DNA of 64,000 nucleotides. Source: Parcubacteria group bacterium GW2011_GWC1_36_108. Lineage in GTDB: Bacteria; Patescibacteriota; Minisyncoccia; Moranbacterales; GWC2-37-73. The position numbers were made by a program, and so were the translations under genes. This document shows, piece by piece, positions 1-64,000 of this stretch (the stretch's first letter is position 1; each line of letters opens with the position of its first letter). The stretch spans positions 26,235 to 90,234 of the forward strand of contig LBRD01000004.1 in assembly GCA_000991245.1 (NCBI GenBank). Direction: 5' to 3'. The notes under the pieces are model-generated. The model made no database searches, was not told where the DNA came from, and saw nothing but the letters and a program-made list of their open reading frames with translations.

Positions 1-1
1 A

Positions 2-148
2 ATTTCTGGAGCAACCCGCCTACTAAATCGTAAATGGAACACCATACCTTCTTCTGATATCAAAGAAGGTGATAAAATCAGAATATTTGGAACTATCTCA
101 GGAACCAATATCGTAGCGCAAACCATACGTGATATTTCCTTGCAATAA
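2..148 (+). CDS. 3' end of an upstream gene (partial, unknown product)
   Basis: The frame is open from the window edge to a TAA at 146-148. It is followed by a hairpin terminator. It was translated by eye with no family match. Confidence 0.3.
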   Translation: MSGATRLLNRKWNTIPSSDIKEGDKIRIFGTISGTNIVAQTIRDISLQ

Positions 149-180
149 TATTGCAAAATATTTACATTAGCTCTTTAACA

Positions 181-214
181 AAAAAATCCCGACCAAAATC
201 GGGATTTTTTGTTG
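181..214. terminator. bidirectional rho-independent terminator
   Basis: Hairpin aaaaaaatcccgaccaaaatcgggattttttgtt is flanked by A and T runs. It sits between the convergent ends of the partial + gene and typA. Confidence 0.6.
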
Positions 215-268
215 TGCATTTTTGTAATTTTCTAAAAAGCTAAGAAGCTAATACCTGAAAAGCTGTTT

Positions 269-2056
269 TTACTTCTTGTTTCTTGTCGCTTTGATACGAT
301 CGTTTTCAGTCAAGAATTGTTTTCGAAGACGAACTGAGTGTGGAGTAACTTCAAGATATTCGTCGCCGTTGATAATTTCCAAACCTCTTTCAATTGAAAG
401 GGTTAATGGTGGAGTTAGATTAATGGCATCATCAGTTCCAGAAGAACGCATATTGGTAAGTTGTTTTCCTTTGATAGGATTTACTGCCATATCAAGACCT
501 TTAGAAGAGTTTCCAATAACCATTCCTTCATAAACTTCGGTAGCTGGTGCGATGTATAACGATCCACGTTCTTGCAAGTTTGCCAATGAAAAGCCAAGTG
601 CTTTTCCAGCAATCATTGAAACCATTGAGCCAACTTCGCGACGTTTGATTTCTCCAGCGTAAGGCTTGAAACCAATTACACGTGAAGAAAAAATTCCTTC
701 ACCTTTGGTATCAACAACGAACTGTCCACGGAAACCCAAGATTCCTCGTGTTGGAACTTCAAACAAGAGTCTGGTTTGACTGCCGTGAACATGCATATCA
801 GTCATAATTCCCTTTCGCTTTCCCATTGATTCAATAACCCCTCCAGCCAATTCGCTTGGCACATCGATTGTTGCTTCTTCAAATGGTTCTGATTTCACAC
901 CATCAACATCTTTAATAATAACGTGTGGTTGTGAAACTTGCATTTCATATCCTTCGCGTCGCATGTTTTCCAAAAGTACGGCGATATGAAGTTCTCCTCG
1001 TCCAAATACTGTGTAATATTCTGAAGTTGAAAAATCAATTTTAAGACCAACATTAACTTCCAATTCTTTTTCCAATCGTTCGCGAATTTGTTTACTAGTC
1101 ACATATTTTCCTTCGCGTCCTGCAAACGGAGAATCGTTAACCATAAAACGAAGCGAGATTGTTGGTTCATCAATTGTAATAGCCGGCAAAGCTTCTTGGC
1201 TTTCTGTTTCGCAAATTGTTTCGCCAATATCAATCTTTGGAAAACCAGCTACCATCACGATGTCTCCAGCATAAGCCTCTTGAACTTCTTCGCGCACTGT
1301 TCCTTTAAAGGTATACAGCTTAGTAATACGAGACTTTTCAATAACCTCGTCGCCTCTTTTCAAAAGATAGCTGCCTCCCATTTTAATTGTTCCTTCATGA
1401 ATTCTTCCTACAGCCAAACGCCCAAGGAAGTTGTCATATCCAAGGTTGAATGGTTGCATACGAAGCTGAGCAGCCTTGTCAGCCTTTGCAGGATGAACCT
1501 TAAGCAACACCATATCTAACAATGGTTCAAGATTATCTGATTCATCAGTAAGATGTTCTTTAGCAATTCCAGCGCGACCGTTAGCATAAATAGTTGTGAA
1601 ATCAAGTTGCTCGTCAGTTGCTCCAAGATCCATAAACAATTCATAAACTTGTTCTTGTACCAAATCAGGATCAGCAGCAGGCTTATCAATCTTATTGATT
1701 ACCACGATCGGCTTAAGCCCTAATTCCAAAGATTTTTTCAAAACAAATCTTGTTTGAGGCATAGGTCCTTCCTGCGCATCCACAATCAAAAGCACACTGT
1801 CAATCGAACGCAGCACGCGTTCAACTTCTGATCCAAAATCAGCATGGCCAGGGGTATCAACGATATTAATTTTCGTATCGCGATAATTGATTGAGGTATT
1901 TTTAGCATAAATCGTAATACCACGCTCCAATTCAAGCGCGTTATTATCCATACTTACACCTTCTTCAACCATTCCAGTCTGGCGCATAATGGCGTCAGTC
2001 AAGGTTGTTTTGCCATGATCCACATGAGCGATAATTGCAATGTTTCGAATTTCCAT
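269..2056 (-). CDS. typA: translational GTPase TypA/BipA
   Basis: 595 aa. The N-terminus [25 protein letters not shown] and NKIDK G-motifs, and the overall length, are typical of BipA. Confidence 0.9.
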
Positions 2057-2317
2057 AATGTTTAGTTCGTAAAGTTCTTAAGGTTTTTAAAGTTCGTAAA
2101 GTAAAATACTTTATAAACCAACAAACCCTATAAATTTACAATATTTACAATATAATTAAAAAAACTGCCGCCAGGCAGTAAGACTTCCAAAGCCATACAA
2201 ATATAGCAGGAAAGAGATAAAATGTCAACTTTCCCAAATGTTTTGCAGACCTAATGAAAATGATACCAAAAATAGACAAAACCACATCCCCAATTGGAAA
2301 TGTGGTTTTTTATTTTT

Positions 2318-3160
2318 CTATACTTTCGCTCTTATGCTTTGTATGATTTGCTCACTGAAAATAGCCCTGCTGCAATAATACAAATTGGTTGCCATTTTCT
2401 GCAATTGAGCATTCTTAGATTCAATCACCATAATAAATCCTTTGCTAGGACAATCTTTCTCCAAAAAGACAAGTTCTCCGAAAGCCCCTTCTAGATCACC
2501 AAAAAGCCATTGGCCTGTTTTGTAATCAGAAATGAAATCATCGCAAGGAAATTCATCGATAGGACGAACCAACAATGTACCCTCTTTGTTGAGATACACG
2601 ACCATAAATTCCATCCGATCAACTTTCGAGAAATTTTCCAGAAAAGCTTGTGCCATATTTTCCATTACTTGTTCAGGGATTCCCTCAACAATGTCTTCAG
2701 CCAAATGCGCATCCCCTCCTAAAACGTTTTCGGAAATTATTTCTTGTGCAACCACTTCTTCGGCAATCCCACTTTTTTCTGTTTCCGCAGGATTTTGAAT
2801 TACGACGCTACCAACTGAATTTTTTTCATCCGGCAGAAATTCAACAGGCTCGAGCCAAAGACTATGAATTGGACGGATGTTCCCTTCCAAATCTTCGATT
2901 ACAACGCTCAAATGAGGCCAGGTCAAACAATCTTCAGTATGTGGAACCTTACCGCACAAACACAATGTCACACTGTTACCCTTTTTAACGTCCAAGACTT
3001 CAAATATTTCATCGTCCAACAATATTATGAAATCTCTGAAACTTGGCGGTATCGTTTTAAGATTCAGCTCCTTTTTTAATTTGACTGTTTTCCAAGTCCG
3101 CACAAAAACCTCAAATGCCACCGGATCAAAGGGTCCTCTATGTTCATGCCTATCTTTCAT
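2318..3160 (-). CDS. hypothetical protein
   Basis: 280-aa ORF between hairpin terminators. It is acidic and I recognise no family. Confidence 0.5.
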   Translation of the reverse strand: MKDRHEHRGPFDPVAFEVFVRTWKTVKLKKELNLKTIPPSFRDFIILLDDEIFEVLDVKKGNSVTLCLCGKVPHTEDCLTWPHLSVVIEDLEGNIRPIHSLWLEPVEFLPDEKNSVGSVVIQNPAETEKSGIAEEVVAQEIISENVLGGDAHLAEDIVEGIPEQVMENMAQAFLENFSKVDRMEFMVVYLNKEGTLLVRPIDEFPCDDFISDYKTGQWLFGDLEGAFGELVFLEKDCPSKGFIMVIESKNAQLQKMATNLYYCSRAIFSEQIIQSIRAKV

Positions 3161-3303
3161 AGCATCCTCCTTTCACAAAAAAATTAGCACAATGTGAAAT
3201 CTTTTCAAAACTTTATTTGTTAAGCAACTAAGTATATTATTTAATCATATTGGGAATATAAAAGCAAGCAAAAACCGCTTATATTAAAGCGGTTTTTTTA
3301 TTT

Positions 3304-3876
3304 TTATGCAAAGATTTTTTCAAGCAAGTCCTCTTTTCCTTTTTTTGTTTTAGAAGAAAAATAAATAATATTTTCAGTGTCCAACAATTCCATAATTACC
3401 CGCTGTTTTTTCACCAACTCACTGGCTTTCACTTTATCCATCTTGTTGGCCAATACAATCACTTCGTATCCATTTTCGCTAAGTAATTCCATCATTTCGA
3501 TATCAAATTTTTTCGGACCGACATTTCCATCAATAATAAGGACGATTTTGCTTGGTTTGTATTCATTGTGTTCCAAATACCACATAATCATCTTGCGCAT
3601 TTTCTCAGCTTGAGCAAGTGAAGTTCTAGCGTAGCCATATCCTGGGAGATCCACGAAATATGCTTTCTCATTAATCAAAAAGAAGTTTAGCTGCAAAGTT
3701 CGCCCTGGAGTCGAAGAAGAAATCGCCAAGCCTTTTGTGCCTGTCAAAGCATTAATCACACTGGATTTTCCCACGTTTGAGCGCCCCACAAAAGCAATTT
3801 GTGGAAGTTTCTCTTTCAGGATTGGGTCTGACCCCACCACTCCTTTTATGAATTCAGCTGTTTTTATAGTAATCAT
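3304..3876 (-). CDS. engB: ribosome biogenesis GTPase EngB/YsxC/YihA
   Basis: 190 aa with GRSNVGKSS P-loop, DLPGYGY and NKMDK motifs. Size fits EngB. Confidence 0.85.
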   Translation of the reverse strand: MITIKTAEFIKGVVGSDPILKEKLPQIAFVGRSNVGKSSVINALTGTKGLAISSSTPGRTLQLNFFLINEKAYFVDLPGYGYARTSLAQAEKMRKMIMWYLEHNEYKPSKIVLIIDGNVGPKKFDIEMMELLSENGYEVIVLANKMDKVKASELVKKQRVIMELLDTENIIYFSSKTKKGKEDLLEKIFA

Positions 3877-3954
3877 ATGTTTAACAGCCTAGCGCACTTA
3901 TCACAATAAATCAACAATAAAAAAACAGGTTGTCGAACAATCTCGACAACCCGT

Positions 3955-5058
3955 CTACTTATGATAATATGCATACCAACCTTCACGGATATTTGAAAGA
4001 CTTTCAATTCTAACCGCAAACTGTTTTGGCAATGCTTTACAAAGAGGCATAATTTTACCTCTGTGCATTACAAGCCAATGCATACCCGTTTCAAATGGCT
4101 TAATGTGCTCAATATGAAAAACCGAATTATTGCCCGCACGAAAAGCATCCGCATCTTCCTTATTGTCAAAGCATTGCCAATCAATGCTTTCGGGTTGTGT
4201 GCACCAAGATTGATCTTTTCCTTTTCTGACAATTGATTCTAACCACTGATCATCCTTATACCTAAGATCATCAACCGAAATCTCTCCGGAATCAAATAGC
4301 TTCTTGATCTGCGAAAAGAAAATGTGTTCCAACTTCCTGCAATTAGGATTAAGATAAAATTCTGTGTGCATCAATGCGCGCAAAAGCAAGAAATGATACA
4401 AGCGATATGCATTTGAAAAATACACACACTCCTTTGTCACACAAATATCCCGCCATACATCCATAATGAGTGGATGTTTTTTCAACAACTGCAAGATTTT
4501 TGCGGGCTTATTTTTGCCGAGATGATAAAGATCCAGCGCAACATATGACATTCTGTCCAACACATTAAGCAAAAAACCAGCAAACTCAAAACCCTCAACC
4601 CATCTTTCAGCTTCTTGATCATCAAAATCGTACAGCATTCTCCATTTCATACTAATACCAGCTTCGATCATATGTCTTCTATAGTTTTTGACCTCACAAA
4701 AAAACTGTTTGTTCAGGCGCATCGTCGCATCTCCGCCGGCAGGAGTTGCAATGTCGTGAGTAAGCAATGTTAGCAAAAATTTTTGAACAAACTGCTCCGA
4801 GAATCCAGACTCGCTCAAAATTATCTTCGCTACAGCCAGAAAAAAAATCGAATGATCAAATCTGCTCTGCGGAAACGGAAACCACAGATAACCGCTTTCC
4901 CCTCTTTCATTTGGATGAGTGAGACGTTGCAACTGATTAACCTTCTTTAGCCTTACAATCATAAACTCTCTGATCTCGCGACACACCACCCCAAAATTTG
5001 CCTCATTAAATTCATATTTACTGGAGCTAAAAGGTATCTCCACAATTTTACCCATCAT
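3955..5058 (-). CDS. putative HD-superfamily metal-dependent phosphohydrolase
   Basis: 367 aa. A His (FDHSI) followed by LLTHDIATPAGGD resembles the H...HD motif of HD-domain proteins. The family call is tentative. Confidence 0.45.
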   Translation of the reverse strand: MMGKIVEIPFSSSKYEFNEANFGVVCREIREFMIVRLKKVNQLQRLTHPNERGESGYLWFPFPQSRFDHSIFFLAVAKIILSESGFSEQFVQKFLLTLLTHDIATPAGGDATMRLNKQFFCEVKNYRRHMIEAGISMKWRMLYDFDDQEAERWVEGFEFAGFLLNVLDRMSYVALDLYHLGKNKPAKILQLLKKHPLIMDVWRDICVTKECVYFSNAYRLYHFLLLRALMHTEFYLNPNCRKLEHIFFSQIKKLFDSGEISVDDLRYKDDQWLESIVRKGKDQSWCTQPESIDWQCFDNKEDADAFRAGNNSVFHIEHIKPFETGMHWLVMHRGKIMPLCKALPKQFAVRIESLSNIREGWYAYYHK

Positions 5059-5181
5059 CGCGCATCACCACCCTTTCATAAATTTTTAAATTACTACTTC
5101 AAAAAAGAATAACCCACTATTAAAAAAATATCAAGCAAGACCAATGCGCAACATTGGTCTTTCAAATTATCAAAAAAATTT

Positions 5182-5832
5182 TTATGACTGAATTCGTTTT
5201 AAAATATCTTTGGCGCTGCTATTTTCTTCACCAATATTTTGTGATGGATGTCGTCTATTGTGATCAATCACTTCCTTGTTTGGATCACGCAACAATTCGC
5301 CAGCAGCGCGAATATTTTTGGTACTCATACCAAAATTCAACATATGAGATTTTCCGTAATTGAGTGCTTCATTTTTTGTTTCCTGCGAAATGTTTTTCCG
5401 TTTACTCATAATTTCATCATAAATCTTTCGCATATTCACTTCGCTCTTGCGCGAACTGTGATTATTGCTTTTATCGTCAATATGAGCGGATTTATTTTCA
5501 CGAATAATACTTGAAGATACTGATCCACCAACAAGATGCTTTCGCAAATCCATCATTTCATTGTGAGAAAATTCTCCCGAATGTTCAATGTCGCCCAGAA
5601 CTTTTTTAAAAACATTTTTAGTTATTCCATTACTGCCTGCAGACATTCCTCTTTTTTTGAGCGCATCATAAAAAACTTTTTTCTCGCCAGCCTTATTAAT
5701 CACATTAGAAACATTTTTATCTGCCAAAATTTCCTTAAACGCTGAACTATTTCGGCCAGCTGTCGCGCTTACTGTTTTTTTGGCAAAAATCATCTGATTT
5801 AGGCCTTTTTTTGTAAAATCTATTGCTGCCAT
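5182..5832 (-). CDS. hypothetical Lys/Ser-rich soluble protein
   Basis: 216-aa ORF. It is low-complexity and basic with no TM segment and no recognisable domain. Confidence 0.4.
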   Translation of the reverse strand: MAAIDFTKKGLNQMIFAKKTVSATAGRNSSAFKEILADKNVSNVINKAGEKKVFYDALKKRGMSAGSNGITKNVFKKVLGDIEHSGEFSHNEMMDLRKHLVGGSVSSSIIRENKSAHIDDKSNNHSSRKSEVNMRKIYDEIMSKRKNISQETKNEALNYGKSHMLNFGMSTKNIRAAGELLRDPNKEVIDHNRRHPSQNIGEENSSAKDILKRIQS

Positions 5833-5860
5833 ATTTTTAAAAAATTTTTATTTTAAAACA

Positions 5861-5888
5861 AAAAGACGGGCTTTCACCCGTCTTTTAT
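5861..5888. terminator. bidirectional hairpin terminator
   Basis: aaaagacgggctttcacccgtctttta lies between divergent genes. The same GGGCTTTCACCCG stem recurs at 14648-14672. Confidence 0.5.
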
Positions 5889-5967
5889 CACATATATCTA
5901 TTATAGCACACTTTTAAGCATTTGTCCATTTTCTGTACTTTTTTTCCTCTCATGATACAATTTTATT

Positions 5968-7005
5968 ATGATAAAAAATAAGTTTAAAAAAAGAATTCTG
6001 CAAGAAATAAGCTACGCTACCGGTAAGTATTTCGTGATTCCTGAAATCGTAAATTTAACCATCACCTATCAATGCAATTTTCGTTGCAACTCTTGCACTG
6101 TTTGGCGAATGGATAAATATCCCGAACTCGCTGGCGAAAATTGGCGCAAGGTTGTTTTACAACTCAAAAAAACTCTTTCAAAAAATACTTCCATTGAATT
6201 AAGTGGCGGCGAACCATTACTGCGAAAAGATTTGACTTATTCAACCATTAAACAATTGAGAACATTTTTTGCAAATGTTGGAATCAATTCTAATGGTTCA
6301 TTATTAGATGAAGAAACTGTCATAGCATTAAAAAAAAGTGGAATCACTTTTTCAAAAATCTCCCTATATAGCATCACTGACAGCATCCACGATGCACTGC
6401 GCGGAATAACAGGTGCAGCAGAGCATGCCAAAAGTGCCATTGAATTGCTCCGTCAGCACGATATCAAAACAGATATCGGAGTCCTTATCACTTCCAAAAA
6501 TATATCCTCTATTCCAACACTGCTTGAATATTACAACCAGCCACAATATGCAGCTGTAAATATCGTCCTTCAGCCACTAGACGAACCGATAGGCCTGCCA
6601 CCAATATCAGGCAAAAACAAAATTGAAACTATCGAAAATTTATGGCCAGATGAAAAATCCGTAAACGAACTGTTTTCTTTGTTGAATAAAAATCGTCAAC
6701 TAAAAGTAAAGAATTCCGAAGCAAGTCTCCGCGCAATTCAGCAATATTATCTCGATCAAAAAAGCGCACTCAAGCGACGTTGTCTTGCTGGCCAGCGCAG
6801 TCTTGTTGTATATCCGGATGGAAATATATCCTTATGCTTTAAGGGAGCAACAATTGGAAATATTGCCAAAGAGAGTTTAAAAGATATTCTCTCTAGTAAG
6901 GCATCTATTCAGCAGCGCCTCAATATCAAAAAATGCAACAAACATTGTCGCGTTATTGGATGCAATTTTTCCAAAACTATCCCGGAAATTATTGGTCTAC
7001 ACTAA
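5968..7005 (+). CDS. radical SAM protein with C-terminal SPASM/twitch-like Cys cluster
   Basis: YQCNFRCNSC matches the CX3CX2C radical SAM motif and SGGEPLL is the glycine-rich SAM motif. The C-terminal CLAGQRSLVVYPDGNISLC...CNKHCRVIGC resembles a SPASM auxiliary-cluster pattern. Confidence 0.75.
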   Translation: MIKNKFKKRILQEISYATGKYFVIPEIVNLTITYQCNFRCNSCTVWRMDKYPELAGENWRKVVLQLKKTLSKNTSIELSGGEPLLRKDLTYSTIKQLRTFFANVGINSNGSLLDEETVIALKKSGITFSKISLYSITDSIHDALRGITGAAEHAKSAIELLRQHDIKTDIGVLITSKNISSIPTLLEYYNQPQYAAVNIVLQPLDEPIGLPPISGKNKIETIENLWPDEKSVNELFSLLNKNRQLKVKNSEASLRAIQQYYLDQKSALKRRCLAGQRSLVVYPDGNISLCFKGATIGNIAKESLKDILSSKASIQQRLNIKKCNKHCRVIGCNFSKTIPEIIGLH

Positions 7006-7020
7006 TTGAGATTTAAATTT

Positions 7021-7064
7021 GAGTCACAAAAAAAGAGGCATTGCTGCCTCTTTTTTTGTGACTC
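7021..7064. terminator. bidirectional hairpin terminator
   Basis: gtcacaaaaaaagaggcattgctgcctctttttttgtgac is a perfect long hairpin with A and T runs on both sides. Confidence 0.6.
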
Positions 7065-7076
7065 AACAACTATTAA

Positions 7077-7394
7077 CTAGTAGTTGTTTCGGCTTCCGTA
7101 ACCACCGTTACCACCACCATTGAAATCACGTCGTGGAGGACGAGCTTCCATTGGGCGAGCTTCATTTACAGTCAAAGTACGACCTTCGTACTCTTTTTTG
7201 TCAAACATTTCAATTGCTGCTTGTGCTTCTTGATCAGAAGACATTTCAACAAATCCGAAACCTTTTGAACGACCAGTCATTTTATCCATGATGATTGTTG
7301 CTGAGGTAACAGATCCTGCTTGAGCAAAAAGATCTCGCAAAGCATCTTCCGAAGTTGAATATGGAAGACCACCTACATAAAGTTTTGTTGCCAT
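7077..7394 (-). CDS. RRM-domain RNA-binding protein with Gly-rich tail
   Basis: 105 aa with RNP-2 LYVGGL, RNP-1 KGFGFVEM, and a C-terminal GGGNGGYG tail. Confidence 0.8.
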   Translation of the reverse strand: MATKLYVGGLPYSTSEDALRDLFAQAGSVTSATIIMDKMTGRSKGFGFVEMSSDQEAQAAIEMFDKKEYEGRTLTVNEARPMEARPPRRDFNGGGNGGYGSRNNY

Positions 7395-7537
7395 AGTTTT
7401 TGCATTTGTGAACTTATTACGCTTGTAAGGCGACCTCCTCTCTTAATTTTAACCACAAAGGCAAAACCAGTAAGACACTTACAATTAACCCCAGTATACA
7501 GGAACTTCGTCTTTCTGTCAACGAACAGAAAGCCTCA

Positions 7538-7564
7538 AATTTCCAATTTCCAATTTCCAATTTC
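7538..7564. repeat. 7-bp satellite (AATTTCC/TGGAAAT) x4, intergenic copy
   Basis: aatttccaatttccaatttccaatttc lies upstream of the RRM gene. The same heptamer arrays occur inside pyk (35479-35550) and the fem-like gene (42966-42995, 43270-43316). Confidence 0.7.
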
Positions 7565-7651
7565 TAATAAATTTTCAATGTTTTAATGACTTAATGTTTG
7601 AAAATTAATTAATTGTGAATTGATTGTAAATTGTGAATTGTAAATTGAAAA

Positions 7652-8344
7652 TTATTGCAAATATTTAGACGGGTCTATCCAATCATCCAATTGATTTTTA
7701 TTTTGCACATATCCTAAAATATTTATATTTGCTCCTTTGTGAATTCCTAGGTGTAGATGTTTGCGCTCCCCATCAGTCTCATTACTGAATCCTGTCCCCA
7801 AATTCGCCAAAAAATCTCCGGCTTTCATTTGATCCCCTATTTTAAACGTAATACTGGATAATTTAATATGACCATACACAACCGTGACAGCCTGACCATC
7901 AAGCTCGCAACTGGCAGCGGCAACTCCACCATATCCACTAGCAGTTCTTGCGGATAATAATTTTCCGTCGCACAAAGCTTTCACAGCCACATCAATATTT
8001 TGCTCCTCGATAGTTGCTTCCAAATCAACCGCGCTATGATATCCCGTAAAACGCTCCGGATTTACCGGTGAATTCTTTGGGTTCACATAAATTCCAAATG
8101 GTTTTTTTGTTATCCGCGAAAGCGCATTATCAAGCGGATCAATAGTTTCTTGTTTTTGATTATTATTTGCCGTATTTTTTTTGTTGTCAGTTGTCGGTTG
8201 TAAGTTGTTTGTTGCTTGTTGCGAGTTGTCAGTTGTTGATTGTGAGTTATTTATTGGTGCATTCGCTTTTTTCACATACAAAAAACCAGCAACAACAAAT
8301 ATTGCAATAGTTATAAACAAAAAAATATATGATTTATTTTTCAT
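7652..8344 (-). CDS. M23 family (LytM-type) peptidase, membrane anchored
   Basis: 230 aa with an N-terminal TM segment and a low-complexity N/Q/T linker. GYHSAVD and HLHLGIH are M23 metallopeptidase signatures. Confidence 0.8.
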   Translation of the reverse strand: MKNKSYIFLFITIAIFVVAGFLYVKKANAPINNSQSTTDNSQQATNNLQPTTDNKKNTANNNQKQETIDPLDNALSRITKKPFGIYVNPKNSPVNPERFTGYHSAVDLEATIEEQNIDVAVKALCDGKLLSARTASGYGGVAAASCELDGQAVTVVYGHIKLSSITFKIGDQMKAGDFLANLGTGFSNETDGERKHLHLGIHKGANINILGYVQNKNQLDDWIDPSKYLQ

Positions 8345-8421
8345 ATATCTTATTACGCTTTTAAAATATTTTTATTCGAAAGCATCAAAGACTTTTTTCC
8401 ACATTTCTTTTTCCGCAAAAA

Positions 8422-8572
8422 CTCTTTCTTGTTGTCATTCCCGTGAAAACGGGAATCCAGGACTAAGCCTGACTTGTGCGCGAACCTGGATCCCGGATCA
8501 AGTCCGGGACGACACTGCTGTGTCGATTTCTTAACGCTCATCACTTGTTTTTTGCCTACATACTTCATATGG
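8422..8572 (+). repeat. GC-rich ~155-bp structured repeat, copy A
   Basis: The element carries two hairpins, tgtcattcccgtgaaaacgggaatcc and ctggatcccggatcaagtccgggacgac, followed by gtgtcgatttcttaacgctcatcac. Copies B and C align to it by eye at about 85 percent. The 80-aa ORF 8353..8595 is its artefactual translation. Confidence 0.7.
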
Positions 8573-8614
8573 TGCAAATGAGATGCGGGATGCAAAAAAA
8601 GAGCAAGAGTGAGG

Positions 8615-8695
8615 ATGTTTCTTATTTTTTCACTAGAAACAAGTCACGCTAGCGTTATGTCAAAAGTTGCAATTGTTTCTCCGTGACAAAAATTA
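8615..8695 (+). repeat. palindromic repeat family 2, copy a
   Basis: Core is ttttttcact[ta][ag]aaacaagtc...gtcaaaagttgcaattgttt..gtgacaaaaa. Other copies are at 19425-19530 and 51601-51700. Confidence 0.6.
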
Positions 8696-8738
8696 AGAAC
8701 CTTTGAGCGACAAACTAGGCAGTAAAGGAAAAAAGGAA

Positions 8739-10013
8739 TTATTTCAAATTTTTAGCTGCCGATTCGCCGGCCAAATAGCCGGTTGACCAGCACATTTGAA
8801 GATTATATCCACCAGTTGGACCATCAACATCAATGATTTCCCCAGCAAAATAAAGATTTGGCACAATTTTTGAGCCCATGGTGCGAGAATCAATTTCCCT
8901 AGTGGAAACTCCTCCGCTAGTCACCATCGCCATTTCAAAACCAAAAAGACTATCAAAAGTAATCGACAAGTTTTTAACAAGATTCACCAAAATATGTCTT
9001 TCCTTTCTGCTTATTTTAGCTGCATGTTTTTCCATATCTAATCCAGAATATCTCAGCACAAAATCCAAAAGTTTCGGTGAAAAAACATCATGCAAACAAT
9101 TTGATAATTTCTTGTCAGCATTTCTTTCAAAATCAGTTAGGATAATTTCATCCAATTGCTCAAAATTAAGATATGGTTTTAAATCAAGAATAAATTTAAT
9201 ATCATCATCACTTTGGGAAACCAACTTGGCAATATTCCTGCTCATATTAAGTGCCAGCGGTCCAGAAAATCCATAATGAGTAAACATTAAGTCTCCCTCA
9301 TTAGAAAATTTCTTCTTGCCACCTTGATAAACAGTAATGGAAACACTGCCAGCACTAACTCCTTGAAGTTCTCCGACCCAATCTTCTTTAATTTTAATCG
9401 GCACCAAAACTGGCATCGGCTCAATAATTTTATGTCCCATTTTTGCTGCCCATTGGTAGCCATCGCCCATTGAACCAGTGGCGGGATATGATTTTCCGCC
9501 CACCGCAATAATCACATTTTTTGGAAAAAGTTCACGTTTTTTAAGTTTAATTTTTGAGATTTTGTTTTCGCCATCCAAAGAAAAATCAACGATGTGAGAT
9601 TTATATAAAAAAGTAATATTATTTTCCTTCAAAACATTTGTAAGTGCGCCAAGCACATCCTCAGCTCTATCGCTCAGTGGAAAAACTCGGCCATTTTTTT
9701 CAACTTTAGTAGGCACGCCATTTCCAGCAAAAAATTCCTGCACACTGCCAGGGCGAAAAGCATTGAAGGCTGAAAGCAAAAACCTACCGTTTTTGTATAG
9801 ATTTGAAAGCTCAACAACATTGTCTTGATCCTGTGTCAAATTGCAGCGACCATTTCCTGCCATTAAAAGTTTTTTTCCGGGCTCTTCTTTCTTGTCCACC
9901 AAGGCCACCCGCGCGCCTTTTTGCGCAGCGCGAATTGCAGCCATCATCCCAGAGGGACCAGCGCCAACAACCACGACATCAAATTGTTCTTCTATCAGTT
10001 TTTTTGAACTCAT
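8739..10013 (-). CDS. HI0933-family FAD-dependent flavoprotein (YhiN-like)
   Basis: 424 aa with the VVVVGAGPSGMMAA Rossmann dinucleotide motif. Length and C-terminal pattern are typical of the HI0933/aminoacetone oxidase-like family. Confidence 0.75.
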   Translation of the reverse strand: MSSKKLIEEQFDVVVVGAGPSGMMAAIRAAQKGARVALVDKKEEPGKKLLMAGNGRCNLTQDQDNVVELSNLYKNGRFLLSAFNAFRPGSVQEFFAGNGVPTKVEKNGRVFPLSDRAEDVLGALTNVLKENNITFLYKSHIVDFSLDGENKISKIKLKKRELFPKNVIIAVGGKSYPATGSMGDGYQWAAKMGHKIIEPMPVLVPIKIKEDWVGELQGVSAGSVSITVYQGGKKKFSNEGDLMFTHYGFSGPLALNMSRNIAKLVSQSDDDIKFILDLKPYLNFEQLDEIILTDFERNADKKLSNCLHDVFSPKLLDFVLRYSGLDMEKHAAKISRKERHILVNLVKNLSITFDSLFGFEMAMVTSGGVSTREIDSRTMGSKIVPNLYFAGEIIDVDGPTGGYNLQMCWSTGYLAGESAAKNLK

Positions 10014-10183
10014 ATTTATAGATATTTTTCACATTATTGATAAATTACATAATGACATACTTTTATTTACTTGTCCACCCTTGGTCTTTACTTTCCCAGA
10101 CTATTGTGTTATTCTTCGTTTTCATTAAAGCTGGTCCTGCTTTATGAACTTTATGAACTTTAAGGACTTTACAAACTTTTCTT

Positions 10184-11158
10184 ATGTTAATAGACGATAT
10201 TAAAATTGAAGTGGCTGCCGGAAATGGTGGCAAAGGCTGCGTGGCTTTCAACAAGAACTTGATGAGTCTTGGACCGGCTGGCGGAAGCGGAGGAAGAGGA
10301 GGATCTGTCATTTTTGTCGGTGTCTCCGACCTTAATGCGCTTGGACAATTTCGCTTCAGAAAGCAAGTCAACGCTGAAAACGGCCGGGAAGGCAAAGGTC
10401 AGTTTTGTGATGGACCAGATGCCAAGGATGAAATGATCAAAATTCCAGTTGGAACAGTTATCCATAACATCACCACTGGCATTGATCAGGAAATAACCAA
10501 GGTTGGACAAGAAATTTTGATTGCCAAAGGAGGACGAGGAGGAAGAGGAAATTTTCAATTTCGAGGATCCAGAAATACAACACCAAAAGAATTTGAAGAG
10601 GGAAAACCAGGAGAGGGCTTTGAATTGCGACTGGAACTTAAAATGATTGCAGACATCGGCTTTGTCGGACTTCCTAATCTTGGAAAATCATCTCTTCTCA
10701 ATGAACTTACCAATGCCAACGTAAAAGTTGCCAATTATCAATTCACCACGCTTGAGCCAAACCTTGGCGTGTATTATGGTCTTATTTTGGCTGACATTCC
10801 AGGACTAATTGAGGGAGCTTCAGATGGTAAAGGCTTGGGAATAAAATTTTTAAAACACGTCGAACGCACCAAAATTATTTTCCATTTTCTCGCTGCTGAC
10901 AGTGAGGATATTATGGCTGACTATAAAACTATTCGAGCCGAACTTAAAGCTTTCAATCCAGCTTTATTAGAAAAACCTGAATATATCCTAGTTTCCCGCT
11001 CTGATATGGTTGATGAAAAACAGCTTAAGAAAATTATTACCAGAGCCAAGAAGATCAACAAAAATGCTGCGCCTATTTCCATCCACAACTGGGATCAAAT
11101 CCAAAAAATCAAAGAAATCTTAAATAAAATGGACGAAGAAAAACAGAGTGGTAACTAG
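10184..11158 (+). CDS. obg: GTPase Obg/CgtA
   Basis: Gly-rich Obg fold N-terminus (GNGGKG, GGSGGRGGS, GGRGGRGN). The G domain has GLPNLGKSSL, DIPGLIEGAS and SRSD motifs. Confidence 0.85.
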   Translation: MLIDDIKIEVAAGNGGKGCVAFNKNLMSLGPAGGSGGRGGSVIFVGVSDLNALGQFRFRKQVNAENGREGKGQFCDGPDAKDEMIKIPVGTVIHNITTGIDQEITKVGQEILIAKGGRGGRGNFQFRGSRNTTPKEFEEGKPGEGFELRLELKMIADIGFVGLPNLGKSSLLNELTNANVKVANYQFTTLEPNLGVYYGLILADIPGLIEGASDGKGLGIKFLKHVERTKIIFHFLAADSEDIMADYKTIRAELKAFNPALLEKPEYILVSRSDMVDEKQLKKIITRAKKINKNAAPISIHNWDQIQKIKEILNKMDEEKQSGN

Positions 11159-11234
11159 CAACTAGTAATTGGTCACTAGCAAAACAAGAATTAAAAAAAT
11201 CCAAACGATCTGTTTGGATTTTTTTATTTTATTT

Positions 11235-11392
11235 ACGCACATTGCGAAGTGCGTAGGTAAAACACGAGTGATGAGCGTTAAGAAATCGACACGAAGTCGT
11301 GTCGTCCCGCACTTGATGCGGGATCCAGAAAGTCTCACGGATTAGTAAATAACCTGGATTCCCGTTTTCACGGGAATGACAAAGTTACGTTT
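11235..11392 (-). repeat. GC-rich ~155-bp structured repeat, copy B
   Basis: Its reverse complement aligns with copy A across both hairpins and the gcgttaagaaatcgac core. It adds a third terminal hairpin, acgcacattgcgaagtgcgt. Confidence 0.7.
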
Positions 11393-11450
11393 GCCCCAGC
11401 AACGAGCAGTGCAAAAAAATACAAAATAAAAAAATCTACCCTCGCTCAAA

Positions 11451-11819
11451 TTACTCTTGCTCGGATGAGGAATGATGATTTTTACTTGGTTCAAAAGAAT
11501 GCAAAATCGCATTGACCAAAGAAAGAATCAAGCTGAACAAAAGTGCCCACCAAAAACTTTGCACATAAAAACCATCAACGATATTGCTAGTGAGCATTAT
11601 CATCCCAGCATTAATAACAAGCGTAAAAAGTCCCAATGTCAAAATTGTTATTGGCAGAGTCAGAATGATTAAGATAGGTTTTAAAATAGTGTTAAAAAGT
11701 CCCAACACCACAGCCACAATCAATGCCACAAAAAAACTTTTAAGGACAATCCCCGGCAACAAATAAGCCGTAATCATAATTGCCAAAGCCCGCAAAAACC
11801 AATGGAGAATTATATGCAT
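11451..11819 (-). CDS. DUF360/phage-holin-4-like small membrane protein
   Basis: 122 aa with four hydrophobic helices, LPGIVLKSFFVALIVAVVLGLFNTILKPILIILTLPITILTLGLF. This pattern is typical of the YvlD/DUF360 family. Confidence 0.55.
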   Translation of the reverse strand: MHIILHWFLRALAIMITAYLLPGIVLKSFFVALIVAVVLGLFNTILKPILIILTLPITILTLGLFTLVINAGMIMLTSNIVDGFYVQSFWWALLFSLILSLVNAILHSFEPSKNHHSSSEQE

Positions 11820-11977
11820 AAATTTTTTATTTTATAATTATACATTTAGTATAGCATAATCACATATTTCTGCGTGAGTAATCAGTCAATGGTCATCAGT
11901 CATCAAGATTCAGCAAACGCAATGCCATCACGATTACTGATGACAGATTACCGATGACTCGTCATTTATTTCTCCAG

Positions 11978-12958
11978 TTATTTTATGCTATTGAAATAAT
12001 TTTTGATAATCTTTTCCACTTCCCCACTATTTTCCGTTTCCATCAACTTTGCGCGGAGTTCTTTGGCACCGTCAAATCCTGAAACATAGGCCTTAAAATG
12101 CTTTTTCATCACGTGATAACCTTTAATATTTTGGCTTGAAAGTTCTTTTTCAAAAAGTTTGCTATGCTCAATCATCACTGCAAATCTTTCTTTAAGCGGG
12201 ATGTTTTCGATTTTTATTTCTTTATTAAAAAACCAAGGATTGCCAAAAATTCCGCGGCCAACCATCACACCATCAACCTTCGACTGCTCAGCTTTTTTGT
12301 TTCCATCTTCCAAGCTTTCAACATCGCCATTACCAATAATCAAAACGCCGCTTCCACTGGCAATTTCCTTGGCGCGAGCAATCACGTCCCAATGCGCAGG
12401 AACTTCTGACATTTCTTTTTTTGTGCGTCCGTGGATTGTAATTACGGCTGGTTTTTCTGCCAAAATTTCAGGCAGCCAAGTCTCAATTTCATTTTTTGAA
12501 AATCCAATACGCGTTTTCACTGATACCGGCATTTCTCCTGCGCCGTCTTTGGCTGCGCGAATAATCTCGCGAGCAAGTTTTGGATTTTTCATCAGTGCTG
12601 ACCCTGCACCTTGTTTGATAATTGCTTTGTCAGGGCACCCCATATTAATATCGACACCATCAAAACCAAGCTTTTTCACTAATTGCGCAGCTTTTTTGAT
12701 ATTTTCGGGATTTGCTCCAAAAATTTGGGCCACAATTGGATGTTCGTTTTTATTAAAACGTAAATCCTTGATCAAAACTTCTCGTCCTTTTTCGCTAGCA
12801 AGTCCATCAGCACTGACAAATTCAGTATAAAGAACATCTGGTTTGCCATATTTAACAAGCATCTGCCTCTCAGCAATGTCAGTAACGTCAGCCATCGGTG
12901 CCAACACAAAAAACGGTTTCTTCAATTTTTCCCAAAAATTCTTTTTCATATCTAACAA
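11978..12958 (-). CDS. dus: tRNA-dihydrouridine synthase
   Basis: 326 aa. LAPMADVTD and DGVDINMGCP are Dus FMN-binding and active-site motifs. Confidence 0.85.
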   Translation of the reverse strand: MLDMKKNFWEKLKKPFFVLAPMADVTDIAERQMLVKYGKPDVLYTEFVSADGLASEKGREVLIKDLRFNKNEHPIVAQIFGANPENIKKAAQLVKKLGFDGVDINMGCPDKAIIKQGAGSALMKNPKLAREIIRAAKDGAGEMPVSVKTRIGFSKNEIETWLPEILAEKPAVITIHGRTKKEMSEVPAHWDVIARAKEIASGSGVLIIGNGDVESLEDGNKKAEQSKVDGVMVGRGIFGNPWFFNKEIKIENIPLKERFAVMIEHSKLFEKELSSQNIKGYHVMKKHFKAYVSGFDGAKELRAKLMETENSGEVEKIIKNYFNSIK

Positions 12959-13026
12959 GAATAATCTACTTTCACTTATATTTCAAGCTCTTGTGTTTCA
13001 TATACTTTTTTTGATTTATTCCTTCT

Positions 13027-13173
13027 ATGCATTGCGAAGTGCGTAGGCAAAAGACGAGTGATGAGCGTTAAGAAATCGACATAGCAATGTCGTCCCGGAC
13101 AGTAGATCCGGGATCCAGGACCAAAAAAGATGTGCGTGCCAAATCCTGGATTCCCGCCTACGCGGGAATGACA
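13027..13173 (-). repeat. GC-rich ~155-bp structured repeat, copy C
   Basis: Same orientation as copy B and all three hairpins are present. ORF 12976..13230 is its artefactual translation. Confidence 0.7.
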
Positions 13174-13311
13174 AAATATATTCATCTCAACAACAAGCAC
13201 GTGTGAAAAAAGAAAATAAAAAGCCAGCACACAGCTGACTTTTTATTATTTTTCGTATTCCCCTACTCCGCCAGCTGGCGGACTAATTCCTAATACCTAC
13301 AACCTGACCCC

Positions 13312-13686
13312 TTATTCCCCTGTTGTTGTTCCCCCATTAGCTTTCTTGAAAGCTACTTTCCAAGCTGGTTCGTATTCATTGTCCCACTCATCTTTCACCA
13401 CCACAGTTTCACCTTTCATCAAAGTTGAAAGCGCAATGTCATTCATCATTTCTTTTTCCGTTTCCACTTCGTGTTTCAAATCTTCAAGTTTTTCATATGC
13501 GCGACCAAGTTGCAATTGAATGCGAGCCTCAATAGCTTGCTTTTTTTCTCGCAAAACTTTGATCTCTTCCACAATTTCCTCATATTCATCAGCTTGCACC
13601 AATGCATCTTTGTACATATCACGTAAATCTTTTTGTTCTTTTTTCATTTCACGAATGTGATTGAAAACCTCTTGAATGTTTTGCAT
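13312..13686 (-). CDS. hypothetical coiled-coil protein
   Basis: 124-aa ORF with charged heptad-like periodicity and no recognisable family. Confidence 0.45.
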   Translation of the reverse strand: MQNIQEVFNHIREMKKEQKDLRDMYKDALVQADEYEEIVEEIKVLREKKQAIEARIQLQLGRAYEKLEDLKHEVETEKEMMNDIALSTLMKGETVVVKDEWDNEYEPAWKVAFKKANGGTTTGE

Positions 13687-13914
13687 AAATATTAACTCAC
13701 GACTTACAACTTACAACTTACAACATTTTTATTTTTTGTTGTCAGTTGTTTGTTGTCGGTTGTTTGTTGTTTGTTATTAGTTAGTTCTACAACGTTTTTC
13801 CATCATAACATATTTTAAAAAAACAAAAAAGGTGTCGCTAATTACAAGCGCACACCAATTTTTTTGTTTTGTTTTTGTTTTTATTTTTACTTCTCTATTT
13901 AAATTACCAATTTT

Positions 13915-14562
13915 TTATAAATACCTTTCAAGCTTACTGTAATATAGATCAACATCGCTAATCCATTTGTTTTCAGCCACTGTTTTTGTAGCATCCTGAC
14001 AACCATATCCACATTTCCAAATAACCATTTCTTTTGGTGTATCAACTTTTTCCTCCGCTACTAATTCATCAATACGCTGCGCGATAACAGAAACTGCTTG
14101 CTCGGGAGAATCAAAACAAGTATGACCACCACTACCCATCCTTTCGGCTTTCAAACGAAATCCCCAATAATTATAACAATCTTGTCCCGCCAAAACTGGA
14201 TGACGTTTTCCCCAGGCACTTTCCTTTTTTGCAATCGCAACAAGAAAAGCTGCTGTTTTTGGATCTTGCTGCAAAATATATGGAACCATTTTTTCGATAG
14301 GATATCCTGCCACCATTTGTTTGATTTCAAGATCAAGAGGTGTAGCTGCTTTAATTTGAACGGGTTGTTCGGCAACTTTTTTGATATTTTTTTCTACTGC
14401 CTGGCTCATAGTCATAACAGTCGTCACAAAAATAATACTAATGATAAGCATTAAAATTCGACTACGATCAGGGTTAATATTTCCCAAGGTTAAAACATTA
14501 GCCTTTCTTTTTGGCTTACCTGTAACCTTTTTATTTATTTTTTTATTTGTTTTTTTATTCAT
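13915..14562 (-). CDS. membrane-anchored protein, possible GH73-like glucosaminidase/peptidoglycan hydrolase
   Basis: Basic N-terminus and a TM segment. The pattern ESAWGK...NYWGFR...F.SPEQAV resembles the glucosaminidase (FlgJ C-terminal/GH73) core. The assignment is weak. Confidence 0.4.
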   Translation of the reverse strand: MNKKTNKKINKKVTGKPKRKANVLTLGNINPDRSRILMLIISIIFVTTVMTMSQAVEKNIKKVAEQPVQIKAATPLDLEIKQMVAGYPIEKMVPYILQQDPKTAAFLVAIAKKESAWGKRHPVLAGQDCYNYWGFRLKAERMGSGGHTCFDSPEQAVSVIAQRIDELVAEEKVDTPKEMVIWKCGYGCQDATKTVAENKWISDVDLYYSKLERYL

Positions 14563-14647
14563 ATTTCTTTGCCTTTCAAAGCATTTTACTAAATACTCTC
14601 AGCACAATAATGGCTTACACAGGCTAATTTTATGGAAAAAATAAGCA

Positions 14648-14672
14648 AAAACGGGCTTTCACCCGTTTCGAC
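14648..14672 (-). terminator. rho-independent terminator downstream of rarA
   Basis: Stem acgggctttcacccgt is followed by a T-run on the minus strand. Confidence 0.5.
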
Positions 14673-14824
14673 TCTATCTATTCCAATATATTCATTATAC
14701 GCCTAATTTTAACAAAAGTCAATGGCAACAGGGTCGTAAGGTTCGTAAAGTCATACAGAATATTTTTTGATTTTTAATTATTGAAATTTATTTGTATCTC
14801 GTATCTTGTTTTTTGGTTATTATT

Positions 14825-16051
14825 TTATATGTATTTTTTATTTTTAAGTTTGGCAGGCAAATATTCTTGTCCCTCACTATCTTCTACTGGCGTATATTTA
14901 TATCCTTTTCCATATCCTAATTTTTCCATTAATTTTGTGGGAGCATTTCTAATGTGCATCGGCACTGGCAGATTTCCGTATTCCTCAACATCCTTTTTAG
15001 CTTTATTATATGCAAAATATGCGCTCACACTTTTTGGAGCTTTAGCTAAATAAATTACCAGCTGCGAAAGATGCACGCTGCATTCCGGATAACCCAACTT
15101 GTGACAAGCGTCAAAAACATTATTCGCCAAAACCAATGCAAAATTATCAGCCAAACCGATGTCTTCAGAAGCAAAACGAAGGAGCCTGCGCGCAACGTAA
15201 GTTGGTTGTTCTCCGCCCTCTAGCATTCTGGCTAACCAATAAACACTAGCATCAGCGTCGCCGCCACGCATTGATTTATGCAGCGCTGAAATAATATTGT
15301 AGTGCTCCTCTCCGCCTTTATCGTAATATAAATGCGACTTTTGAATAATCTGTCGCAATAATTCTCGTGTAATAATATTACTTTGATTTGCAGCTGCTTC
15401 CAAAGTATTAAGCGCCATACGAGCATCGCCATTAGCTAGTAGCGCAATTTCTTTGACCATCTCAGGAGTGATTTCAATTTCTTTCTCGCCTAATCCTTTC
15501 TCTTTGTCAGTAAGCGCTTTTTGAATAATTTTTTCCAAATCTTTAACTTCCAATTTGCTGAGCACAAAAACTCGCGTGCGAGAAACGAGCGCAGAGTTCA
15601 CTTCAAAGCTAGGATTTTCAGTAGTTGCTCCAATTAGTGTCATCAAACCTCTTTCCACGTGCGGCAAAAGCGCATCCTGCTGGGCTTTGTTCCAACGATG
15701 AATTTCATCGACAAATAAAATTGTCTTTTTTTGTTGCCATTGATTTTCTTCTGCTTTAGAAATAGTTTTTCTAAGTTCCTTGATTCCACTAGTAACCGCA
15801 CTTATTTTAATAAATTCAGCCTTAGTTTCATTGGCGATAATTGCAGCCAAAGTTGTTTTCCCGCTGCCTGGTGGTCCCCATAAAATCATTGAGGGGACTT
15901 GATCTGCCTCAATTGCTTTTTTCAAAAATGATTGCTCGCCCACCAATTCTTGTTGACCAAAAAACTCCTCCAGTGTTTGAGGTCGCATCCTGTCTGCTAG
16001 TGGTGCATTTTGAAATTGAGTTTCTTTTGTCATAGCACCAGTATAACGCAT
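14825..16051 (-). CDS. rarA: replication-associated recombination protein A (AAA ATPase)
   Basis: Walker [10 protein letters not shown] and Walker [17 protein letters not shown]. The MgsA C-terminal region ([23 protein letters not shown]) is present. Confidence 0.85.
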
Positions 16052-16323
16052 TATTTCATATTCTCAATATCTTTTCTTTTTTGCTCAAATTCTTCCTTAT
16101 TGATTTCGCCTTTTGCATAGCGCTCTTTGAGAATTTTTAAAGCCGAATTTTCTTTATCTTGCATGCGCCAATCCAAACCACTTTTTCCACTTACAGCTCT
16201 GACAAAAGCAATAATTGCCCAGATAATCAAAGCCCAGATAATAATTGTAATAATCCAGCCAAAACCAAAACCGCCATATCCCATCATTTGGCCATATCCC
16301 CAATCTCCATATCTTCCCATCAT
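16051..16323 (-). CDS. SHOCT-domain small membrane protein
   Basis: 90 aa with a GYG-rich N-terminus and one TM segment. The C-terminal LKERYAKGEINKEEFEQKRKDI is the SHOCT motif. Confidence 0.55.
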   Translation of the reverse strand: MMGRYGDWGYGQMMGYGGFGFGWIITIIIWALIIWAIIAFVRAVSGKSGLDWRMQDKENSALKILKERYAKGEINKEEFEQKRKDIENMK

Positions 16324-16396
16324 AAGACATCCACCTCCTTCTACTTTTTAAATTTAACTTCCTTCCTTTGTAATACGCCTTTTTTAGATAAAAAAT

Positions 16397-16433
16397 CTCA
16401 AAAGACGCCTAGGGGGCGTCTTTTGAAAAAAAA
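16397..16433. terminator. hairpin terminator
   Basis: caaaagacgcctagggggcgtcttttgaaaaaaaa. Confidence 0.55.
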
Positions 16434-16450
16434 TATTCAATTATTGATCT

Positions 16451-16936
16451 CTATTTTTTTATTTTTTGATAAAAACTATTTTTCAGGATAATCGGCAAAA
16501 CATATTTATACATTAAAAAAGAAACGACAAAAGCAATTATTATGCTACCTGCAATGTCCACTGCGTGATGAACGCCAGCCAAGACCCGCGAGGTTCCAAC
16601 TAATAACGCCAAGATTAAAAGAAGGGCACCGAGTTTTTTATTGAAAAAATAAACAACTGAAGCTACGGCTGCGCTAAGGAGCGTGTGATCTGATGGAAAG
16701 CCGTTATTATCGGCATGCGGAATAAGCGGAACAAACTGTTCAACCACAAATGGACGGGGATTATAATAAAAAAGAGAAGAAATTTTTGCCATCAGATAAA
16801 TTACTGGCAAAGTGATGACTGCAAAAACGATTATTTCCATCTTTTTTTCGCGAGAAAGTTTCAAGAAAAACACGAATGCAATTAAAATCATCACCGCCGT
16901 CAAATGTCTAGCTCCAAATATTATTATGCTGTCCAT
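16451..16936 (-). CDS. PAP2-family phosphatase (undecaprenyl-diphosphatase-like)
   Basis: 161 aa and multi-TM. PSDHT and SRVLAGVHHAVD match the PAP2 PSGH and SRxxxxxHxxxD motifs. Confidence 0.7.
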   Translation of the reverse strand: MDSIIIFGARHLTAVMILIAFVFFLKLSREKKMEIIVFAVITLPVIYLMAKISSLFYYNPRPFVVEQFVPLIPHADNNGFPSDHTLLSAAVASVVYFFNKKLGALLLILALLVGTSRVLAGVHHAVDIAGSIIIAFVVSFLMYKYVLPIILKNSFYQKIKK

Positions 16937-17101
16937 ATTTTTATATCCAATAAATTAAAAAATGTACTTAAATTCTAGCATAAAAACACTCTTAATGGGA
17001 ATTTTCTTTAATTTTTACCATTTTGTTGAAAATTTCCTGTATGAAGAAATAGTCTTTTTGGGCGTATAATATAATTGCGGACATAAAATTTAAAAACAAC
17101 T

Positions 17102-18133
17102 ATGAAAAAAATATCTACCATCATAGGAATCGTATTGCTTTTATCTTTGGCAATTTTTTCAACTTTCTATTTTAGAAATAAAACTGTTGAAAAAACAACA
17201 CCAACAGAAGTAAAAAATGAAATTAAAAAACAAGAAACCGAGCCACGGTGGCCAGCGCTCACAAAAGATTCTATTCCTACAATGGCTAACAAAAATTTTA
17301 CTGGCTCCGATTTGCAGCTGGTAAAATTTTTAGATAAAAATGATTTTTACACGCGTTATTCAATCACATATAAAAGCGAAGGTTTTAAGATTTCTGGAAT
17401 TTTGAATGTTCCTGTTGGCAAGGGACCCTTTCCTGTTCTTTTTTTGAATCACGGCTTTATTGATCCAAAATTTTACACCAATGGACAAGGACTGAAACGT
17501 GAACAAGATTTTTTTGCTAAAAATGGTTACGTTGTTTTGCATAGTGATTATCGTAACCATGCTGAGTCTGATTTTGATCCTGAAAATGATGTGCGACCGC
17601 GCTCTGGTTATGTTGAAGATGTTTTGAATGCTATCAGTGCTGTGAAAAATTCTTCTTTTGAATTTTTTGACAAGGAAAATATCGGTATGCTTGGACATTC
17701 AATGGGCGGCGGCATCACGCTCAACGTGATGGTAACCAAACCTGACATTGCCAAGGCCTATGTTCTTTTGGCCCCTATTAATGCTGATTATAAAATAAAC
17801 TTCGAAAAATGGGTAATTCCCGATGAAGATTTTTCCGGTATCGCTGAAAAATTCTACCAGCAATATGGAACATATGAAGAAAATCCTGAATTTTGGAAAA
17901 ATATTTCAGCTATAAATTATTTGGACAAAATAAAATCCCCAGTGCTGCTTCACCAAGGAGCAAAAGACAAAGATGTACCAGTTCAGTGGTCGCGTGATCT
18001 TGCGCAAAATTTGAAAGCTGCAGGGAAAGATATTACCTACTTCGAATATCCCAATGGTCCGCACACTTTCATCAACGAACAATCAATCGTAATGCAACGC
18101 ACGCTGGAATTTTTCGACAAAAATCTCAAGTAA
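17102..18133 (+). CDS. alpha/beta hydrolase (S9/dienelactone hydrolase-like), secreted or membrane anchored
   Basis: N-terminal signal/TM segment and the GHSMGG nucleophile elbow. Downstream Asp and His residues are consistent with a catalytic triad. Confidence 0.7.
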   Translation: MKKISTIIGIVLLLSLAIFSTFYFRNKTVEKTTPTEVKNEIKKQETEPRWPALTKDSIPTMANKNFTGSDLQLVKFLDKNDFYTRYSITYKSEGFKISGILNVPVGKGPFPVLFLNHGFIDPKFYTNGQGLKREQDFFAKNGYVVLHSDYRNHAESDFDPENDVRPRSGYVEDVLNAISAVKNSSFEFFDKENIGMLGHSMGGGITLNVMVTKPDIAKAYVLLAPINADYKINFEKWVIPDEDFSGIAEKFYQQYGTYEENPEFWKNISAINYLDKIKSPVLLHQGAKDKDVPVQWSRDLAQNLKAAGKDITYFEYPNGPHTFINEQSIVMQRTLEFFDKNLK

Positions 18134-18147
18134 AAAAATCTTTGAAT

Positions 18148-18260
18148 TTTTTGTTTGCCTGTTTTCTTTTTGGCCAATTATTGCGATAGCAATTCTTTGA
18201 GTTCTTGACCATAGTCTTGGGTCAAGAACGTGCTCAAAAAGGAAACAGGCAAACAAAAAA
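18148..18260 (+). repeat. palindromic repeat family 3, copy a
   Basis: Outer 19-bp stem gtttgcctgttttcttttt/aaaaaggaaacaggcaaac encloses the inner palindromes ttgcgatagcaa and ttgaccatagtcttgggtcaa. It is about 90 percent identical to 57520-57640. Confidence 0.65.
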
Positions 18261-18329
18261 TAAGCATTAAACTTAATGCTTATTACATTATATATAATAC
18301 TTTTTATATTTTAAACAAAGTATCTTGAA

Positions 18330-19382
18330 TTACTTTTTCATAAATTCCGGTTTTTTTATCAGGCCTCTTTTGCTTCTTTTTTGCGCTTGGGCTGAATTTT
18401 TCTCTTTCTTGGCTTTAAAATGATCAAGGCTTCCAGAGAGCTTGATAAAGCTGTCATACCTTTGCTGGTCAATTTTACCCTCTTTTAGGGCATCAAGGAC
18501 TGCGCATCCTGGGCTCTGTACGTGGTCACAGTCATTAAATTTACAATGCTGGGCAAAGATCTCAATGTCGTCAAAAGCCTCGCCTAGAGCATCCTGAGAA
18601 GCCCAGAGCCCCAATTCTCGCATCCCTGGAGTGTCTATCAATAATCCACCAGAAGGAAGTAATAATAATTCCCTTTTGGTGGTTGTGTGACGTCCGCGAC
18701 TATCATCAAGTCGCACCTCTTGAGTCTTTTGCAAATCAATTCCCAACAAAGCATTTACTAAAGTGGATTTCCCCACACCAGAAGATCCCACAAAAACCAC
18801 ACTTGACCCTTCTTGAATTAGATCGCGTACATCCTCCACTCCTTGACCACTGTGCGCGCTAACCAAAAATATTTTAATCCCTGAAATTTTTCGAGATACT
18901 TCTTCAAGCTTCGCCTTTGGATCAGGAGATAAATCAACCTTATTCAAAATAACAATTGGCTCACACCCCCCTTCTTTAGACATCGCAACATATCTCTCAA
19001 GCCTGCTAATATTAAAATCTCCATCCAATCCCTGCACAATAAAAACAATGTCAATATTGGCAGCAATGATTTGTTCTGCTACATCTTCGCCTGCACGCTT
19101 CCTACTTATCTTGGTTTTTCTCGGCAATACAGACTTTATAATAGCCTTAGCTTCACCAGAAAGTTTTTCTATAGTAACCCAGTCACCAACTTTTGGATAA
19201 TCAGCTTCCGACTCAGCGCTGCGCATAAATTTTCCTTGTATAATACCCTCCAATTCCCCACTTTCGGCGTACAACAAATAACCGCCCCTGTTTTCCACAG
19301 CCACCCGCGCAATATTTTTTTCATCAATGTTTTCGGGTAAGGACTTTTTATACAAATCCCAACCGAGTGTTTTTAAATCCAT
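18330..19382 (-). CDS. rsgA: ribosome small-subunit-dependent GTPase A
   Basis: Circularly permuted GTPase order, LNKVDL before GSSGVGKSTLVNAL. The C-terminal Zn-finger cysteines (CKFNDCDH..PGC) are present. Confidence 0.85.
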   Translation of the reverse strand: MDLKTLGWDLYKKSLPENIDEKNIARVAVENRGGYLLYAESGELEGIIQGKFMRSAESEADYPKVGDWVTIEKLSGEAKAIIKSVLPRKTKISRKRAGEDVAEQIIAANIDIVFIVQGLDGDFNISRLERYVAMSKEGGCEPIVILNKVDLSPDPKAKLEEVSRKISGIKIFLVSAHSGQGVEDVRDLIQEGSSVVFVGSSGVGKSTLVNALLGIDLQKTQEVRLDDSRGRHTTTKRELLLLPSGGLLIDTPGMRELGLWASQDALGEAFDDIEIFAQHCKFNDCDHVQSPGCAVLDALKEGKIDQQRYDSFIKLSGSLDHFKAKKEKNSAQAQKRSKRGLIKKPEFMKK

Positions 19383-19424
19383 ATTTTAAATAATTTTCAA
19401 CGTCTTAATCTTTGAATAAGGAGC

Positions 19425-19530
19425 GAGCGAAAATACTTTTTCTTTTTTCACTTAAAACAAGTCTCTTTGGTGTTATGTCAAAAGTTGCAATTGTTTTTCT
19501 GTGACAAAAAGAAAAAGGTATTTTGAGCAA
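19425..19530 (+). repeat. palindromic repeat family 2, copy b
   Basis: ctttttcttttttcacttaaaacaagtctc...gtcaaaagttgcaattgtttttctgtgacaaaaagaaaaagg with imperfect terminal inverted repeats. Confidence 0.6.
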
Positions 19531-19589
19531 GCGACCAACCTTATCGTTAACAAATAAAGCATAGCACAATCAGAAAAATAGCAAAACAA

Positions 19590-19615
19590 AAACCCTCCGA
19601 GGAGGGTTTTTGTAA
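19590..19615 (-). terminator. terminator downstream of cspA
   Basis: aaaaccctccgaggagggttttt hairpin with T-runs. Confidence 0.6.
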
Positions 19616-19637
19616 AAATATCTAAAATACGAAAGTA

Positions 19638-19841
19638 TTAGTTGATTTTTGAAACGTTGATTGCGTTTGGTCCTTTTGGGCTTTCGCTTACTTCGAACTC
19701 AACCTTGTCACCTTCTTGCAATTCGTTGAATTCAGCATTCTGAAGTTCTTTTGCATGAAAGAAAAGATCCTTATCACTTCCTTCTTGAGAAATGAATCCG
19801 AATCCTCGGTCTGTCAAACGTTTGATTGTTCCTTGGTTCAT
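19638..19841 (-). CDS. cspA: cold-shock protein (CSD)
   Basis: 67 aa. GFGFI and LFFH are the RNP motifs of cold-shock domain proteins. There is a ~140-nt 5' leader. Confidence 0.85.
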   Translation of the reverse strand: MNQGTIKRLTDRGFGFISQEGSDKDLFFHAKELQNAEFNELQEGDKVEFEVSESPKGPNAINVSKIN

Positions 19842-19979
19842 TGTGTTGTTTGATAGTTTTAGTTAAATGCACGTTTGGGCTGCGCCTATTAAAGCTCGAC
19901 TAGGCTATTGCGAAGTACCTACTATTGCCTTTTAATGATAGCATTTCTTGAGCAAAAAGTCAATAGACAGCGATATTCC

Positions 19980-21431
19980 CTACTTTTCCAGGTCTAAAAT
20001 TTCATCAATTCTAATCTGCTCAACAAATTCTGGCACATGGGAAACAAGTACCATTGCACCTTCATACTTACTGAGCGCCTCGGCAATAATTGGCAAATGA
20101 CGGAAGTTTATATGATTAGTTGGTTCATCCAAGATCAGCAATCCTGGTTCTTGCAGTACCAAACGTGCAAAAGCCACTAAACCTTTCTGTCCTTCTGAAA
20201 GTGTGCCGACTTTTGAATTCATTATTTTTTTGTCTAGCAAAAATCCAGATGCCACACTTCTAAGTTTGTGTTCATCTGATCCTCCCATCACTCCAGCCAA
20301 AGATTCATAGACCGTGTCATCAAAATTTAATGTTGAAAAATCTTGCCGATAATATCCCACTCGTACACCTTCGGAAATTTTTGCACCAGCAGCTTTTCCA
20401 GCAGCCAATGATTCCAAAAGCGTGCTTTTACCAATACCATTAGGACCAGCTAGCAACAGATGTTGATTTTTTTTGAGTGACACATTGGCATCTTTTGGAT
20501 ATGGATGATGATTTATAATCACAGTAAGTGAAGAAATTTTCAAAAGATCGCCAGAAAGTTCTGGTTGCGAAGGAATTGTAAAAGCTCTGATTGCTTGATC
20601 TTCTTTTCGCACATCAACTTTTGCCTCTTCCATTTCTTCAGCCTTCTCGCGCATCCTGCGAGCCACGAGTCTCATTTTTCCTCCCTTGTTTGCAAAGAAG
20701 TTTGCTTTTTCCTTGTTGGCAATAATCTCTTTTTCATACTGAGCATTTTTCATTTCTTCTTTTTCAATTCGCGCTGCAATTTCAGCCACCACCACATAAT
20801 AATCTCCAAGATATTGATCTACTTTTTTTGTGAACACATCGAGATATAAAACTCCATCAGTAAAAGAATTCAAAAAGTCCGCATCATGAGAAATTACGAT
20901 GCAAGTTTTTTGATATCCAATCAAAAAAGATGTCAGATGTGCAATTCCAGCTTTGTCTAAATTGTTTGTCGGCTCATCTAAAATTAAAAGGTCTGGATTT
21001 TGAATTAAAGCTGAAGCCAAAAGCAAACGCGCCTGTTGTCCTCCAGAAAAGGCTCGGATAATCTTATCATGCGGAGCTTTTAGATTAACTACTTCCAAAA
21101 CTGCATCAATTTTTGGATCAATATTATATATTTTTTCATCAAAACATTTTTCAAAAAATTCTTTGACTGTCAGATCAAGATCTTCGCGAGGAATAACTTG
21201 CTTAGCATAAGCAATCTTAAGACGATCATCTACAAAAATAGAACCGTCATCCTCTTTCAGTTCGCCTGTTATAAGTTTAAAAATAGTGCTTTTGCCAGCG
21301 CCATTTTGTCCCATTAGGGTCATTTTTGTTCCTCTTCGCAGCGAAAAAGAAGCCTCTTCCAAAATTGGTTTGTCGTGTGAATATTCAAAAGAAACTTTAT
21401 TAAATCTAACTGCAACATCATTGTTTGCCAT
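19980..21431 (-). CDS. ABC-F family ATPase (two ABC domains, no TM)
   Basis: Two Walker A motifs (GQNGAGKST, GPNGIGKST), two LSGGQ-type signatures and an inter-domain linker. This is the soluble EttA/Uup-like architecture. Confidence 0.8.
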   Translation of the reverse strand: MANNDVAVRFNKVSFEYSHDKPILEEASFSLRRGTKMTLMGQNGAGKSTIFKLITGELKEDDGSIFVDDRLKIAYAKQVIPREDLDLTVKEFFEKCFDEKIYNIDPKIDAVLEVVNLKAPHDKIIRAFSGGQQARLLLASALIQNPDLLILDEPTNNLDKAGIAHLTSFLIGYQKTCIVISHDADFLNSFTDGVLYLDVFTKKVDQYLGDYYVVVAEIAARIEKEEMKNAQYEKEIIANKEKANFFANKGGKMRLVARRMREKAEEMEEAKVDVRKEDQAIRAFTIPSQPELSGDLLKISSLTVIINHHPYPKDANVSLKKNQHLLLAGPNGIGKSTLLESLAAGKAAGAKISEGVRVGYYRQDFSTLNFDDTVYESLAGVMGGSDEHKLRSVASGFLLDKKIMNSKVGTLSEGQKGLVAFARLVLQEPGLLILDEPTNHINFRHLPIIAEALSKYEGAMVLVSHVPEFVEQIRIDEILDLEK

Positions 21432-21442
21432 ATTTTTGATTC

Positions 21443-21480
21443 TAGTTTCTAGGTTCTAGGTTTTAGGTTTTAGTTTTTTT
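21443..21480. repeat. TAGGTTYTAGG direct repeats upstream of the ABC-F start
   Basis: tctagtttctaggttctaggttttaggttttag is related to the 63724-63775 array and to the 45-bp minisatellite at 59216-59400. Confidence 0.55.
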
Positions 21481-21613
21481 AAAAAATGCTTAAATACACT
21501 GAGCTCATATTCTAGCGCATATTTTTAAAAAAGCCAAGTCCTTGTGCCTTTACTTTTTATAAAATCATATTATACTAAGCAAAGTTCATTATCCCAGCAA
21601 AAAGGAGCTACAA

Positions 21614-22264
21614 ATGGCCCAGACCAAAAAAGTACCCAAGAAAAGTATTAGCGCAATAATTTTCGCACTTAAGGGTAAGCTTTTGACGGCAATTTGGACA
21701 ATATTAACTATAAGGAATCTAATGATTATCATTTGCATTCTCACGGTTACTATCGGCGTTCATTTTTTCAATAAACAACTGTTAACAGAAAAAATTAAAA
21801 GAGTAAATGACCACGTCCAAAAGAAAAAAATTGCTGAAGCCAAAAAAACAATGCACCGCGTTCTTAAAAGTTCCTTGCGCGGAAACACTGACACAAGTCT
21901 TTGGTTAAAAACCAAAATGCAATTTAGCATCAACAAAGAACTTGCCGTTCCAGATGCAGAGGACTCTGAAAATTTTTATTTCGGAGCGGAAAGATTTCTA
22001 GAGTATTACGAATATAGCATTTATGACGTTTACGGAAGTGAACTCTTGCTGCGACCACCGCCAAAATCAAACAAACCCGACTCCAAGGAGTCGGGTTTAA
22101 TTTTTTATCTCAAAAAAACGTTATTCAATAATAACAAATTTTTCTTTTGGCGCGCCGCATACTGGACAAACTTCAGGAGCTTCGCCCAATTCCAATTGAC
22201 CGCAAACTTGGCAGACAAAATATTTTTGCTCAGCAAGGTCTTGTCCAGCTTCAATTTCACTTAG
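21614..22264 (+). CDS. hypothetical membrane protein
   Basis: Strong SD (aaaggag, 8 nt upstream of ATG) and one TM helix. The 3' ~140 nt overlaps convergent rubrerythrin and reads through the 22074-22107 terminator hairpin, so the true 3' end is uncertain. Confidence 0.4.
   Translation: MAQTKKVPKKSISAIIFALKGKLLTAIWTILTIRNLMIIICILTVTIGVHFFNKQLLTEKIKRVNDHVQKKKIAEAKKTMHRVLKSSLRGNTDTSLWLKTKMQFSINKELAVPDAEDSENFYFGAERFLEYYEYSIYDVYGSELLLRPPPKSNKPDSKESGLIFYLKKTLFNNNKFFFWRAAYWTNFRSFAQFQLTANLADKIFLLSKVLSSFNFT
22074..22107. terminator. hairpin terminator (rubrerythrin 3' end)
   Basis: aaacccgactccaaggagtcgggtttaatttttt. Confidence 0.55.
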
Positions 22265-22624
22265 AGCTGAAACGAATTCCTTTTGATGCTTTTTTTCAAC
22301 TTCATTAGCCCAAGTAAATCCTTTCTCAGAAATTTTTTCTCCATCATTTTGAGCGTCGCTAATGAATTCGGGATACATTGTTTCAATTTCATATGTTTCG
22401 CCAGCAATTGCGCTTTTCACATTTTCAACCGAGTTTTTGATTTCGCCCAGATTGTCCAAATGTTTCAAGGCATGAATTGTTTCGCCTTCAGCTACGGCGC
22501 GAAAAAGTTTAGCCAGATTATTTTTTCCTTCTTTTTCTGCAGCTTTAGCAAAAGCCAGATATTTTCGATTAGCTTGCGATTCTCCTGCAAAAGCAGCTTT
22601 CAAGTCTTCTTGTGTTTTAGACAT
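22121..22624 (-). CDS. rbr: rubrerythrin
   Basis: 167 aa with diiron ExxH motifs in a ferritin-like N-domain. The C-terminal rubredoxin-like CQVCG...CPVCG motif is present. Confidence 0.85.
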   Translation of the reverse strand: MSKTQEDLKAAFAGESQANRKYLAFAKAAEKEGKNNLAKLFRAVAEGETIHALKHLDNLGEIKNSVENVKSAIAGETYEIETMYPEFISDAQNDGEKISEKGFTWANEVEKKHQKEFVSALSEIEAGQDLAEQKYFVCQVCGQLELGEAPEVCPVCGAPKEKFVIIE

Positions 22625-22679
22625 ATGTTTTTTAAATTAATTAATTATTTTTTAATTATATCTTAAATGACAACTTTCT

Positions 22680-23891
22680 CTAAGTCCCAGTTTTATTTGA
22701 AGAAATTTCAGAAATAGTGCTGTTTATGCTTTTTCCTGCCAAAATATTATTAATTGCATCTTCATCTTTGCAAGAATACGAATTGTCAGGAGAATAAAAT
22801 TTCTTTTTAGGACCGCGACAACCGCCATTATCTTTATAAAGTACTCCGAAATATGGCATCATAAAACCCATTTTTTGTGCAGAGAATTTTTTGTATAAAG
22901 AATCCAACGTCTGCGCTCTTTTTTCTTGATCCATTCGAGCAAAAATATCCAAATCATCGCTAGGAATTCCAGTCCAATCAAGATGAAGCAAAACGTTTTT
23001 TGCTTTAGTTGAAAAATTCTTGTGCCACAAAAGCGCCCAACAATTCCCCCTGCCAGAATAACAAGGGCCATCTTCAACACTGCCATCTTCAGCAAGCCCA
23101 ACACCTCCTTCAATATAATCGAAGAGTTTCAAATAGTTTTCATCTGAAATAGAACCGGTTTGCGCGCCAATAACAATGTCGACATCTTTTTCCTTTGCAT
23201 ATGCTCTCATCTTGGAAACAATCTTGGGAGCATAATCTTTTTTTGCATCTTCCTGCATATAGATTTGGCCGAATGTAAAACTTTGCACCCCAGCATCAAT
23301 AGCTTTTTGCGTTATATATTGAATATAATCTCGATATTCTTGACTGGCAAAATTTGGCTTGCAAGTTCCCTCTCCCCAAACATTTTCGCTTCCCTCTCGA
23401 CACATATCCCGAAAAGAAAACTCTTCATTTTTAAGTTCGTTGAAATAATGCGCTCTGAAATTTATTGCCTCAGCAATAAACATCCCATATACTAAATCTT
23501 TTTTTTCAATTTGATTCATCACATATCCTACTGTTTCGAAATCAGGAGGTTTTAACCATGTTTCAATTGCGCGATGCAGATAATAACAATTTGATCTATT
23601 GATAAGGGCAACAAAATTTTCATTTTCCGGATTATATTCAGACAAAAGACCATCAGCCACACAACCTTGAGCCTTAAGTTTTTCCATCGATACGGGCTGC
23701 GGTTTTGGACGTTTGGCAATATTAACAGGCAGGGTTTTATGTTGTTTCTTGGTGGCAACCACTATCTCAGGTTCTTCAAATTTAATATTTTTTGTGTATA
23801 AAACAAAATTTGCACCAGCGAAAAAAGCCACTGTTGCAATAATAGCAACCGCATAAGAAGTTTTTATCTCCTGTTTTAAGTTTATTTTCAT
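22680..23891 (-). CDS. hypothetical membrane-anchored protein
   Basis: 403 aa with an N-terminal TM segment, a Cys-rich extracytoplasmic domain and no recognisable family. It is adjacent to the CphA-like ATP-grasp gene. Confidence 0.5.
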   Translation of the reverse strand: MKINLKQEIKTSYAVAIIATVAFFAGANFVLYTKNIKFEEPEIVVATKKQHKTLPVNIAKRPKPQPVSMEKLKAQGCVADGLLSEYNPENENFVALINRSNCYYLHRAIETWLKPPDFETVGYVMNQIEKKDLVYGMFIAEAINFRAHYFNELKNEEFSFRDMCREGSENVWGEGTCKPNFASQEYRDYIQYITQKAIDAGVQSFTFGQIYMQEDAKKDYAPKIVSKMRAYAKEKDVDIVIGAQTGSISDENYLKLFDYIEGGVGLAEDGSVEDGPCYSGRGNCWALLWHKNFSTKAKNVLLHLDWTGIPSDDLDIFARMDQEKRAQTLDSLYKKFSAQKMGFMMPYFGVLYKDNGGCRGPKKKFYSPDNSYSCKDEDAINNILAGKSINSTISEISSNKTGT

Positions 23892-23957
23892 TTTTTTGCA
23901 TTTACTTTTAGCAATGCAAATATTAATACGCTTAATACAAGAATGTATTGCAAAATA

Positions 23958-24905
23958 TTAAGCAACTTTAACCATAAATCTCACAATGTCCTCCACCACG
24001 TTTCTTGTCCTGCCGTGCGTTGGGTTGTAATGAATGTATAAGTCTGGTTTTCCGTTTATTTCAATAATATGAAAAGATTGCTCAACTGGTTTCTTTGAAA
24101 TGTCATCGCACATCACATCAATGCCGACAAGATATTTTCCTACCACCTTGGATGCCGCCACGCAAATTTTTTCAATATCAGGATGCACACTGTCGGTCAC
24201 ATCTCTCGTTTCTCCACCTTCCGCCAAACAAGAACTTTTTTTAATATACGCTATTTCATTTTTTGTCATCACACTTTCCAAAGTAAAATTTTGTTCCTTT
24301 AAAATCTGAATCAATTTTTCATCAAACTCTGTTCTTTTTTCAGTTAAGTCTTGTTTTTCTTCAATAATTTTACGCAAAGTGGAAACTCCGTCGCCAACGG
24401 CATATGGAGGAATCATCTCAAGCGCTCCGATGACTTTTTCATCCAACACAAGCAGCCTATATTCTTTTCCGAAAACCATTTCTTGTGCAATCATACTTCG
24501 ATAATGCGGCAATTCTTCTTCCAGCAAAATCATTGCATCGCGCAAATTTCCAATAAGAGGAAAGATCCCCCTACTATTGGAACCTTGAGCATCTTTCAAG
24601 ATAATTGGATATTTCAAGTTATTCAATTGCTTTTCAGCTTCTTGTTTAATAAAACTTTTTTTGTAAAAACATTCACTCTGAGGAGATGGCAGATTGTGAG
24701 CAAGCAAAAGTTTATGTGTAATATCCTTACATCTCGTCAATTGTCCACTAACAAAGGATTGGCGTGTAATAGAAATTTTACGCTCGAGTAAAATACGTTT
24801 ACCCAAAACGTTAATATAAAAACAGCCCCTTTCAGGGACAAATTCTTCAATAGTACCGCCCATATTCAAAATAGCATTTTTGATGATCAGTGGATTTTTT
24901 TTCAT
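23958..24905 (-). CDS. stand-alone ATP-grasp domain protein (cyanophycin-synthetase N-terminal-like)
   Basis: 315 aa. YRLLVLDEKVIGAL...PYAVGDGVSTLRKIIEEK resembles the CphA/RimK-type ATP-grasp core. The C-terminal IIEINGKPDL is the Mg/ATP loop. Confidence 0.65.
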   Translation of the reverse strand: MKKNPLIIKNAILNMGGTIEEFVPERGCFYINVLGKRILLERKISITRQSFVSGQLTRCKDITHKLLLAHNLPSPQSECFYKKSFIKQEAEKQLNNLKYPIILKDAQGSNSRGIFPLIGNLRDAMILLEEELPHYRSMIAQEMVFGKEYRLLVLDEKVIGALEMIPPYAVGDGVSTLRKIIEEKQDLTEKRTEFDEKLIQILKEQNFTLESVMTKNEIAYIKKSSCLAEGGETRDVTDSVHPDIEKICVAASKVVGKYLVGIDVMCDDISKKPVEQSFHIIEINGKPDLYIHYNPTHGRTRNVVEDIVRFMVKVA

Positions 24906-24968
24906 TTGCTTGTTATTTTAAAAATTTTCTATTCCAAAGATATTAATAATACAATATTTTTCAAAAAA

Positions 24969-25080
24969 TGTCAACCTCGTTAGAAATTTCCCATTTATTG
25001 CCAAATATAAATACACTATTTATCTATAAAATATTGCTAACAATTAGAAACTGCTTTTGAAATTTCTAACGGGGTCAACT
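24969..25080. promoter_or_regulatory. inverted-repeat-flanked promoter cassette, copy a
   Basis: 21-bp arms tgtcaacctcgttagaaatttc and gaaatttctaacggggtcaac are ~70 bp apart. On the minus strand the left arm supplies TTGACA, then 17 nt, then TATTAT, pointing at the ATP-grasp start. The same arms recur at 63873-63981 with a different interior. Confidence 0.55.
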
Positions 25081-25126
25081 TTAAACTGATAAAAAAGAGC
25101 TCCGAAGAGCTCTTTTAAAATCTTTT

Positions 25127-27316
25127 TCATTCTCCTGCCCTGTCCTTAAGGATAAGGTACTGTTTGTATATTCGGTATTTCCTGTAAAGATTGAAGTCTG
25201 CTTGAGTTTTTTTGTCTAGCTTAGCAATGGCCCTACTTCCTGCTACTCTATATGTTGCGTAAAGCTTTTTCAATCTTTCAAATTCGCCGGCATCTATTTT
25301 TTTAATTTTTTTGATTTGAGCGTAAGGCTTCCTTGCTACTGCCAAATTATGGGTTCTTTTGTATTTTTTATATATTCTCCAGTTTTTTCCGTGACTTTCT
25401 TTAGCAGTTATTACGGCTGCATCAGAAGGAACACTTTCTCCCGCAGAAAATTTTGTTGCGTGGGTGGTTTGAAAAGAACACACTCCACTGCTAACAGTAC
25501 AGGTTGTTTCTAGATTCCAAGAAGAATCACCATCAAATTGATAATATACATTAAGGGTTAGTCCGTTGTATTGCGCTCCAACTGGAATGGTTACGGTTAC
25601 AGGAGTTGAGAAAGTAAGGCGAATGTTTGGTACTCCTATTTTTACCGCACCAAAAGCATCATTGGTAAGCTCACTGTTTAAACTTAGGGTGATGTCCTGC
25701 GTTGTTAGTTGAGTCAGATCTAAATTTCCTCCACCCGTTTTAGTTATTATTGTGCCAGCTGGAAAAAATACTAAGGCAGCTCCGGATTGTAGAGTGTAAT
25801 CAACGTTAAAAGTTGCATTTGCTGTGTTTGTTGGATCAATGCCAGCAATAGAGATATGTCCGTTTAGGGCAGCTGCTGCCATTTTTTCTATGTTTGGGTC
25901 GATAATTGTCGCAGATTTATCAAACACATACGATTGTGTCATTATTGTTCCCTTGTTTTCAGTCGTATCATAAGAAACAGCTTTCAAAACTTTTGTTTGT
26001 CCATCATCACCATCAATAACTATTGGTCCAGTTACTTGATCGCTTGTATTGTCTGGTTCTGTTCCATCAATTGTGTAATATATTGTTGGAATAACATCAT
26101 CGCCAACTGGTGGAATTAAGGTAATAGTTTGAGCAGAAAAATATGTTCCACTTTCAACGTTTGCTATTGGTGCATCTGGACCGATTGTGTCTGGAATTGG
26201 CAGCGTCGTAAACGAAACTTCTTCACCATAACCAATTCCTGCCCCGCCACTAGCATAAGCTTGCACATAATAAATCGTATCAGGACTAAGCCCTGCCATT
26301 GGGCAGGAAAAAGCTCCTTCAACGCCCATTCCTAAATTACAAGAACCGGTATAATTTCCTGATTCCGTTCCCCAAGAAATAGTCCTGGATGGGATAAACG
26401 GATTTCCTCTAAAAGTCATATCCCCATTTGCAGTCGCTGATGTTTGAGTAATATCAGAAACCGCATTTGTAACAACTATTGGAGGAGCTGGAACTGCTTC
26501 TGTAGTGAATGAAAGGATTTCTCCATAAGATGATCCTGCACTATTATACGCGTAGGCCTGAAAATAATAAGTTGTGTCAGGCGTGAGACCCGTCATTTCA
26601 GCAGAATACACACCCGCAGGACCTGTACCAGGAGGACCATCCGTGTTCCACAGATTTGCTTCAATTGGTTCATTAACCCATTGGTGGATAAGTCTTGTAG
26701 TATTCTCTCCTCCAGAATCTAAAAGTTCAGCATTAACCATAGCTGATGTTTGTGTCACATCTGAAGCTGCAACAGTAGCAACGGTAGGCGCTAAAACGAC
26801 AAATGAATTATCAATAAACATCTCAAGTTCTGAAACACCAACTGATGAGAACTCATTGGCAATAGCCGTAATATGTAATTTATAAAAAAAATAATTTTCT
26901 GGAGTAGCAACTACAAATTCTTGAAGTTGAAAATCACTGAAAACAACATCACTTCTGGAATCAAGAACTACCCAATCAGCTCCATTAATACTACCTTGAA
27001 ATTCCCAACTCTTAGGAGCCATATTGGCAGCATTTCCATTACTCGTGATAGCATATTTAGCAACTCTTACTGGATTACTATCAGTAAATTGATATCCCAC
27101 CCATTGCGGTAGCCCAGGATCTGCAATCCAAGTAGACACAGTATGATCAAAGGCTGATACCATACTTCCAAGTCCTGTGCTTACTGTTATCACTCCAGAA
27201 GGAAGAAGATTGGTAGTCATTGCTGGAATTATGTTAGCAGAGTATTCTGCTTTAACAATCCCCGCTGAAAAAAACAGAGCAAAACCAATTAACATCAATA
27301 ACAATTTGATTTTCAT
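25127..27316 (-). CDS. large secreted surface protein (F5/8 type C-like N-domain, two FN3-like domains, chitobiase-C-like domain, basic C-terminal tail)
   Basis: Signal peptide. Motifs TPDTTYYFQAYAYNSAGSSYGE and SPDTIYYVQAYASGGAGIGYGE are FN3-like. IYYTIDGTEPDNTSD is CHB_HEX_C-like. The C-terminal YRIYKKYKR...YRKYRIYKQY tail is basic. Confidence 0.65.
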   Translation of the reverse strand: MKIKLLLMLIGFALFFSAGIVKAEYSANIIPAMTTNLLPSGVITVSTGLGSMVSAFDHTVSTWIADPGLPQWVGYQFTDSNPVRVAKYAITSNGNAANMAPKSWEFQGSINGADWVVLDSRSDVVFSDFQLQEFVVATPENYFFYKLHITAIANEFSSVGVSELEMFIDNSFVVLAPTVATVAASDVTQTSAMVNAELLDSGGENTTRLIHQWVNEPIEANLWNTDGPPGTGPAGVYSAEMTGLTPDTTYYFQAYAYNSAGSSYGEILSFTTEAVPAPPIVVTNAVSDITQTSATANGDMTFRGNPFIPSRTISWGTESGNYTGSCNLGMGVEGAFSCPMAGLSPDTIYYVQAYASGGAGIGYGEEVSFTTLPIPDTIGPDAPIANVESGTYFSAQTITLIPPVGDDVIPTIYYTIDGTEPDNTSDQVTGPIVIDGDDGQTKVLKAVSYDTTENKGTIMTQSYVFDKSATIIDPNIEKMAAAALNGHISIAGIDPTNTANATFNVDYTLQSGAALVFFPAGTIITKTGGGNLDLTQLTTQDITLSLNSELTNDAFGAVKIGVPNIRLTFSTPVTVTIPVGAQYNGLTLNVYYQFDGDSSWNLETTCTVSSGVCSFQTTHATKFSAGESVPSDAAVITAKESHGKNWRIYKKYKRTHNLAVARKPYAQIKKIKKIDAGEFERLKKLYATYRVAGSRAIAKLDKKTQADFNLYRKYRIYKQYLILKDRAGE

Positions 27317-27564
27317 TTTTTTATTTTAAAATATTTAAAAGTATTCTTATATTATACAGTCTTTATATTTTTCTGAATAATCAATAAGAATTGTTTAATA
27401 ACTTAAAAAGCTCCAAAAATAACTATGACAATGGGGCAAAAACTACAGCAGCACTTAAGAAATTATTTTAAGGCTATTGCACAGTTAACTTTCTTCTACA
27501 ATTCAACATTTGCAGAGTGGGATTGTTGTGGCATACTAAAAGCATAATAAATATTTACAAATCT

Positions 27565-28026
27565 ATGAACAATAAACCCGTAATTATCCTATTTAAAGAA
27601 AATGAAATTAACATTGCAGCACTTTATTCACTCTACGCTCAAAAGATACCCGAAAAAAGAACCTTTTGGGAAAAGCTTTCCAATGAAGAAATACGCCATG
27701 CTGCAGAGATTGGTAACGAAAAAGAACAAACTGATGCGATTATTGAAAACAAATTTTCAAGAATAATCATAAATACAGTCATCACTTTCGTTCTTGAAGA
27801 AACTACCAAGGCCCAACAAAAAAACATTAGTCACCGTGAGGCGCTAAAGACAGCCCTGCGCATTGAACAATCCATGCTTGAAAAAAAATGTTTCGAAATA
27901 TTCAAACCTACTAACAAAAAATTAAAGGATGTTTTTTGCAAAATGAATAAAGAAACTGAGCGTCATGTAGAAATGCTGCACGAAGAAATGAAGCGAGCCA
28001 ATCTAACGTTTAATGATCTTGCATAA
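27565..28026 (+). CDS. ferritin-like (rubrerythrin-family) four-helix-bundle protein
   Basis: Two ExxH motifs (EEIRHAAE, ETERHVEML) are spaced like diiron ferritin-like proteins. The start is chosen at MNNKP. The ORF could extend to 27517. Confidence 0.45.
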   Translation: MNNKPVIILFKENEINIAALYSLYAQKIPEKRTFWEKLSNEEIRHAAEIGNEKEQTDAIIENKFSRIIINTVITFVLEETTKAQQKNISHREALKTALRIEQSMLEKKCFEIFKPTNKKLKDVFCKMNKETERHVEMLHEEMKRANLTFNDLA

Positions 28027-28062
28027 TAATTTGAAACGATCCACGTCAAAACATTTTTAAAA

Positions 28063-28092
28063 AACGAAACTCACTAAAAGGTTTCGTTTTTA
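28063..28092. terminator. bidirectional terminator
   Basis: aaacgaaactcactaaaaggtttcgttttt lies between convergent genes. Confidence 0.55.
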
Positions 28093-28109
28093 ATTTAATA
28101 TTTCAAAAT

Positions 28110-28514
28110 TTACATTTCTTTAGAAGGTTGAAGAATGCTTGCTCTGTTACCCTCCGTATCTTGAAAACTAACATATAAACCAACTCCGGGTATATCATCA
28201 GGTTTGCCTAAAATCTTTCCACCCAGTTGTTCAATTTTTTTCATGGATTCGTTAATATCATCCACTGAAATTACAACTGAAGGACACTGACCCATTTCAT
28301 CCTTTGGTTTCTCATAAAAACCTCCGTTTATCATGCCGACGTCTTTAGGTCGTTTATTGGGACCTTCTTCTGATGTCATAACCACAACATAATTTCCCAT
28401 ATCTTCGCCTAGCATATTATATTCCCAACCAAAAGATTTGGCGTAGAAATCTGCCATGCGATTTTTATCAACATAGGGCATTTCAAAATGCACCACCGGA
28501 TTTATTTTTTTCAT
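28110..28514 (-). CDS. VOC/glyoxalase-family protein (PhnB-like)
   Basis: 134 aa. Size and secondary-structure pattern are typical of a betaalphabetabetabeta glyoxalase module. Confidence 0.6.
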   Translation of the reverse strand: MKKINPVVHFEMPYVDKNRMADFYAKSFGWEYNMLGEDMGNYVVVMTSEEGPNKRPKDVGMINGGFYEKPKDEMGQCPSVVISVDDINESMKKIEQLGGKILGKPDDIPGVGLYVSFQDTEGNRASILQPSKEM

Positions 28515-28594
28515 ATAATTTTGTATTAATGATTATTTTATTTAATACCAAAAAACCACGAGGATATTTCGTGTTTTTTTATCTAAACTATTTT

Positions 28595-28972
28595 TTAAAG
28601 ATTAACAATCGTTTTAAATCCGCCATAAGCCATGCGCTTCATATCGAAAGGCATAGGCATGTTTGCATATTTCGGATCATTCATCGCAGGATCTTTCATT
28701 ACCAACGCGTTAACCTTGTCGCGATGAGCCTTAGATTTAAAAACTGCAAAAGAAAACACAACAGTTTCCCCCTTTTTTATTTTAACCATTTGAGGAAATT
28801 TTAAAATTTTCATGCCCATCATATTGGGATTAAGATCATCTCCAACACATTCCATATAATCAAGCGCGCCATATTTTTTCATCAACTTAGCCATTGGCAA
28901 TGCCATTTTTTTATATTCTGACAACTTTTTTATTGAGACTGGCAAAACATACCCATCAACATATTTACTCAT
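28595..28972 (-). CDS. DUF1428-family protein
   Basis: 125 aa. MSKYVDGYVLPV...ALDYMECVGDDL matches my memory of DUF1428 N-termini. No search was run. Confidence 0.5.
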   Translation of the reverse strand: MSKYVDGYVLPVSIKKLSEYKKMALPMAKLMKKYGALDYMECVGDDLNPNMMGMKILKFPQMVKIKKGETVVFSFAVFKSKAHRDKVNALVMKDPAMNDPKYANMPMPFDMKRMAYGGFKTIVNL

Positions 28973-29121
28973 ATATTTATGTTAAATTAAAAATAAAAGG
29001 TCTTTATTTGTTGTTTTTATAATACAAAAAACCACTAAAGAAATTTCGCAACTACATCTTTTATTTTCTTACACACCCTTAAAATTACACTTTGTATAAT
29101 AAAAAAATATTTTTTATAATC

Positions 29122-29394
29122 TTATTTATATTTAAGTAAACGAAAAACTCCCTTGGACGGCTTATAGACCTCATCTGGAAATTTTTGAACAAGCTTCCAA
29201 ACACATCCATTAATCGTTTTAGAATGAAAACTAGAGTCTGAATTCTTAATTTTCAAGAGCAATTCTGACCAACGTAAACCCTCTGAATGTTGATCAAGCA
29301 GTTCAAGTGCTGTTGTATTTATTCTTCCTGTAATCGTGAAATTATTCATACCTTCAAAGTTATTCATTATTAAATCACTTTTAAATTTATACAC
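29122..29394 (-). CDS. small winged-helix-like protein (Mrr_N-like)
   Basis: 90 aa. ALELLDQHSEGLRWSEL...GVFRL resembles the Mrr N-terminal winged helix. The assignment is weak. Confidence 0.35.
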   Translation of the reverse strand: MYKFKSDLIMNNFEGMNNFTITGRINTTALELLDQHSEGLRWSELLLKIKNSDSSFHSKTINGCVWKLVQKFPDEVYKPSKGVFRLLKYK

Positions 29395-29579
29395 CTAAAA
29401 TTCCAATATCTTACTTGAATACAAAAAATAACCCTATAAATAAAGGTTATCGTTGTGTTCCCTATGCTTAACAAGCTTAAAACTTTTGAGTGGGGTGAGT
29501 TTCAAAAATTATTCAGCTAATTTTAGCAAAATTGGATATGAAAAACCGACCAAAATGGAAGGTTTTCCACTGGTCGGCT

Positions 29580-29999
29580 TTATTGTACAATTACTGCCTT
29601 AATTATTTCTTCTGCCCTTGCTTCAAACAAATCGGTTCTAGTTTTAATGGTGAATGCATGATACAACTTGTTAGCATAGCGGTTCAGCCAATCCTCACTG
29701 GTTCCTATTTTTAGTAAATGCTTAAATACAACTGCGGCCTTTTCTTCATCTTTTTCTGAAAAATAGAGACAAGCCAGCTCAGAGAATGTGGCTGCTTTTT
29801 CTCTCATCTTATCAAGAGCCTTGCTTTTTACTTCTTCATCCTTGGCATAGTATGCAAAAGAAAAAACACTACACCAACCATCGAAAGTAAACCTCTCCTC
29901 AGTTTCTTGCTTGAGCGACTCTCCGAGCAAAAAATACGTGTTTCCTGCGCCAATCTTTTCAATCACTGCCTCCACTGGGAGGTTCTTTTTTTCTACCAT
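29580..29999 (-). CDS. hypothetical protein
   Basis: 139-aa ORF with no recognisable family. Confidence 0.4.
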   Translation of the reverse strand: MVEKKNLPVEAVIEKIGAGNTYFLLGESLKQETEERFTFDGWCSVFSFAYYAKDEEVKSKALDKMREKAATFSELACLYFSEKDEEKAAVVFKHLLKIGTSEDWLNRYANKLYHAFTIKTRTDLFEARAEEIIKAVIVQ

Positions 30000-30168
30000 G
30001 GTATTATCTCCTTTTACTGCGCTGGTTTATGTCACAATCTCCGATTGCGATCATTTTTTAAAAAACATATCTAGGCAATCTACAGCAAAACAGTTTGAAT
30101 GTCAATAAAAATCGCCTATTAGTTCTTAATAATAAAAAACAAGGCTTGTTACAGCCTTGTTTTACTTG

Positions 30169-30240
30169 CTCCGGCGGTAGGATTCGAACCTACGACCAAT
30201 TGATTAACAGTCAACTGCGCTACCGCTGCGCTACGCCGGA
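30169..30240 (-). tRNA. tRNA-Asn (GTT)
   Basis: Reverse complement tccggcgtagcgcagcggtagcgcagttgactgttaatcaattggtcgtaggttcgaatcctaccgccggag folds as a cloverleaf. It has a 7-bp acceptor stem, anticodon loop cTGTTAa, T-loop GGTTCGAATCC and no encoded CCA. Confidence 0.85.
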
Positions 30241-30356
30241 ATATATTAGAAATAATGCCTTTTCAAGGCAACAAAAATAGTATAACAAATAAAAAATATC
30301 CTGACAAGGGTTCAATAAGCCCCCTTTCGGGGGCATTATTGAAAATTATCTTTTCC

Positions 30357-31901
30357 CTAGTAATCCTTAAGTTTACTAATAGAGCCGTGTTGACGAATCT
30401 TGTCGAGAGCCTTAGCTTCAATCTGACGAATACGTTCGCGGGTTACTCCAAATTCCTTTCCAACTTCTTCCAAAGTGTGAGTCACACCATCTTCCAAACC
30501 AAAACGAATTTTAAGAATCTTTTGTTCGCGCGGAGTAAGGTCGTGCAAAACTTCGCCGACGTGATTTTTGAGTAGTTTTCGTGAAGCAACTTGATGTGGC
30601 ATCACTGTTTCAGTGTCTTCAATGAAATCTCCAAGCACACTGTCATCATCAGAGTCCCCAACTGAAGTTTCAAGCGAAACTGTTTCTTGGGAAATTTTTT
30701 GAATGTGACGAATCTTATCTACTTCCAAATTCATTTCAGCTGCAATTTCTTCTGGCAAAGGTTCGCGTCCCAATTCTTGCACCAATCTTCGAGTAATCTG
30801 AGTATACTTGTTAATAGTTTCCACCATATGGACTGGGATACGAATTGTGCGCGACTGATCAGCCAAAGCTCTGGTAATTGCTTGGCGAATCCACCAAGTT
30901 GCATAGGTTGAAAATTTGAAACCTTTTCGATAATCAAATTTTTCCACAGCGCGAAAGAGTCCGATGTTACCTTCTTGAATCAAATCCAACAACGAAAGAT
31001 TGTGCGAACGTCCAACATATTTTTTTGCAATACTAACCACCAAACGAAGATTTGCTTCGGTCAACTTTTGTTTTGATGCCAAGTCCCCTTTTTCATTAGC
31101 TTTGGCAAGCTTAATTTCTTCTTCAGATTTAAGGAGTGGCACACGTCCAATTTCACGAAGATACATTTGCACCAAATCAGAAGAGCTGTCTTCTATTCCA
31201 TCCAACAAATTTGAATCCGCATTTTTATCTTTTTTACTTTTTTCATATATCTCAGCTTCTTTGTCTGAATCAATCTTGAGCATATCATCAGAAACAACAA
31301 TTTTCACTCCCGCAGTTTCCAATTGTTCATACAGATTTTCAAGTTCATCAAGCTCTTCTTCAACTTCCGGAATAAGATGAATGATTTCATCTTCAGTCAC
31401 AAAACCACGTTGTTTTCCACGCGCAATAAGTTCTGCAATAATATCAACCTTGTTTTCACCTTCCTCTTTGGCAACTACTGCTGTTTTTTTCTTTGGCTGA
31501 GGAGCTTTTTCAACAATTTTCTTAGGTTTTACTACTATTTTTTGCGCTACTTGCTTGCTTGGTGTTACAGACTTTTTGGGCGCAACTTTTTTAACAGGCT
31601 GTATTTTTTTTACAGCTGCTTTTTTAACTACCGTTTTTTTTGCTACAACGATCTTTTTTGCAGCATTTTTTTTCTGCACGATTTTCTTATTTTTTTTCTG
31701 CACGATTTTTTTTGCTTTAATAAATTTTACAACTTTTTTAGGTTTGGGCTTAACAACGACTTTTGTTTTTTTTAACGCAACTACCTTCTTAACATTTTTT
31801 GATGCTGCTTTTTTAACTACTTTAATAACTTTTTTTACTACAACTTTTTTAGACTTTTTTTTCATTGTTTTCATCTCAAATAAATATTCAGCTGAGTGCA
31901 T
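30357..31901 (-). CDS. rpoD: RNA polymerase sigma-70 factor with a ~170-aa basic K/V/A-repeat N-terminal extension
   Basis: Regions 1.2-4.2 are clear: [37 protein letters not shown], and region 4 [24 protein letters not shown]. The N-terminus is [13 protein letters not shown]-type repeats instead of an acidic region 1.1. Confidence 0.9.
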
Positions 31902-32140
31902 ACTCAGACAAAATGTTATAAAAAAGTAAAACTAAGCATGGAGCTTGTTTGGAAAATATTTTTCGTCGCGAAATTTTAAAATTTTGAGCGAAAGACTTGA
32001 AGGTTGAGGAGTGCTACATAAAATGTAACACGACGAGACCTGAAAGTTTTGCAGCCAAAATTTTAAGATTGTAACAGAGAATATATTTTTCAAACAAGAT
32101 CTTAGCAAAACACCAAAAACCGGGACAACCCAGTCTTTGT

Positions 32141-33949
32141 TTAAGATTGCATTTCTTGAGAAAGCTTTGTGAACTCGCTCATAAGTTTGGCGAGGGTCTC
32201 TTTGTCCCCTTTTTGTTCAGCGTTCTCGATTTGCTTGATGATATCATAAAGCTTTTCTTTTTGCAATTCCTTAATATATTTAGATATATATTCATCAACA
32301 AGCTTTCGCAATTCTTCTGTGGAATATTCCACGACTCCCTCTTGAGTAAAAAGGTATTTAGCATTAAAATATATTTTTCGCAGACTTTCAATAGCTCGGT
32401 CATCATCGATGCTAGCCAGAAGATTATCAAAAGAAAAACCAGACGCTGCTCCATTTTTCAAAACAAACTGCACCAACGAATCATCTTTTACCCACTGACT
32501 GTCCAATTGTGTCTCAAAATTTTCTTTCCATATTTTTGCATCGCTCATAACAAGCCCGATCAACGAATTTCTAACGGCGTCACTACGCTTTTGAAATGAT
32601 GCTTCTTGCTCAGTCAAAATATTCGAGGTAGCAGGATACTGAGTTTGACTTTGTTGTCCAGCATTTGCGACGACTGCTTTTAATACGTCAGTCACGACCT
32701 TTTCTTCCACTTCAACCGTATGCGCAATTTTCTTTATCCAATGTGCTTTTTCAATTTGATTTTCAATATTAGCCACGTGCGACAAAACCTCTTTTGCAAT
32801 ATGCATTTTTCCGTCGGCTGTTTTTTTGTCATATTTTTTAAGCGCCTCATTGAAAAAATATTCCATCGCCAAAACAGATTTTTTAACCGCACTTAAAAGC
32901 AGCTCTGGATCCTTAGCCACCACATCAGCCGCATCTTTTCCATCTTGAAGCGTGACAATTTTCACATTAACACTTTTTTGCAAACAAAGATCGGCGCTTT
33001 TTTGCGCCGCAGCCTGACCAGCACTGTCCATATCAAAAAGCATTGCGATGTTTTCAGTGTAACGCTTAAGCATCGTGATTTGATCGCCTGTAAGCGCAGT
33101 GCCTGAAACAGCCACTGTGTTTGTAATGCCAGCTTGTACCGAAGCAATCACATCCATATTCCCCTCGACAAGCAGCACATAATTTTTCTTTTTAATTTCA
33201 CTCTTTGCATATGAAAGACCATACAGCACTTTTCCTTTGTGATATACCAATGTTTCCGGGGTGTTCACATATTTAGCCTGCGATTCATCTCCTCCAGGTG
33301 CCACGCGCGCAGAATATCCAACCACATTTCCCATCACATCAGTAATCGGAAACATAATACGATCACGAAAACGATCATAATATCCAGCTCCATTTTCTTT
33401 TTTTACCAGCAATCCAGTTTTTTCAATCTCATCCATGCTATACCCGCGACTAACTAGGAATTTTATAATATTATCCCAACCATTTGGAGCATATCCCAAA
33501 CGAAAATTTTGTATGCTCTCATCATTAAGCCCTCTTTCATGCAAATATTGTAAAATTTTATCCTTGCCCACGCCCTTCCAAAGTTGTGTTTCATAAAATT
33601 TCGTCGCCAATTCCAAAGCTTCAATTATTCTTTTTTTATTATCCGCTGGCTGCTGCCCGCCTTTATATTCCTCCAATTGCACACCAGCTTTTTCAGCCAA
33701 AATCTTGAGCACCTCGCGAAATTCCATACTTTCAATTTCCTGCACAAAAGAAAAAACATCTCCACCTTTGGCACAACCAAAACAATGAAAAATCTGCTTT
33801 TCTTCATTAACCATAAAAGACGGGCTTTTTTCATTATGAAAAGGACACAAACCCTTCCAATGGGATCCTGCCTTAGTCAACCGCACATACTCGCCCACAA
33901 TATCCACGATATTAAGCCGAGATTTGATTTCTTCAACGTTGTTATTCAT
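32141..33949 (-). CDS. dnaG: DNA primase
   Basis: Zinc ribbon CPFHNEKSPSF...HCFGC and the TOPRIM region (LVEGNMDV, DMDSAGQ). It lies directly downstream of rpoD on the same strand, the classic rpoD-dnaG linkage. Confidence 0.9.
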   Translation of the reverse strand: MNNNVEEIKSRLNIVDIVGEYVRLTKAGSHWKGLCPFHNEKSPSFMVNEEKQIFHCFGCAKGGDVFSFVQEIESMEFREVLKILAEKAGVQLEEYKGGQQPADNKKRIIEALELATKFYETQLWKGVGKDKILQYLHERGLNDESIQNFRLGYAPNGWDNIIKFLVSRGYSMDEIEKTGLLVKKENGAGYYDRFRDRIMFPITDVMGNVVGYSARVAPGGDESQAKYVNTPETLVYHKGKVLYGLSYAKSEIKKKNYVLLVEGNMDVIASVQAGITNTVAVSGTALTGDQITMLKRYTENIAMLFDMDSAGQAAAQKSADLCLQKSVNVKIVTLQDGKDAADVVAKDPELLLSAVKKSVLAMEYFFNEALKKYDKKTADGKMHIAKEVLSHVANIENQIEKAHWIKKIAHTVEVEEKVVTDVLKAVVANAGQQSQTQYPATSNILTEQEASFQKRSDAVRNSLIGLVMSDAKIWKENFETQLDSQWVKDDSLVQFVLKNGAASGFSFDNLLASIDDDRAIESLRKIYFNAKYLFTQEGVVEYSTEELRKLVDEYISKYIKELQKEKLYDIIKQIENAEQKGDKETLAKLMSEFTKLSQEMQS

Positions 33950-34055
33950 TATCTTTAGACTAAAGAACTTTGACTAAAAAAGCAACCGATTGCGGAAAAT
34001 GAGGGACAAACCCTTGCTACACTTTCGGATATGCCACCCTTGTTCAGTTTCAAAG

Positions 34056-34140
34056 CGGAGAGAACAGGATTCGAACCTGCGTAGAGTTGCCCCTAACACG
34101 CTTTCCAAGCGTGCTCCTTCAACCACTCGGACATCTCTCC
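34056..34140 (-). tRNA. tRNA-Ser (GGA)
   Basis: Reverse complement ggagagatgtccgagtggttgaaggagcacgcttggaaagcgtgttaggggcaactctacgcaggttcgaatcctgttctctccg. It has a long variable arm, anticodon loop tTGGAaa and T-loop GGTTCGAATCC. Confidence 0.85.
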
Positions 34141-34376
34141 GCATTGAAACTGATAATAATGAATTGGTGCACTCAAAAATTCAAAACATTTAAACCTCGG
34201 CAAAGCCTCGAGCAAAAAACTGTGTTGAAATTTTGCCAGGGTTTCTTTTGAAACCCGCCGAATGTTCGTATTCCTCACATCCGGCCCACACTGCGACCCC
34301 TCCAAAGCATGGCGCGAGCCATACATATTGCATTTTACTTTATAAACTTTATAACTTTATAACTTTATGAACTATT

Positions 34377-35843
34377 CTAGATTTCCTTAATCCCTACCAA
34401 TTGAATATGTTCCCCATCTGGAGTTCGGCCTAAGATCAAAACAACTTTGTCTCCGGTTGCAAGCACACCATTTTTCTTGGCATCTTCGATGAGCCAATCA
34501 ATATCTTCTCGAAAAACTTCTCCTCGCTCATAAAATTTTGCATTAATTCCCCAAACTAAAGAAAGTTGATGATATGTTTTTTTGTTATGAGTCACAACCA
34601 GCATTGGTTGCTCTGGACGAAAATGCGAAAAAAGTCGCGCCGTAAAACCACTAGCCGATCCGAGCACGACAGCTTTAGCATTGCTGCTTTTGGCAAGTTC
34701 ATATGCACTCTTAATAACTTTTTTAAAATCCCCTTCTCCATTTAAAGTGAGCAAGTGTGTCACGTCATCAAAAGGAGAAGCCTCGGTGTTTTCAATAATA
34801 TCCTTCATCGTGCGAACACTTTCCACTGGATATTTTCCAGAAGCACTTTCCCCAGAAAGCATCACGGCATCAGCATGATCAACAACCGCATTGGTCACAT
34901 CAGAAACTTCAGCTCGTGTTGGACGCGGATTTACAATCATCGAATCAAGCATCTGAGTTGCGACAATCACCGGCTTCATTGCTTGCAAACTTTTCTTTAC
35001 AATTTCTTTTTGCAAAATTGCAACTTTTGTTCCTTCAATTTCAATACCAAGATCACCGCGCGCTACCATAATAGCGTCAGTATGCTCAATGATATCATCC
35101 AAATTTTTTATCGCTTCTTTGCGTTCAATTTTAGCAATAATTTGTGGCAGGTTATCTTCACGTCCAAGAATATTTTTCATCTTGTCTCGCAAAGTTTCAA
35201 TGTTAGCACCAGTGGAAACAAATGACATCGCCACAAAATCAACATCCTGCGAAAGCACGAAAACTAAATCTTTTTCATCCTTTTCTGTGATCGGACTGAT
35301 TTGCAATTTTGCATCAGGAATATTAACACCTTTATGATTTTTCACTGTTCCGCCATCAATAACTTCGCAAAGCAAAACTCCTTCATTTTTTTCCTTAACA
35401 ACAATTTTCATCAGCCCATCCTCAATCAAAATTTCATTCCCCACTTCCACATCATCAATAATTTTTTCAACATCGAGTGAAAATTTTCTGTCATTTGAAA
35501 TTTGATCATTTGAAATTGATTGGAAATTAGAAATTGGAAATTGGAAATTAGGCGCATAAAAAATATCACTGACCAACACAAATTCTCCTGGTTTCATTTC
35601 CACGTTTTCCACAACCACCGTCCTTATTCTCGGTCCTTGCAGATCAGCCAAAATTCCAACAGCCGTGTCCAATTCTTGTGACAATTCTCGAATAATTTTA
35701 ATCACATTTCCATGCCATTCGTGCGAGCCATGAGAAAAATTAAGTCTGGCCACATTCATGCCATTTTCAACCATTTGTTTCAAAACTTCTTTACTATCAG
35801 AAACCAATCCAAGAGTTGCCACTATTTTTGTCTTCTTTGTCAT
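34377..35843 (-). CDS. pyk: pyruvate kinase, carrying an in-frame heptamer-repeat insertion
   Basis: TKIVATLG, NFSHG and MVARGDLG motifs. The insert APNFQFPISNFQSISNDQISN is encoded by the TGGAAAT-type satellite at 35479-35550. Confidence 0.9.
   Translation of the reverse strand: MTKKTKIVATLGLVSDSKEVLKQMVENGMNVARLNFSHGSHEWHGNVIKIIRELSQELDTAVGILADLQGPRIRTVVVENVEMKPGEFVLVSDIFYAPNFQFPISNFQSISNDQISNDRKFSLDVEKIIDDVEVGNEILIEDGLMKIVVKEKNEGVLLCEVIDGGTVKNHKGVNIPDAKLQISPITEKDEKDLVFVLSQDVDFVAMSFVSTGANIETLRDKMKNILGREDNLPQIIAKIERKEAIKNLDDIIEHTDAIMVARGDLGIEIEGTKVAILQKEIVKKSLQAMKPVIVATQMLDSMIVNPRPTRAEVSDVTNAVVDHADAVMLSGESASGKYPVESVRTMKDIIENTEASPFDDVTHLLTLNGEGDFKKVIKSAYELAKSSNAKAVVLGSASGFTARLFSHFRPEQPMLVVTHNKKTYHQLSLVWGINAKFYERGEVFREDIDWLIEDAKKNGVLATGDKVVLILGRTPDGEHIQLVGIKEI
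35479..35550. repeat. degenerate 7-bp satellite inside pyk
   Basis: tgaaaatt..ttgaaatt..ttgaaatt..tggaaattagaaattggaaattggaaatt. It is in-frame and translated as FQFPISN. Confidence 0.7.
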
Positions 35844-36026
35844 ATATTTATAAGAAATAATACTAATTATGCAAATTTATGCCAATACGCGAATTTGCGA
35901 ATAATTTAAACATTTGCATATTCGTAACATTCGCATTCATTCGCGTATTCGTATTATAATATATTCCCATAATAAACAAAAACGGGCAACCTCGAAAGGC
36001 CACCCGCAGTTAAAACAAAGTAAAAA

Positions 36027-36395
36027 CTATTTTATAATTTCATATCCACCAATCATAGGAAGTTTTTTCATTTCTCCTTTAACGGCATTAATGATTCCCA
36101 TAATTGCTAGCACAAAAACAGCAATTGTTCCAAGTGGCAAAATAATAAACCAACCCAAGACTGGTATTACTGTTCCAACCACGTTAACAGCTATAGCGGC
36201 CAGAAGTAGCAACAATTGTTGATTTGCATGAAACTTGGCAAATGGGCTGTTTTTTGCTTCTGAAATAAGTGGAACAAAAAACAAGATTGGAATAACATAT
36301 CCTACGATTGCCATCACTTTGTTCTTTTCAACATCGTCATTTTGAGGTGCTTTTGGAACTTCCACACCTTCCTGCCCTGTTGTGTTTTCTTCCAT
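36027..36395 (-). CDS. DUF4870-like membrane protein
   Basis: The HANQ motif between TM helices is the DUF4870 signature. The start is chosen at MEENTT. The longer ORF to 36491 begins in AT-rich sequence. Confidence 0.5.
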   Translation of the reverse strand: MEENTTGQEGVEVPKAPQNDDVEKNKVMAIVGYVIPILFFVPLISEAKNSPFAKFHANQQLLLLLAAIAVNVVGTVIPVLGWFIILPLGTIAVFVLAIMGIINAVKGEMKKLPMIGGYEIIK

Positions 36396-36504
36396 ATTTT
36401 TTAGATTAAAATTAATTATACTACTTATAATGATACAATATTTATCTACTTTTATTTTACCATATCTTAATATTATTGACAATCCAGTCAATAAAACTCC
36501 CTGA

Positions 36505-37044
36505 TTATTGCAATCCTATTTCTTCAAGCTCCCTCAAAATATCCTCGGGGATTGGATTACTCTTCGGACTCACACCAGGATAACGCCAAGCAGAAATTAT
36601 AGTAATTTGCTTACTAGAATTTATTTTTCTTTGCAACTTAGCAATCTTATCATCTTTCTTCTCACCTAACGTTTTGTCTTTAAATTTTTTCTCTTGAGAT
36701 TTTGTTTGGTACATTACCCAAATTTCCTGATTCCAGTTCTCCGCCGTAGCTTTAGCGGAGGAGGACGTTTCAACAGGCTTGCCCGCCAAAGCTTCAGCAG
36801 AAGCGAAGGAGGGTCTTCCCCATTTTGGTTTTTGAGGTCCAATTTTTATATTTCCAACCGGCACCATCACAGCCACAGTATTTTCCACAATACTCGTTTC
36901 AATTCTTTTTGGTGCACGAATCACGCCCAAAACTTTCTGCTCGCTAAGACCATAGTAATGCATCTTTTCCGCCACATGCGCTGTCCAAAAATATTTATCG
37001 CTGTTTTTCGGTGATTTCCATTGCATAAAAAGTTTTTCATTCAA
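36505..37044 (-). CDS. hypothetical protein
   Basis: 179-aa ORF, 4 bp downstream of the DinD-like gene and probably co-transcribed. No recognisable family. Confidence 0.45.
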   Translation of the reverse strand: MNEKLFMQWKSPKNSDKYFWTAHVAEKMHYYGLSEQKVLGVIRAPKRIETSIVENTVAVMVPVGNIKIGPQKPKWGRPSFASAEALAGKPVETSSSAKATAENWNQEIWVMYQTKSQEKKFKDKTLGEKKDDKIAKLQRKINSSKQITIISAWRYPGVSPKSNPIPEDILRELEEIGLQ

Positions 37045-37047
37045 AAC

Positions 37048-37893
37048 CTACTTTAATCTTTTTTTATTTTTTGCTTGATTTAAAAAATTGTTTCCAGTGA
37101 CCACGCTTTTACCAGTTTTTTCCTCAAGCTCAAGTCTGGCATTTCTGGCAATTTTTCCACCTCGCTTAGCTGGAATCTTATTTTCTTCCAAGCCTCTTGC
37201 TTCAATACTTTGTGCGATTTCACGAGTCGAAAGCTCTGCCAATGCCGTGAAAACGAGCTCCGCATCAGACATGTGATCACGAAGATTTTGAGTTTTTAAG
37301 TTTTTCAAATTTTTGTGTGCCTTGATAGTCAACTCGCTCCATTCTTCATGAATTATATTTGTCAAAATTGCAAATTCATCTCTTTCTTTAACTTCATTGT
37401 TTTTCCAATAATCAGTCAATTTATTTCTGATTTCTTGCCCCATCATCCTTTGCTGAATCCACTTCTCACTTCTTCCCATTTTCTGCCAATATGATCTGGA
37501 ACGATTTATTCCCTTTTCTGGATCAGACATTTCCTGGATTCTTTCGTATCCAGCTTTTGCCAACCACAATTTGATCGGCTCAGCTTTTTTAGATGGAACA
37601 GTTTGAACAAGACGCAAAATTGTTTCAACATCAGCCGCATCGGTTTCGCGCATTTTCCCATCCTCTGCAACTAATTTCAACCGGTTACATTTTGTAACCA
37701 CTTCACTTCCCTCGGCTCTTAAGCGATTCTTTAAAACCTTCCAATAATTTCTAGCTGCCTGAAAATCTTCTTGCTCAATCAAGGCAGCAATAATATCAAT
37801 AACTGAAAAATACCAAGTTTCCTTTTCCTCATCATAGTGCCTGCGAATGTTAAAATTTTCAAAAATTGCCAGTGAATTGCTTACTTTTTTCAT
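37048..37893 (-). CDS. Bro-N domain protein of the DinD (DNA-damage-inducible protein D) family
   Basis: N-terminal AIFENFNIRRHYDEEKETWYFSVIDIIAAL matches the Bro-N/KilA-N pattern. The C-terminus FAILTN...KAHKNLKNLKTQNLRDHMSDAELVFTALAELSTRE aligns with my memory of the E. coli DinD C-terminus. No search was run. Confidence 0.6.
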   Translation of the reverse strand: MKKVSNSLAIFENFNIRRHYDEEKETWYFSVIDIIAALIEQEDFQAARNYWKVLKNRLRAEGSEVVTKCNRLKLVAEDGKMRETDAADVETILRLVQTVPSKKAEPIKLWLAKAGYERIQEMSDPEKGINRSRSYWQKMGRSEKWIQQRMMGQEIRNKLTDYWKNNEVKERDEFAILTNIIHEEWSELTIKAHKNLKNLKTQNLRDHMSDAELVFTALAELSTREIAQSIEARGLEENKIPAKRGGKIARNARLELEEKTGKSVVTGNNFLNQAKNKKRLK

Positions 37894-38039
37894 ATTTTTA
37901 TTTTTAGTGACTTATACTGATATATTATCACTATAACAAAAATTCGTCAACTAAAAAGTAGACTGAAACAAAAAAGCATAGCCAATCATGACTAACGCCT
38001 TTTTTCTTTTCCAAGATTGTGTTTGTATTTCCTAAAAAG

Positions 38040-38921
38040 CTAGCTTTTCATTCCCCTCAACTTCGCGATCCTCTCCTCAATTGGTGGGTGGGTGGAAAAA
38101 AGTTTGGAAACCTTGTTGCCCTTGAAGGGATTTGAGATGTAAAGATGTGCGGTGGCGCGGTTGGCGGCTTCGAGGGGTTCTTGGTCGGAAGAAATCTTTT
38201 CGAGGGCGCTAGCAAGCCCTTCAGGATATCGCGTCAGAAGTGAAGCGCTGGCATCAGCCAAAAATTCGCGCTTTCTGGAAATTGCCATTTGCATCATTAT
38301 TGCGGCAAGTGGAGCAAGCAATGAAAGCAAAATTCCCACAATCATCAAAATTGGATTCCTGTTATCACTGTCATCCCCACCGCCAAAAAAGGACCAATGT
38401 CTGAACCAATCCGCTATCAAAGCCACAAAACCAACCAAAACAACAACTACGGTCGAAAGTAGGATATCCCGATTGCCAATATGAGAAAGTTCATGAGCAA
38501 TCACTCCTTCCAATTCAATTTTTTCCAGTTTATCCAAAAGCCCGGTAGTCACACAAATAACGCCATGCTGGGGATCTCGGCCCGTAGCAAAGGCATTTGG
38601 AGCAGAGTCTTCAATAATATAAATCTTAGGCGCTGGGAGTCCAGCAGTTATGCACAGGTTTTCCACAAGGTGGTATAACTCTCTGTTTCCCTCATGAGTA
38701 ACCTCTTTTGCGCCGCTCATAGCCAAAACAATCTTGTCACTCCACCAATATGAGCCAAAACTCATAACTATCGAGAAAGCAACTGCAATATACAAAATCG
38801 TACTATTCCCCATTGCTCCCGCAAAAACATATCCGACTCCAATCACAAAGGCTAAAAAGCCCGCGATATAAATCCAGGTTAGACGTGTATTTTTGTCAGC
38901 TTCAGTGTATAAAGTAGCCAT
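38040..38921 (-). CDS. htpX: M48 zinc metalloprotease HtpX
   Basis: HELSH zinc motif and the TM topology and length of HtpX. Confidence 0.85.
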   Translation of the reverse strand: MATLYTEADKNTRLTWIYIAGFLAFVIGVGYVFAGAMGNSTILYIAVAFSIVMSFGSYWWSDKIVLAMSGAKEVTHEGNRELYHLVENLCITAGLPAPKIYIIEDSAPNAFATGRDPQHGVICVTTGLLDKLEKIELEGVIAHELSHIGNRDILLSTVVVVLVGFVALIADWFRHWSFFGGGDDSDNRNPILMIVGILLSLLAPLAAIMMQMAISRKREFLADASASLLTRYPEGLASALEKISSDQEPLEAANRATAHLYISNPFKGNKVSKLFSTHPPIEERIAKLRGMKS

Positions 38922-39061
38922 TTACCCTGTTTAATAAGATTTGGATTCAAAAATAAATGAAACCAAAATTTATATAGTTAATTTTAAATTTTTACCTTGT
39001 CTCCCTTAATTAATAATCCAAATCTTAATTTTGTAATCAAAATTATTTAACAGGGTTTGCT

Positions 39062-39742
39062 CTATAAAAACCTAAATTCTGAAATTACATTTTTGAAAAT
39101 ATTTTCAAATTCAGTTGATTTATCGGTGTAATAAGTAGCTTCCAGATAAAAAATCTTTCCTTCTTCTTCATTTTTCCAAAAAATAACATCTCGTATAAGC
39201 CCTTCGGCTGTTTTGACTTTTCCAGTTCTCACTCCCATACGTCCGTTTATCATTTCTTCTTTCCAGTCAGGATCCCATTTGATGCTCTTTTTTCCCGCGG
39301 CAGCTTCGCAGCTTTCACTTTCTCCAAGAGAAATGCTGCCAACCTCAATAGCGGATGCCAATGAGCTGTTTCTGGACCTGATATCGGTATATTTCTTTAA
39401 GAGAAAAAAACTGTTAGCATTATTTTGCACCTCCCAATCATTAGGATGCTTAATTTCAAAGCCGTTTGTTTCATCGGTATTAATTATCCAGTCCTTAATT
39501 CCCCTGGAAGAATCGCTGTACAAATTTCCTTTAAGTCCATCCACTGCGAGAACCAAGCTTTTCGTGATATGCACACCGGAAACATTTGAGGACGGCATCG
39601 CATCCACAAAAAGATATATTGCGTAGCCTATTCCCATTACGATGAAAAAAACTAGACTGATAAGGGTCAGCAAGCAAATATAATGTGACTTGTTGTGATC
39701 ATCATACTTTTTATGAGCGTCGTGGTGCCTATATTTGAACAT
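39062..39742 (-). CDS. hypothetical membrane-anchored protein
   Basis: 226 aa with a His-rich cytoplasmic N-terminus, one TM segment and an extracytoplasmic domain. It lies between htpX and lemA. Confidence 0.45.
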   Translation of the reverse strand: MFKYRHHDAHKKYDDHNKSHYICLLTLISLVFFIVMGIGYAIYLFVDAMPSSNVSGVHITKSLVLAVDGLKGNLYSDSSRGIKDWIINTDETNGFEIKHPNDWEVQNNANSFFLLKKYTDIRSRNSSLASAIEVGSISLGESESCEAAAGKKSIKWDPDWKEEMINGRMGVRTGKVKTAEGLIRDVIFWKNEEEGKIFYLEATYYTDKSTEFENIFKNVISEFRFL

Positions 39743-39757
39743 TGTGATTCGATTTGA

Positions 39758-40309
39758 TTAAAATTGGACTTTGACATTTTCTTTTTCTGCCTCATCAGCT
39801 GCAAAGAATTCTCTTTTAGTAAAATTTAACATTCCAGCAACGATGTTACTTGGAAAAGTTTCGATTTTAATGTTGAAATCCCTGACGTTTCCATTGTAAA
39901 ATCTTCGTGAAGCTTGAATTTTGTCTTCAGTATCAGTCAATTCTCTTTGAAGCTCTAGAAAGTTTTGATTTGCTTTCAAATCTGGATAATTTTCAGAAAC
40001 TGCAAACAACGATTTCAATGTTCCGGAAAGCATATTTTCTGCATCTTGTTTTTCTGCAGGACTTCCAGCGCTCATTGCAGCTGTTCGGGCTGCTGTTACT
40101 CGTTCAAACAATTCTTTTTCGTGAGTGGCATAACCTTTCACAGTGTTAATCAAATTTGGAATCAGATCATATCTTCGCTTGAGTTGCACATCAATATCAC
40201 TCCAAGCCTCATCAACTCTGTTTTTCAAAGTTACCAAGCTGTTGTAAACGCCAATTCCAAAAACAAGAAACAATCCCAGAGCGACCAGCACAATTAATAA
40301 AATACTCAT
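39758..40309 (-). CDS. lemA: LemA family protein
   Basis: 183 aa with an N-terminal TM segment. YNSLV...RRYDLIPNL...FYNGNVRDFN are LemA conserved blocks. Confidence 0.8.
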   Translation of the reverse strand: MSILLIVLVALGLFLVFGIGVYNSLVTLKNRVDEAWSDIDVQLKRRYDLIPNLINTVKGYATHEKELFERVTAARTAAMSAGSPAEKQDAENMLSGTLKSLFAVSENYPDLKANQNFLELQRELTDTEDKIQASRRFYNGNVRDFNIKIETFPSNIVAGMLNFTKREFFAADEAEKENVKVQF

Positions 40310-40474
40310 AAAAAATTTAACCGACTGTTTGCCGTAAAGATTACTGCAAAAGCGATTTTTTAATTAGACTTTGTAATATAATTATACATCAATTTTGCGA
40401 ATTTCCCAATTGAGAGAATTTAACTGAAATAATGTGCTATAATTAAGCAAGATTAATAATATAATACAACTCCT

Positions 40475-40915
40475 ATGGAATTTATTACGTCTTATGCAGT
40501 GTTTCTCATTCCAATTACAGTTGGAATTATCGTGCAAGCCATCAAATTTGTGCTTTACAGTTTAAAACACGGTTGGGACATTCGCTACGTCCTTACCCAC
40601 GGTCATATGCCAAGCGCGCACACAGCTTTTGCTTTTTCATTGGTTACATCCATTGGTTTTTATGAAGGAGTTCACACTGGGACATTTGCCGTTGCAATTG
40701 CGCTTGCCTTTCTTATTATCGATGATGCAACTCGTCTTCGAATGACTTTGGGCGACCAAGGAAAATATCTCAATATGCTCATTGGTCAACTTAATATAAA
40801 TGAAGAGAAATATCCCAGACTCAAAGAACGTATGGGTCACAAAGTAAGCGAAGTTATTGTCGGTGCTATCACTGGTCTTATTCTTACTACTATATTTATC
40901 AAGCTCCTAGCATAA
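40475..40915 (+). CDS. divergent PAP2/DUF212 (YuiD-like) membrane protein
   Basis: HGHMPSAHTA and DDATRLR match acid phosphatase/vanadium-haloperoxidase-related DUF212 motifs. Confidence 0.6.
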   Translation: MEFITSYAVFLIPITVGIIVQAIKFVLYSLKHGWDIRYVLTHGHMPSAHTAFAFSLVTSIGFYEGVHTGTFAVAIALAFLIIDDATRLRMTLGDQGKYLNMLIGQLNINEEKYPRLKERMGHKVSEVIVGAITGLILTTIFIKLLA

Positions 40916-40950
40916 TAGCTTTTTAGCTTTTCAGACATTAGCTTCTTAGT

Positions 40951-40984
40951 AACAAAAAATCACCGCAAGGTGATTTTTATTTGT
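40951..40984. terminator. bidirectional terminator
   Basis: aaaaaatcaccgcaaggtgattttt, flanked on both sides by inverted copies of the AGCTTTTCAG...TTAG 3' motif. Confidence 0.6.
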
Positions 40985-41023
40985 ATTTTTTTCTAACAAG
41001 CTAAAAAGCTAATGCCTGAAAAG

Positions 41024-42361
41024 CTATCTTACTAGTTCTTCTTCGATAACTTTCCGATCATTCCAAGGAATCTTCTTATCCCCAACTACCATCGTTTCAA
41101 AATCACCCATACCTGTGATGCAAATAATATCTCCCTCTTGAGCAATCTCAATCGCTTTTCTGATTGCTTCCCTCCTGTCGATAATTTTCCAAAAATTTTG
41201 CCCTTCTGTTTTATTTTTAATCCCAACAGCAATTTCTTCAATAATTTGCTCAGGTTTTTCATAGTACGGTTCATCATTTGTAAGAATGACAACATCAGCA
41301 TATTTGGAGACAACCCCCCCCATAATAGGTCGTTTTCCACGATCTCGATCGCCGCAAGAACCAAAAATAGCAATAATTTTAGAATCAGACTTTTTAGCCT
41401 GAAAAAGCGTGCTATAAAGCCTTTCCAAAGCATTTGGCGTCAAAGCAAAATCAACCAAAATATGCAGCCCTAAATCGTTTTCTACGGCCTCCATTCGCCC
41501 TGCCACGCCCTTTATTTTTGCCAGTGCGTCTTTAATCGTTTCTATCCCAATCTCCTCACTAAGGCCCACACACGTTGCAGCAAGGGCATTCTCGACATTA
41601 AAAAGTCCAGGCAATTGCAAATTGAGTCTAATACTTTTTTTCTCATCCATACCCGCCAATTTAGCAGCAGAAAAATTTCCTATTTCAAACGATGAGCCAT
41701 TAATTCCAATTTCAATGTTTTCCGCATTTACAATTTTTATTTTTACATTATCATTTTGATTTATGAGATTTGTACTTTCAATTTTTGTTGTGTATCCATA
41801 TTTTTTTTCCACATTAAAATTCACAAATTCATTAGGATTCTCCATATCTAAATTAACAATATTTGTTCCTTTATTTTTTTCTACATTTTCAAAAAGTTTT
41901 TTCTTCGCTTCACGATATTTTTCCATCGTCTTATGATAATCCAAATGCTCACGCGTAACATTAGTAATAACTGCCGTCTTATAGTCAACTCCCCACACAC
42001 GATATTGATCTAGTGAATGAGAAGATGTTTCCAAAACCAAATATTCACAGCCTGCATCAACAGCTTTTTTGATAAATTTTTGTAAAGTAAGGGCAGATTC
42101 GGTCGTGAAGTGAGAAAGATTTTTTTCCTCAACTCCATTAATTTTGAAATTAATCGTTGAAGCCATTGCAACTTTCCGGCCAGCTTCTTCCAAAATTTTT
42201 GTGACCATCTGAACAGTTGTTGTTTTTCCATCAGTTCCCGTAACACCAATTACCTTTAATTTTCGTGATGGAAAACCATACCAAACATTAGCCACAACGG
42301 CTTGCGCTAAGTGGTACAGGTTTTTAATATTTTGGGGAAAAAGTTTTTTAATATAGTGCAT
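41024..42361 (-). CDS. murE: Mur ligase family protein (MurE-like)
   Basis: GVTGTDGKTTT P-loop, a DxxREH-type region and C-terminal domain pattern of Mur ligases. MurE versus other Mur ligases was not resolved. Confidence 0.7.
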   Translation of the reverse strand: MHYIKKLFPQNIKNLYHLAQAVVANVWYGFPSRKLKVIGVTGTDGKTTTVQMVTKILEEAGRKVAMASTINFKINGVEEKNLSHFTTESALTLQKFIKKAVDAGCEYLVLETSSHSLDQYRVWGVDYKTAVITNVTREHLDYHKTMEKYREAKKKLFENVEKNKGTNIVNLDMENPNEFVNFNVEKKYGYTTKIESTNLINQNDNVKIKIVNAENIEIGINGSSFEIGNFSAAKLAGMDEKKSIRLNLQLPGLFNVENALAATCVGLSEEIGIETIKDALAKIKGVAGRMEAVENDLGLHILVDFALTPNALERLYSTLFQAKKSDSKIIAIFGSCGDRDRGKRPIMGGVVSKYADVVILTNDEPYYEKPEQIIEEIAVGIKNKTEGQNFWKIIDRREAIRKAIEIAQEGDIICITGMGDFETMVVGDKKIPWNDRKVIEEELVR

Positions 42362-42472
42362 ATATTAATAATTTTAAATTTTAAGTTTTAAATTTTAAAT
42401 GAATTTTTAATTATTTAATTTAAAATTTAGACATTTAGATTTGATTTAAAATTTTAAATTTAAAACTTAAAA

Positions 42473-43483
42473 TTATTTCTTGAATTTTACTGCAAAAGCC
42501 TTCGCTCTCTGCAGTCCTCGATAAACCGCATATTTCCTAGGGTTAATAATAATATCATAACTCCCAGGAAATTCAATGGATTTAGTATTCGGTGAAAAAC
42601 CCAGTTTGAAATTAGTGATTCCCTCCCAACTGTTATCACTATTAACGGTTTTAATACCTCCAAAATCGTAACGCGTGCAGCCTCTTTCTTTGGCTTCTAA
42701 AATCGCCTGCCATTGCAATAAAAATGGTGCCATCACATTTCTATTATCATTTGACGATGCCCCGTGCAAATATGTCGCAGTGTTTTCAAAAAACAAAACC
42801 AGATTTGCTGCAATTATTTTCCCTTCAAACTCAGCCACATAAATCTTGAGCATTTCCTCCGGCAAAGTCTCAATCATTTTTCGATAATATTCTTCTGGAT
42901 GCGCCACAATTCCCTGCCTCGCCGCCATTTCCTTTGTGAGTTTAAGAAAAATTTCTACATATTGATTGGAAATTGGAAATTGGAAATTGGAAATTGCTCG
43001 CACTAAAACATTATGTTTTATTGCGAGTTTTATATTATATCGTGTTTTAGGTTTCATTTCATTCAACAAAGTTTCCACGTCTTTTGAAATATCCAACACA
43101 AAAACTTCTTTCGGTTGCATATTGTGTGGAGCTTTAACAACTTTTTCTGAAATATTTTCTTTTATCATTTCCAACATCTGATCACTTTCCGGTTCAACCC
43201 TAATCCAACCAGCATTTTCTTTTTTTCCCAATTCAATCAACCCCCACATCCCATTTTTAATTTTGTCATTTGGATTTTGGATTTCATTGGAAATTGGAAA
43301 TTGGAAATTGGAAATTACAGGCCCTCTAGGACTGTAAAAATATTTCCCCACAATCGGCAAAACATGCTCAATAATACTCGCTGAAAATGCGTCATTTTCA
43401 ACAAAATGTGTTTTTCTCCCAACAGCTTCCTGAAACTTTCGCCATTGCTGCGATTGTAGAATTTCTTTATTTTCCATACCCAA
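42473..43483 (-). CDS. FemAB-family peptidyltransferase with two in-frame heptamer-repeat insertions
   Basis: YLHGASSNDNRNVMAPFLLQWQAILEAKERGCTRYDFGG is the Fem/GNAT-like C-domain. Two ISNFQFPISN inserts are encoded by satellites at 42966-42995 and 43270-43316. Confidence 0.7.
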   Translation of the reverse strand: MGMENKEILQSQQWRKFQEAVGRKTHFVENDAFSASIIEHVLPIVGKYFYSPRGPVISNFQFPISNEIQNPNDKIKNGMWGLIELGKKENAGWIRVEPESDQMLEMIKENISEKVVKAPHNMQPKEVFVLDISKDVETLLNEMKPKTRYNIKLAIKHNVLVRAISNFQFPISNQYVEIFLKLTKEMAARQGIVAHPEEYYRKMIETLPEEMLKIYVAEFEGKIIAANLVLFFENTATYLHGASSNDNRNVMAPFLLQWQAILEAKERGCTRYDFGGIKTVNSDNSWEGITNFKLGFSPNTKSIEFPGSYDIIINPRKYAVYRGLQRAKAFAVKFKK

Positions 43484-43549
43484 ATTATATCAGTAAATCA
43501 GAGAAAACAAAAAGAGTCTCGATTTCTCGAGACTCTTAAAAATTTTTGA

Positions 43550-44170
43550 TTAATTTGCTGCCCAAACTTGAAATGTTGAACCAGTATCGCCAGAAGTATT
43601 TCCAAGATCTTCCCAATGACTTGAATTATTAAAATTAGGACCGCCATCTTTGCATTTTGTTTCACCTGTTGCATTATCAGTTCTACAACAAATAAGCTGA
43701 TTAGCAGCACTACCAAGAAAACATGAAAGCGCATAGCCAGTTCCTGCCGTTGCAGCCACTGCCACATTCACAGCTCTCACGGTATTGTTATACGTTCCGA
43801 CAGATTTAATGTTGGCAATTTCATTTTTATCAGCACTGCATCCAAGTGCAGTTCCACTAGTATTAAAAAAAGTCAGTTCATATGAAGAACCTGATGGTCC
43901 AACATCCGTGCCGGTAACTTTACCATCAGAACAACCCGTTCCAAACCCTGTAAATACTGTTGATATTGTTCCTTGGTTACTTAATTTCTTCAAAGCCAAC
44001 TGCACTCCGCTGTCCGCGGTTTGGAGTGATTGCATTGAAAATTCAGTGCCGCTTGCACCTTTTTTTTCAACAATAGCCACAACAGAAAGTGTTCCAGCAA
44101 TTGCAATCATCACAGAAATGATAACCAAGGAATACGCCAAGATTGAACCCTGTTTTTTTTCTTTGTTCAT
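43550..44170 (-). CDS. Gly/Thr/Ser-rich membrane-anchored secreted protein, possibly pilin-like
   Basis: The N-terminal KKQGSILAYSLVIISVMIAIAG has a hydrophobic helix after a Gly but lacks the canonical +5 Glu of type IV pilins. Several Cys pairs are present. Confidence 0.4.
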   Translation of the reverse strand: MNKEKKQGSILAYSLVIISVMIAIAGTLSVVAIVEKKGASGTEFSMQSLQTADSGVQLALKKLSNQGTISTVFTGFGTGCSDGKVTGTDVGPSGSSYELTFFNTSGTALGCSADKNEIANIKSVGTYNNTVRAVNVAVAATAGTGYALSCFLGSAANQLICCRTDNATGETKCKDGGPNFNNSSHWEDLGNTSGDTGSTFQVWAAN

Positions 44171-44264
44171 TTTTTTATTTACCCCGTGAAATTATTTTGT
44201 ACTCAAAATACTATTTCACTGGGGTTATTTTATTTTTACGTATTTCTATTATACCACACTTTTT

Positions 44265-44837
44265 CTATTTTTTGCCAAGACTCTTGAGCGCAAGTTTCAC
44301 TCTTTCTCCGACATCTTTAATGTCATTTGAAATCAATTTTAAGGCTTCGCGAGATTCACTGACAGAATATCCCATCGCCACCAATGCCTCAAAAGCATCT
44401 GAGTCGCTTTCGAGTTGTGCTTTTTCGCCGCTTGGCATATTGGTGATTTTGTTTTTCAGTTCCAAAATAACGCGCTGCGCAATTTTCTTTCCAACGCCAG
44501 AAACTCTGGTCAAAATCGATGGGTCTTCATTGAGAACTGCCATACTGATTGTTTTCGGATCAGCAATTGCCAAAATCCCCATCGCAGCTTTTGGTCCGAT
44601 TCCTGAAATAGAAATCAGGAGTTCAAACATTTCAAGTTCTGCAATCTCCAAAAAACCATAGAGTGCCAACGTGTCTTCTCGCACATAAGTATGCGTATAA
44701 AGTTCTATGTCAGATTTTCCAGCCACCATTCCAAAAGTATGCACGGTCACAAAAACTTTGTACCCAACACCACTGACATCAACAATGACATAATTGTCGT
44801 GCATTAAATCAATTTTACCTCGAAGCTTTGCTATCAT
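44265..44837 (-). CDS. ruvA: Holliday junction helicase subunit RuvA
   Basis: IAKLRGKI start, HhH motifs GIGPKAA and VSGVGKKIAQRV, and the C-terminal domain III. Confidence 0.85.
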   Translation of the reverse strand: MIAKLRGKIDLMHDNYVIVDVSGVGYKVFVTVHTFGMVAGKSDIELYTHTYVREDTLALYGFLEIAELEMFELLISISGIGPKAAMGILAIADPKTISMAVLNEDPSILTRVSGVGKKIAQRVILELKNKITNMPSGEKAQLESDSDAFEALVAMGYSVSESREALKLISNDIKDVGERVKLALKSLGKK

Positions 44838-44900
44838 CCTTTTCTAAATAATTTTAAATTTTAAATTTAAAATTTAAAATGAATTTTTAATTGATAAATT

Positions 44901-47285
44901 TTAAATTATCAAACACGCGGTACACCCACCACCACAGTCTTTGCCTGTTTCATTTCCATTTTGAATACCATCCGAGCAAGTCGGAGTTACCACTACTGGC
45001 TCTTGTTCTGGTTCCGGCTCTGGCTCGGGCTCTTCTTTCGGTTTGAAATATTCTTCTTTGCATTCCAAAGTTGGAATAGGATCAAGATCTTTGTTCTTTT
45101 TCTTGTCTTTTTTAAACCAATCTTGCACACCCTTTTCCCAATTTTTATATTGAGAATCATCGGATGGATCTTTTGGATAATCTCCTCGTGGATCATCTTT
45201 TTTCACATAAAATAAAATACTGTGAACTTCCCCGAATGTTTTTTTGTCTGAAGTTCCATCAGGACAAGAATCATTTGCCAAGCAATAATCTCCTTTGTAA
45301 TCCTTGGCATCCATTTCGCACACCTTTACATCTTCTTTAATGTCTTGTTCTCCATTGAGAATTGGTTTGCCGGCATCTTCTTTTTCATATTTTGGAAATT
45401 GTTCAGCCGCACTGTTTCCCAATGCAAAATTCATAAACGATCTCCAAATCGGAGCAGCCACATAAATTCCATCAGCACCGACTTTCATAGAGGAGTTGTC
45501 ATTGTTTCCAGCCCAAACCCCCACTGCAATTGACGGCGTGTACCCCATTGCCCAACCATCGCGAAATTCATTGGTTGTTCCAGTCTTGGCCGCAACTTGG
45601 CGATCTGAAAATTTGAAAGGATTATTGTCTCCAAACACAGGTGCTCTGAGTTCATTGGTCGACATAATATAATCAAGCATAGCAACATATTTTTCTTCAA
45701 CAATTCTTTGCCCAGCGCTTTGTTTGAATTCTTCCAAAACCGCTCCGTCCTTATCTTGAATTTTCAAAATTGCAGTTTTGTCATAGTGAATTCCTCCTGT
45801 GGCCAAACCACCATACGCATTAACGTGATCAAGTAATGTCACTTCTCCACCTCCGAGTACCAAAGACAAACCGTATCGTTCAGGTTGATTGAGACCTTTT
45901 ATTCCAAGCCCTTTTGCAAGTTGAATTGAATCTTTCACTCCTGCCAAATACAAAGTTTTCACAGCAGGAATGTTGAGCGACATAGCCAATGCATTTTTCA
46001 TTTGAAGCGGTCCTTTGAATTTTCCATCATAATTTTGCGGCTTGTAATCTTTTCCTTCATCGGTACTAAAGTTTGTTGCCACATCATATAATAATGTTTC
46101 TGGGGTGTAACCTTTCGTAAAAGCTGTCAGATAAACATATGGTTTAAATGAAGACCCCGGTTGACGATCAGCCAAAGCCACGTTAACTTGCCCATCAATT
46201 GATTTGTCAAAATAATTTTTCGAGCCAACCATCGCCAAAATTTGTCCAGTTTTTGGATCCATTGCTACCAACGCTGCATTGCTGGCATTTTGAGCTTTGT
46301 TTTTTTCAGCTCCTTCTACGACTGCTTTTTCTGCTGCCTTCTGTTTGTCCCAATCAAGCGTAGTATAAACTTTTAGTCCTCCTTGCTCTACCGCCTGTTC
46401 TCCATATTTCTGTTCCAAATATTCTTTTACATACATCACAAAATGAGGAGCTTGAATATTATCTTGTTTTGGAGTTATTGCTGCAAAGATATCCACGCCT
46501 TTAGCTTCGTCTGCCTGCTCTTGCGTGATATATCCCAAATCAGCCATTTTTCTAAGTGCAGAATTTTTTCTTCCAACTAAAGCATCCCGATGAGAACCAA
46601 AAGGCGAATAATACGTTGGCGCGTTTGGCAGTGAAGCCAAAAGAACAGCCTCAGCAAGATTTAAATCCTTTGCTGATTTTGAAAAAAATGTTTGAGCTGC
46701 CGCTTCAATCCCATAGGCACTTGAACCATACGGAATTTGATTAAGATACATTGCTAAGATTTCATCTTTGGAATATTTTTGCTCCAATTCTATAGCAAGA
46801 ATAACTTCTTTTATTTTTCGCGTGAATGTTTTCTCGTCACTAAGCAATGATTTTTTAATAAACTGCTGTGTAATCGTGCTACCACCTTGTGCAGCCCCAC
46901 CTTTTATAATATCTTTAAAAGCTGATCGCAAAATAGCTTTCGGGTTTACTCCGAAATGCGAATAAAATTCCTGATCTTCCAAAGCAATAGTCGCATACTT
47001 CACATTATCCGGAATTTGCGCAAAAGGTATAACTGTTCTTTTCTCCTCCCCGTGTACATCATACAAAAGATGCTCACCGGAGCGATCGTAAATTTTGGTT
47101 GATTGCGCAATCAGTTTTGCATCCACCGAATTTGCACTCGGCAAATCCTTGGCAAAATACAAAAAGATTCCAACTACACTTAAAAATCCAACACCAAAAA
47201 GATACAGGGAAATTTTCCCTACAATTTTCCATTTATCTTTATTGGAAGAACTTTTAAAATTTCTTGAAATAAATATTTGATTCAT
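44901..47285 (-). CDS. class A penicillin-binding protein (glycosyltransferase+transpeptidase) with a PE-repeat linker and Cys-rich tail
   Basis: GT51 motifs (EDQEFYSHFGV, GGSTITQQ) and the transpeptidase SxxK/SxN-type blocks. The C-terminus is EPEPEPEPEQEP followed by CSDGIQNGNETGKDCGGGCTAC. Confidence 0.85.
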   Translation of the reverse strand: MNQIFISRNFKSSSNKDKWKIVGKISLYLFGVGFLSVVGIFLYFAKDLPSANSVDAKLIAQSTKIYDRSGEHLLYDVHGEEKRTVIPFAQIPDNVKYATIALEDQEFYSHFGVNPKAILRSAFKDIIKGGAAQGGSTITQQFIKKSLLSDEKTFTRKIKEVILAIELEQKYSKDEILAMYLNQIPYGSSAYGIEAAAQTFFSKSAKDLNLAEAVLLASLPNAPTYYSPFGSHRDALVGRKNSALRKMADLGYITQEQADEAKGVDIFAAITPKQDNIQAPHFVMYVKEYLEQKYGEQAVEQGGLKVYTTLDWDKQKAAEKAVVEGAEKNKAQNASNAALVAMDPKTGQILAMVGSKNYFDKSIDGQVNVALADRQPGSSFKPYVYLTAFTKGYTPETLLYDVATNFSTDEGKDYKPQNYDGKFKGPLQMKNALAMSLNIPAVKTLYLAGVKDSIQLAKGLGIKGLNQPERYGLSLVLGGGEVTLLDHVNAYGGLATGGIHYDKTAILKIQDKDGAVLEEFKQSAGQRIVEEKYVAMLDYIMSTNELRAPVFGDNNPFKFSDRQVAAKTGTTNEFRDGWAMGYTPSIAVGVWAGNNDNSSMKVGADGIYVAAPIWRSFMNFALGNSAAEQFPKYEKEDAGKPILNGEQDIKEDVKVCEMDAKDYKGDYCLANDSCPDGTSDKKTFGEVHSILFYVKKDDPRGDYPKDPSDDSQYKNWEKGVQDWFKKDKKKNKDLDPIPTLECKEEYFKPKEEPEPEPEPEQEPVVVTPTCSDGIQNGNETGKDCGGGCTACLII

Positions 47286-47458
47286 ATTAAAATACTAACT
47301 TAGTAAATTACTTCGCAAAAGAAGTTACTTTCTAAATATATTATATGCTTAAAACGGCTTTTTTCAAAGCCGCTCTAGTATACAGGAAACTGATTATTTA
47401 TCAAGAGAAAAAAGAAAAAACAATCAACTAGTGATTGTTTTTTCAATAAAACTTTTTA

Positions 47459-48328
47459 TCAAACACTTTTATGCTGTTTTTGTCTTTTTTTAATAGCATA
47501 TTTAATAATGTATTCGGCTGGATTTATTCCAGTTATTAATTTGAATTTTTCCCACTGTGGAGAGACATTAACTTCAATGACATAGGTTTTTCCTTCATAT
47601 TCAAACAGATCCACGCCCGCTATTTCATAGTCCATCGCTGCTGTTGATTCCAAGGCAACTTTTTTCATCTCTACGCTAACCTCTATTTTTTCAGCTTTGG
47701 TTCCACGAATATTGGATTTATATTGCCCTTCATTAATAAAACGTTGAAACCCACCGATAACTTCGCCACCGACAACAAAGATTCTAAAATCATTTACGAT
47801 TGGAAAATATTGTTGCGCTAAATATTCAGTTGTATTTTTTTCAAAAAATTCCAGCGCTTCGTTGGCTGTGTTTAATTTCTGAATCCCCCTACCCTTTCTT
47901 CCAAAAATCGGTTTAGCAATAATAGGAAATTCTACGTCTTCTGTTAACCTTTTCCATCCTTCAAAATTATTAGCTTGAAATGTTGCTGGATGATCGATAC
48001 CACATTCAAAAAGTCTTTTGGCTTGATGCATTTTTCCTCGCACATAACCGCCAGCGAGTGATTGTTCAATAACTATTTTATCATTATCTACCAGCATTTC
48101 AGCTAATAGCTGTGCTTCATAAATATGATTATTATATCCCCTGAAAATAACCACATCAAAATCGCAGATGTCCAACTCGCCACACATCGCTGCAAGATTG
48201 TCACCAATAGTTTCAAAAGTAATTTCCGAAAATTTACAGACTATTCCTTGATGACCAGCTTTTTCAATAGCATCAAGCAAATCTTGAGTGTTTTCAGTTA
48301 GTGAACCAATGATAATAAATTTCAACAT
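47459..48328 (-). CDS. RimK-like ATP-grasp amidoligase
   Basis: 289 aa. FPIIAKPIFGRKGRGI, FRIFVVGGEVIGG and GVDLFEYEGKTYVIEVNVSP follow the RimK order of ATP-grasp motifs. Confidence 0.7.
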   Translation of the reverse strand: MLKFIIIGSLTENTQDLLDAIEKAGHQGIVCKFSEITFETIGDNLAAMCGELDICDFDVVIFRGYNNHIYEAQLLAEMLVDNDKIVIEQSLAGGYVRGKMHQAKRLFECGIDHPATFQANNFEGWKRLTEDVEFPIIAKPIFGRKGRGIQKLNTANEALEFFEKNTTEYLAQQYFPIVNDFRIFVVGGEVIGGFQRFINEGQYKSNIRGTKAEKIEVSVEMKKVALESTAAMDYEIAGVDLFEYEGKTYVIEVNVSPQWEKFKLITGINPAEYIIKYAIKKRQKQHKSV

Positions 48329-48342
48329 ATTTTTAAATTATA

Positions 48343-49311
48343 TTAAGCAATGTTTTCAATAAAAGCATCAAAATCTTTCTGTTGTAATTCCTTATCGTTA
48401 AGCGCTTCGATCAAACAAAGGCCTGGAACAGAATTCATTTCAATAAAAAGTGGTTCACCTTTTTCGTTAAAAAAGAAATCCAAAGAATATTGAGCACGCG
48501 CAAACATTTTTAATTTTGCAGTAATTTTTTCTGTTACATCCAAAACACTTTGCGGTATTTTCTCAAGCGGAACACGTTTACTCGTTGCTCCCTGATGCAT
48601 ATTAGTAAACAGAGACCCTCCTTGAGCAATTCGAGAAAGAGCATAAAGTGGCTGGTGATTAATGTAAGTAATTCTAAGATCTGCCAATTCACCTTTTTCA
48701 GAAAATCCAGGAATACCATTTTCATTTTTAACAAATTCTTGTAACAGCATCGGATAAATAAACTTTTCTTTTAAAATAGTTTCTTTATTACCAATAACAA
48801 TACCAAATCCGCCAGAGCCCTGAAGAGGTTTGGCAACAATTTTTGATGTTTTTATTTTTTCAATTGCAATTTTCAGGTCATTTAAGTTCATTGCCACGAA
48901 TGTTTTCGGCATATATTCAGAAAACAAAGCGTACTGCGAAAGTTTACTATCAACCATGGCTCGAAAAAGCGGATTATTAAAAACGATTGAATTGCTGGCC
49001 ATAGCCATTTTTAAATCAAACAACTTATGCTCGCTAGAGCCAGGCGTCTTATCATAAATAAGATCAGCTGTGATTTCTTTTTCAACTCTTTGCCATTTGC
49101 CGCTCCTAAAAGCCCATGCCTTGATAAAAATATTTTTCTTGATATCATACCAATCCACACTTGCACGATACATTTGAATATTTTTTTCAAGCGCCATAGT
49201 GTGCCATTTTTCAAAAGCTCTTCTTGTTTCTTCGTACGATATTGGAATTTCCCTATCCCAATCATCGCCTGTATAAATAACAACTATGTTTTTACTTTTT
49301 TCGTTTTCCAT
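48343..49311 (-). CDS. ATP-grasp domain protein (second ligase of the cluster)
   Basis: 322 aa. IVAKPLQGSGGFGI, ADLRITYINHQPLYA and IEMNSVPG are ATP-grasp blocks. The gene is 14 bp from the upstream gene. Confidence 0.65.
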   Translation of the reverse strand: MENEKSKNIVVIYTGDDWDREIPISYEETRRAFEKWHTMALEKNIQMYRASVDWYDIKKNIFIKAWAFRSGKWQRVEKEITADLIYDKTPGSSEHKLFDLKMAMASNSIVFNNPLFRAMVDSKLSQYALFSEYMPKTFVAMNLNDLKIAIEKIKTSKIVAKPLQGSGGFGIVIGNKETILKEKFIYPMLLQEFVKNENGIPGFSEKGELADLRITYINHQPLYALSRIAQGGSLFTNMHQGATSKRVPLEKIPQSVLDVTEKITAKLKMFARAQYSLDFFFNEKGEPLFIEMNSVPGLCLIEALNDKELQQKDFDAFIENIA

Positions 49312-49322
49312 AAAATACTTTA

Positions 49323-50765
49323 TTAACTAACTTTATTCACATCAATTAAAAACTTTCCCAGATTTCTCCTACCGATGATAGCAGCATATTTAAGTTCATC
49401 TCTGGCGGCAATATTAACATTCGCATTTATTGCAAAGTTATCCATAACAAAAGTCATTTTTACTTTTGGCCTAAAAGACACACCGTTAGATGCATAGATT
49501 AAATCTATGTCATAAAGATCGCTGTGTTTATATTTATTTTTCAAGCCCTTAAGAATTTCTGGTCCTTCTTCTCTGGAAAATCCGTTTGGCAATTCAATTT
49601 TTTCAAAAAAATCCAAAACATCGCCATAGCCAAGCTGTCTAGCCATATCAATATCAATAGAAGTTGACATTGCACCCGTATCAATTTTGGCCTCAATTTC
49701 TATAGTTGCTTCATTTTTTCCAATAAATTTAACTTTTTCTACTGTGCCAATAACTTTTCGTCCAGAAATTTCTTCGACTTCTTCTTCAACTTCTCCTCCG
49801 AATAAATCTCTTCCTACGCGCACACCGCGCGCTGCTGTTTTTATTTTAAGACCCTTGATGCGCTCAAGTCTTTCTTTAAGACCACTGAGGTTTGCAACTT
49901 GAATAGCAAGACCCGGACGAGCATTGATTTCCAAAAAAACCGGACCGCGCTCGCGATCAATCGCAACATCAGCGCCCAAAAATCCCATCCCTGAAACTTC
50001 CTGCGCTTTTACAGCTAAAAGTAAAATATCTTTCCAATATGGAATTCGAATTCCTGAAAGAAGCATTCTGGTGCCTGGGACATAATCAATAATTTTTCCT
50101 TTACCCAAAACTGCAGTCGTGGTCACGCCTGAAGCTAAGTCAATTCCCACTCCGATACCTCCTTGCTGCAAATTAGCTTTTCCTCCAGATTCTTTTGTTG
50201 GAAGACGAAGCATCGCCATTACTGGTATATGATTAAAAACAATCACGCGGATATCAGGAATTCCTTTATATGCATACGGCTTAAAAAGTTTAAGCAAAGT
50301 CAAACGTTCTTCAAAAAAAGCAATGTCTGGCATATTAGCCAATGAAAATGCTCCATCCAAAATATTTAAAATATGACTCTTGATATCTTCCACTGTAACT
50401 TTGCTGCCATCAGCTTTAATCCAAACAGGCAACGGTATTTCATTTTCATCACTTACTAAAACTTTTCCACTATTTTTCTTTCTGCCATACACTACCATAA
50501 TTCCACCTCCGCCATATCCACGATTTGGCTTAAGCGCAAAAGAAGACGGCAAAGAAGACCAGTCGAAATTTTCCAATTCCTCGGCTGTTCTGATTTTTGC
50601 AAGCAATTTTGGCACAGGAATTCCACCTTTTTTAAGCATCCTCTTGCTTAAAATTTTATCGTCTGCCAATTTTTTTGCTTTTTTTCTATTGTATGGACGA
50701 ATGTAATCAAGGTTACGAGCATTCATGCCAAGCAACTTATTTCCATTCTTAAAAATTTCAAACAT
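49323..50765 (-). CDS. alpha-L-glutamate ligase-like ATP-grasp (ATPgrasp_ST) fused to a retropepsin-like Zn_protease domain
   Basis: The N-terminal LGMNARNLDYIRPYNRKKAKKLADDKILSKRML...GGIPVP matches my memory of the rimK-related alpha-L-glutamate-ligase family. The C-terminal ~150 aa with KIDTGAMSTSIDI (DTG motif) resembles the PF05618 putative ATP-dependent zinc protease. Confidence 0.65.
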   Translation of the reverse strand: MFEIFKNGNKLLGMNARNLDYIRPYNRKKAKKLADDKILSKRMLKKGGIPVPKLLAKIRTAEELENFDWSSLPSSFALKPNRGYGGGGIMVVYGRKKNSGKVLVSDENEIPLPVWIKADGSKVTVEDIKSHILNILDGAFSLANMPDIAFFEERLTLLKLFKPYAYKGIPDIRVIVFNHIPVMAMLRLPTKESGGKANLQQGGIGVGIDLASGVTTTAVLGKGKIIDYVPGTRMLLSGIRIPYWKDILLLAVKAQEVSGMGFLGADVAIDRERGPVFLEINARPGLAIQVANLSGLKERLERIKGLKIKTAARGVRVGRDLFGGEVEEEVEEISGRKVIGTVEKVKFIGKNEATIEIEAKIDTGAMSTSIDIDMARQLGYGDVLDFFEKIELPNGFSREEGPEILKGLKNKYKHSDLYDIDLIYASNGVSFRPKVKMTFVMDNFAINANVNIAARDELKYAAIIGRRNLGKFLIDVNKVS

Positions 50766-50775
50766 AAAAAAATTA

Positions 50776-50865
50776 TGTCATTCCGGACTCGATCCGGAAT
50801 CCCGAGCTTTAACGCACAAACCGTTATGCTACGAGAGATCCTGAAACAAATTCAGGATGACACAG
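50776..50865 (+). repeat. divergent GC-rich hairpin element related to copies A-C
   Basis: tgtcattccggactcgatccggaatcc hairpin plus atcctgaaacaaattcaggat hairpin. The ends TGTCATTCC and GGATGACACA form inverted termini. Confidence 0.5.
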
Positions 50866-50868
50866 TGA

Positions 50869-51534
50869 TTACTTTAAATTCTTCAGCACTTCCCTAAAAC
50901 GAAAATATTCATTCAAGCGCAAGCCATCCCATTTCCCTAAAAAGATATTAATTGGAATTGTAATTAAAATCAGCCATGGGAAAGCTACAATGCCTTTTAT
51001 CAATGCTGGCCAACTTGCCAAATAATATCCAACAAGAGAAATTACCAATGTTTCCACCGCCAAAATGAGAGCTGCGCGATTTCCCTTTTCAATTTGAGCT
51101 GCCACAAATTTTTCCACGATCGTAATCATAATCAAAATTGGGAAAATTGAAACTGCAGCTAAACCGGTTCGCTGCATTGCTCCTCCAAAACTAAGCAGCA
51201 TCAAAATTGAAAGTGCAATAATGCTAAGTGTGATGGCCACGCGCGGCAGATACAAAATACGAAGACCTTTCAGTGCAAAGCGCAGCAGCATTCCAACCAA
51301 AATCACCACAATAAAAATAAGAACGCCGTAGCGAAGTTGTGGTACAGCCAAGAAAGCAAAGGTCACGATCGCAGGCGTATAAATACCAAAAGCCTTAATT
51401 CCGATTACCTGACGAAAAAAAGCGATCAACGTTACCACAATTGGCAACATTAAAAGCAAGATAACCGTATCAAGCGGCACACCTTGTGCAATAAAATATT
51501 TAATGAGAGGACTGATGTTTTCCATAATTTTCAT
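50869..51534 (-). CDS. 7-TM membrane protein (candidate 7TM partner of the ATP-grasp operon)
   Basis: Seven hydrophobic helices were counted by eye. It is the first gene of the operon with three ATP-grasp genes immediately downstream. The start is chosen at MKIM, and the upstream MLYVTCS codons coincide with the ATGTTACATG box. Confidence 0.55.
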   Translation of the reverse strand: MKIMENISPLIKYFIAQGVPLDTVILLLMLPIVVTLIAFFRQVIGIKAFGIYTPAIVTFAFLAVPQLRYGVLIFIVVILVGMLLRFALKGLRILYLPRVAITLSIIALSILMLLSFGGAMQRTGLAAVSIFPILIMITIVEKFVAAQIEKGNRAALILAVETLVISLVGYYLASWPALIKGIVAFPWLILITIPINIFLGKWDGLRLNEYFRFREVLKNLK

Positions 51535-51600
51535 AGAGCATGTAACATATAACATGCAACATTAACTCAAAACAATAAGATTACAAATCAAAAAAACGAA

Positions 51601-51700
51601 CTAGAATGCTTTTTCTTTTTTCACTTAAAACAAGTCTCATTGGCGCTGGGTCAAAAGTTGCAATTGTTTTTCTGTGAAAAAAGAAAAATGTATTCTAGTG
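51601..51700 (+). repeat. palindromic repeat family 2, copy c
   Basis: ctagaatgctttttcttttttcacttaaaacaagtctc...gtcaaaagttgcaattgtttttctgtgaaaaaagaaaaatgtattctag with clear terminal inverted repeats. Confidence 0.6.
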
Positions 51701-51721
51701 AGCTACAATTAAGGCAAACTA

Positions 51722-52267
51722 TCAACAATTATTTTTAATTTCTCTCATTTTTCTGCTATTTAAATGACATAGTGCTATTGCAATTGCATCAGCGGTGTCA
51801 TCTGGTTTGGGAATCTCTTTCAATTTCAAAATATTCTTTACCATTAGCTGTATTTGCTTCTTTTCTGCCCTACCGTAACCAGTCAAGGCTTGTTTGACTT
51901 GCAGCGGTGTGTATTCAAATATGCTAACACAAAATCTCTCAAGTGTCAAGAGTATAGACCCTCGAGCTTGGCTTACTTTCATTACCGTTTTTACATTCTT
52001 AAAAAAGAACAAATCTTCCACTGCAGCCTCATCAGGCTTATATTTTTCAATTATTTGTTCTAAATCCTTCACAACTTCAAAAAGGCGTTCGGCTGTGCTG
52101 TTTTTTGGTGAAGTTGTGATGTGCCCATAAGCAATTGATGTCACACATCCTTTCTTTTCATCCAAAATAGCCCAGCCAACAATAGCAGTCCCAGGATCAA
52201 CCCCTAAAACTCTTAGAGTTTTAGGGGAATTTTTAATTTTTAATTTTGAATTTTTAATCAATTCCAA
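51722..52267 (-). CDS. ruvC: crossover junction endodeoxyribonuclease RuvC
   Basis: LGVDPGTAIVGWAIL, AAVEDLFF and ADAIAIALCH match RuvC catalytic blocks. The start codon is uncertain. The ORF opens with TTG in AT-rich sequence. Confidence 0.8.
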   Translation of the reverse strand: MELIKNSKLKIKNSPKTLRVLGVDPGTAIVGWAILDEKKGCVTSIAYGHITTSPKNSTAERLFEVVKDLEQIIEKYKPDEAAVEDLFFFKNVKTVMKVSQARGSILLTLERFCVSIFEYTPLQVKQALTGYGRAEKKQIQLMVKNILKLKEIPKPDDTADAIAIALCHLNSRKMREIKNNC

Positions 52268-52355
52268 ATGATTAAATTTTTAATGTTTTAAACATTTTGA
52301 AATTAAGATTTGATTTTAAATTTCAAATTTTAAATTTCAAATTAATCTATGATAA

Positions 52356-53072
52356 TCAAAGATTATCATAGATTTCTTGCACGTCGTCGTTCTCGTCTAA
52401 TTTTTCTAAAAGTTTTTCGTAATCAATTTTTGATTCAGGATCAAGCTCTGTTTTTTGAATTGGAGCATAAACAAGGTCAGCGCCTTCAACAATAAGACCA
52501 GCCTTGTCAAGATTTTCCTTAACTTTTTGCAAATCTTCTATTTTTGTATAAACAATCACAATATCACCCTCATACAAAGTATCCTCTGCCCCAGCTTCAA
52601 TAGCAGCCATCTCAACTTCATACGGATCTCTGTCGCCAACAGACACTGCGATGTTTCCAACCAATTTAAACATAAATTTCACCCCACCTTCCGCTGCAGG
52701 CTTTCCGCCAGCTTTAGTCAGAATGCTGCGAATTTCACTTCCGGTTCTGTTTCTATTATCAGTAGCAGTTTTAATAAGCATAGCTACATTTCCAGGACCA
52801 TAACCCTCATAAATAAGCTCTTCAATTTCTGCTCCATCCTTGAGCTCACCAGTTCCCTTTTTAATCGCTCGCTCAATGGTGTCTTTTGGCATATTTTCAA
52901 GTCGTGCCCGATCAATTGCCATTTGCAACTTGAAATTCATTTCCGGTTTACCGCCGCCCTCTTTGGCGGCAATCGTAATCAAACGCCCATATTTTGTAAA
53001 AACATTAGCCCTTTTGGCATCATTAACGCCTTTTCTCTGTTTTATCCCTGCCCAATGTGAATGTCCCGACAT
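52356..53072 (-). CDS. yebC: YebC/PmpR-family transcriptional regulator
   Basis: MSGHSHWAGIKQRKG N-terminus and YebC-length three-domain pattern. It lies upstream of ruvC as in many bacteria. Confidence 0.85.
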   Translation of the reverse strand: MSGHSHWAGIKQRKGVNDAKRANVFTKYGRLITIAAKEGGGKPEMNFKLQMAIDRARLENMPKDTIERAIKKGTGELKDGAEIEELIYEGYGPGNVAMLIKTATDNRNRTGSEIRSILTKAGGKPAAEGGVKFMFKLVGNIAVSVGDRDPYEVEMAAIEAGAEDTLYEGDIVIVYTKIEDLQKVKENLDKAGLIVEGADLVYAPIQKTELDPESKIDYEKLLEKLDENDDVQEIYDNL

Positions 53073-53292
53073 ATTTTTCATGGATCATAAAACATGGAAC
53101 ATTGAACAAAAATGCAAATCATTTTTATCTTGCTTCATGCTATATGCTTTATGTTATGTGATCTATGAGCTAAGTCTACCACCCTAAACTACTCATTTCA
53201 AGCCACAGGCTTTGACAATAACCCTTTTTCAAATTACGATGGACATATCAAACTTGTTATTAATATAACTTACATACAAAAGGAGGTTCGCA

Positions 53293-53490
53293 ATGTCATT
53301 AAAATCACTTTTTTTAGGATTTTTTACCCAAACGCGTTATATCTGCAAAAGCGAACGCAAGGGCGAGAGGTGTGGAAAAATTATTCTTGCTTACTTTAAA
53401 CCCACCGAATGTCCTCTTTGTAAGGCGCCAAGTAATTATATTGAGGAATCTCCCCTCAATATCCACCCTATCAAAAGGAAAAGCGTTTGA
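53293..53490 (+). CDS. small zinc-ribbon-like protein
   Basis: 65 aa with a strong SD (aaaggagg, 7 nt upstream). It has CKSERKGERC...CPLC, a CxnC...CxxC pattern, and is followed by a terminator. Confidence 0.5.
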   Translation: MSLKSLFLGFFTQTRYICKSERKGERCGKIILAYFKPTECPLCKAPSNYIEESPLNIHPIKRKSV

Positions 53491-53506
53491 AAAAAACTAT
53501 CAACTA

Positions 53507-53537
53507 AAAGGTGTTGGACTCTTCCAACACCTTTTTC
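53507..53537 (+). terminator. rho-independent terminator
   Basis: aaaggtgttggactcttccaacacctttttc. Confidence 0.6.
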
Positions 53538-53863
53538 ATTTCCGAATGAGTGATAACAACAAGACGGTACTCCGAATTATTTTACCTTAACCTCTGGCAG
53601 CAAATCCCAAATAAGTTGAAAAATAAGTTTCATTGTTTTGTGAATTTCCTCTCCTTCAATAATAAGTCCGATTTCTTCCTTGGCTGACATCAGCGCAACC
53701 TTTTGATGACCATAATTTATTTTAATAAAAAAAGAGTGCTTTTAATGATTTTTGCAAGGAAATTACTTTTTTCAAAAATAAGCTCTTGACTGCATATCCA
53801 TAATGACATACACTATCATATTGGCATAAATGCCAAAATTACCTTAACAATAGGAGCTTTACC

Positions 53864-54259
53864 ATGAAAACGAAGTCGATGTTAAAGATTGTGTTTTTTC
53901 TTTTTGTTTCCTTTAGTGCTTTAACGGCGTGGGGATGGAAATCGCCACCATCTGAGGGTGATGAGGAGGTTCTTGCGCAAGAAACCGCTCAAAATGTCAT
54001 TCTTACCAAGGCCAGTATTTACGACAATGTGTGGTACAAATACGCTAATAGTAAAGATGGTGGAGGATGTTTCACGGATTTAACTGCTATTTATACTCCA
54101 GACCCAGACTCTGATTTAAGGGAAATAATCCGAAAAAAAATTCCGGTTGATATCGATTACAGGAAAACTCGCATCTATACTGGACGCTACTGGAGCTATG
54201 AATCAGTTGTGGAAATCAATTGGGCCACAAAAAAACATCCTATCAAAAAAAGATACTAA
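53864..54259 (+). CDS. small secreted hypothetical protein
   Basis: 131 aa with a signal peptide (MKTKSMLKIVFFLFVSFSALTAWG). The upstream promoter is TTGACT, 17 nt, TACACT. SD is aggag, and a terminator follows. Confidence 0.55.
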   Translation: MKTKSMLKIVFFLFVSFSALTAWGWKSPPSEGDEEVLAQETAQNVILTKASIYDNVWYKYANSKDGGGCFTDLTAIYTPDPDSDLREIIRKKIPVDIDYRKTRIYTGRYWSYESVVEINWATKKHPIKKRY

Positions 54260-54284
54260 AAAGATTTCTGCCAACTTTAATTAC

Positions 54285-54320
54285 ACCGTCTCGCGCAAAC
54301 TACGCGAGACGGTTTTTTTA
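54285..54320. terminator. bidirectional terminator
   Basis: accgtctcgcgcaaactacgcgagacggttttttta. Confidence 0.6.
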
Positions 54321-56369
54321 TTTGAAAATAAAATTAAAAATCATATTCAATCCTGAATTAATTTCAGAAAAAATATTTTTCAAAAATAAAATTGCATAAT
54401 GCTCTTTTTCTGGGATTTGTGGGGTGAAAAAATATATGCCATCAACTTCCCGCACAGCCCGTGTCTCATTCACACGTGGAACACCTTTTAATAATTCAAT
54501 TCTGATATCGTCATTACTGGCTGAAATTAATTTATTTTCTCTCTTAACCTCAACCAACGCAACTGCTTCTTCATAATCACTTTTACCAGTGTTTTGAATT
54601 TCTGATGACAGATGACTGACAGCGGATAACACAATACTTGTTTCTTTTTGATTACCGATTGCTGATGACTGATGACTTTCTGCTTTTTCACCGCCAATCC
54701 ACCCCCAACCACTTTTTATTTTTTCATACACTTCGCCCTCTTTGATCCCCTCAACTTTTTTATATTTCACTTCATATGCAACTTTTCCATCAGGATATCT
54801 GAGCTGAATTTTAGATTTGGTGTTGTTAAGTGTGAAACTCGAAACATCACTCCTGATTTCCTTGGATTTATCTTTTTTAATAATCACATCTTCTCCAATA
54901 GGATGATTAATAAATTTTTTCCAGCCAGTTGCAATACTCCAACCACTCAAATTTATTTTATTTTTTGATTTGTTTTGCACGGTAATATATTCAACTCCCG
55001 TGTCAGCGCCAGTAGGATTAGCGCTGATGGCAATGATTTTTACTTCCGGATGCGGAAATTTTTTAACTTCCACAACAAAATTTTGCAAAACATCTTCGCT
55101 GCCATCAGACAATTTCACGGAGCCATTATATGTGCCAACATTTTCATATTTATGTCTGGTTTTTGCCAAAGAACTTTTGTGTCCATCTCCAAAATCCCAG
55201 CTTATTTTTATTTTATCCCCATCTCTGTCGCCGCTTGAGACAGAAAAATCAGCATAAACATTAGCAAAAACATCTTCATCGATTTTTACTTTTCCATACG
55301 GTTGGCTATTAAAAATGTTTTCTTTCCCCTCTGTTAAAAATTGACTCCAAGACCAAACGCTCCCATCAAAATTATAAGAACGTCCCTTTTTCGCACTGCC
55401 TTCATAGCTAACACTAAAAACAGGAACCAGATCGATAGGGTTATATAGTCCAAGAAATTCTCCCTGCGTGTCATTAAGTGCTAGTGTACATTTTTTGTCA
55501 GCATCATTTTTCAAAGTCAAAAATCTTGAGATTGTGGGATCAATAATATTCCCAGTCAAAGCGCAAGTTTTTCCTGCTCTGTCTTTTAAATACCAACCTT
55601 CCAAATTTTCAGTTTTATCGCTTGAACTATAAAGTTCCACAAATTCTTCCAGCCCAGAGTTTTTCAAAGGAGCAGGAAAAATTTCATTGATAATTATTCT
55701 GTCTGAATATGTTTTTGATTCTGATTCGTTTTTTTCTTCTTCCTCATCTTCCTCTTTTATGCATAATGCTAATTCTTCAGTATTTATAATGGTTGAATTT
55801 TTTGGAAAATAATCAGAAACTACCAAAAAATTATCCTCTACATCTTTTTTTAGAACTTTAGACACCATTAGATTTTCAGAATATAGATGTGATCCAGAAA
55901 AAGAATGTGCATTATTTCCCCATGTTATCGAATCAATAATTTCATCTTCATCAACAAATGCAATGCTATAATTTTCAGAAAGCGTAGCTCCAGTTGATTG
56001 ATCTGATTTGATTGCATTAGCAAAATCAGCGTTACCCCAAAGAAAATACCCCTTAGCACTAATAGTTGTATTCGCAGATAAAACTTTTATAGATGATTCT
56101 GTTCCAGAATTTGTCCTTTTTCTTAATTTCCAACCAGATATATCAATTTCCTCACAACTTGTATTATATATTTCTATAAAATCATCATTAGCGTTAATTC
56201 CCTTGATTTGTACTGCGCTTATTATGGCTGCATTGTCAGCCTTGCAACTATTATTAACAAAAACAAAAAGCGCCACAAAGAGCAGCACTAATGGTGTTTG
56301 ATATTTAAATGATTTTTTAATCCGTAACTGAAAAAAGTCACGGACTTTTTGTTTTTGTCTTGATTTCAC
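54318..56369 (-). CDS. large secreted protein with three lamin-tail-like (LTD) domains and a PKD domain
   Basis: Signal peptide. Three copies of the LTD-type pattern: DFIEIYNTS...ISGWKL, EFVELYSSS...LEGWYL and EYITVQNKS...LSGWSI. WDFGDGH is the PKD signature. Confidence 0.65.
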   Translation of the reverse strand: MKSRQKQKVRDFFQLRIKKSFKYQTPLVLLFVALFVFVNNSCKADNAAIISAVQIKGINANDDFIEIYNTSCEEIDISGWKLRKRTNSGTESSIKVLSANTTISAKGYFLWGNADFANAIKSDQSTGATLSENYSIAFVDEDEIIDSITWGNNAHSFSGSHLYSENLMVSKVLKKDVEDNFLVVSDYFPKNSTIINTEELALCIKEEDEEEEKNESESKTYSDRIIINEIFPAPLKNSGLEEFVELYSSSDKTENLEGWYLKDRAGKTCALTGNIIDPTISRFLTLKNDADKKCTLALNDTQGEFLGLYNPIDLVPVFSVSYEGSAKKGRSYNFDGSVWSWSQFLTEGKENIFNSQPYGKVKIDEDVFANVYADFSVSSGDRDGDKIKISWDFGDGHKSSLAKTRHKYENVGTYNGSVKLSDGSEDVLQNFVVEVKKFPHPEVKIIAISANPTGADTGVEYITVQNKSKNKINLSGWSIATGWKKFINHPIGEDVIIKKDKSKEIRSDVSSFTLNNTKSKIQLRYPDGKVAYEVKYKKVEGIKEGEVYEKIKSGWGWIGGEKAESHQSSAIGNQKETSIVLSAVSHLSSEIQNTGKSDYEEAVALVEVKRENKLISASNDDIRIELLKGVPRVNETRAVREVDGIYFFTPQIPEKEHYAILFLKNIFSEINSGLNMIFNFIFK

Positions 56370-56517
56370 CCCGACACCTGTTAAGGATTACTTGATAAAC
56401 AAAAAATAATCTGAATTACAAATATAACAATTAAAAAACGCTAACTTTTTACTATTTCATCCTTTACAGGTGTGGGGGTAAACCCGAATTTTATTCCCCC
56501 ACTCTGCGAAATAAAAA

Positions 56518-57096
56518 CTACTCTTCTAATTTTTCTTTTAACATTTCCCCAAAATTTTCCGTTTTCTTAGCTTCAGCTTTTTTCTGAAGTTCCATAATAA
56601 TATTTTTCACATGATACGGATCTGACACTGTGCGAAAAACAAATTCGCTTTCTTCTCCAGCGGTTTGCACTCTCACATCTCCATAATTGATAACTGTTGG
56701 CAAAAATCCAACCACTTCGGTTGTGATATCTTGTATCTTTGCAAATCGCAGCTCGCTCACACTGCGAGTGAACATCCCCTTTTGCTCAATATTTATAATT
56801 CTCTCAGTTGTGATGATCCAAATGTCGAAATAATAATCCACCCAAATTAAAAAAGAATAAATCCAAAGAGCTAACACAAAAAAGTTTTCCATAAAGGCAA
56901 CTACTGGCTTATATTGTCCCTTAAACATTTCTGGAAAAAATGCTGGTGCCCAAGAAAGACCAGCTATAAAAATTCCACCAATCAAAAACACGAGAAAGAA
57001 TTGCGTTAGCAAATAAAACCAGTTGCGATGAAGCACCTTCACGATCGACTCGGTGCCATTAAGATCTTTAAAGTGATATTTTGAAAATCCATCCAT
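56518..57096 (-). CDS. bacterial PH-domain (bPH_2/YdbT-like) membrane protein
   Basis: Two TM helices followed by a ~100-aa domain with a bPH_2-like pattern. Confidence 0.55.
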   Translation of the reverse strand: MDGFSKYHFKDLNGTESIVKVLHRNWFYLLTQFFLVFLIGGIFIAGLSWAPAFFPEMFKGQYKPVVAFMENFFVLALWIYSFLIWVDYYFDIWIITTERIINIEQKGMFTRSVSELRFAKIQDITTEVVGFLPTVINYGDVRVQTAGEESEFVFRTVSDPYHVKNIIMELQKKAEAKKTENFGEMLKEKLEE

Positions 57097-57230
57097 CCGG
57101 TAGTAGAAATTCGAATGGCCTTTGGCCGATAAAATTTCTTAAATTATATTTTTTATATTAATTCTAAATTTATTTTATTTATTACCTACTATTTTTTATT
57201 TTTCGAATTCTCACTACCGGATCCATAAAT

Positions 57231-57452
57231 TTATAAAATTCCAGCAAAAAGCTGCCTTAAATTAATAGCAGTGAACAGCACAAGATTAGTAAACAAAAGC
57301 ACGCCAGCTACTGGCACGAATATTGCAAGCATTAGCAATCGTGAAAGAAAAGAATACGAATAAAAAACAATATGAAAAATAATAAAAATGCTCATCAAGA
57401 ACATCACAAAAAAAACAAGGTAATATAAAATTTGAAAAATTGGAATTAGCAT
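57231..57452 (-). CDS. possible small hydrophobic protein
   Basis: 73-aa ORF that is entirely hydrophobic. An overlapping alternative frame exists at 57286..57507. Support is weak. Confidence 0.2.
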   Translation of the reverse strand: MLIPIFQILYYLVFFVMFLMSIFIIFHIVFYSYSFLSRLLMLAIFVPVAGVLLFTNLVLFTAINLRQLFAGIL

Positions 57453-57519
57453 AAAAATAACTCTCGACTAACAACTTACAACTGATAACTTTTTCATTAT
57501 ACCACAAAAAGTTATTTTA

Positions 57520-57640
57520 CTTTGTTTTTTTGTTTGCTTGTTTTCTTTTTGGCCAATTATTGCGACAGCAATTCTTTGAGTTTTTGACCATAGTCTTGGG
57601 TCAAAAACGTGCTCAAAAAGAAAACAAGCAAACAAAAAAA
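57520..57640 (+). repeat. palindromic repeat family 3, copy b
   Basis: gtttgcttgttttctttttggccaattattgcgacagcaattctttgagtttttgaccatagtcttgggtcaaaaacgtgctcaaaaagaaaacaagcaaac. Confidence 0.65.
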
Positions 57641-57651
57641 CATATCTTTAA

Positions 57652-58704
57652 TTAAACCAGTTTTCTTTGGTTGTCTTCGGGCATATCAATTCCCATGTGA
57701 GCATAACCATGCTCGGTTACCATTCTTCCGCGTGGAGTTCTTGTTAAAAATCCCAATTGAATCAAGAATGGTTCGTACACATCTTCAATTGTTTCGATTT
57801 CTTCAGAAGTGGCAGCAGCAATAGTGGAAATTCCAACTGGTCCACCATTAAATTTTTTAATAATAGTTTCCAAAATAAAACGATCCGTCGGTTCAAGTCC
57901 AAGCTGATCAACATCCATCATCTCAAGAGCCTTTCTTGCAATCGCACTATCAATTGTTTGATGCTCATTGATTTGAGCATAATCCCTAACACGCTTAATA
58001 ATTCTATTTCCAACGCGAGGAGTTTTTCTGCTTGAAACCGCAATTTCTTTTGCTCCACTATCCTCAAGCGGTATTCCCAGAATTTTACCAGAGCGATGAA
58101 TGATACTTTTCATCTCATCTTCGTTATAAAATTCAAGTCGATGAATTGCGCCAAAACGATTTCGCAGCGGATTAGAAAGTGCTCCTAATCTGGTTGTGGC
58201 TCCAATAAGCGTGAATTTTGGCAAATCAAGCTGAAGTGTTCGCGCCGATGGTCCTTTTCCAATAATCACGTCCAATTTATAATCCTCCATAGCAGGATAA
58301 AGAACTTCTTCAATCAATTTATTGAGCCGATGAATTTCATCTATAAATAGAACATCTCCGTCTTGCAGGTTAGTCAAAATTGACCCAAGATCGCCAACTC
58401 TTTCAATTGCTGGTCCAGAAGTTACCTTAATATTAACACCCATTTCATTAGCGATAATATGAGCCAGGGTTGTCTTTCCAAGTCCAGCTGGGCCATAAAG
58501 CAGCACGTGCTCAATAGATTCTCCTCGTTTTTTGGCAGCATCAATAAACATCTGCAAATTTTTGCGGATTTTTTGTTGTCCGACATACTCACTCAAACGC
58601 TGCGGTCTAAGTGTTGTGTCTAAAACAATATCATCTTCTTGTTCTTCAGAGGTAGTAATCATTTCATTGAGCATGGAACATAAATCATGGAGCAAAACTT
58701 CCAC
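57652..58704 (-). CDS. ruvB: Holliday junction helicase RuvB
   Basis: [32 protein letters not shown], the sensor region and the C-terminal winged helix. The true start is probably an internal Met (MLNEM or MITTSEEQ). Confidence 0.9.
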
Positions 58705-58937
58705 AAAATGTTCCTAAAAAATAATTCATTCTAAACCTTTTCATATATGTTAAGCCAAATTTATCAAAAAAGCTAGTGATATAAATCAGAAAATTTTAAA
58801 AGATTGAAAATACTGAAACAAATACCGTATTCGAACGTATTATTCTATACAAGCAGGCAGTGTGCTGATTTTTTGCATGTTTAGCAATATCTTGGCTCTT
58901 GTTTTATGTTCCATGCTCCATGTTTGCGCAGCATAAC

Positions 58938-58966
58938 TTGACAAGAAAACAAAGCTGTGCTAAGCT
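58938..58966 (+). promoter_or_regulatory. sigma-70-like promoter for the candidate ncRNA
   Basis: TTGACA, then 17 nt, then TAAGCT. The ATGTTCCATG box lies 10-30 bp upstream. Confidence 0.35.
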
Positions 58967-58972
58967 GAACAA

Positions 58973-59212
58973 TCAAGTGAGAAAGTATTGTTGTTTTCAT
59001 TAACCTGTAGACAGTTGGTGGCTTCTATCTTTTGTCATCAATATCGGTTGCTTTTTTGTCCAGATATGGGTATTGCGGTTTCGGCGGCGGTACACCTCGA
59101 CACTGCAACTTCCCCGGGGGATCTATCTCCCGGGATATGTCTACAGATTAATGAACACAAGTTGCACTTGTTTCCGAAAAAAACCTTCAAGCTTAGCGCG
59201 AGAAGGTTTTTT
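58973..59212 (+). ncRNA. candidate ~240-nt structured small RNA (unclassified)
   Basis: Promoter-to-terminator unit with no plausible ORF. Long-range pairing cctgtagacag/ctgtctacagg closes it. A GC-rich internal hairpin is ccccgggggatctatctcccggg. A terminator aaccttc...gaaggtttttt ends it. Confidence 0.3.
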
Positions 59213-59215
59213 ATT

Positions 59216-59400
59216 TTGTATTTTGTATTTCCCTACAACCTAATTCCTAAAACCTATAATTTGTATTTTGTATTTACCTACAACCTAATTCCTAAAACCT
59301 ATAATTTGTATTTTGTATTTACCTACAACCTAATTCCTAAAACCTATAATTTTGTATTTTTGTATTTCCCTACGACCTAATTCCTAGAACCTAAAACCTG
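59216..59400. repeat. 45-bp minisatellite x4
   Basis: Unit is ttgtattttgtatttacctacaacctaattcctaaaacctataat. Units are contiguous with no spacers, and the array abuts the pilB stop codon. Confidence 0.8.
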
Positions 59401-59402
59401 CC

Positions 59403-62400
59403 CTATATTACTCTTTCCACCTCCTCTAAACTTGTTTCTCCTTCGAGAACTTTGAGCATTCCGTCTTGTTCCATTGAAATCATTCCGTTTTCAATGGCTT
59501 TGTCGCGGATTTGGGAAGATGAAGCACTTTGAGTGATGAGTTCTTCAATATCGCGATCAACCACTAGCACTTCGCTGATTGTTGTGCGGCCCTTGTATCC
59601 AATATTGTTGCATTTATCACAACCCTTGGCTTCATAAACTTTTTCAAAAGATGGGACTGCGATTCCAGATTTTTCAGAAACATTTCCCAATATTTTTTTC
59701 ATTTTTGAAATCTCACTTATAGTCAAATGCCTTTCAGTTTTGCAATCACAGAGCTTGCGCACGAGTCTTTGTGCCATTAGCGCGTTAACGGCTGTTGCAA
59801 GGTCATCTGAGCGCACTCCCATATTAATCAAACGCTGAACTCCGCCTGCTGCATCATTTGTGTGAAGCGTGGAAAGAATTGAATGTCCTGTAAGAGCGGC
59901 TTGAATGGCAATGTTGGCCGTTTCCTCGTCGCGAATTTCGCCAATCATCATAATGTCAGGATTTTGACGAAGAAGTGCCCGCAGCGCTGTTGGGAAAGTA
60001 TACCCTTCTTTGTCATCAACCGAGGTCTGCAAAACTCCATCCAATTGATATTCAATCGGATCTTCAACTGTGATGATTTTCACTTCGGGATTATTAAGAA
60101 CTTTCAGCGCGCTATACAATGTCGTGGTTTTTCCGCTGCCGGTTGGACCAGTTGTCAAAAAGACACCGTTTGGCTTTTTAATTTCACTAATAATTTTTTC
60201 CAAATTTTGCTTTCTAATCCCCAACTTTTCCAAATCAAGAGCAACCGATGATTTGTTTAAAAGTCTCATTACCACAGTTTCGCCATAGCCACCCAGAATT
60301 ATCGAAACACGCACATCAACTTTTGTGTCTGTGATATTTCCAAATGGTTTGTCTAAAGAAATTGAAAAACGAGAATCCATAACACCGCCGCGCACCTCCG
60401 TTGAAAAGCCACTCAAAAATTTGATGCTGCCCAATAAGCTTGGATATTCATTAAGAGGAATTTCTGCAATCGTTTGAAGAATTCCATCCATACGATAACG
60501 AATTTTCACGCTTTTTTCTTCCGGTTCAATGTGAATATCTCCCACATTAAGCAGTAAGCTGCTAGCAAAAATATATTTAGCACTGCTTTTTTGATTTGAT
60601 TTTTCAATTAGGTTTCTGAGTGATTCCACTGGCTCTAAGTTTTGTGAAACCAAAAGCATATCCTCCTCGGTAATATCGATTGCTCGAGACATTGATTGTG
60701 ACATCAATTTTTCATAAATTTCCTCCAGAAATTCAGTTTGTCCTGTTGCGCGCCAAACTTCTTCCATTGAAGTCAGCCCTTCAATAGCTTTTAGAATTCC
60801 GTCTTGCGCCATTGTGATCATTCCGTCTTCCAAAGCAGTTTGTGCAATTTCTCTTTCTCCTCCCATTTCCAAAATTAACTTTTCAATATTCTCAGAAATT
60901 GTGAGCACCTCAAAAATTCCGATTCGCCCCTTAAATCCTAGTCCATGACATTTGTCGCAACCGACAGGACGATACAATTTTTCAATAGTCTTGGGAATTT
61001 CAAGTTTTGCCTTAGGAGAAATAATCGACAAGATTTTTTTAACACTGTCAGAAGTTTCTCGCGCTGGAACATATTCTTCTTTGCAATGTTGGCAAAGCTT
61101 TCGCACAAGACGTTGTGCAATAAAACAATTTACTGATGGTGCAATTAAATTGGGTTTAACACCAAGTTCAATAAAGCGTGGGATGGAAGCAGGTGCATTG
61201 TTGGTGTGCAGTGTGGAAAGCACAAGATGTCCAGTGAGTGCCGCATTAACTGAAATGTCTGCCGTTTCATCATCACGAATTTCGCCAACCAAAATAACAT
61301 CAGGATCTTGACGCACCACTGCGCGAAGGCCTTCTGCAAATGTATAGTTGCGATCCTTGGCAACTTGTGTTTGAGAAATGTTTTTTACTTCATATTCAAT
61401 TGGGTCTTCAATCGTGATAATCTTAACTCCCGCAACATTAAGCTTGTTTACCAAGGCATACAGTGTGGTGGTTTTTCCGGATCCCGTTGGCCCTGTTGTT
61501 AAAATCATTCCGTGAGGTTTGGCAATTTCTCTTTGCACATTTTCATATGCCAAGCCGCGCAAACCCAAATCCTCAACCGAAAGTAAAATATCAGCTTGAC
61601 TCAAAAGCCTCATTACCACCGATTCTCCGTGACTTCCTGGGATAATATTTGTTCTGACATTTATTTTTCCATTTTCCATATCAATGGAAAAATGACCGTC
61701 TTGCGCAATGTCGCGAATATTTATTTTCATTTTTCCCATCATCTTAATGCGGGACAAAATGAAATGATATGTGTCATTTGGAAATCTTCCAACATCTTGC
61801 AAAATTCCATCAATACGAAAACGCATTCTGACCTCTTCTTCTTGCGGTTCAAAGTGAATATCACTGGCCTTCATTTTCACGGCGCCAGCCATAATAATTG
61901 AAATGATTTGAGTGGTTGGAATTTCACGAATACGCTTTTTCAAATCAAGCATACTGCCAAATTCTTTCTCAAATTTTTCCAAATCCTCCCCACTAAGCGT
62001 GATTTGCATAGCTTCCAAATTCTCCAAAAGCGGAATGTCCGCATATCTTTTCCAGATTTTTTCCAAAGAAGAATTTGAAATCACATACAAATGAATCGTC
62101 CAACCATTTTCGTTTTTAAGACTTTCAATGTGATCAAGAGTTTTTTTGTTTGCTGGATCAATAATACCCATTCGTAATTCCTTGCCAGCTTTTTGAAAAA
62201 CGCAAATTTGAAATTCGCGCGAGTTTTCCTCGCTGATTGTGCGCATATCCTCTGCGCCCACAGGAAAAATATTTAGATCGACATAAGAAAGATCATATTC
62301 GCTCGCCAACTGTGCTGCTCGTTCTTCTTCAGACTCTCCTCGCATATGCTGAAGAAGCTTGCCCGCCTGCTCATCCTTGTCAGTATTATGAATCAATTGT

Positions 62401-62420
62401 TTATGCGAAACTTTTACCAT
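59403..62420 (-). CDS. pilB: tandem-fused type II/IV secretion (PilB/GspE-family) ATPase, two complete ATPase modules in one 1005-aa polypeptide
   Basis: There are two Walker A motifs (both TGPTGSGKTTTLY). There are two Asp and His boxes (GEIRDDETADISVNAALTGHLVLSTLHTN and GEIRDEETANIAIQAALTGHSILSTLHTN). There are two tetracysteine motifs (CQHCK...GCDKCHGLG and CDCK...GCDKCNNIG). An N-terminal T2SSE_N-like domain is present. The two halves are ~50 percent identical by eye. Confidence 0.85.
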   Translation of the reverse strand: MVKVSHKQLIHNTDKDEQAGKLLQHMRGESEEERAAQLASEYDLSYVDLNIFPVGAEDMRTISEENSREFQICVFQKAGKELRMGIIDPANKKTLDHIESLKNENGWTIHLYVISNSSLEKIWKRYADIPLLENLEAMQITLSGEDLEKFEKEFGSMLDLKKRIREIPTTQIISIIMAGAVKMKASDIHFEPQEEEVRMRFRIDGILQDVGRFPNDTYHFILSRIKMMGKMKINIRDIAQDGHFSIDMENGKINVRTNIIPGSHGESVVMRLLSQADILLSVEDLGLRGLAYENVQREIAKPHGMILTTGPTGSGKTTTLYALVNKLNVAGVKIITIEDPIEYEVKNISQTQVAKDRNYTFAEGLRAVVRQDPDVILVGEIRDDETADISVNAALTGHLVLSTLHTNNAPASIPRFIELGVKPNLIAPSVNCFIAQRLVRKLCQHCKEEYVPARETSDSVKKILSIISPKAKLEIPKTIEKLYRPVGCDKCHGLGFKGRIGIFEVLTISENIEKLILEMGGEREIAQTALEDGMITMAQDGILKAIEGLTSMEEVWRATGQTEFLEEIYEKLMSQSMSRAIDITEEDMLLVSQNLEPVESLRNLIEKSNQKSSAKYIFASSLLLNVGDIHIEPEEKSVKIRYRMDGILQTIAEIPLNEYPSLLGSIKFLSGFSTEVRGGVMDSRFSISLDKPFGNITDTKVDVRVSIILGGYGETVVMRLLNKSSVALDLEKLGIRKQNLEKIISEIKKPNGVFLTTGPTGSGKTTTLYSALKVLNNPEVKIITVEDPIEYQLDGVLQTSVDDKEGYTFPTALRALLRQNPDIMMIGEIRDEETANIAIQAALTGHSILSTLHTNDAAGGVQRLINMGVRSDDLATAVNALMAQRLVRKLCDCKTERHLTISEISKMKKILGNVSEKSGIAVPSFEKVYEAKGCDKCNNIGYKGRTTISEVLVVDRDIEELITQSASSSQIRDKAIENGMISMEQDGMLKVLEGETSLEEVERVI

Positions 62421-62578
62421 ACTAAGTCATATAACATGAAACATATAGCATGTAACATGAATACAAAAAAATTGTTTTTATTTTTATTTACAAAGTTATT
62501 ATACCCCAAAAATGCTTTTTGGACAAAAGAAAAACGACCAGTAAGAACTGCTCGCTTAGTTATTATCAAAAAAAATTA

Positions 62579-63718
62579 TTACACAATCAATCCTGTGCGG
62601 AGTTTTTCGACGATGTGCTGTCCTGCTTCGGTGGTGTCTCCAGATTGGAGTGAAAATTCGCAAACATCTCCAATTGCTTTGGCTTCAAGAATCTCAGCAA
62701 CTTTTTTCAACTGATCATTATTAATGCACTTAATCACGCCGCGCACTTGCCCAGGGGTTTCGTTATAAAGCACCATAAAAATTTTGCCAGCAGAATAATT
62801 TTCTTTAATTTTATCCAAAATAAAAGGTACGTCACTCGGTTTTGAGCGGCTCTGCACAAAATCCTCCAAAAACACGGGCGCCCAAGCCAAAGAAATTTCA
62901 TCTTCCCAATACAATCTCGCCATCACACGACCCCAAAGTTTCAAAAGATGAAGCGGCTGTGTCTTATAAAGATAGCGAATAATTTTTTGTTGATCAGCTC
63001 CCTTTGTCATCAGCATTGCACCAATTTGCAATGATTTTGGCGAGGTGTTTTTTTTCTGAAAACTGTTAGTTGCATCAATAATTCCAGTGAGCAAACTTTC
63101 CGCCATATTCTCATCAATATTTTTTTCATTTATTTTAGAAAACAAATCCGCCACCACTTCAGATGTCGAAGACGCAGTAATATCAACAATATTTACTTGT
63201 CCAAAATTATCATTCTCCGTGTGATGATCAATATTAACAACAGGAACCTCATAAAAAATATCAGGATTTTCTTCATACACCTTTCCGAGTGATTCCTTGT
63301 CGGGACTGCCAAGCACGATTACTAAATCATATTTGAATTTTGCAGGAATAAAAGAAAAGTCGCGCGGATCAATTGAACCTTTTTCTGGAGTAATAAAAAT
63401 TCGCAATTCATCTTCAACTCTTTCTGTGCGCACGTTAGTAATCTTGTTGAACTTTGTGTTAAATGCCAACACAAAATCTCTTGCGCCTGCCAACGAATCC
63501 ATCAAATCTTCCGGTTTTGTCAAAAATGAAAAACGCTGCAAATAATTTTCATCACTTGGAACTACAACTGTTGCTTCAATATTATTTTTTTTCAAAAAGA
63601 AATAAGTTGCCCACGCAGAGCCAACCGCATCGCCAGAAAAATCTTGCGCCATAAAGATAAGAACGTGTTTGGCGTTTTTCAAAACATTATCTAATTGTTG
63701 CGCGAGATCTAAACTCAT
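62579..63718 (-). CDS. DHH-family phosphoesterase (NrnA-like)
   Basis: The DHH motif NIDHHTEN and the DHHA1-like C-terminal region (GGGH-type replaced by GQH) indicate an oligoribonuclease/pAp phosphatase-like enzyme. Confidence 0.65.
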   Translation of the reverse strand: MSLDLAQQLDNVLKNAKHVLIFMAQDFSGDAVGSAWATYFFLKKNNIEATVVVPSDENYLQRFSFLTKPEDLMDSLAGARDFVLAFNTKFNKITNVRTERVEDELRIFITPEKGSIDPRDFSFIPAKFKYDLVIVLGSPDKESLGKVYEENPDIFYEVPVVNIDHHTENDNFGQVNIVDITASSTSEVVADLFSKINEKNIDENMAESLLTGIIDATNSFQKKNTSPKSLQIGAMLMTKGADQQKIIRYLYKTQPLHLLKLWGRVMARLYWEDEISLAWAPVFLEDFVQSRSKPSDVPFILDKIKENYSAGKIFMVLYNETPGQVRGVIKCINNDQLKKVAEILEAKAIGDVCEFSLQSGDTTEAGQHIVEKLRTGLIV

Positions 63719-63723
63719 ATCGT

Positions 63724-63775
63724 TTCAGGTTTTAGGTTCTAGGTTTTAGGTGATAGGTTCTAGATTTTAGGTTTA
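63724..63775. repeat. TAGGTTYTAGG direct repeats upstream of the nrnA-like start
   Basis: caggttttaggttctaggttttaggtgataggttctagattttagg, followed by an AACTTTATR 9-mer array at 63790-63835. Confidence 0.55.
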
Positions 63776-63872
63776 TTGAATTTTTACTTTACAAACTTTA
63801 TAAACTTTACCAACTTTATGAACTTTATAACTATTTAGCTAAGTAATATAAAGTAGCAGGCATTTTGAGTAA

Positions 63873-63981
63873 TGTCAACCCCGTTAGAAAAATGACAATG
63901 CAGAAAATTATGGTATAGTATCTTGATATATTAGACTATATATTATAAAAAATTACTTTTGCATTTTTCTAACGGGGTCAA
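63873..63981. promoter_or_regulatory. inverted-repeat-flanked cassette, copy b
   Basis: The arms tgtcaaccccgttagaaaaatg and catttttctaacggggtca are 19/21 identical to copy a (24969-25080), but the AT-rich interior is different. Confidence 0.5.
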
Positions 63982-64000
63982 TAAAATGCTTGACAACAAG

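What the first reader, a model, noticed from the sequence alone, without database searches (positions are those of the whole stretch)
47459..51555. Operon of a 7-TM protein plus three ATP-grasp amidoligases, one fused to a retropepsin-like protease domain
Four co-directional, tightly spaced genes make up the unit. Gaps are 11-15 bp, except ~100 bp after the first gene.
- A 7-helix membrane protein.
- A 480-aa protein whose N-terminus looks like the rimK-related alpha-L-glutamate-ligase-like ATP-grasp, and whose C-terminus carries a DTG-containing Zn_protease/retropepsin-like domain.
- A second ATP-grasp protein.
- A RimK-like ATP-grasp protein.

This matches the comparative-genomics prediction of peptide-tagging or peptide-metabolite systems built from RimK-like ligases, a Zn_protease and a 7TM partner. 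To my knowledge no such system has been characterised biochemically, and a three-ligase version with the protease fused to a ligase is unusual. It could ligate amino acids onto a protein or peptide, or build a small poly-amino-acid that the 7TM protein exports or senses. The operon is preceded by the ATGTTACATG box and repeat-2c.
Basis: partly seen in the sequence, partly recalled or inferred. Interest (0 to 1): 0.78.

Follow-up and report, generated by a model that had tools for sequence, protein, structure and literature searches.

The report
Rlo-like ligase–protease–7TM operon, Moranbacteria
The four genes are real and form a Candidate-Phyla-Radiation version of the recently described Pseudomonas rlo (and related rim) ligase/retropepsin systems; it matters mainly because the ligase and protease are fused here and the extra ligases sit in a rapidly changing cassette, though its chemical product is still unknown.

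Summary
Four co-directional minus-strand genes (47459-51555) encode:
- a 7-TM PF14402 protein;
- a 480-aa ATPgrasp_ST/RloC-like ligase fused to a retropepsin domain with K-I-D-T-G-A;
- a GshB/RimK-like ATP-grasp;
- a RimK-family ATP-grasp.

The unit ends in a hairpin terminator.

The kind is no longer uncharacterised: rloABC (mBio 2025) and RimB/RimK and RimBK hybrids (JBC 2025) are its relatives, and those proteases cleave poly-glutamate.

This locus differs from them in three ways:
- The 7TM protein lacks the transglutaminase domain.
- The protease is cytoplasmic and fused C-terminally to an RloC-type ligase, through an invariant acidic linker (GGE-V-EEE-V-EE-ISG).
- Two further ligases follow.

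In about 30 Moranbacteria/Parcubacteria genomes the 7TM + fusion pair is always adjacent, and it is as conserved as the neighbouring housekeeping genes. The downstream slot holds 0-4 variable genes: four ATP-grasp families, GT4, YdjC, MATCAP and a Mur-ligase-like gene. MATCAP and YdjC also occur fused to the core protein elsewhere.

Best reading: a membrane-associated machine that builds and trims a Glu-rich peptide or conjugate, tailored by accessory ligases. The product is unproven. Verdict: a new variant of a known kind, of moderate interest.

The parts
50869..51525 (-). g1: 7-TM membrane protein (218 aa; the longest ORF runs to 51555). RloB-like 7TM module without the transglutaminase domain; predicted N-out/C-in, with a conserved cytoplasmic tail GKWDGLRLxEYxRFR.
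   Evidence: PF14402 at 2.8e-29 and NCBIfam RloB positions 305-508 only. Seven hydrophobic segments and a positive C-tail. Homologues are 218 aa. The tail motif is shared with L032, L034, L035 and canonical RloB in L036.
50766..50868 (-). 103-nt structured spacer between g1 and g2: a three-way junction that looks like a REP/MITE-type insertion.
   Evidence: MFE -38.9 kcal/mol, z = -5.3. No tRNA and no Rfam family. The same element lies at the same site in L007; its arms are dispersed in L018 and L033. It is absent from the closest relatives L037 and L038, where the gaps are 8 and 41 bp.
49803..50765 (-). g2 N-domain (aa 1-321): RloC-type ATP-grasp ligase (ATPgrasp_ST / rimK_rel_E_lig). The pre-ATP-grasp domain is truncated and replaced by a conserved LGMNARN..YIRPYN segment. 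The catalytic K79, D266, E279 and N281 are invariant.
   Evidence: PF14397 at 1.1e-63; TIGR02291 at 271 bits (cut-off 314). The rimK_fam model aligns g2 residues 20-100 to model positions 69-147. AF2 plus Foldseek top hits are ArgX/LysX, RimK, PsnB and Ddl.
49761..49802 (-). Invariant acidic linker F322-G-G-E-V-E-E-E-V-E-E-I-S-G335 between the ligase and protease domains; predicted disordered.
   Evidence: Invariant in 31 sequences of 68-89% identity. The pattern E-h-E-x-E-h-E-x-h-[ST]-G is kept in fusions at or below 50% identity. pLDDT is below 50 for residues 325-340.
49326..49760 (-). g2 C-domain (aa 336-480): RimB/RloA-type retropepsin-like aspartic peptidase. The K-I-D-T-G-A motif lies at aa 360-365 (nt 49671-49688). 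R432 and R455 match the poly-Glu-binding arginines of RloA.
   Evidence: PF05618 at 5e-5 and RloA3 at 8.8e-7. Profile hits against PDB: 9g58 1e-9, 9g59 3e-9, 2pma 2e-7, Ddi1 0.014.
48343..49311 (-). g3: GshB/RimK-like ATP-grasp amino-acid ligase (322 aa); an accessory, fast-evolving gene.
   Evidence: RimK 3.4e-13 and GSH-S_ATP 1e-11. PDB hits: RimK 7qys 1.5e-6 and GshB 1gsa 1.2e-5, with the D...E-x-N motif aligned. g3-like genes are present in 16 loci at 26-49% identity.
47459..48328 (-). g4: RimK-family alpha-L-glutamate-ligase-like ATP-grasp (289 aa); an accessory gene.
   Evidence: PF08443 at 1e-31; TIGR00768 at 136.7 bits, just under its 143.4 cut-off; MptN 6e-36, LysX 6e-28, CofF 8e-22. 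PDB hit: RimK 5zct 7e-17. g4-like genes occur in only 12 loci.
47414..47444 (-). Intrinsic-terminator-like hairpin (13-bp stem plus a T-run) that ends the unit. A strong promoter-like site for the next gene (PBP1A) follows at 47340-47367.
   Evidence: sequence read.
51539..51562 (-).
   Evidence: Similar heptad runs lie upstream of yebC (53102) and of another gene (62444), so the motif is not specific to this operon.
51609..51694 (-). It has 15-bp perfect terminal inverted repeats.
   Evidence: a copy at 19436-19522 (92% identity) and a partial copy at 8659-8691.

Best explanation
This is a Patescibacteria (Candidatus Moranbacteria) form of the Rlo/Rim class of systems, in which an ATP-grasp ligase is paired with a retropepsin-like peptidase.

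Shown by computation:
- A cytoplasmic RloC-type ATP-grasp ligase is covalently fused to a RimB/RloA-type aspartic peptidase. The peptidase keeps the catalytic D-T-G-A motif and the Lys/Arg residues that bind poly-glutamate in RloA.
- The fusion gene is always adjacent to a 7-TM RloB-like membrane protein.
- This pair is as conserved as the neighbouring housekeeping genes.
- Downstream lies a fast-changing cassette of extra ligases and other tailoring or trimming enzymes. In this window the cassette consists of g3 and g4.

Inferred:
- The ligase domain uses ATP to add L-glutamate, or another acidic residue, stepwise to a carboxylate. This gives an oligo- or poly-alpha-glutamate chain or tail.
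- The attached peptidase domain acts as a dimer and cuts that chain at the site of synthesis. It thereby sets chain length or releases product, as RimB does for RimK.
- g4 (a RimK/MptN/CofF/LysX-like Glu ligase) and g3 (GshB/RimK-like) prime or extend the chain with further residues, so the exact product differs between lineages.
- The 7-TM protein holds the complex at the membrane through its conserved cytoplasmic tail, and either exports or presents the product to the envelope.
For: Domains and catalytic residues.

Known biochemistry and genetics of the relatives:
- RloA and RimB cleave poly-Glu. Deleting rloB or rloC suppresses loss of the RloA proteases. RimB stimulates poly-Glu synthesis by RimK. 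A RimBK hybrid is active (PMC12239564; PMC11957791).

Conserved adjacency of 7TM and fusion:
- About 28 Moranbacteria/Parcubacteria loci keep the pair adjacent.
- The pair is also adjacent in unrelated contexts: L030 (mraZ/rsmH...groEL), L032 (rplKAJL), and the non-CPR loci L034 and L035.

Mean identity to the window over 19 complete loci:
- g2 N-domain 74.9%, 7TM 70.6%.
- Housekeeping neighbours: RuvC 71.8%, YebC 67.2%, PBP1A 66.5%.
- g2 C-domain 48.5%, g3 38.2%.

The accessory cassette holds 0-4 genes drawn from four ATP-grasp families plus GT4, YdjC, MATCAP and a Mur-ligase-like gene.

Fusion ('Rosetta-stone') evidence from elsewhere:
- ATPgrasp_ST + retropepsin + MATCAP (P0134, P0207).
- ATPgrasp_ST + retropepsin + YdjC (P0138).
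- Retropepsin + 7TM_transglut (P0250).

The unit is bounded by its own terminator.
Against: - No product, substrate or activity has been measured for any RloC-type ligase or 7TM_transglut protein, here or in Pseudomonas. Poly-Glu is an extrapolation from the protease's relatives.
- TIGR02291 scores 271 bits, below its 314-bit cut-off. g2 also lacks most of the pre-ATP-grasp (acceptor-binding) domain, so its acceptor may be quite different from RimK's.
- The protease domain evolves fast (40-61% identity). Its flap region falls into at least three sequence types, so its specificity may not be poly-Glu.
- The AF2 model of the 7TM protein was unusable (pLDDT 56). Export versus anchoring versus sensing is therefore unresolved.
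- One genome (L022) has no accessory ligase next to the core, so g3 and g4 are not obligatory partners.
- Much of the synteny evidence comes from one clade. Within that clade, conserved order could partly reflect vertical inheritance.
Confidence: 0.6

Rival explanations
1. A cell-wall peptide pathway. The ATP-grasp ligases would build or modify a peptidoglycan stem peptide or cross-bridge, or an envelope-linked anionic peptide. They would work with the adjacent PBP1A and the nearby FemAB, LytR_C and Mur-ligase genes. The 7TM protein would act as a flippase-like partner.
For: - PBP1A follows the unit in nearly all Moranbacteria loci.
- FemAB, LytR_C and a Mur ligase lie just beyond in L004 and L037.
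- One cassette contains a Mur_ligase_M+C gene (L013).
- rlo mutants in Pseudomonas show beta-lactam sensitivity and cell-shape defects (PMC12239564).
Against: - In the window a strong terminator and a separate promoter-like site lie between g4 and PBP1A.
- PBP1A is inverted in L016 and absent near the pair in L030, L032, L034 and L035.
- None of the ligases reaches Ddl or Mur-type family thresholds.
- A poly-Glu-type retropepsin has no known role in peptidoglycan synthesis.
Confidence: 0.15
2. A cytoplasmic RimK/RimB-type protein-tagging system. [quoted passage not shown] The 7TM protein would only regulate.
For: - g4 is RimK-family: 5zct at 7e-17 and TIGR00768 at 136.7 bits.
- The protease domain has no signal peptide, so it is cytoplasmic like RimB.
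- RimB-RimK hybrids exist.
Against: - The conserved ligase is RloC-type, not RimK. PRK10446 scores 12.9 bits against a cut-off of 331, and rimK_fam scores 50 against 143.
- g4-like genes are missing from most related loci.
- The invariant partner is a membrane protein.
- The domain order is the opposite of RimBK.
- No S6 gene or poly-Glu-tailed protein was found in the window; the only acidic run is EEDEEEE in an LTD-domain protein.
Confidence: 0.1
3. A RiPP (graspetide-like) maturation cluster. ATP-grasp enzymes would modify a ribosomal precursor peptide, the protease would remove a leader, and the 7TM protein would export the product.
For: ATP-grasp + protease + membrane protein is a common RiPP layout. 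PsnB (a graspetide ligase) appears among the structural neighbours of g2.
Against: - There is no room for a precursor-peptide gene. The gaps are 11 and 14 bp, and the 103-bp spacer is a structured repeat without an ORF.
- The only graspetide-family hit is insignificant (GRASP_w_spasm, E = 0.064).
- The ligases group with the RimK/GshB/LysX amidoligases.
Confidence: 0.03

Closest known systems
rloABC operon of Pseudomonas aeruginosa (Lormand et al., mBio 2025, PMC12239564)
   Same: - It has the same three protein families in one operon: a PF05618 retropepsin with D-T-G-A and conserved Lys/Arg channel residues, a PF14402 7-TM protein, and an ATPgrasp_ST / TIGR02291-type cytoplasmic ligase.
- The 7TM cytoplasmic tail motif G-[KRS]-[WY]-x-G-x-R-[LV]-x-E-x-x-R-F is shared with a canonical RloB (L036).
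   Different: - The protease is not secreted. It is the C-terminal domain of the ligase, so it is cytoplasmic.
- The 7TM protein lacks the periplasmic inactive-transglutaminase domain.
- Two extra ATP-grasp genes follow.
- The host is a CPR bacterium without an outer membrane, whereas the paper reports RloB as 96% proteobacterial.
- An invariant acidic linker precedes the protease domain.
- The ligase scores below the TIGR02291 equivalog cut-off.
RimK-RimB and the RimBK hybrid enzyme (Little et al., JBC 2025, PMC11957791)
   Same: - A cytoplasmic retropepsin-like peptidase is physically coupled, by complex or by fusion, to an ATP-grasp alpha-L-glutamate ligase.
- The protease motifs are conserved.
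- g4 is itself RimK-family.
   Different: - The fused ligase is RloC-type (ATPgrasp_ST with a truncated pre-ATP-grasp domain), not RimK.
- The domain order is ligase then protease, the reverse of RimBK.
- There is an obligatory 7-TM partner.
- No evidence links this locus to ribosomal protein S6.
ATP-grasp amidoligase systems predicted by comparative genomics (Iyer, Abhiman, Burroughs and Aravind 2009, cited as ref. 35 in PMC12239564; Pfam families ATPgrasp_ST, 7TM_transglut, Zn_protease)
   Same: The same Pfam families and the same predicted theme of peptide or peptide-conjugate synthesis. My account of that paper's content is recalled from memory, because the paper could not be retrieved.
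   Different: The present locus adds the fused architecture, the TGase-less 7TM protein and the hypervariable accessory cassette seen in Moranbacteria.
Tubulin TTL/TTLL ligases with MATCAP-type carboxypeptidases (a functional analogy only)
   Same: A ligate-and-trim cycle on acidic C-terminal tails, run by an ATP-grasp ligase and a dedicated peptidase. MATCAP-family (PF08014) genes occur in some related cassettes and are fused to the core protein elsewhere.
   Different: There is no MATCAP gene in this window. The bacterial substrates are unknown. The similarity is in logic, not in demonstrated chemistry.

Membership tests
Rlo system (rloABC) | Retropepsin-like PF05618 peptidase with a catalytic D-T-G-A motif and a basic substrate channel | tested here: met
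   K360-I-D-T-G-A365, R432 and R455 are conserved. The C-domain profile hits RloA-type structures 9g58 and 9g59 at 1e-9 and 3e-9. RloA3 HMM scores 8.8e-7.
Rlo system (rloABC) | The peptidase carries an N-terminal signal peptide and is secreted or periplasmic | tested here: not met
   The peptidase is residues 336-480 of a 480-aa protein. That protein has no hydrophobic segment, and its N-terminus is a cytoplasmic ATP-grasp domain.
Rlo system (rloABC) | RloB: a seven-TM PF14402 module | tested here: met
   PF14402 at 2.8e-29 (102.8 bits against a gathering score of 25). Seven hydrophobic segments.
Rlo system (rloABC) | RloB: an N-terminal inactive transglutaminase domain facing outward | tested here: not met
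   g1 is 218 aa and aligns only to positions 305-508 of the 508-position RloB model, at 92 bits against a cut-off of 900.
Rlo system (rloABC) | RloC: a cytoplasmic ATP-grasp of the alpha-L-glutamate-ligase-like family (TIGR02291 / PF14397) | tested here: inconclusive
   PF14397 scores 215.5 bits against a gathering score of 31.4, so that test is met. TIGR02291 scores 271.1 bits against a cut-off of 314.2, so the protein is related but below the equivalog threshold.
Rlo system (rloABC) | The three functions are encoded together in one operon | tested here: met
   Gaps are 103, 11 and 14 bp, with a terminator after g4. Adjacency is conserved in about 30 genomes.
Rlo system (rloABC) | Role in hypo-osmotic stress tolerance, with ligase or 7TM loss suppressing protease loss | not testable with these tools
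   This needs genetics, and the organism is uncultured.
RimBK hybrid / RimK-RimB | The ligase is a RimK orthologue (TIGR00768 / PRK10446) | tested here: not met
   For g2, rimK_fam scores 50.3 bits against 143.4 and PRK10446 scores 12.9 against 331.
RimBK hybrid / RimK-RimB | The protease domain is N-terminal to the ligase in the hybrid | tested here: not met
   The protease domain is C-terminal, at aa 336-480. In RimBK the protease is residues 1-163.
RimBK hybrid / RimK-RimB | Acts on the C-terminal Glu tail of ribosomal protein S6 | not tested
RimK family alpha-L-glutamate ligase (for g4) | Scores above the TIGR00768 cut-off and has an intact ATP-grasp catalytic core | tested here: inconclusive
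   TIGR00768 scores 136.7 bits, just under its 143.4 cut-off. PF08443 scores 110 bits against 21. The Lys loop and D...E-x-N motifs align to E. coli RimK 5zct.
Graspetide / RiPP ATP-grasp clusters | An adjacent precursor-peptide gene and a graspetide-type ligase | tested here: not met
   There is no free intergenic coding space. GRASP_w_spasm scores only E = 0.064.

The most novel reading that the evidence does not exclude
Two linked proposals.

1. The invariant acidic linker (GGE-V-EEE-V-EE-ISG) is a built-in pseudo-substrate or autoprocessing site for the attached retropepsin. The enzyme would then be self-regulated in the way retroviral proteases are within Gag-Pol.

2. The conserved 7TM + ligase-protease core is a chassis onto which Moranbacteria swap accessory ATP-grasp ligases, a GT4 glycosyltransferase, a YdjC deacetylase and MATCAP peptidases. 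Lineage-specific acidic peptide or glyco-peptide products for the cell envelope would result. This would be a non-ribosomal, non-NRPS peptide 'assembly kit' in organisms that otherwise have minimal biosynthesis.
Probability: 0.22. Interest if true: 0.75.

Novelty: new variant of a known kind. Interest (0 to 1): 0.5.

Why it matters
The function of the ligase and 7TM partners of the rlo system is an open question in Pseudomonas and Vibrio, where the locus affects osmotic tolerance, beta-lactam sensitivity, biofilm and virulence.

The Moranbacteria form contributes four things:
- **Evidence for coupling.** Independent fusion ('Rosetta-stone') evidence shows that ligase and protease act on the same molecule at the same place.
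- **Dispensable features.** A secreted protease and a transglutaminase domain are not essential to the core mechanism.
- **A simpler target.** It offers a compact, soluble, single-polypeptide ligase-protease for biochemistry.
- **Tailoring enzymes.** The hypervariable accessory cassette, and the fusions to MATCAP and YdjC, point to which tailoring enzymes belong to the pathway.

For CPR biology, a 4-kb ATP-consuming operon conserved as strongly as the DNA-repair genes in roughly 1-Mb genomes suggests an important function, probably related to the envelope.

Tried and rejected
- **AF2 model of the 7TM protein.** Built from 28 homologues, it gave mean pLDDT 56 and pTM 0.44. That is too poor for fold comparison, so no transporter-or-receptor inference was drawn.
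- **Foldseek of the full g2 model against PDB.** It returned only ATP-grasp hits, so the protease domain had to be confirmed by a sequence profile instead.
- **Single-sequence phmmer of g2 or its C-domain against PDB.** Both were insignificant, E = 0.1-0.5.
- **The Iyer et al. 2009 paper.** It could not be retrieved. A search for the Pfam names found nothing useful, and a search for Patescibacteria + ATP-grasp/RimK found no prior description in CPR.
- **The 103-nt g1-g2 spacer.** It looked cloverleaf-like, but ARAGORN found no tRNA and Rfam found no family. It is treated as a repeat-type insertion.
- **An Rfam Histone3 hit at 47351-47395.** It is sub-threshold (25.3 bits against 34) and is just a hairpin upstream of PBP1A.
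- **Search for poly-acidic candidate substrates in the window.** It found only one run, EEDEEEE, in an LTD-domain protein.
- **Cleavage of the linker by a RimB/RloA-like specificity.** The published requirements, at least 6 and at least 8 contiguous Glu, argue against simple cleavage, so this stays a minority hypothesis.
- **Chance adjacency.** Rejected on conservation across genomes.

Full report
**1. The observation**

The region 47459-51555 carries four co-directional minus-strand ORFs of 228, 480, 322 and 289 aa, with gaps of 103, 11 and 14 bp. A 13-bp-stem hairpin with a T-run (47444-47414) follows the last gene. An 11/12 promoter-like site for the next gene lies just beyond it (sequence). 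Upstream lie ruvC and yebC; downstream lie a class-A PBP and ruvA.

Family assignments:
- g1: PF14402 7TM_transglut (2.8e-29). It aligns only to the 7TM half (positions 305-508) of the NCBIfam RloB model.
- g2: PF14397 ATPgrasp_ST (1.1e-63) and TIGR02291 'alpha-L-glutamate ligase-like' (1e-80; 271 bits, under the 314-bit cut-off), plus weak C-terminal hits to PF05618 and to RloA1-3.
- g3: RimK/GSH-S_ATP-like.
- g4: RimK family. PF08443 scores 1e-31 and TIGR00768 scores 136.7 bits against a 143.4 cut-off. The next-best models are MptN, LysX and CofF.

Hydropathy gives seven TM segments in g1 with positive-inside loops, implying N-out/C-in. It gives none in g2-g4. Of 120 g1 homologues nearly all are 218 aa, so the true start is probably ATG 51525.

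**2. The protease domain is real and looks active**

Single-sequence searches were weak. A profile of the C-domain from 29 homologues hits three solved PF05618 proteins: 9g58 (1e-9), 9g59 (3e-9) and 2pma (2e-7). Ddi1 and ApRick retropepsins follow more weakly. 2pma is the Legionella RloA-like protein cited in PMC12239564.

In 31 full-length homologues, D362-T-G-A365, R432 and R455 are invariant and K360 is nearly so. In the alignments to 9g58 these fall on the K-x-D-T-G-A motif and on the two Arg positions. In RloA the corresponding residues (K46, D48, R114, R137) coordinate poly-glutamate and are needed for activity.

**3. The ligases look active**

g2 keeps the Lys loop (ALKPNRGYGGGG) and D266...E279-x-N281 as invariant positions. 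Its AF2 model (mean pLDDT 74) matches ArgX/LysX, RimK, PsnB and Ddl.

HMM coordinates show that g2 residue ~20 corresponds to RimK-family position ~69. Most of the pre-ATP-grasp (acceptor-binding) domain is therefore missing. In its place is a conserved N-terminal LGMNARN..YIRPYN segment that AF2 leaves unmodelled (pLDDT 37-38).

g3 and g4 align to RimK and GshB structures with the catalytic D...E-x-N motifs in place.

**4. What is already known**

NCBIfam's RloA/RloB names led to Lormand et al. 2025 (PMC12239564):
- P. aeruginosa rloABC encodes a secreted retropepsin (RloA), an inactive-transglutaminase-7TM protein (RloB) and a cytoplasmic ATP-grasp (RloC).
- RloA cleaves runs of at least 8 Glu in vitro.
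- Loss of the three RloA paralogues is lethal in low-salt medium, and this is suppressed by deleting rloB or rloC.
- The activities of RloB and RloC are unknown.

Little et al. 2025 (PMC11957791) report:
- RimB is a cytoplasmic retropepsin that removes poly-Glu from S6 and needs at least 6 contiguous Glu.
- RimB stimulates poly-alpha-Glu synthesis by RimK.
- An active RimBK hybrid exists, with the protease N-terminal to RimK.

**5. Comparative genomics**

g2 has more than 119 full-length homologue clusters at 67-90% identity. Wherever a source names them, they are Candidatus Moranbacteria or Patescibacteria.

I collected 38 loci and analysed them with my own ORF/BLASTP scripts. Three results stand out.

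- **Conserved order.** In about 28 Moranbacteria/Parcubacteria genomes the order is yebC - ruvC - 7TM - fusion - (variable) - PBP1A - (ruvA).
- **Conservation of the core.** Over 19 complete loci, mean identity to the window is 74.9% for the g2 ligase domain and 70.6% for the 7TM protein. For comparison, RuvC is 71.8%, YebC 67.2% and PBP1A 66.5%. The protease domain averages 48.5% and g3 38.2%.
- **A variable slot.** The space between the fusion gene and PBP1A holds 0 to 4 genes. They include g3-like ATP-grasps (16 proteins), a second ~330-aa ATP-grasp family absent from the window (14), g4-like RimK proteins (12, sometimes as ~590-aa doubles) and a further RimK-like type. They also include GT4 glycosyltransferases (4 loci), YdjC-like deacetylases (2), MATCAP/PF08014 peptidases (2, plus one non-CPR locus) and a Mur-ligase M+C protein (1). 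L022 has nothing in the slot.

The two closest relatives (L037 at 89% and L038 at 87% identity) have exactly the window's four genes.

The 7TM + fusion pair is also adjacent in unrelated contexts. These are L030 next to mraZ/rsmH and groEL, L032 after rplKAJL with three more ATP-grasps, and L034 and L035 in non-CPR genomes. Their linkage is therefore functional, not only inherited synteny.

**6. Fusions elsewhere tie the parts together**

A search of 1.84 billion representative proteins with the protease domain found only 270 hits at E <= 1e-3. Many of these lie at positions ~305-470 of ~470-aa proteins. Pfam analysis of the longer hits shows:
- ATPgrasp_ST + retropepsin + MATCAP (P0134, P0207);
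- ATPgrasp_ST + retropepsin + YdjC (P0138);
- retropepsin + another ATP-grasp (P0194);
- the known RimBK type (P0184);
- retropepsin + 7TM_transglut (P0250).

Ligase, protease, 7TM and at least two of the accessory enzyme types are thus linked by gene fusion as well as by neighbourhood.

**7. The linker**

Between the two domains of g2 the sequence F-G-G-E-V-E-E-E-V-E-E-I-S-G is invariant in 31 sequences. An E-h-E-x-E-h-E-x-h-[ST]-G pattern persists in fusions at or below 50% identity. AF2 predicts it disordered.

A conserved acidic segment tethered to a protease whose relatives bind poly-Glu suggests a pseudo-substrate or an autoprocessing site. However, it has at most three contiguous Glu, fewer than RimB or RloA require. 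This is speculation, and I give it as the novel case only.

**8. Mechanism**

I commit to the following mechanism at about 0.6 confidence.
- The g2 ligase domain adds acidic residues, most likely L-Glu, in ATP-dependent steps.
- The fused dimeric retropepsin trims or releases the chain where it is made.
- g4 (a Glu-ligase-like enzyme) and g3 prime or extend the chain.
- The 7TM protein docks the complex through its conserved cytoplasmic tail and exports or displays the product.

The tail motif G-[KRS]-[WY]-x-G-x-R-[LV]-x-E-x-x-R-F is shared from the window to canonical RloB.

The domain content, the conservation and the linkage are shown. The substrate, the product and the role of the 7TM protein are inferred.

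GT4 and YdjC genes appear in sister cassettes and in fusions, and Pfam names the ligase family 'sugar-transfer associated'. This leaves open an amino-sugar acceptor in some lineages. That would follow a glycosyltransferase - deacetylase - ligase logic like that of bacillithiol or mycothiol synthesis; this comparison is my own recollection and was not tested.

**9. Rival explanations**

- **Cell-wall peptide pathway (0.15).** The PBP1A/FemAB/Mur neighbourhood and the Pseudomonas phenotypes favour it. Against it are the terminator and promoter between g4 and PBP1A, and the loss of the PBP link in other contexts.
- **S6-type protein tagging (0.10).** g4 and the cytoplasmic protease favour it. Against it are the RloC-type core ligase, the obligatory membrane partner, and the sporadic presence of g4.
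- **RiPP maturation (0.03).** There is no precursor gene and no graspetide-type ligase.

**10. Verdict**

The finding is real, and its gene and domain calls are correct. It is a new variant of a kind that has been known since 2025. What is new:
- an RloC::retropepsin fusion in the reverse order to RimBK;
- a transglutaminase-less RloB;
- a CPR host;
- an invariant acidic linker;
- a hypervariable accessory-enzyme cassette.

Interest is moderate (0.5). A specialist would find the architecture informative, and useful for resolving the rlo mechanism, but not astonishing.

Noticed in passing
window 50766-50868 (-): The 103-nt spacer between g1 and g2 folds into a very stable three-way junction (-38.9 kcal/mol, z = -5.3). 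It is not a tRNA and matches no Rfam family. The same element lies at the same site in L007 (5879-5998), and its arms occur elsewhere in L018 and L033. The closest relatives L037 and L038 lack it. It is probably a REP/MITE-like insertion that could affect relative expression of g1 against g2-g4.
   Followed up: partly
window 51539-51562, 53093-53102, 62428-62459 (-): Tandem heptads ATGTTNC lie immediately upstream of the start codons of at least three minus-strand genes (g1, yebC and one near 62.4 kb). Other Moranbacteria carry different, species-specific short tandem repeats at the equivalent position upstream of the 7TM gene. This may be a lineage-specific promoter or leader motif.
   Followed up: partly
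window 51609-51694; copies at 19436-19522 and 8659-8691: An ~87-bp palindromic dispersed repeat with 15-bp perfect terminal inverted repeats lies in the ruvC-g1 spacer. It may act as a terminator after ruvC.
   Followed up: partly
window 44265-52267 and loci L004, L007-L013: ruvC and ruvA are separated by this operon plus a class-A PBP throughout Moranbacteria. The ligase unit and PBP1A appear to have been inserted into an ancestral ruvC-ruvA pair.
   Followed up: no
P0250, P0134, P0207, P0138, P0167: Unusual architectures occur elsewhere: retropepsin fused N-terminally to a 7TM_transglut module (P0250); ligase-retropepsin-MATCAP triple fusions (P0134, P0207); a ligase-retropepsin-YdjC fusion (P0138); and a class-I LysRS with a C-terminal retropepsin-like segment (P0167, possibly a gene-call artefact).
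   Followed up: partly
L034 5992-7287 and L035 5992-7263: Non-CPR genomes also carry ATPgrasp_ST fused to a short C-terminal retropepsin-like domain, without the acidic linker. In L034 the catalytic Asp is replaced (N-T-G), and a MATCAP peptidase gene follows. Their 7TM partners have a signal peptide plus a ~100-aa low-complexity outer segment in place of a transglutaminase domain.
   Followed up: partly
L009, L012, L013, L015, L017, L022, L029, L033: Several third-party assemblies titled 'uncultured Bdellovibrionales bacterium' share the Moranbacteria gene order and 60-75% protein identity with the window. Their taxonomic labels are probably wrong.
   Followed up: no
window 54318-56369 (-): An LTD/PKD-domain surface-type protein contains the only acidic run in the 64-kb window (EEDEEEE at aa 206). 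LTD-PKD proteins are also conserved a few genes upstream of the operon in related loci.
   Followed up: no

Follow-up and report, generated by a model that had tools for sequence, protein, structure and literature searches.

One reverse-strand gene in the window, the 64-kb stretch of DNA analysed here, encodes a PilB/GspE-family ATPase of 1005 residues in which two complete ATPase units follow each other in a single chain (positions 59403..62420). It belongs to a group that we define as class S, the Patescibacteria syntenic orphan PilB-like ATPases, which lie between TsaE/DHH and RuvB and form a separate clade. The best explanation overall, and one that is somewhat likely to be correct, is that the protein is a duplicated class-S PilB-type ATPase whose ring would be built from three chains and would serve as the motor of a filament machine whose genes lie elsewhere in the genome. 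The literature searched, coverage of which was incomplete, yielded no account of a tandem-fused PilB/GspE architecture, and a natural linked-subunit version of the PilB-type ring motor seems to be undescribed. Patescibacteria are tiny, host-dependent bacteria whose attachment and DNA uptake are considered to depend centrally on type IV filaments.

Gene, domains and motifs of the tandem ATPase

The gene was delimited from the open reading frame list and from two PF00437 stretches and one PF05157 stretch, and it and all features described below are on the reverse strand. The frame starts with ATG and continues without an internal stop to the stop codon at 59403..59405, which bears out the single uninterrupted 1005-residue frame described in an earlier sequence-only reading. 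Elsewhere, pilB and pilT often occur as separate neighbouring genes, as do pilB paralogues, and the long frame might be explained by two adjacent genes merged by error near 60.7 kb or by the fusion of an extension with a retraction ATPase; either event is practically impossible here. An identical protein is found on 22 contigs, which come from independent assemblies (different assemblers and samples) that include NCBI GCA_000990595.1 and several groundwater assemblies in ENA. This identity dismisses an assembly error, and together with the intact frame, the conserved motif at the junction and the equal length of hundreds of homologues it effectively refutes an assembly or frameshift artefact. 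The in-frame methionine codons 573, 577 and 587, possible starts of a free second module, have no well-spaced Shine-Dalgarno sequence.

The chain consists of an N1 domain followed by two copies of a linker-N2D-CTD unit. The N1 domain (T2SSE_N, Pfam MshEN) covers residues 42-126 (62043..62297; PF05157, 25.4 bits with a cut-off of 23.1) and shows the lowest conservation in the whole protein. Linker 1 (residues 127-175, 61896..62042), helical in the AF2 model, leads into the N2D and CTD of module 1 (residues 176-560, 60741..61895), whose limits come from the phmmer envelope, the BLASTP self-alignment and the solved cores. Linker 2 (residues 561-616, 60573..60740) was placed by hhalign to linker 1 and by its invariant columns, and module 2 (residues 617-1005, 59406..60572) by its phmmer envelope and the self-alignment. 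PF00437 (T2SSE) matches in two full stretches with a total of 751.9 bits, the best of which covers profile positions 7-370 of 370. The chain thus carries two full modules after one T2SSE_N-like N-terminal domain, as the earlier reading had proposed. The two halves are 47% identical over 389 aligned residues in the BLASTP self-alignment (E = 3e-125).

The same reading had given each module its own N1E-like subdomain, which is wrong. The NCBIfam alignment of half 2 starts at position 136 of the PilB model, past N1, and profile comparison finds no similarity between the linker that precedes module 2 and N1 (probability 0.2%). These results reject an N1E domain in each module, and since the module-2 linker is unlike N1, each module has its own N2 subdomain and CTD and the N1 domain of residues 42-126, a feature of the GspE/PilB assembly-ATPase subgroup, is present as one copy. 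Linker 2 (about 56 residues) is instead homologous to linker 1 at the profile level (hhalign, 97.8%, E 9e-13), and the sequence defines the repeated unit as linker plus N2D plus CTD. Linker 2 opens with the conserved motif G560..F564 L565 E566..Y569..L572 M573 and is partly helical in the AF2 monomer model (pTM 0.44), with low pLDDT at residues 568-578. An RLGxx(L/V/I)(L/V/I)xxG-type motif, as found in c-di-GMP-binding MshEN domains, was not seen by eye in the N-terminus.

Both units carry the motifs of the T2SSE superfamily. The Walker A sequence GPTGSGKT occurs at residues 310-317 in module 1 (61470..61493) and at residues 758-765 in module 2 (60126..60149), the Asp box (EDPIE) at residues 338 and 786, GEIRD at residues 379 and 827, and the His box (TGH) at residues 396 and 844. 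Across 63 close and 20 deep homologues the Walker A, Asp box, GEIRD, His box, RxR arginines and four cysteines of each unit are invariant; in distant members the module-2 Walker A reads GPTS[AS]GKT, in agreement with GxxxxGK[ST], and the G..GKTTT core is constant. The four-cysteine cluster distinguishes the GspE/PilB subgroup from PilT-type proteins, which lack it, and all eight cysteines are invariant as two putative zinc clusters, C443-x2-C446 ... C488-x2-C491 in module 1 (60948..61094) and C891-x-C893 ... C934-x2-C937 in module 2 (59610..59750). All of the motifs listed in the earlier reading are therefore present in each module, but the CxxC...CxxC spacing does not hold for module 2, where the non-canonical first pair usually gives C-x-C...C-x-x-C.

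Alignment shows that both halves are complete, with the catalytic residues kept across the deep family, and both units are probably competent and predicted to bind and hydrolyse ATP. One unit could in principle be a degenerate regulatory pseudo-ATPase, giving three active and three inactive sites like F1 alpha/beta. Module 2 is somewhat more divergent (mean neighbour-joining distance 0.85 vs 0.73 for module 1) and farther from single-unit proteins, and the entropy of its CTD is slightly higher, the two units being otherwise similar in this measure; an unrelated tandem protein, P0147, has a dead first unit with a Walker A Lys to Thr replacement. A pseudo-ATPase is nevertheless very improbable here, as both units retain the Walker A lysine, Asp-box glutamate, Walker B glutamate, His-box histidine and arginines without exception in homologues as distant as 39% identity.

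Relatives, clade and unit number

The half-by-half scores place both units near PilB and GspE and below the equivalog cut-off of either. On TIGR02538 (PilB, cut-off 675.65 bits) the halves score 487.6 and 407.6 bits; the whole protein reaches 883.7 bits because the scores of its two units add up. On TIGR02533 (GspE, cut-off 630.25 bits), the top-scoring model for half 2, they score 481.9 and 419.8, far above the 193.3 and 158.7 obtained on TIGR01420 (PilT/PilU, cut-off 319.1 bits). Both units are PilB/GspE-like, so the protein does not join PilB to PilT, and the cysteine cluster in both halves, which PilT is without, also rules out that fusion.

Each unit superposes on the cores of Geobacter PilB, Thermus PilF or Vibrio EpsE with TM scores of 0.8-0.88, normalised to the target. 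The closest type IVa extension ATPases are PilB of Geobacter metallireducens/sulfurreducens (5TSH, 5TSG, 6OLJ, 5ZFR) and Myxococcus PilB (3JC8). Among solved structures, Geobacter and Myxococcus PilB match the sequence best (E about 1e-106), each unit superposes on them with TM 0.81-0.88 and 38-42% identity, and the N1, N2D and CTD layout is shared by the first 560 residues of the tandem protein, as are Walker A, the Asp box, Walker B, the His box and the four-cysteine cluster. In known PilBs each chain contains a single ATPase unit, and the chains assemble into homohexamers. The tandem protein differs in adding a second complete unit without N1 to the same chain, in the score of each half under the TIGR02538 cut-off, and in a gene that lies outside a pil operon and in a separate Patescibacteria clade. 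GspE/EpsE of Vibrio (1P9R, 4KSR, 4PHT) belongs to the same superfamily with the same motifs and tetracysteine cluster and a structural match of TM about 0.8; the tandem protein departs from it in its repeated units, in halves below the equivalog cut-off and in a locus with no GspL, GspF or other T2SS genes nearby. The outer-membrane secretin is lacking in Patescibacteria. Thermus thermophilus PilF (6F8L, 5IT5, 5OIU) is likewise a long PilB-type ATPase with internal domain repetition (core TM 0.87). PilF has about 900 residues and repeats its N-terminal GSPII/N1 domains ahead of a single ATPase core, and its single matched stretch against the tandem protein is consistent with one core. The tandem protein is the reverse, with one N1 domain and a repeated ATPase core.

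Hundreds of tandem homologues of about 1000 residues, 39-93% identical, occur in Moranbacteria, Paceibacterota and other Parcubacteria, which substantiates the suggestion that orthologues in related genomes might also be fused. More than 120 clusters fall at 66-93% identity and about 100 further ones at 39-57%, nearly all of 980-1030 residues; those with a named source come from Moranbacteria, Parcubacteria, Paceibacterota and Patescibacteria, and automated annotation calls them only "GspE/PulE family protein". Full-length tandems seem rare in the superfamily, with about 15 among its 56,598 clusters at 50% identity, as counted in the 150 top representatives by score against the two-unit query. 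In a GTDB sample, the long matches from outside Patescibacteria, among the matches listed, were separate adjacent genes and were rejected as tandems.

Trees were computed by neighbour-joining only, with 500 bootstrap replicates. Class S stands apart from the operon PilB in 489 of 500 replicates (98%), and the tandem gene falls within this clade and has the DHH and RuvB flank. In the main family, modules 1 and 2 form separate mirrored groups, with 59% bootstrap for the module-2 clade. Other tandems arose independently, namely P0130 (499/500), P0131 (500/500, units 74% identical) and P0147 (479/500), so that at least two further class-S lineages, and one lineage outside class S, underwent separate duplications.

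The class-S locus holds one unit (with or without N1), two as in the tandem gene, or three. A single-unit orthologue of 569 residues occupies the same synteny in Paceibacterota (L015), and the three-unit relative, of 1460 residues, adjoins DHH. Single-unit forms of 433-450 residues without N1 (L038-L040, L045 and L048) equal one repeat unit. Single-unit class-S orthologues share the clade and the TsaE/DHH/RuvB synteny of the tandem gene and differ from it in having one ATPase unit where it has two. The duplication has recurred independently, and unit number varies among 1, 2 and 3 at one locus. The protein had been interpreted as an old fusion of two diverged halves; the mirrored groups uphold its age, but the single-unit orthologue in the same synteny and the three-unit relative argue for internal tandem duplication over a fusion of different pilus ATPases. 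The linker-N2D-CTD unit would have been duplicated in tandem inside the class-S paralogue, at a fixed chromosomal locus.

Probable arrangement of the linked units in a ring

The rings of the solved PilB, PilT and GspE hexamers (5TSH, 6OLJ, 4KSR) are built by packing of each N2D against the CTD of the adjacent subunit. Three chains of the tandem protein would form a six-unit ring in which modules 1 and 2 alternate and which bears three N1 domains in total, and two chains of the three-unit relative would also make a six-unit ring. Such an in-ring trimer of dimers, which the earlier reading had proposed with an enforced asymmetry, is a slightly better than even prospect. In other families of ring ATPases, tandemly duplicated P-loop units usually end up in stacked tiers: in KaiC (CI/CII), ClpB, p97 and NSF, six chains with duplicated P-loop ATPase domains form two stacked rings. 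Six tandem chains could by analogy give a ring of first modules on a ring of second modules, with 12 ATPase units, and the three-unit relative three tiers. The partly helical 56-residue linker suits either geometry, and copy numbers of 2 and 3 also fit stacked rings. KaiC and the type II AAA+ proteins resemble the tandem protein in having a duplicated P-loop ATPase in one chain and six-fold rings, but they belong to other families. Stacking is unlikely in a PilB-type motor: packing of N2D on the neighbouring CTD makes covalent neighbours within one ring the simplest outcome, and only one ring face contacts the membrane platform, which a second tier would be unable to reach. The copy numbers, taken from the best 150 representatives of the two-unit query, are both divisors of six, from which we infer a preference for a single six-unit ring. 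We consider one ring of three chains more probable than the stacked build of KaiC and its type II AAA+ counterparts.

PilB/GspE motors are thought to run by changes in ATP state that travel round a homohexamer, and in other ring ATPases position-specific mutants have needed engineered covalent linkage of subunits. A PilB-type motor whose subunits are naturally linked in twos and threes, with strong constraint on both units, could be used to probe the ring mechanism, and mutation of module 1 only or module 2 only would yield defined 3+3 ring patterns. The fixed ratio of N1 to ATPase domains, 3:6 (or 2:6), also bears on the matching of ring and platform. A broader proposal, tentative and rather on the unlikely side, is that class S is a Patescibacteria-wide, non-operon motor that has repeatedly been selected into an obligate hetero-ring of covalently linked, specialised and active units (2 x 3, 3 x 2 and re-duplications). 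If the hetero-ring proposal is true, this would be the first natural covalently linked PilB-type motor and its task might be to power a filament or nucleic-acid-handling machine not yet described, with fewer and fixed N1 docking domains.

Locus and probable function

The class-S ATPase gene belongs to the vertically inherited core of genomes of roughly 1 Mb and is a second paralogue outside the pilus operon. The 64-kb window contains no pilC, pilM, pilN, pilD, pilT or canonical pilin gene, so that the earlier remark, that no pilC, pilM or pilin gene is adjacent, holds over its full length. Within 10 kb of the ATPase in eight relatives there are no T4P/T2SS genes either (PilC/GspF, PilM/N/O or GspL/M, prepilin peptidase or pilins), and this T4P-free synteny is kept in relatives down to 40% identity. 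The tandem gene is an orphan paralogue, distinct from the PilB of the pilus operon; Parcubacteria can carry such an operon with its own canonical PilB, as in Nealsonbacteria CP179888.1.

The tandem ring would act as a PilB-type motor on a platform of the PilC/GspF type, part of a type IV filament machine whose genes lie elsewhere in the genome. To our knowledge, every characterised PilB/GspE assembly-type ATPase drives type IV filament assembly. The link to a filament machine is drawn from homology, since T4P genes are absent from the window and from the vicinity of the eight related loci, and on the sequence as it stands the chances that the tandem ATPase acts on type IV filament machinery are evenly balanced. 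Because Parcubacteria can carry the canonical operon with its own PilB, class S may have another role. The ATPase might belong to another conserved Patescibacteria process, such as nucleic-acid uptake or processing, with duplication tuning that machine; we regard this as doubtful. It would fit a gene that is always outside T4P operons and amid TsaE, DHH, RuvB, YebC, RuvC, PolA and Fpg, a clade distinct from the operon PilB, class-S members that entirely lack N1, and halves that fall below both equivalog cut-offs. These neighbours are nevertheless housekeeping genes whose order is kept by descent, and all sequence and fold features are those of the assembly-type PilB/GspE, including the zinc-cysteine cluster lacking in PilT- and VirB11-type ATPases. 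Adjacency is weak evidence of function at this locus because of that descent, because DHH is missing from several class-S loci and because a separate promoter-like site precedes the ATPase.

The conserved block runs TsaE in one direction and DHH, ATPase, RuvB and bPH_2 in the other across Patescibacteria, with YebC, RuvC, PolA and Fpg also among the block genes. In the window ruvB lies downstream at 57652..58704 (Pfam RuvB_N/AAA_lid_4/WHD_RuvB). In most class-S loci it is found 3' of the ATPase, directly or past a few inserted genes, and in L008 and L016 it is on the opposite side. The upstream DHH-family gene (62579..63718, 379 residues) was assigned from Pfam DHH, with a weak NrnA-like match of 48 bits against a cut-off of 350. 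The 158-bp gap after DHH contains a candidate sigma-70-like promoter, TTGTCC-N17-TATAAT (62498..62526, 10/12 matches), 78 nt ahead of the ATPase ATG, which is a candidate only, as such sites in the region are not above the number expected by chance. DHH is the commonest same-strand neighbour of the ATPase in relatives and adjoins it in L001-L004, L008-L011, L014-L016, L038, L039, L045 and L048; it is missing beside the ATPase in L017, L020, L021 and L040. These DHH-less loci and the intervening promoter-like site weaken the case for DHH as an obligatory operon partner. The upstream gene in L013 is unrelated to DHH, and its counterpart in L012 is weakly similar.

Two ATPase units in one chain

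The gene at 59403..62420 on the minus strand is an uninterrupted frame of 1005 codons with an ATG start and zero internal stops. Pfam annotation places one N1 domain (MshEN/T2SSE_N) in a single stretch at residues 42-126, together with two complete T2SSE stretches (PF00437). The top NCBIfam models, GspE and PilB, each match the protein twice. Both ATPase units, termed M1 and M2 and each composed of a linker, N2D and CTD, contain the full set of motifs: Walker A (GPTGSGKT) at residues 310 (M1) and 758 (M2), the Asp box at 338 and 786, GEIRD at 379 and 827, and the His box at 396 and 844. The Walker A lysines are K316 and K764, and the Walker B glutamates E380 and E828. The cysteine cluster is C443xxC446...C488xxC491 in M1 and C891xC893...C934xxC937 in M2. 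The tetracysteine motif that the sequence-only reading assigned to each module is therefore present in its four cysteines, but the first M2 pair is spaced CxC and not CxxC. The two halves are 47% identical over 389 residues (E = 3e-125).

The same reading had proposed two complete tandem ATPases in one frame, each with its own N1E. The stop-free frame, the two full T2SSE stretches and the motifs in both halves bear out the first part; the second part does not hold, because there is only one N1. The match of half 2 to the PilB model starts at model position 136, and no N1-like similarity was found in the inter-unit linker (z = 0.6; hhalign probability 0.2%), whose homologue is the N1-N2 linker in the first unit (hhalign 97.8%, E 9e-13). 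These results show that each chain consists of two complete, conserved PilB/GspE-type units and one N1.

Both units are constrained. Neither M1 nor M2 varies, in 63 close homologues or in 20 as distant as 39% identity, at the Walker A Gly/Lys/Thr, the Asp-box Glu/Pro/Glu, the GEIRD Glu, the Thr-Gly-His...His of the His box, the RxR arginines in the N2 subdomain or the four cysteines. This answers the earlier question of whether one half lacks catalytic residues. Distant members whose Walker A falls outside the strict regular expression have GPTS[AS]GKT, a sequence that still fits the canonical P-loop. Column entropy is alike in the two units, with M2 diverged slightly more than M1, and the variable parts are N1 and linker 2. 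ATP hydrolysis is predicted for both M1 and M2, and is likely from this conservation.

The protein belongs to the assembly-type subgroup of the T2SSE superfamily, which bears N1 and the Cys cluster. With the double counting of units removed, it scores below the curated equivalog cut-offs for both PilB and GspE, and its gene lies outside the pil/gsp gene systems. A PilT-like identity was rejected by per-half model scores. An AF2 monomer model built from a 63-sequence alignment (mean pLDDT 73.8, pTM 0.44) gives acceptable domains and leaves their positions relative to one another undefined. A Foldseek search of the PDB yielded single-unit alignments only, to the cores of Thermus PilF, Geobacter PilB and Vibrio EpsE (target-normalised TM 0.8-0.88), and no PDB chain among the sequence and Foldseek matches spans both units. 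The nearest precedent is Thermus PilF, a long PilB built by internal repetition. Thermus PilF repeats N1, whereas the 1005-residue protein repeats the ATPase unit. An incomplete search of the literature on CPR pili and secretion ATPases found no description of a tandem-fused PilB/GspE; homologues are labelled "GspE/PulE family protein" or "PilB" in databases, and the architecture may have been described before.

A rare family at an orphan locus

Independent assemblies, among them NCBI GCA_000990595.1 and several from groundwater at ENA, encode the identical protein on 22 contigs, one of which is the 290,637-bp ENA scaffold_16. The DHH gene is directly upstream in 4/4 contigs shown, and ruvB lies downstream wherever these four reach that far. 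Large contigs carrying the gene include the 921,850-bp JGI contig Ga0451577_0000003, with P0114, and a 652-kb contig with P0356. Searching 5.8 billion proteins gave >120 clusters of ~1005 residues at 66-93% identity, and a second search seeded with a 42%-identical member returned ~100 further clusters at 39-57%. The named sources are Candidatus Moranbacteria/Moraniibacteriota, the Parcubacteria group, Paceibacterota and the Patescibacteria group. Orthologs in related genomes are thus also fused, and the 22 independently assembled contigs together with the large same-length family rule out an assembly or junction artefact. Scanned exhaustively with HMMER, 1.84 billion representatives yielded 56,598 clusters of the T2SSE superfamily; among the matches listed (the best 150 representatives, ordered by score to the two-unit query), only ~15 are full-length two-unit proteins. 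The tandem architecture is rare overall, yet forms a sizeable old family.

A scan of GTDB species representatives gave at least 80 loci, a sample among the matches listed, and one of the 80, from Moraniibacteriota, is a fused tandem. Other long GTDB matches were rejected as tandems, consisting of unfused pilB, pilT and pilC genes or, in an Omnitrophota genome, of a pair of adjacent, unfused pilB genes. The latter (L083 9941-13375) encode PilB-like proteins of 577 and 567 residues with separate stops, 3 bp apart, the unfused arrangement from which a fusion would start.

The tandem gene sits between a DHH-family gene and ruvB, with TsaE, PolA and Fpg on one side and bPH_2, an LTD/PKD protein, YebC, RuvC, ATP-grasp genes, PBP and RuvA on the other. 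The DHH-ATPase-ruvB block also surrounds homologues P0114 (68% identical) and P0125 (40-42%). P0384 (46%) has TsaE upstream and ruvB downstream, and the gene two places upstream is only weakly DHH-like; P0412 (45%) lies in another neighbourhood with none of TsaE, DHH or ruvB adjacent. A single-unit, 569-residue ATPase of Paceibacterota (L015) has exactly the synteny of the tandem locus, in the order PolA, TsaE, DHH, ATPase, RuvB, bPH_2.

Patescibacteria loci were classed by tblastn with TsaE, DHH, RuvB, bPH_2, PilT and PilC. Loci of class S, the syntenic orphan PilB-like ATPases defined here, have TsaE/DHH upstream and/or RuvB downstream and lack pilT and pilC; operon-type (class T) loci have pilT and/or pilC adjacent. 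Class S occurs in Moraniibacteriota, Paceibacterota and Doudna-, Falkow-, Nealson-, Wildermuth- and Staskawiczbacteria. In a module-level neighbor-joining tree, every class-S single, M1 and M2 falls within a single clade that excludes the operon PilBs (bootstrap support 489/500). Single-unit forms nested among M1 may be secondary losses. The canonical operon HisKA-RR-PilB (582 residues)-PilC-pilins-PilM-PilN is present in a closed Nealsonbacteria genome and a different Nealsonbacteria genome carries a class-S gene (L040), so the two types coexist at the lineage level. This phylogenetic and syntenic evidence assigns the tandem gene to an orphan paralogue distinct from the operon PilB.

Throughout the window and in the flanking DNA, Pfam annotation found no PilC/T2SSF, PilM/N/O, prepilin peptidase, PilT or N-methyl pilin, in agreement with the first impression that no pilC, pilM or pilin gene adjoins the ATPase. 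A motif scan of the window found no canonical prepilin leader, and the window has no second T2SSE-type P-loop ORF. Because pil genes are consistently absent nearby, a role outside type IV filaments is a rival reading. That reading is judged improbable. Action on type IV filament machinery, suggested by sequence relationship, has about an even chance of being correct.

Unit number and a proposed ring

Five class-S proteins without N1 (433-450 residues) start ~55-70 residues (median ~60) ahead of the SDIH motif, and thus equal one repeat unit. In the main tandem family the M1 and M2 groups are separate and parallel in internal structure, which indicates one old duplication (M2 clade support 59% only) and agrees with the age first read from the divergence of the halves. 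The units of P0130 are 56% identical and those of P0131 74%, and in each protein they are sisters in the tree (499/500 and 500/500); by this placement both are independent, younger duplications within class S. P0036 (L008 10001-14383) has three complete T2SSE units in one 1460-residue chain. Its middle unit pairs with its third among the M2 type (pair support 240/500), and its gene keeps DHH directly upstream, with ruvB ~5 kb upstream. Single-, two- and three-unit proteins show that unit number at the class-S locus is 1, 2 or 3 and that duplication recurred.

Outside the class S/Patescibacteria clade, P0147 is an independent two-unit protein of 1047 residues with a degenerate first unit (Walker A GPTGSGTT, Lys to Thr; Asp box altered). 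Its ~230-residue N-terminal region resembles, by eye, GspF/PilC cytoplasmic domains. Seven single-unit proteins of 711-821 residues (P0152, P0183, P0186, P0216, P0230, P0234 and P0267) have C-terminal extensions of 150-250 residues with no ATPase similarity, and some cluster near class-S modules in the neighbor-joining tree.

The tandem gene is real and conserved and offers a useful handle on mechanism. Its orphan-paralogue context was unexpected; its function and assembly we infer. PilB, PilT and GspE rings are held together by N2D(n)-CTD(n+1) packing, and the platform is contacted by one ring face only. Three chains would form a six-unit ring in which M1 and M2 alternate and N1 is present three times; two chains would be enough for the ring of the three-unit relative. 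The ring would drive a PilC-type platform encoded elsewhere in the genome. The units could instead stack as a double ring, the arrangement of KaiC and ClpB. At an estimated ~113 kDa per chain, a trimer would weigh ~0.34 MDa and a hexamer of chains ~0.68 MDa. The packing mode, the single platform-facing side and unit counts of 2 and 3 that both divide six favor the single ring; the stacked arrangement is unlikely, and the in-ring trimer of dimers is, by analogy, slightly the better bet than not.

Other features of the locus

A 45-bp unit (TTTGTATTTTGTATTTACCTACAACCTAATTCCTAAAACCTATAA) is repeated 3.9 times at 59215-59393 with 95% identity between copies. It starts 10 bp past the ATPase stop codon, within the ~700-bp gap before ruvB, and has no Rfam match; no terminator-like site was found on the minus strand after the stop. 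The pilin-like gene noted at 43.5 kb is a 206-residue ORF (43550-44170, minus strand) between ruvA and a FemAB-family gene. It lacks a G-F-T-L-x-E prepilin motif and a Pfam match, but the hydrophobic N-terminal helix is present (start MNKEKKQGSILAYSLVIISVMIAIAG). After ruvB, 54318-57096 (minus strand) encodes the bPH_2 membrane protein and the large LTD/PKD-domain protein, a pair that nearly every class-S locus in Moranbacteria and their relatives has behind ruvB. Three ATP-grasp/RimK-like genes and a 7TM_transglut membrane protein adjoin ruvC (47459-51555, minus strand), and this run is conserved in relatives down to ~40% ATPase identity.
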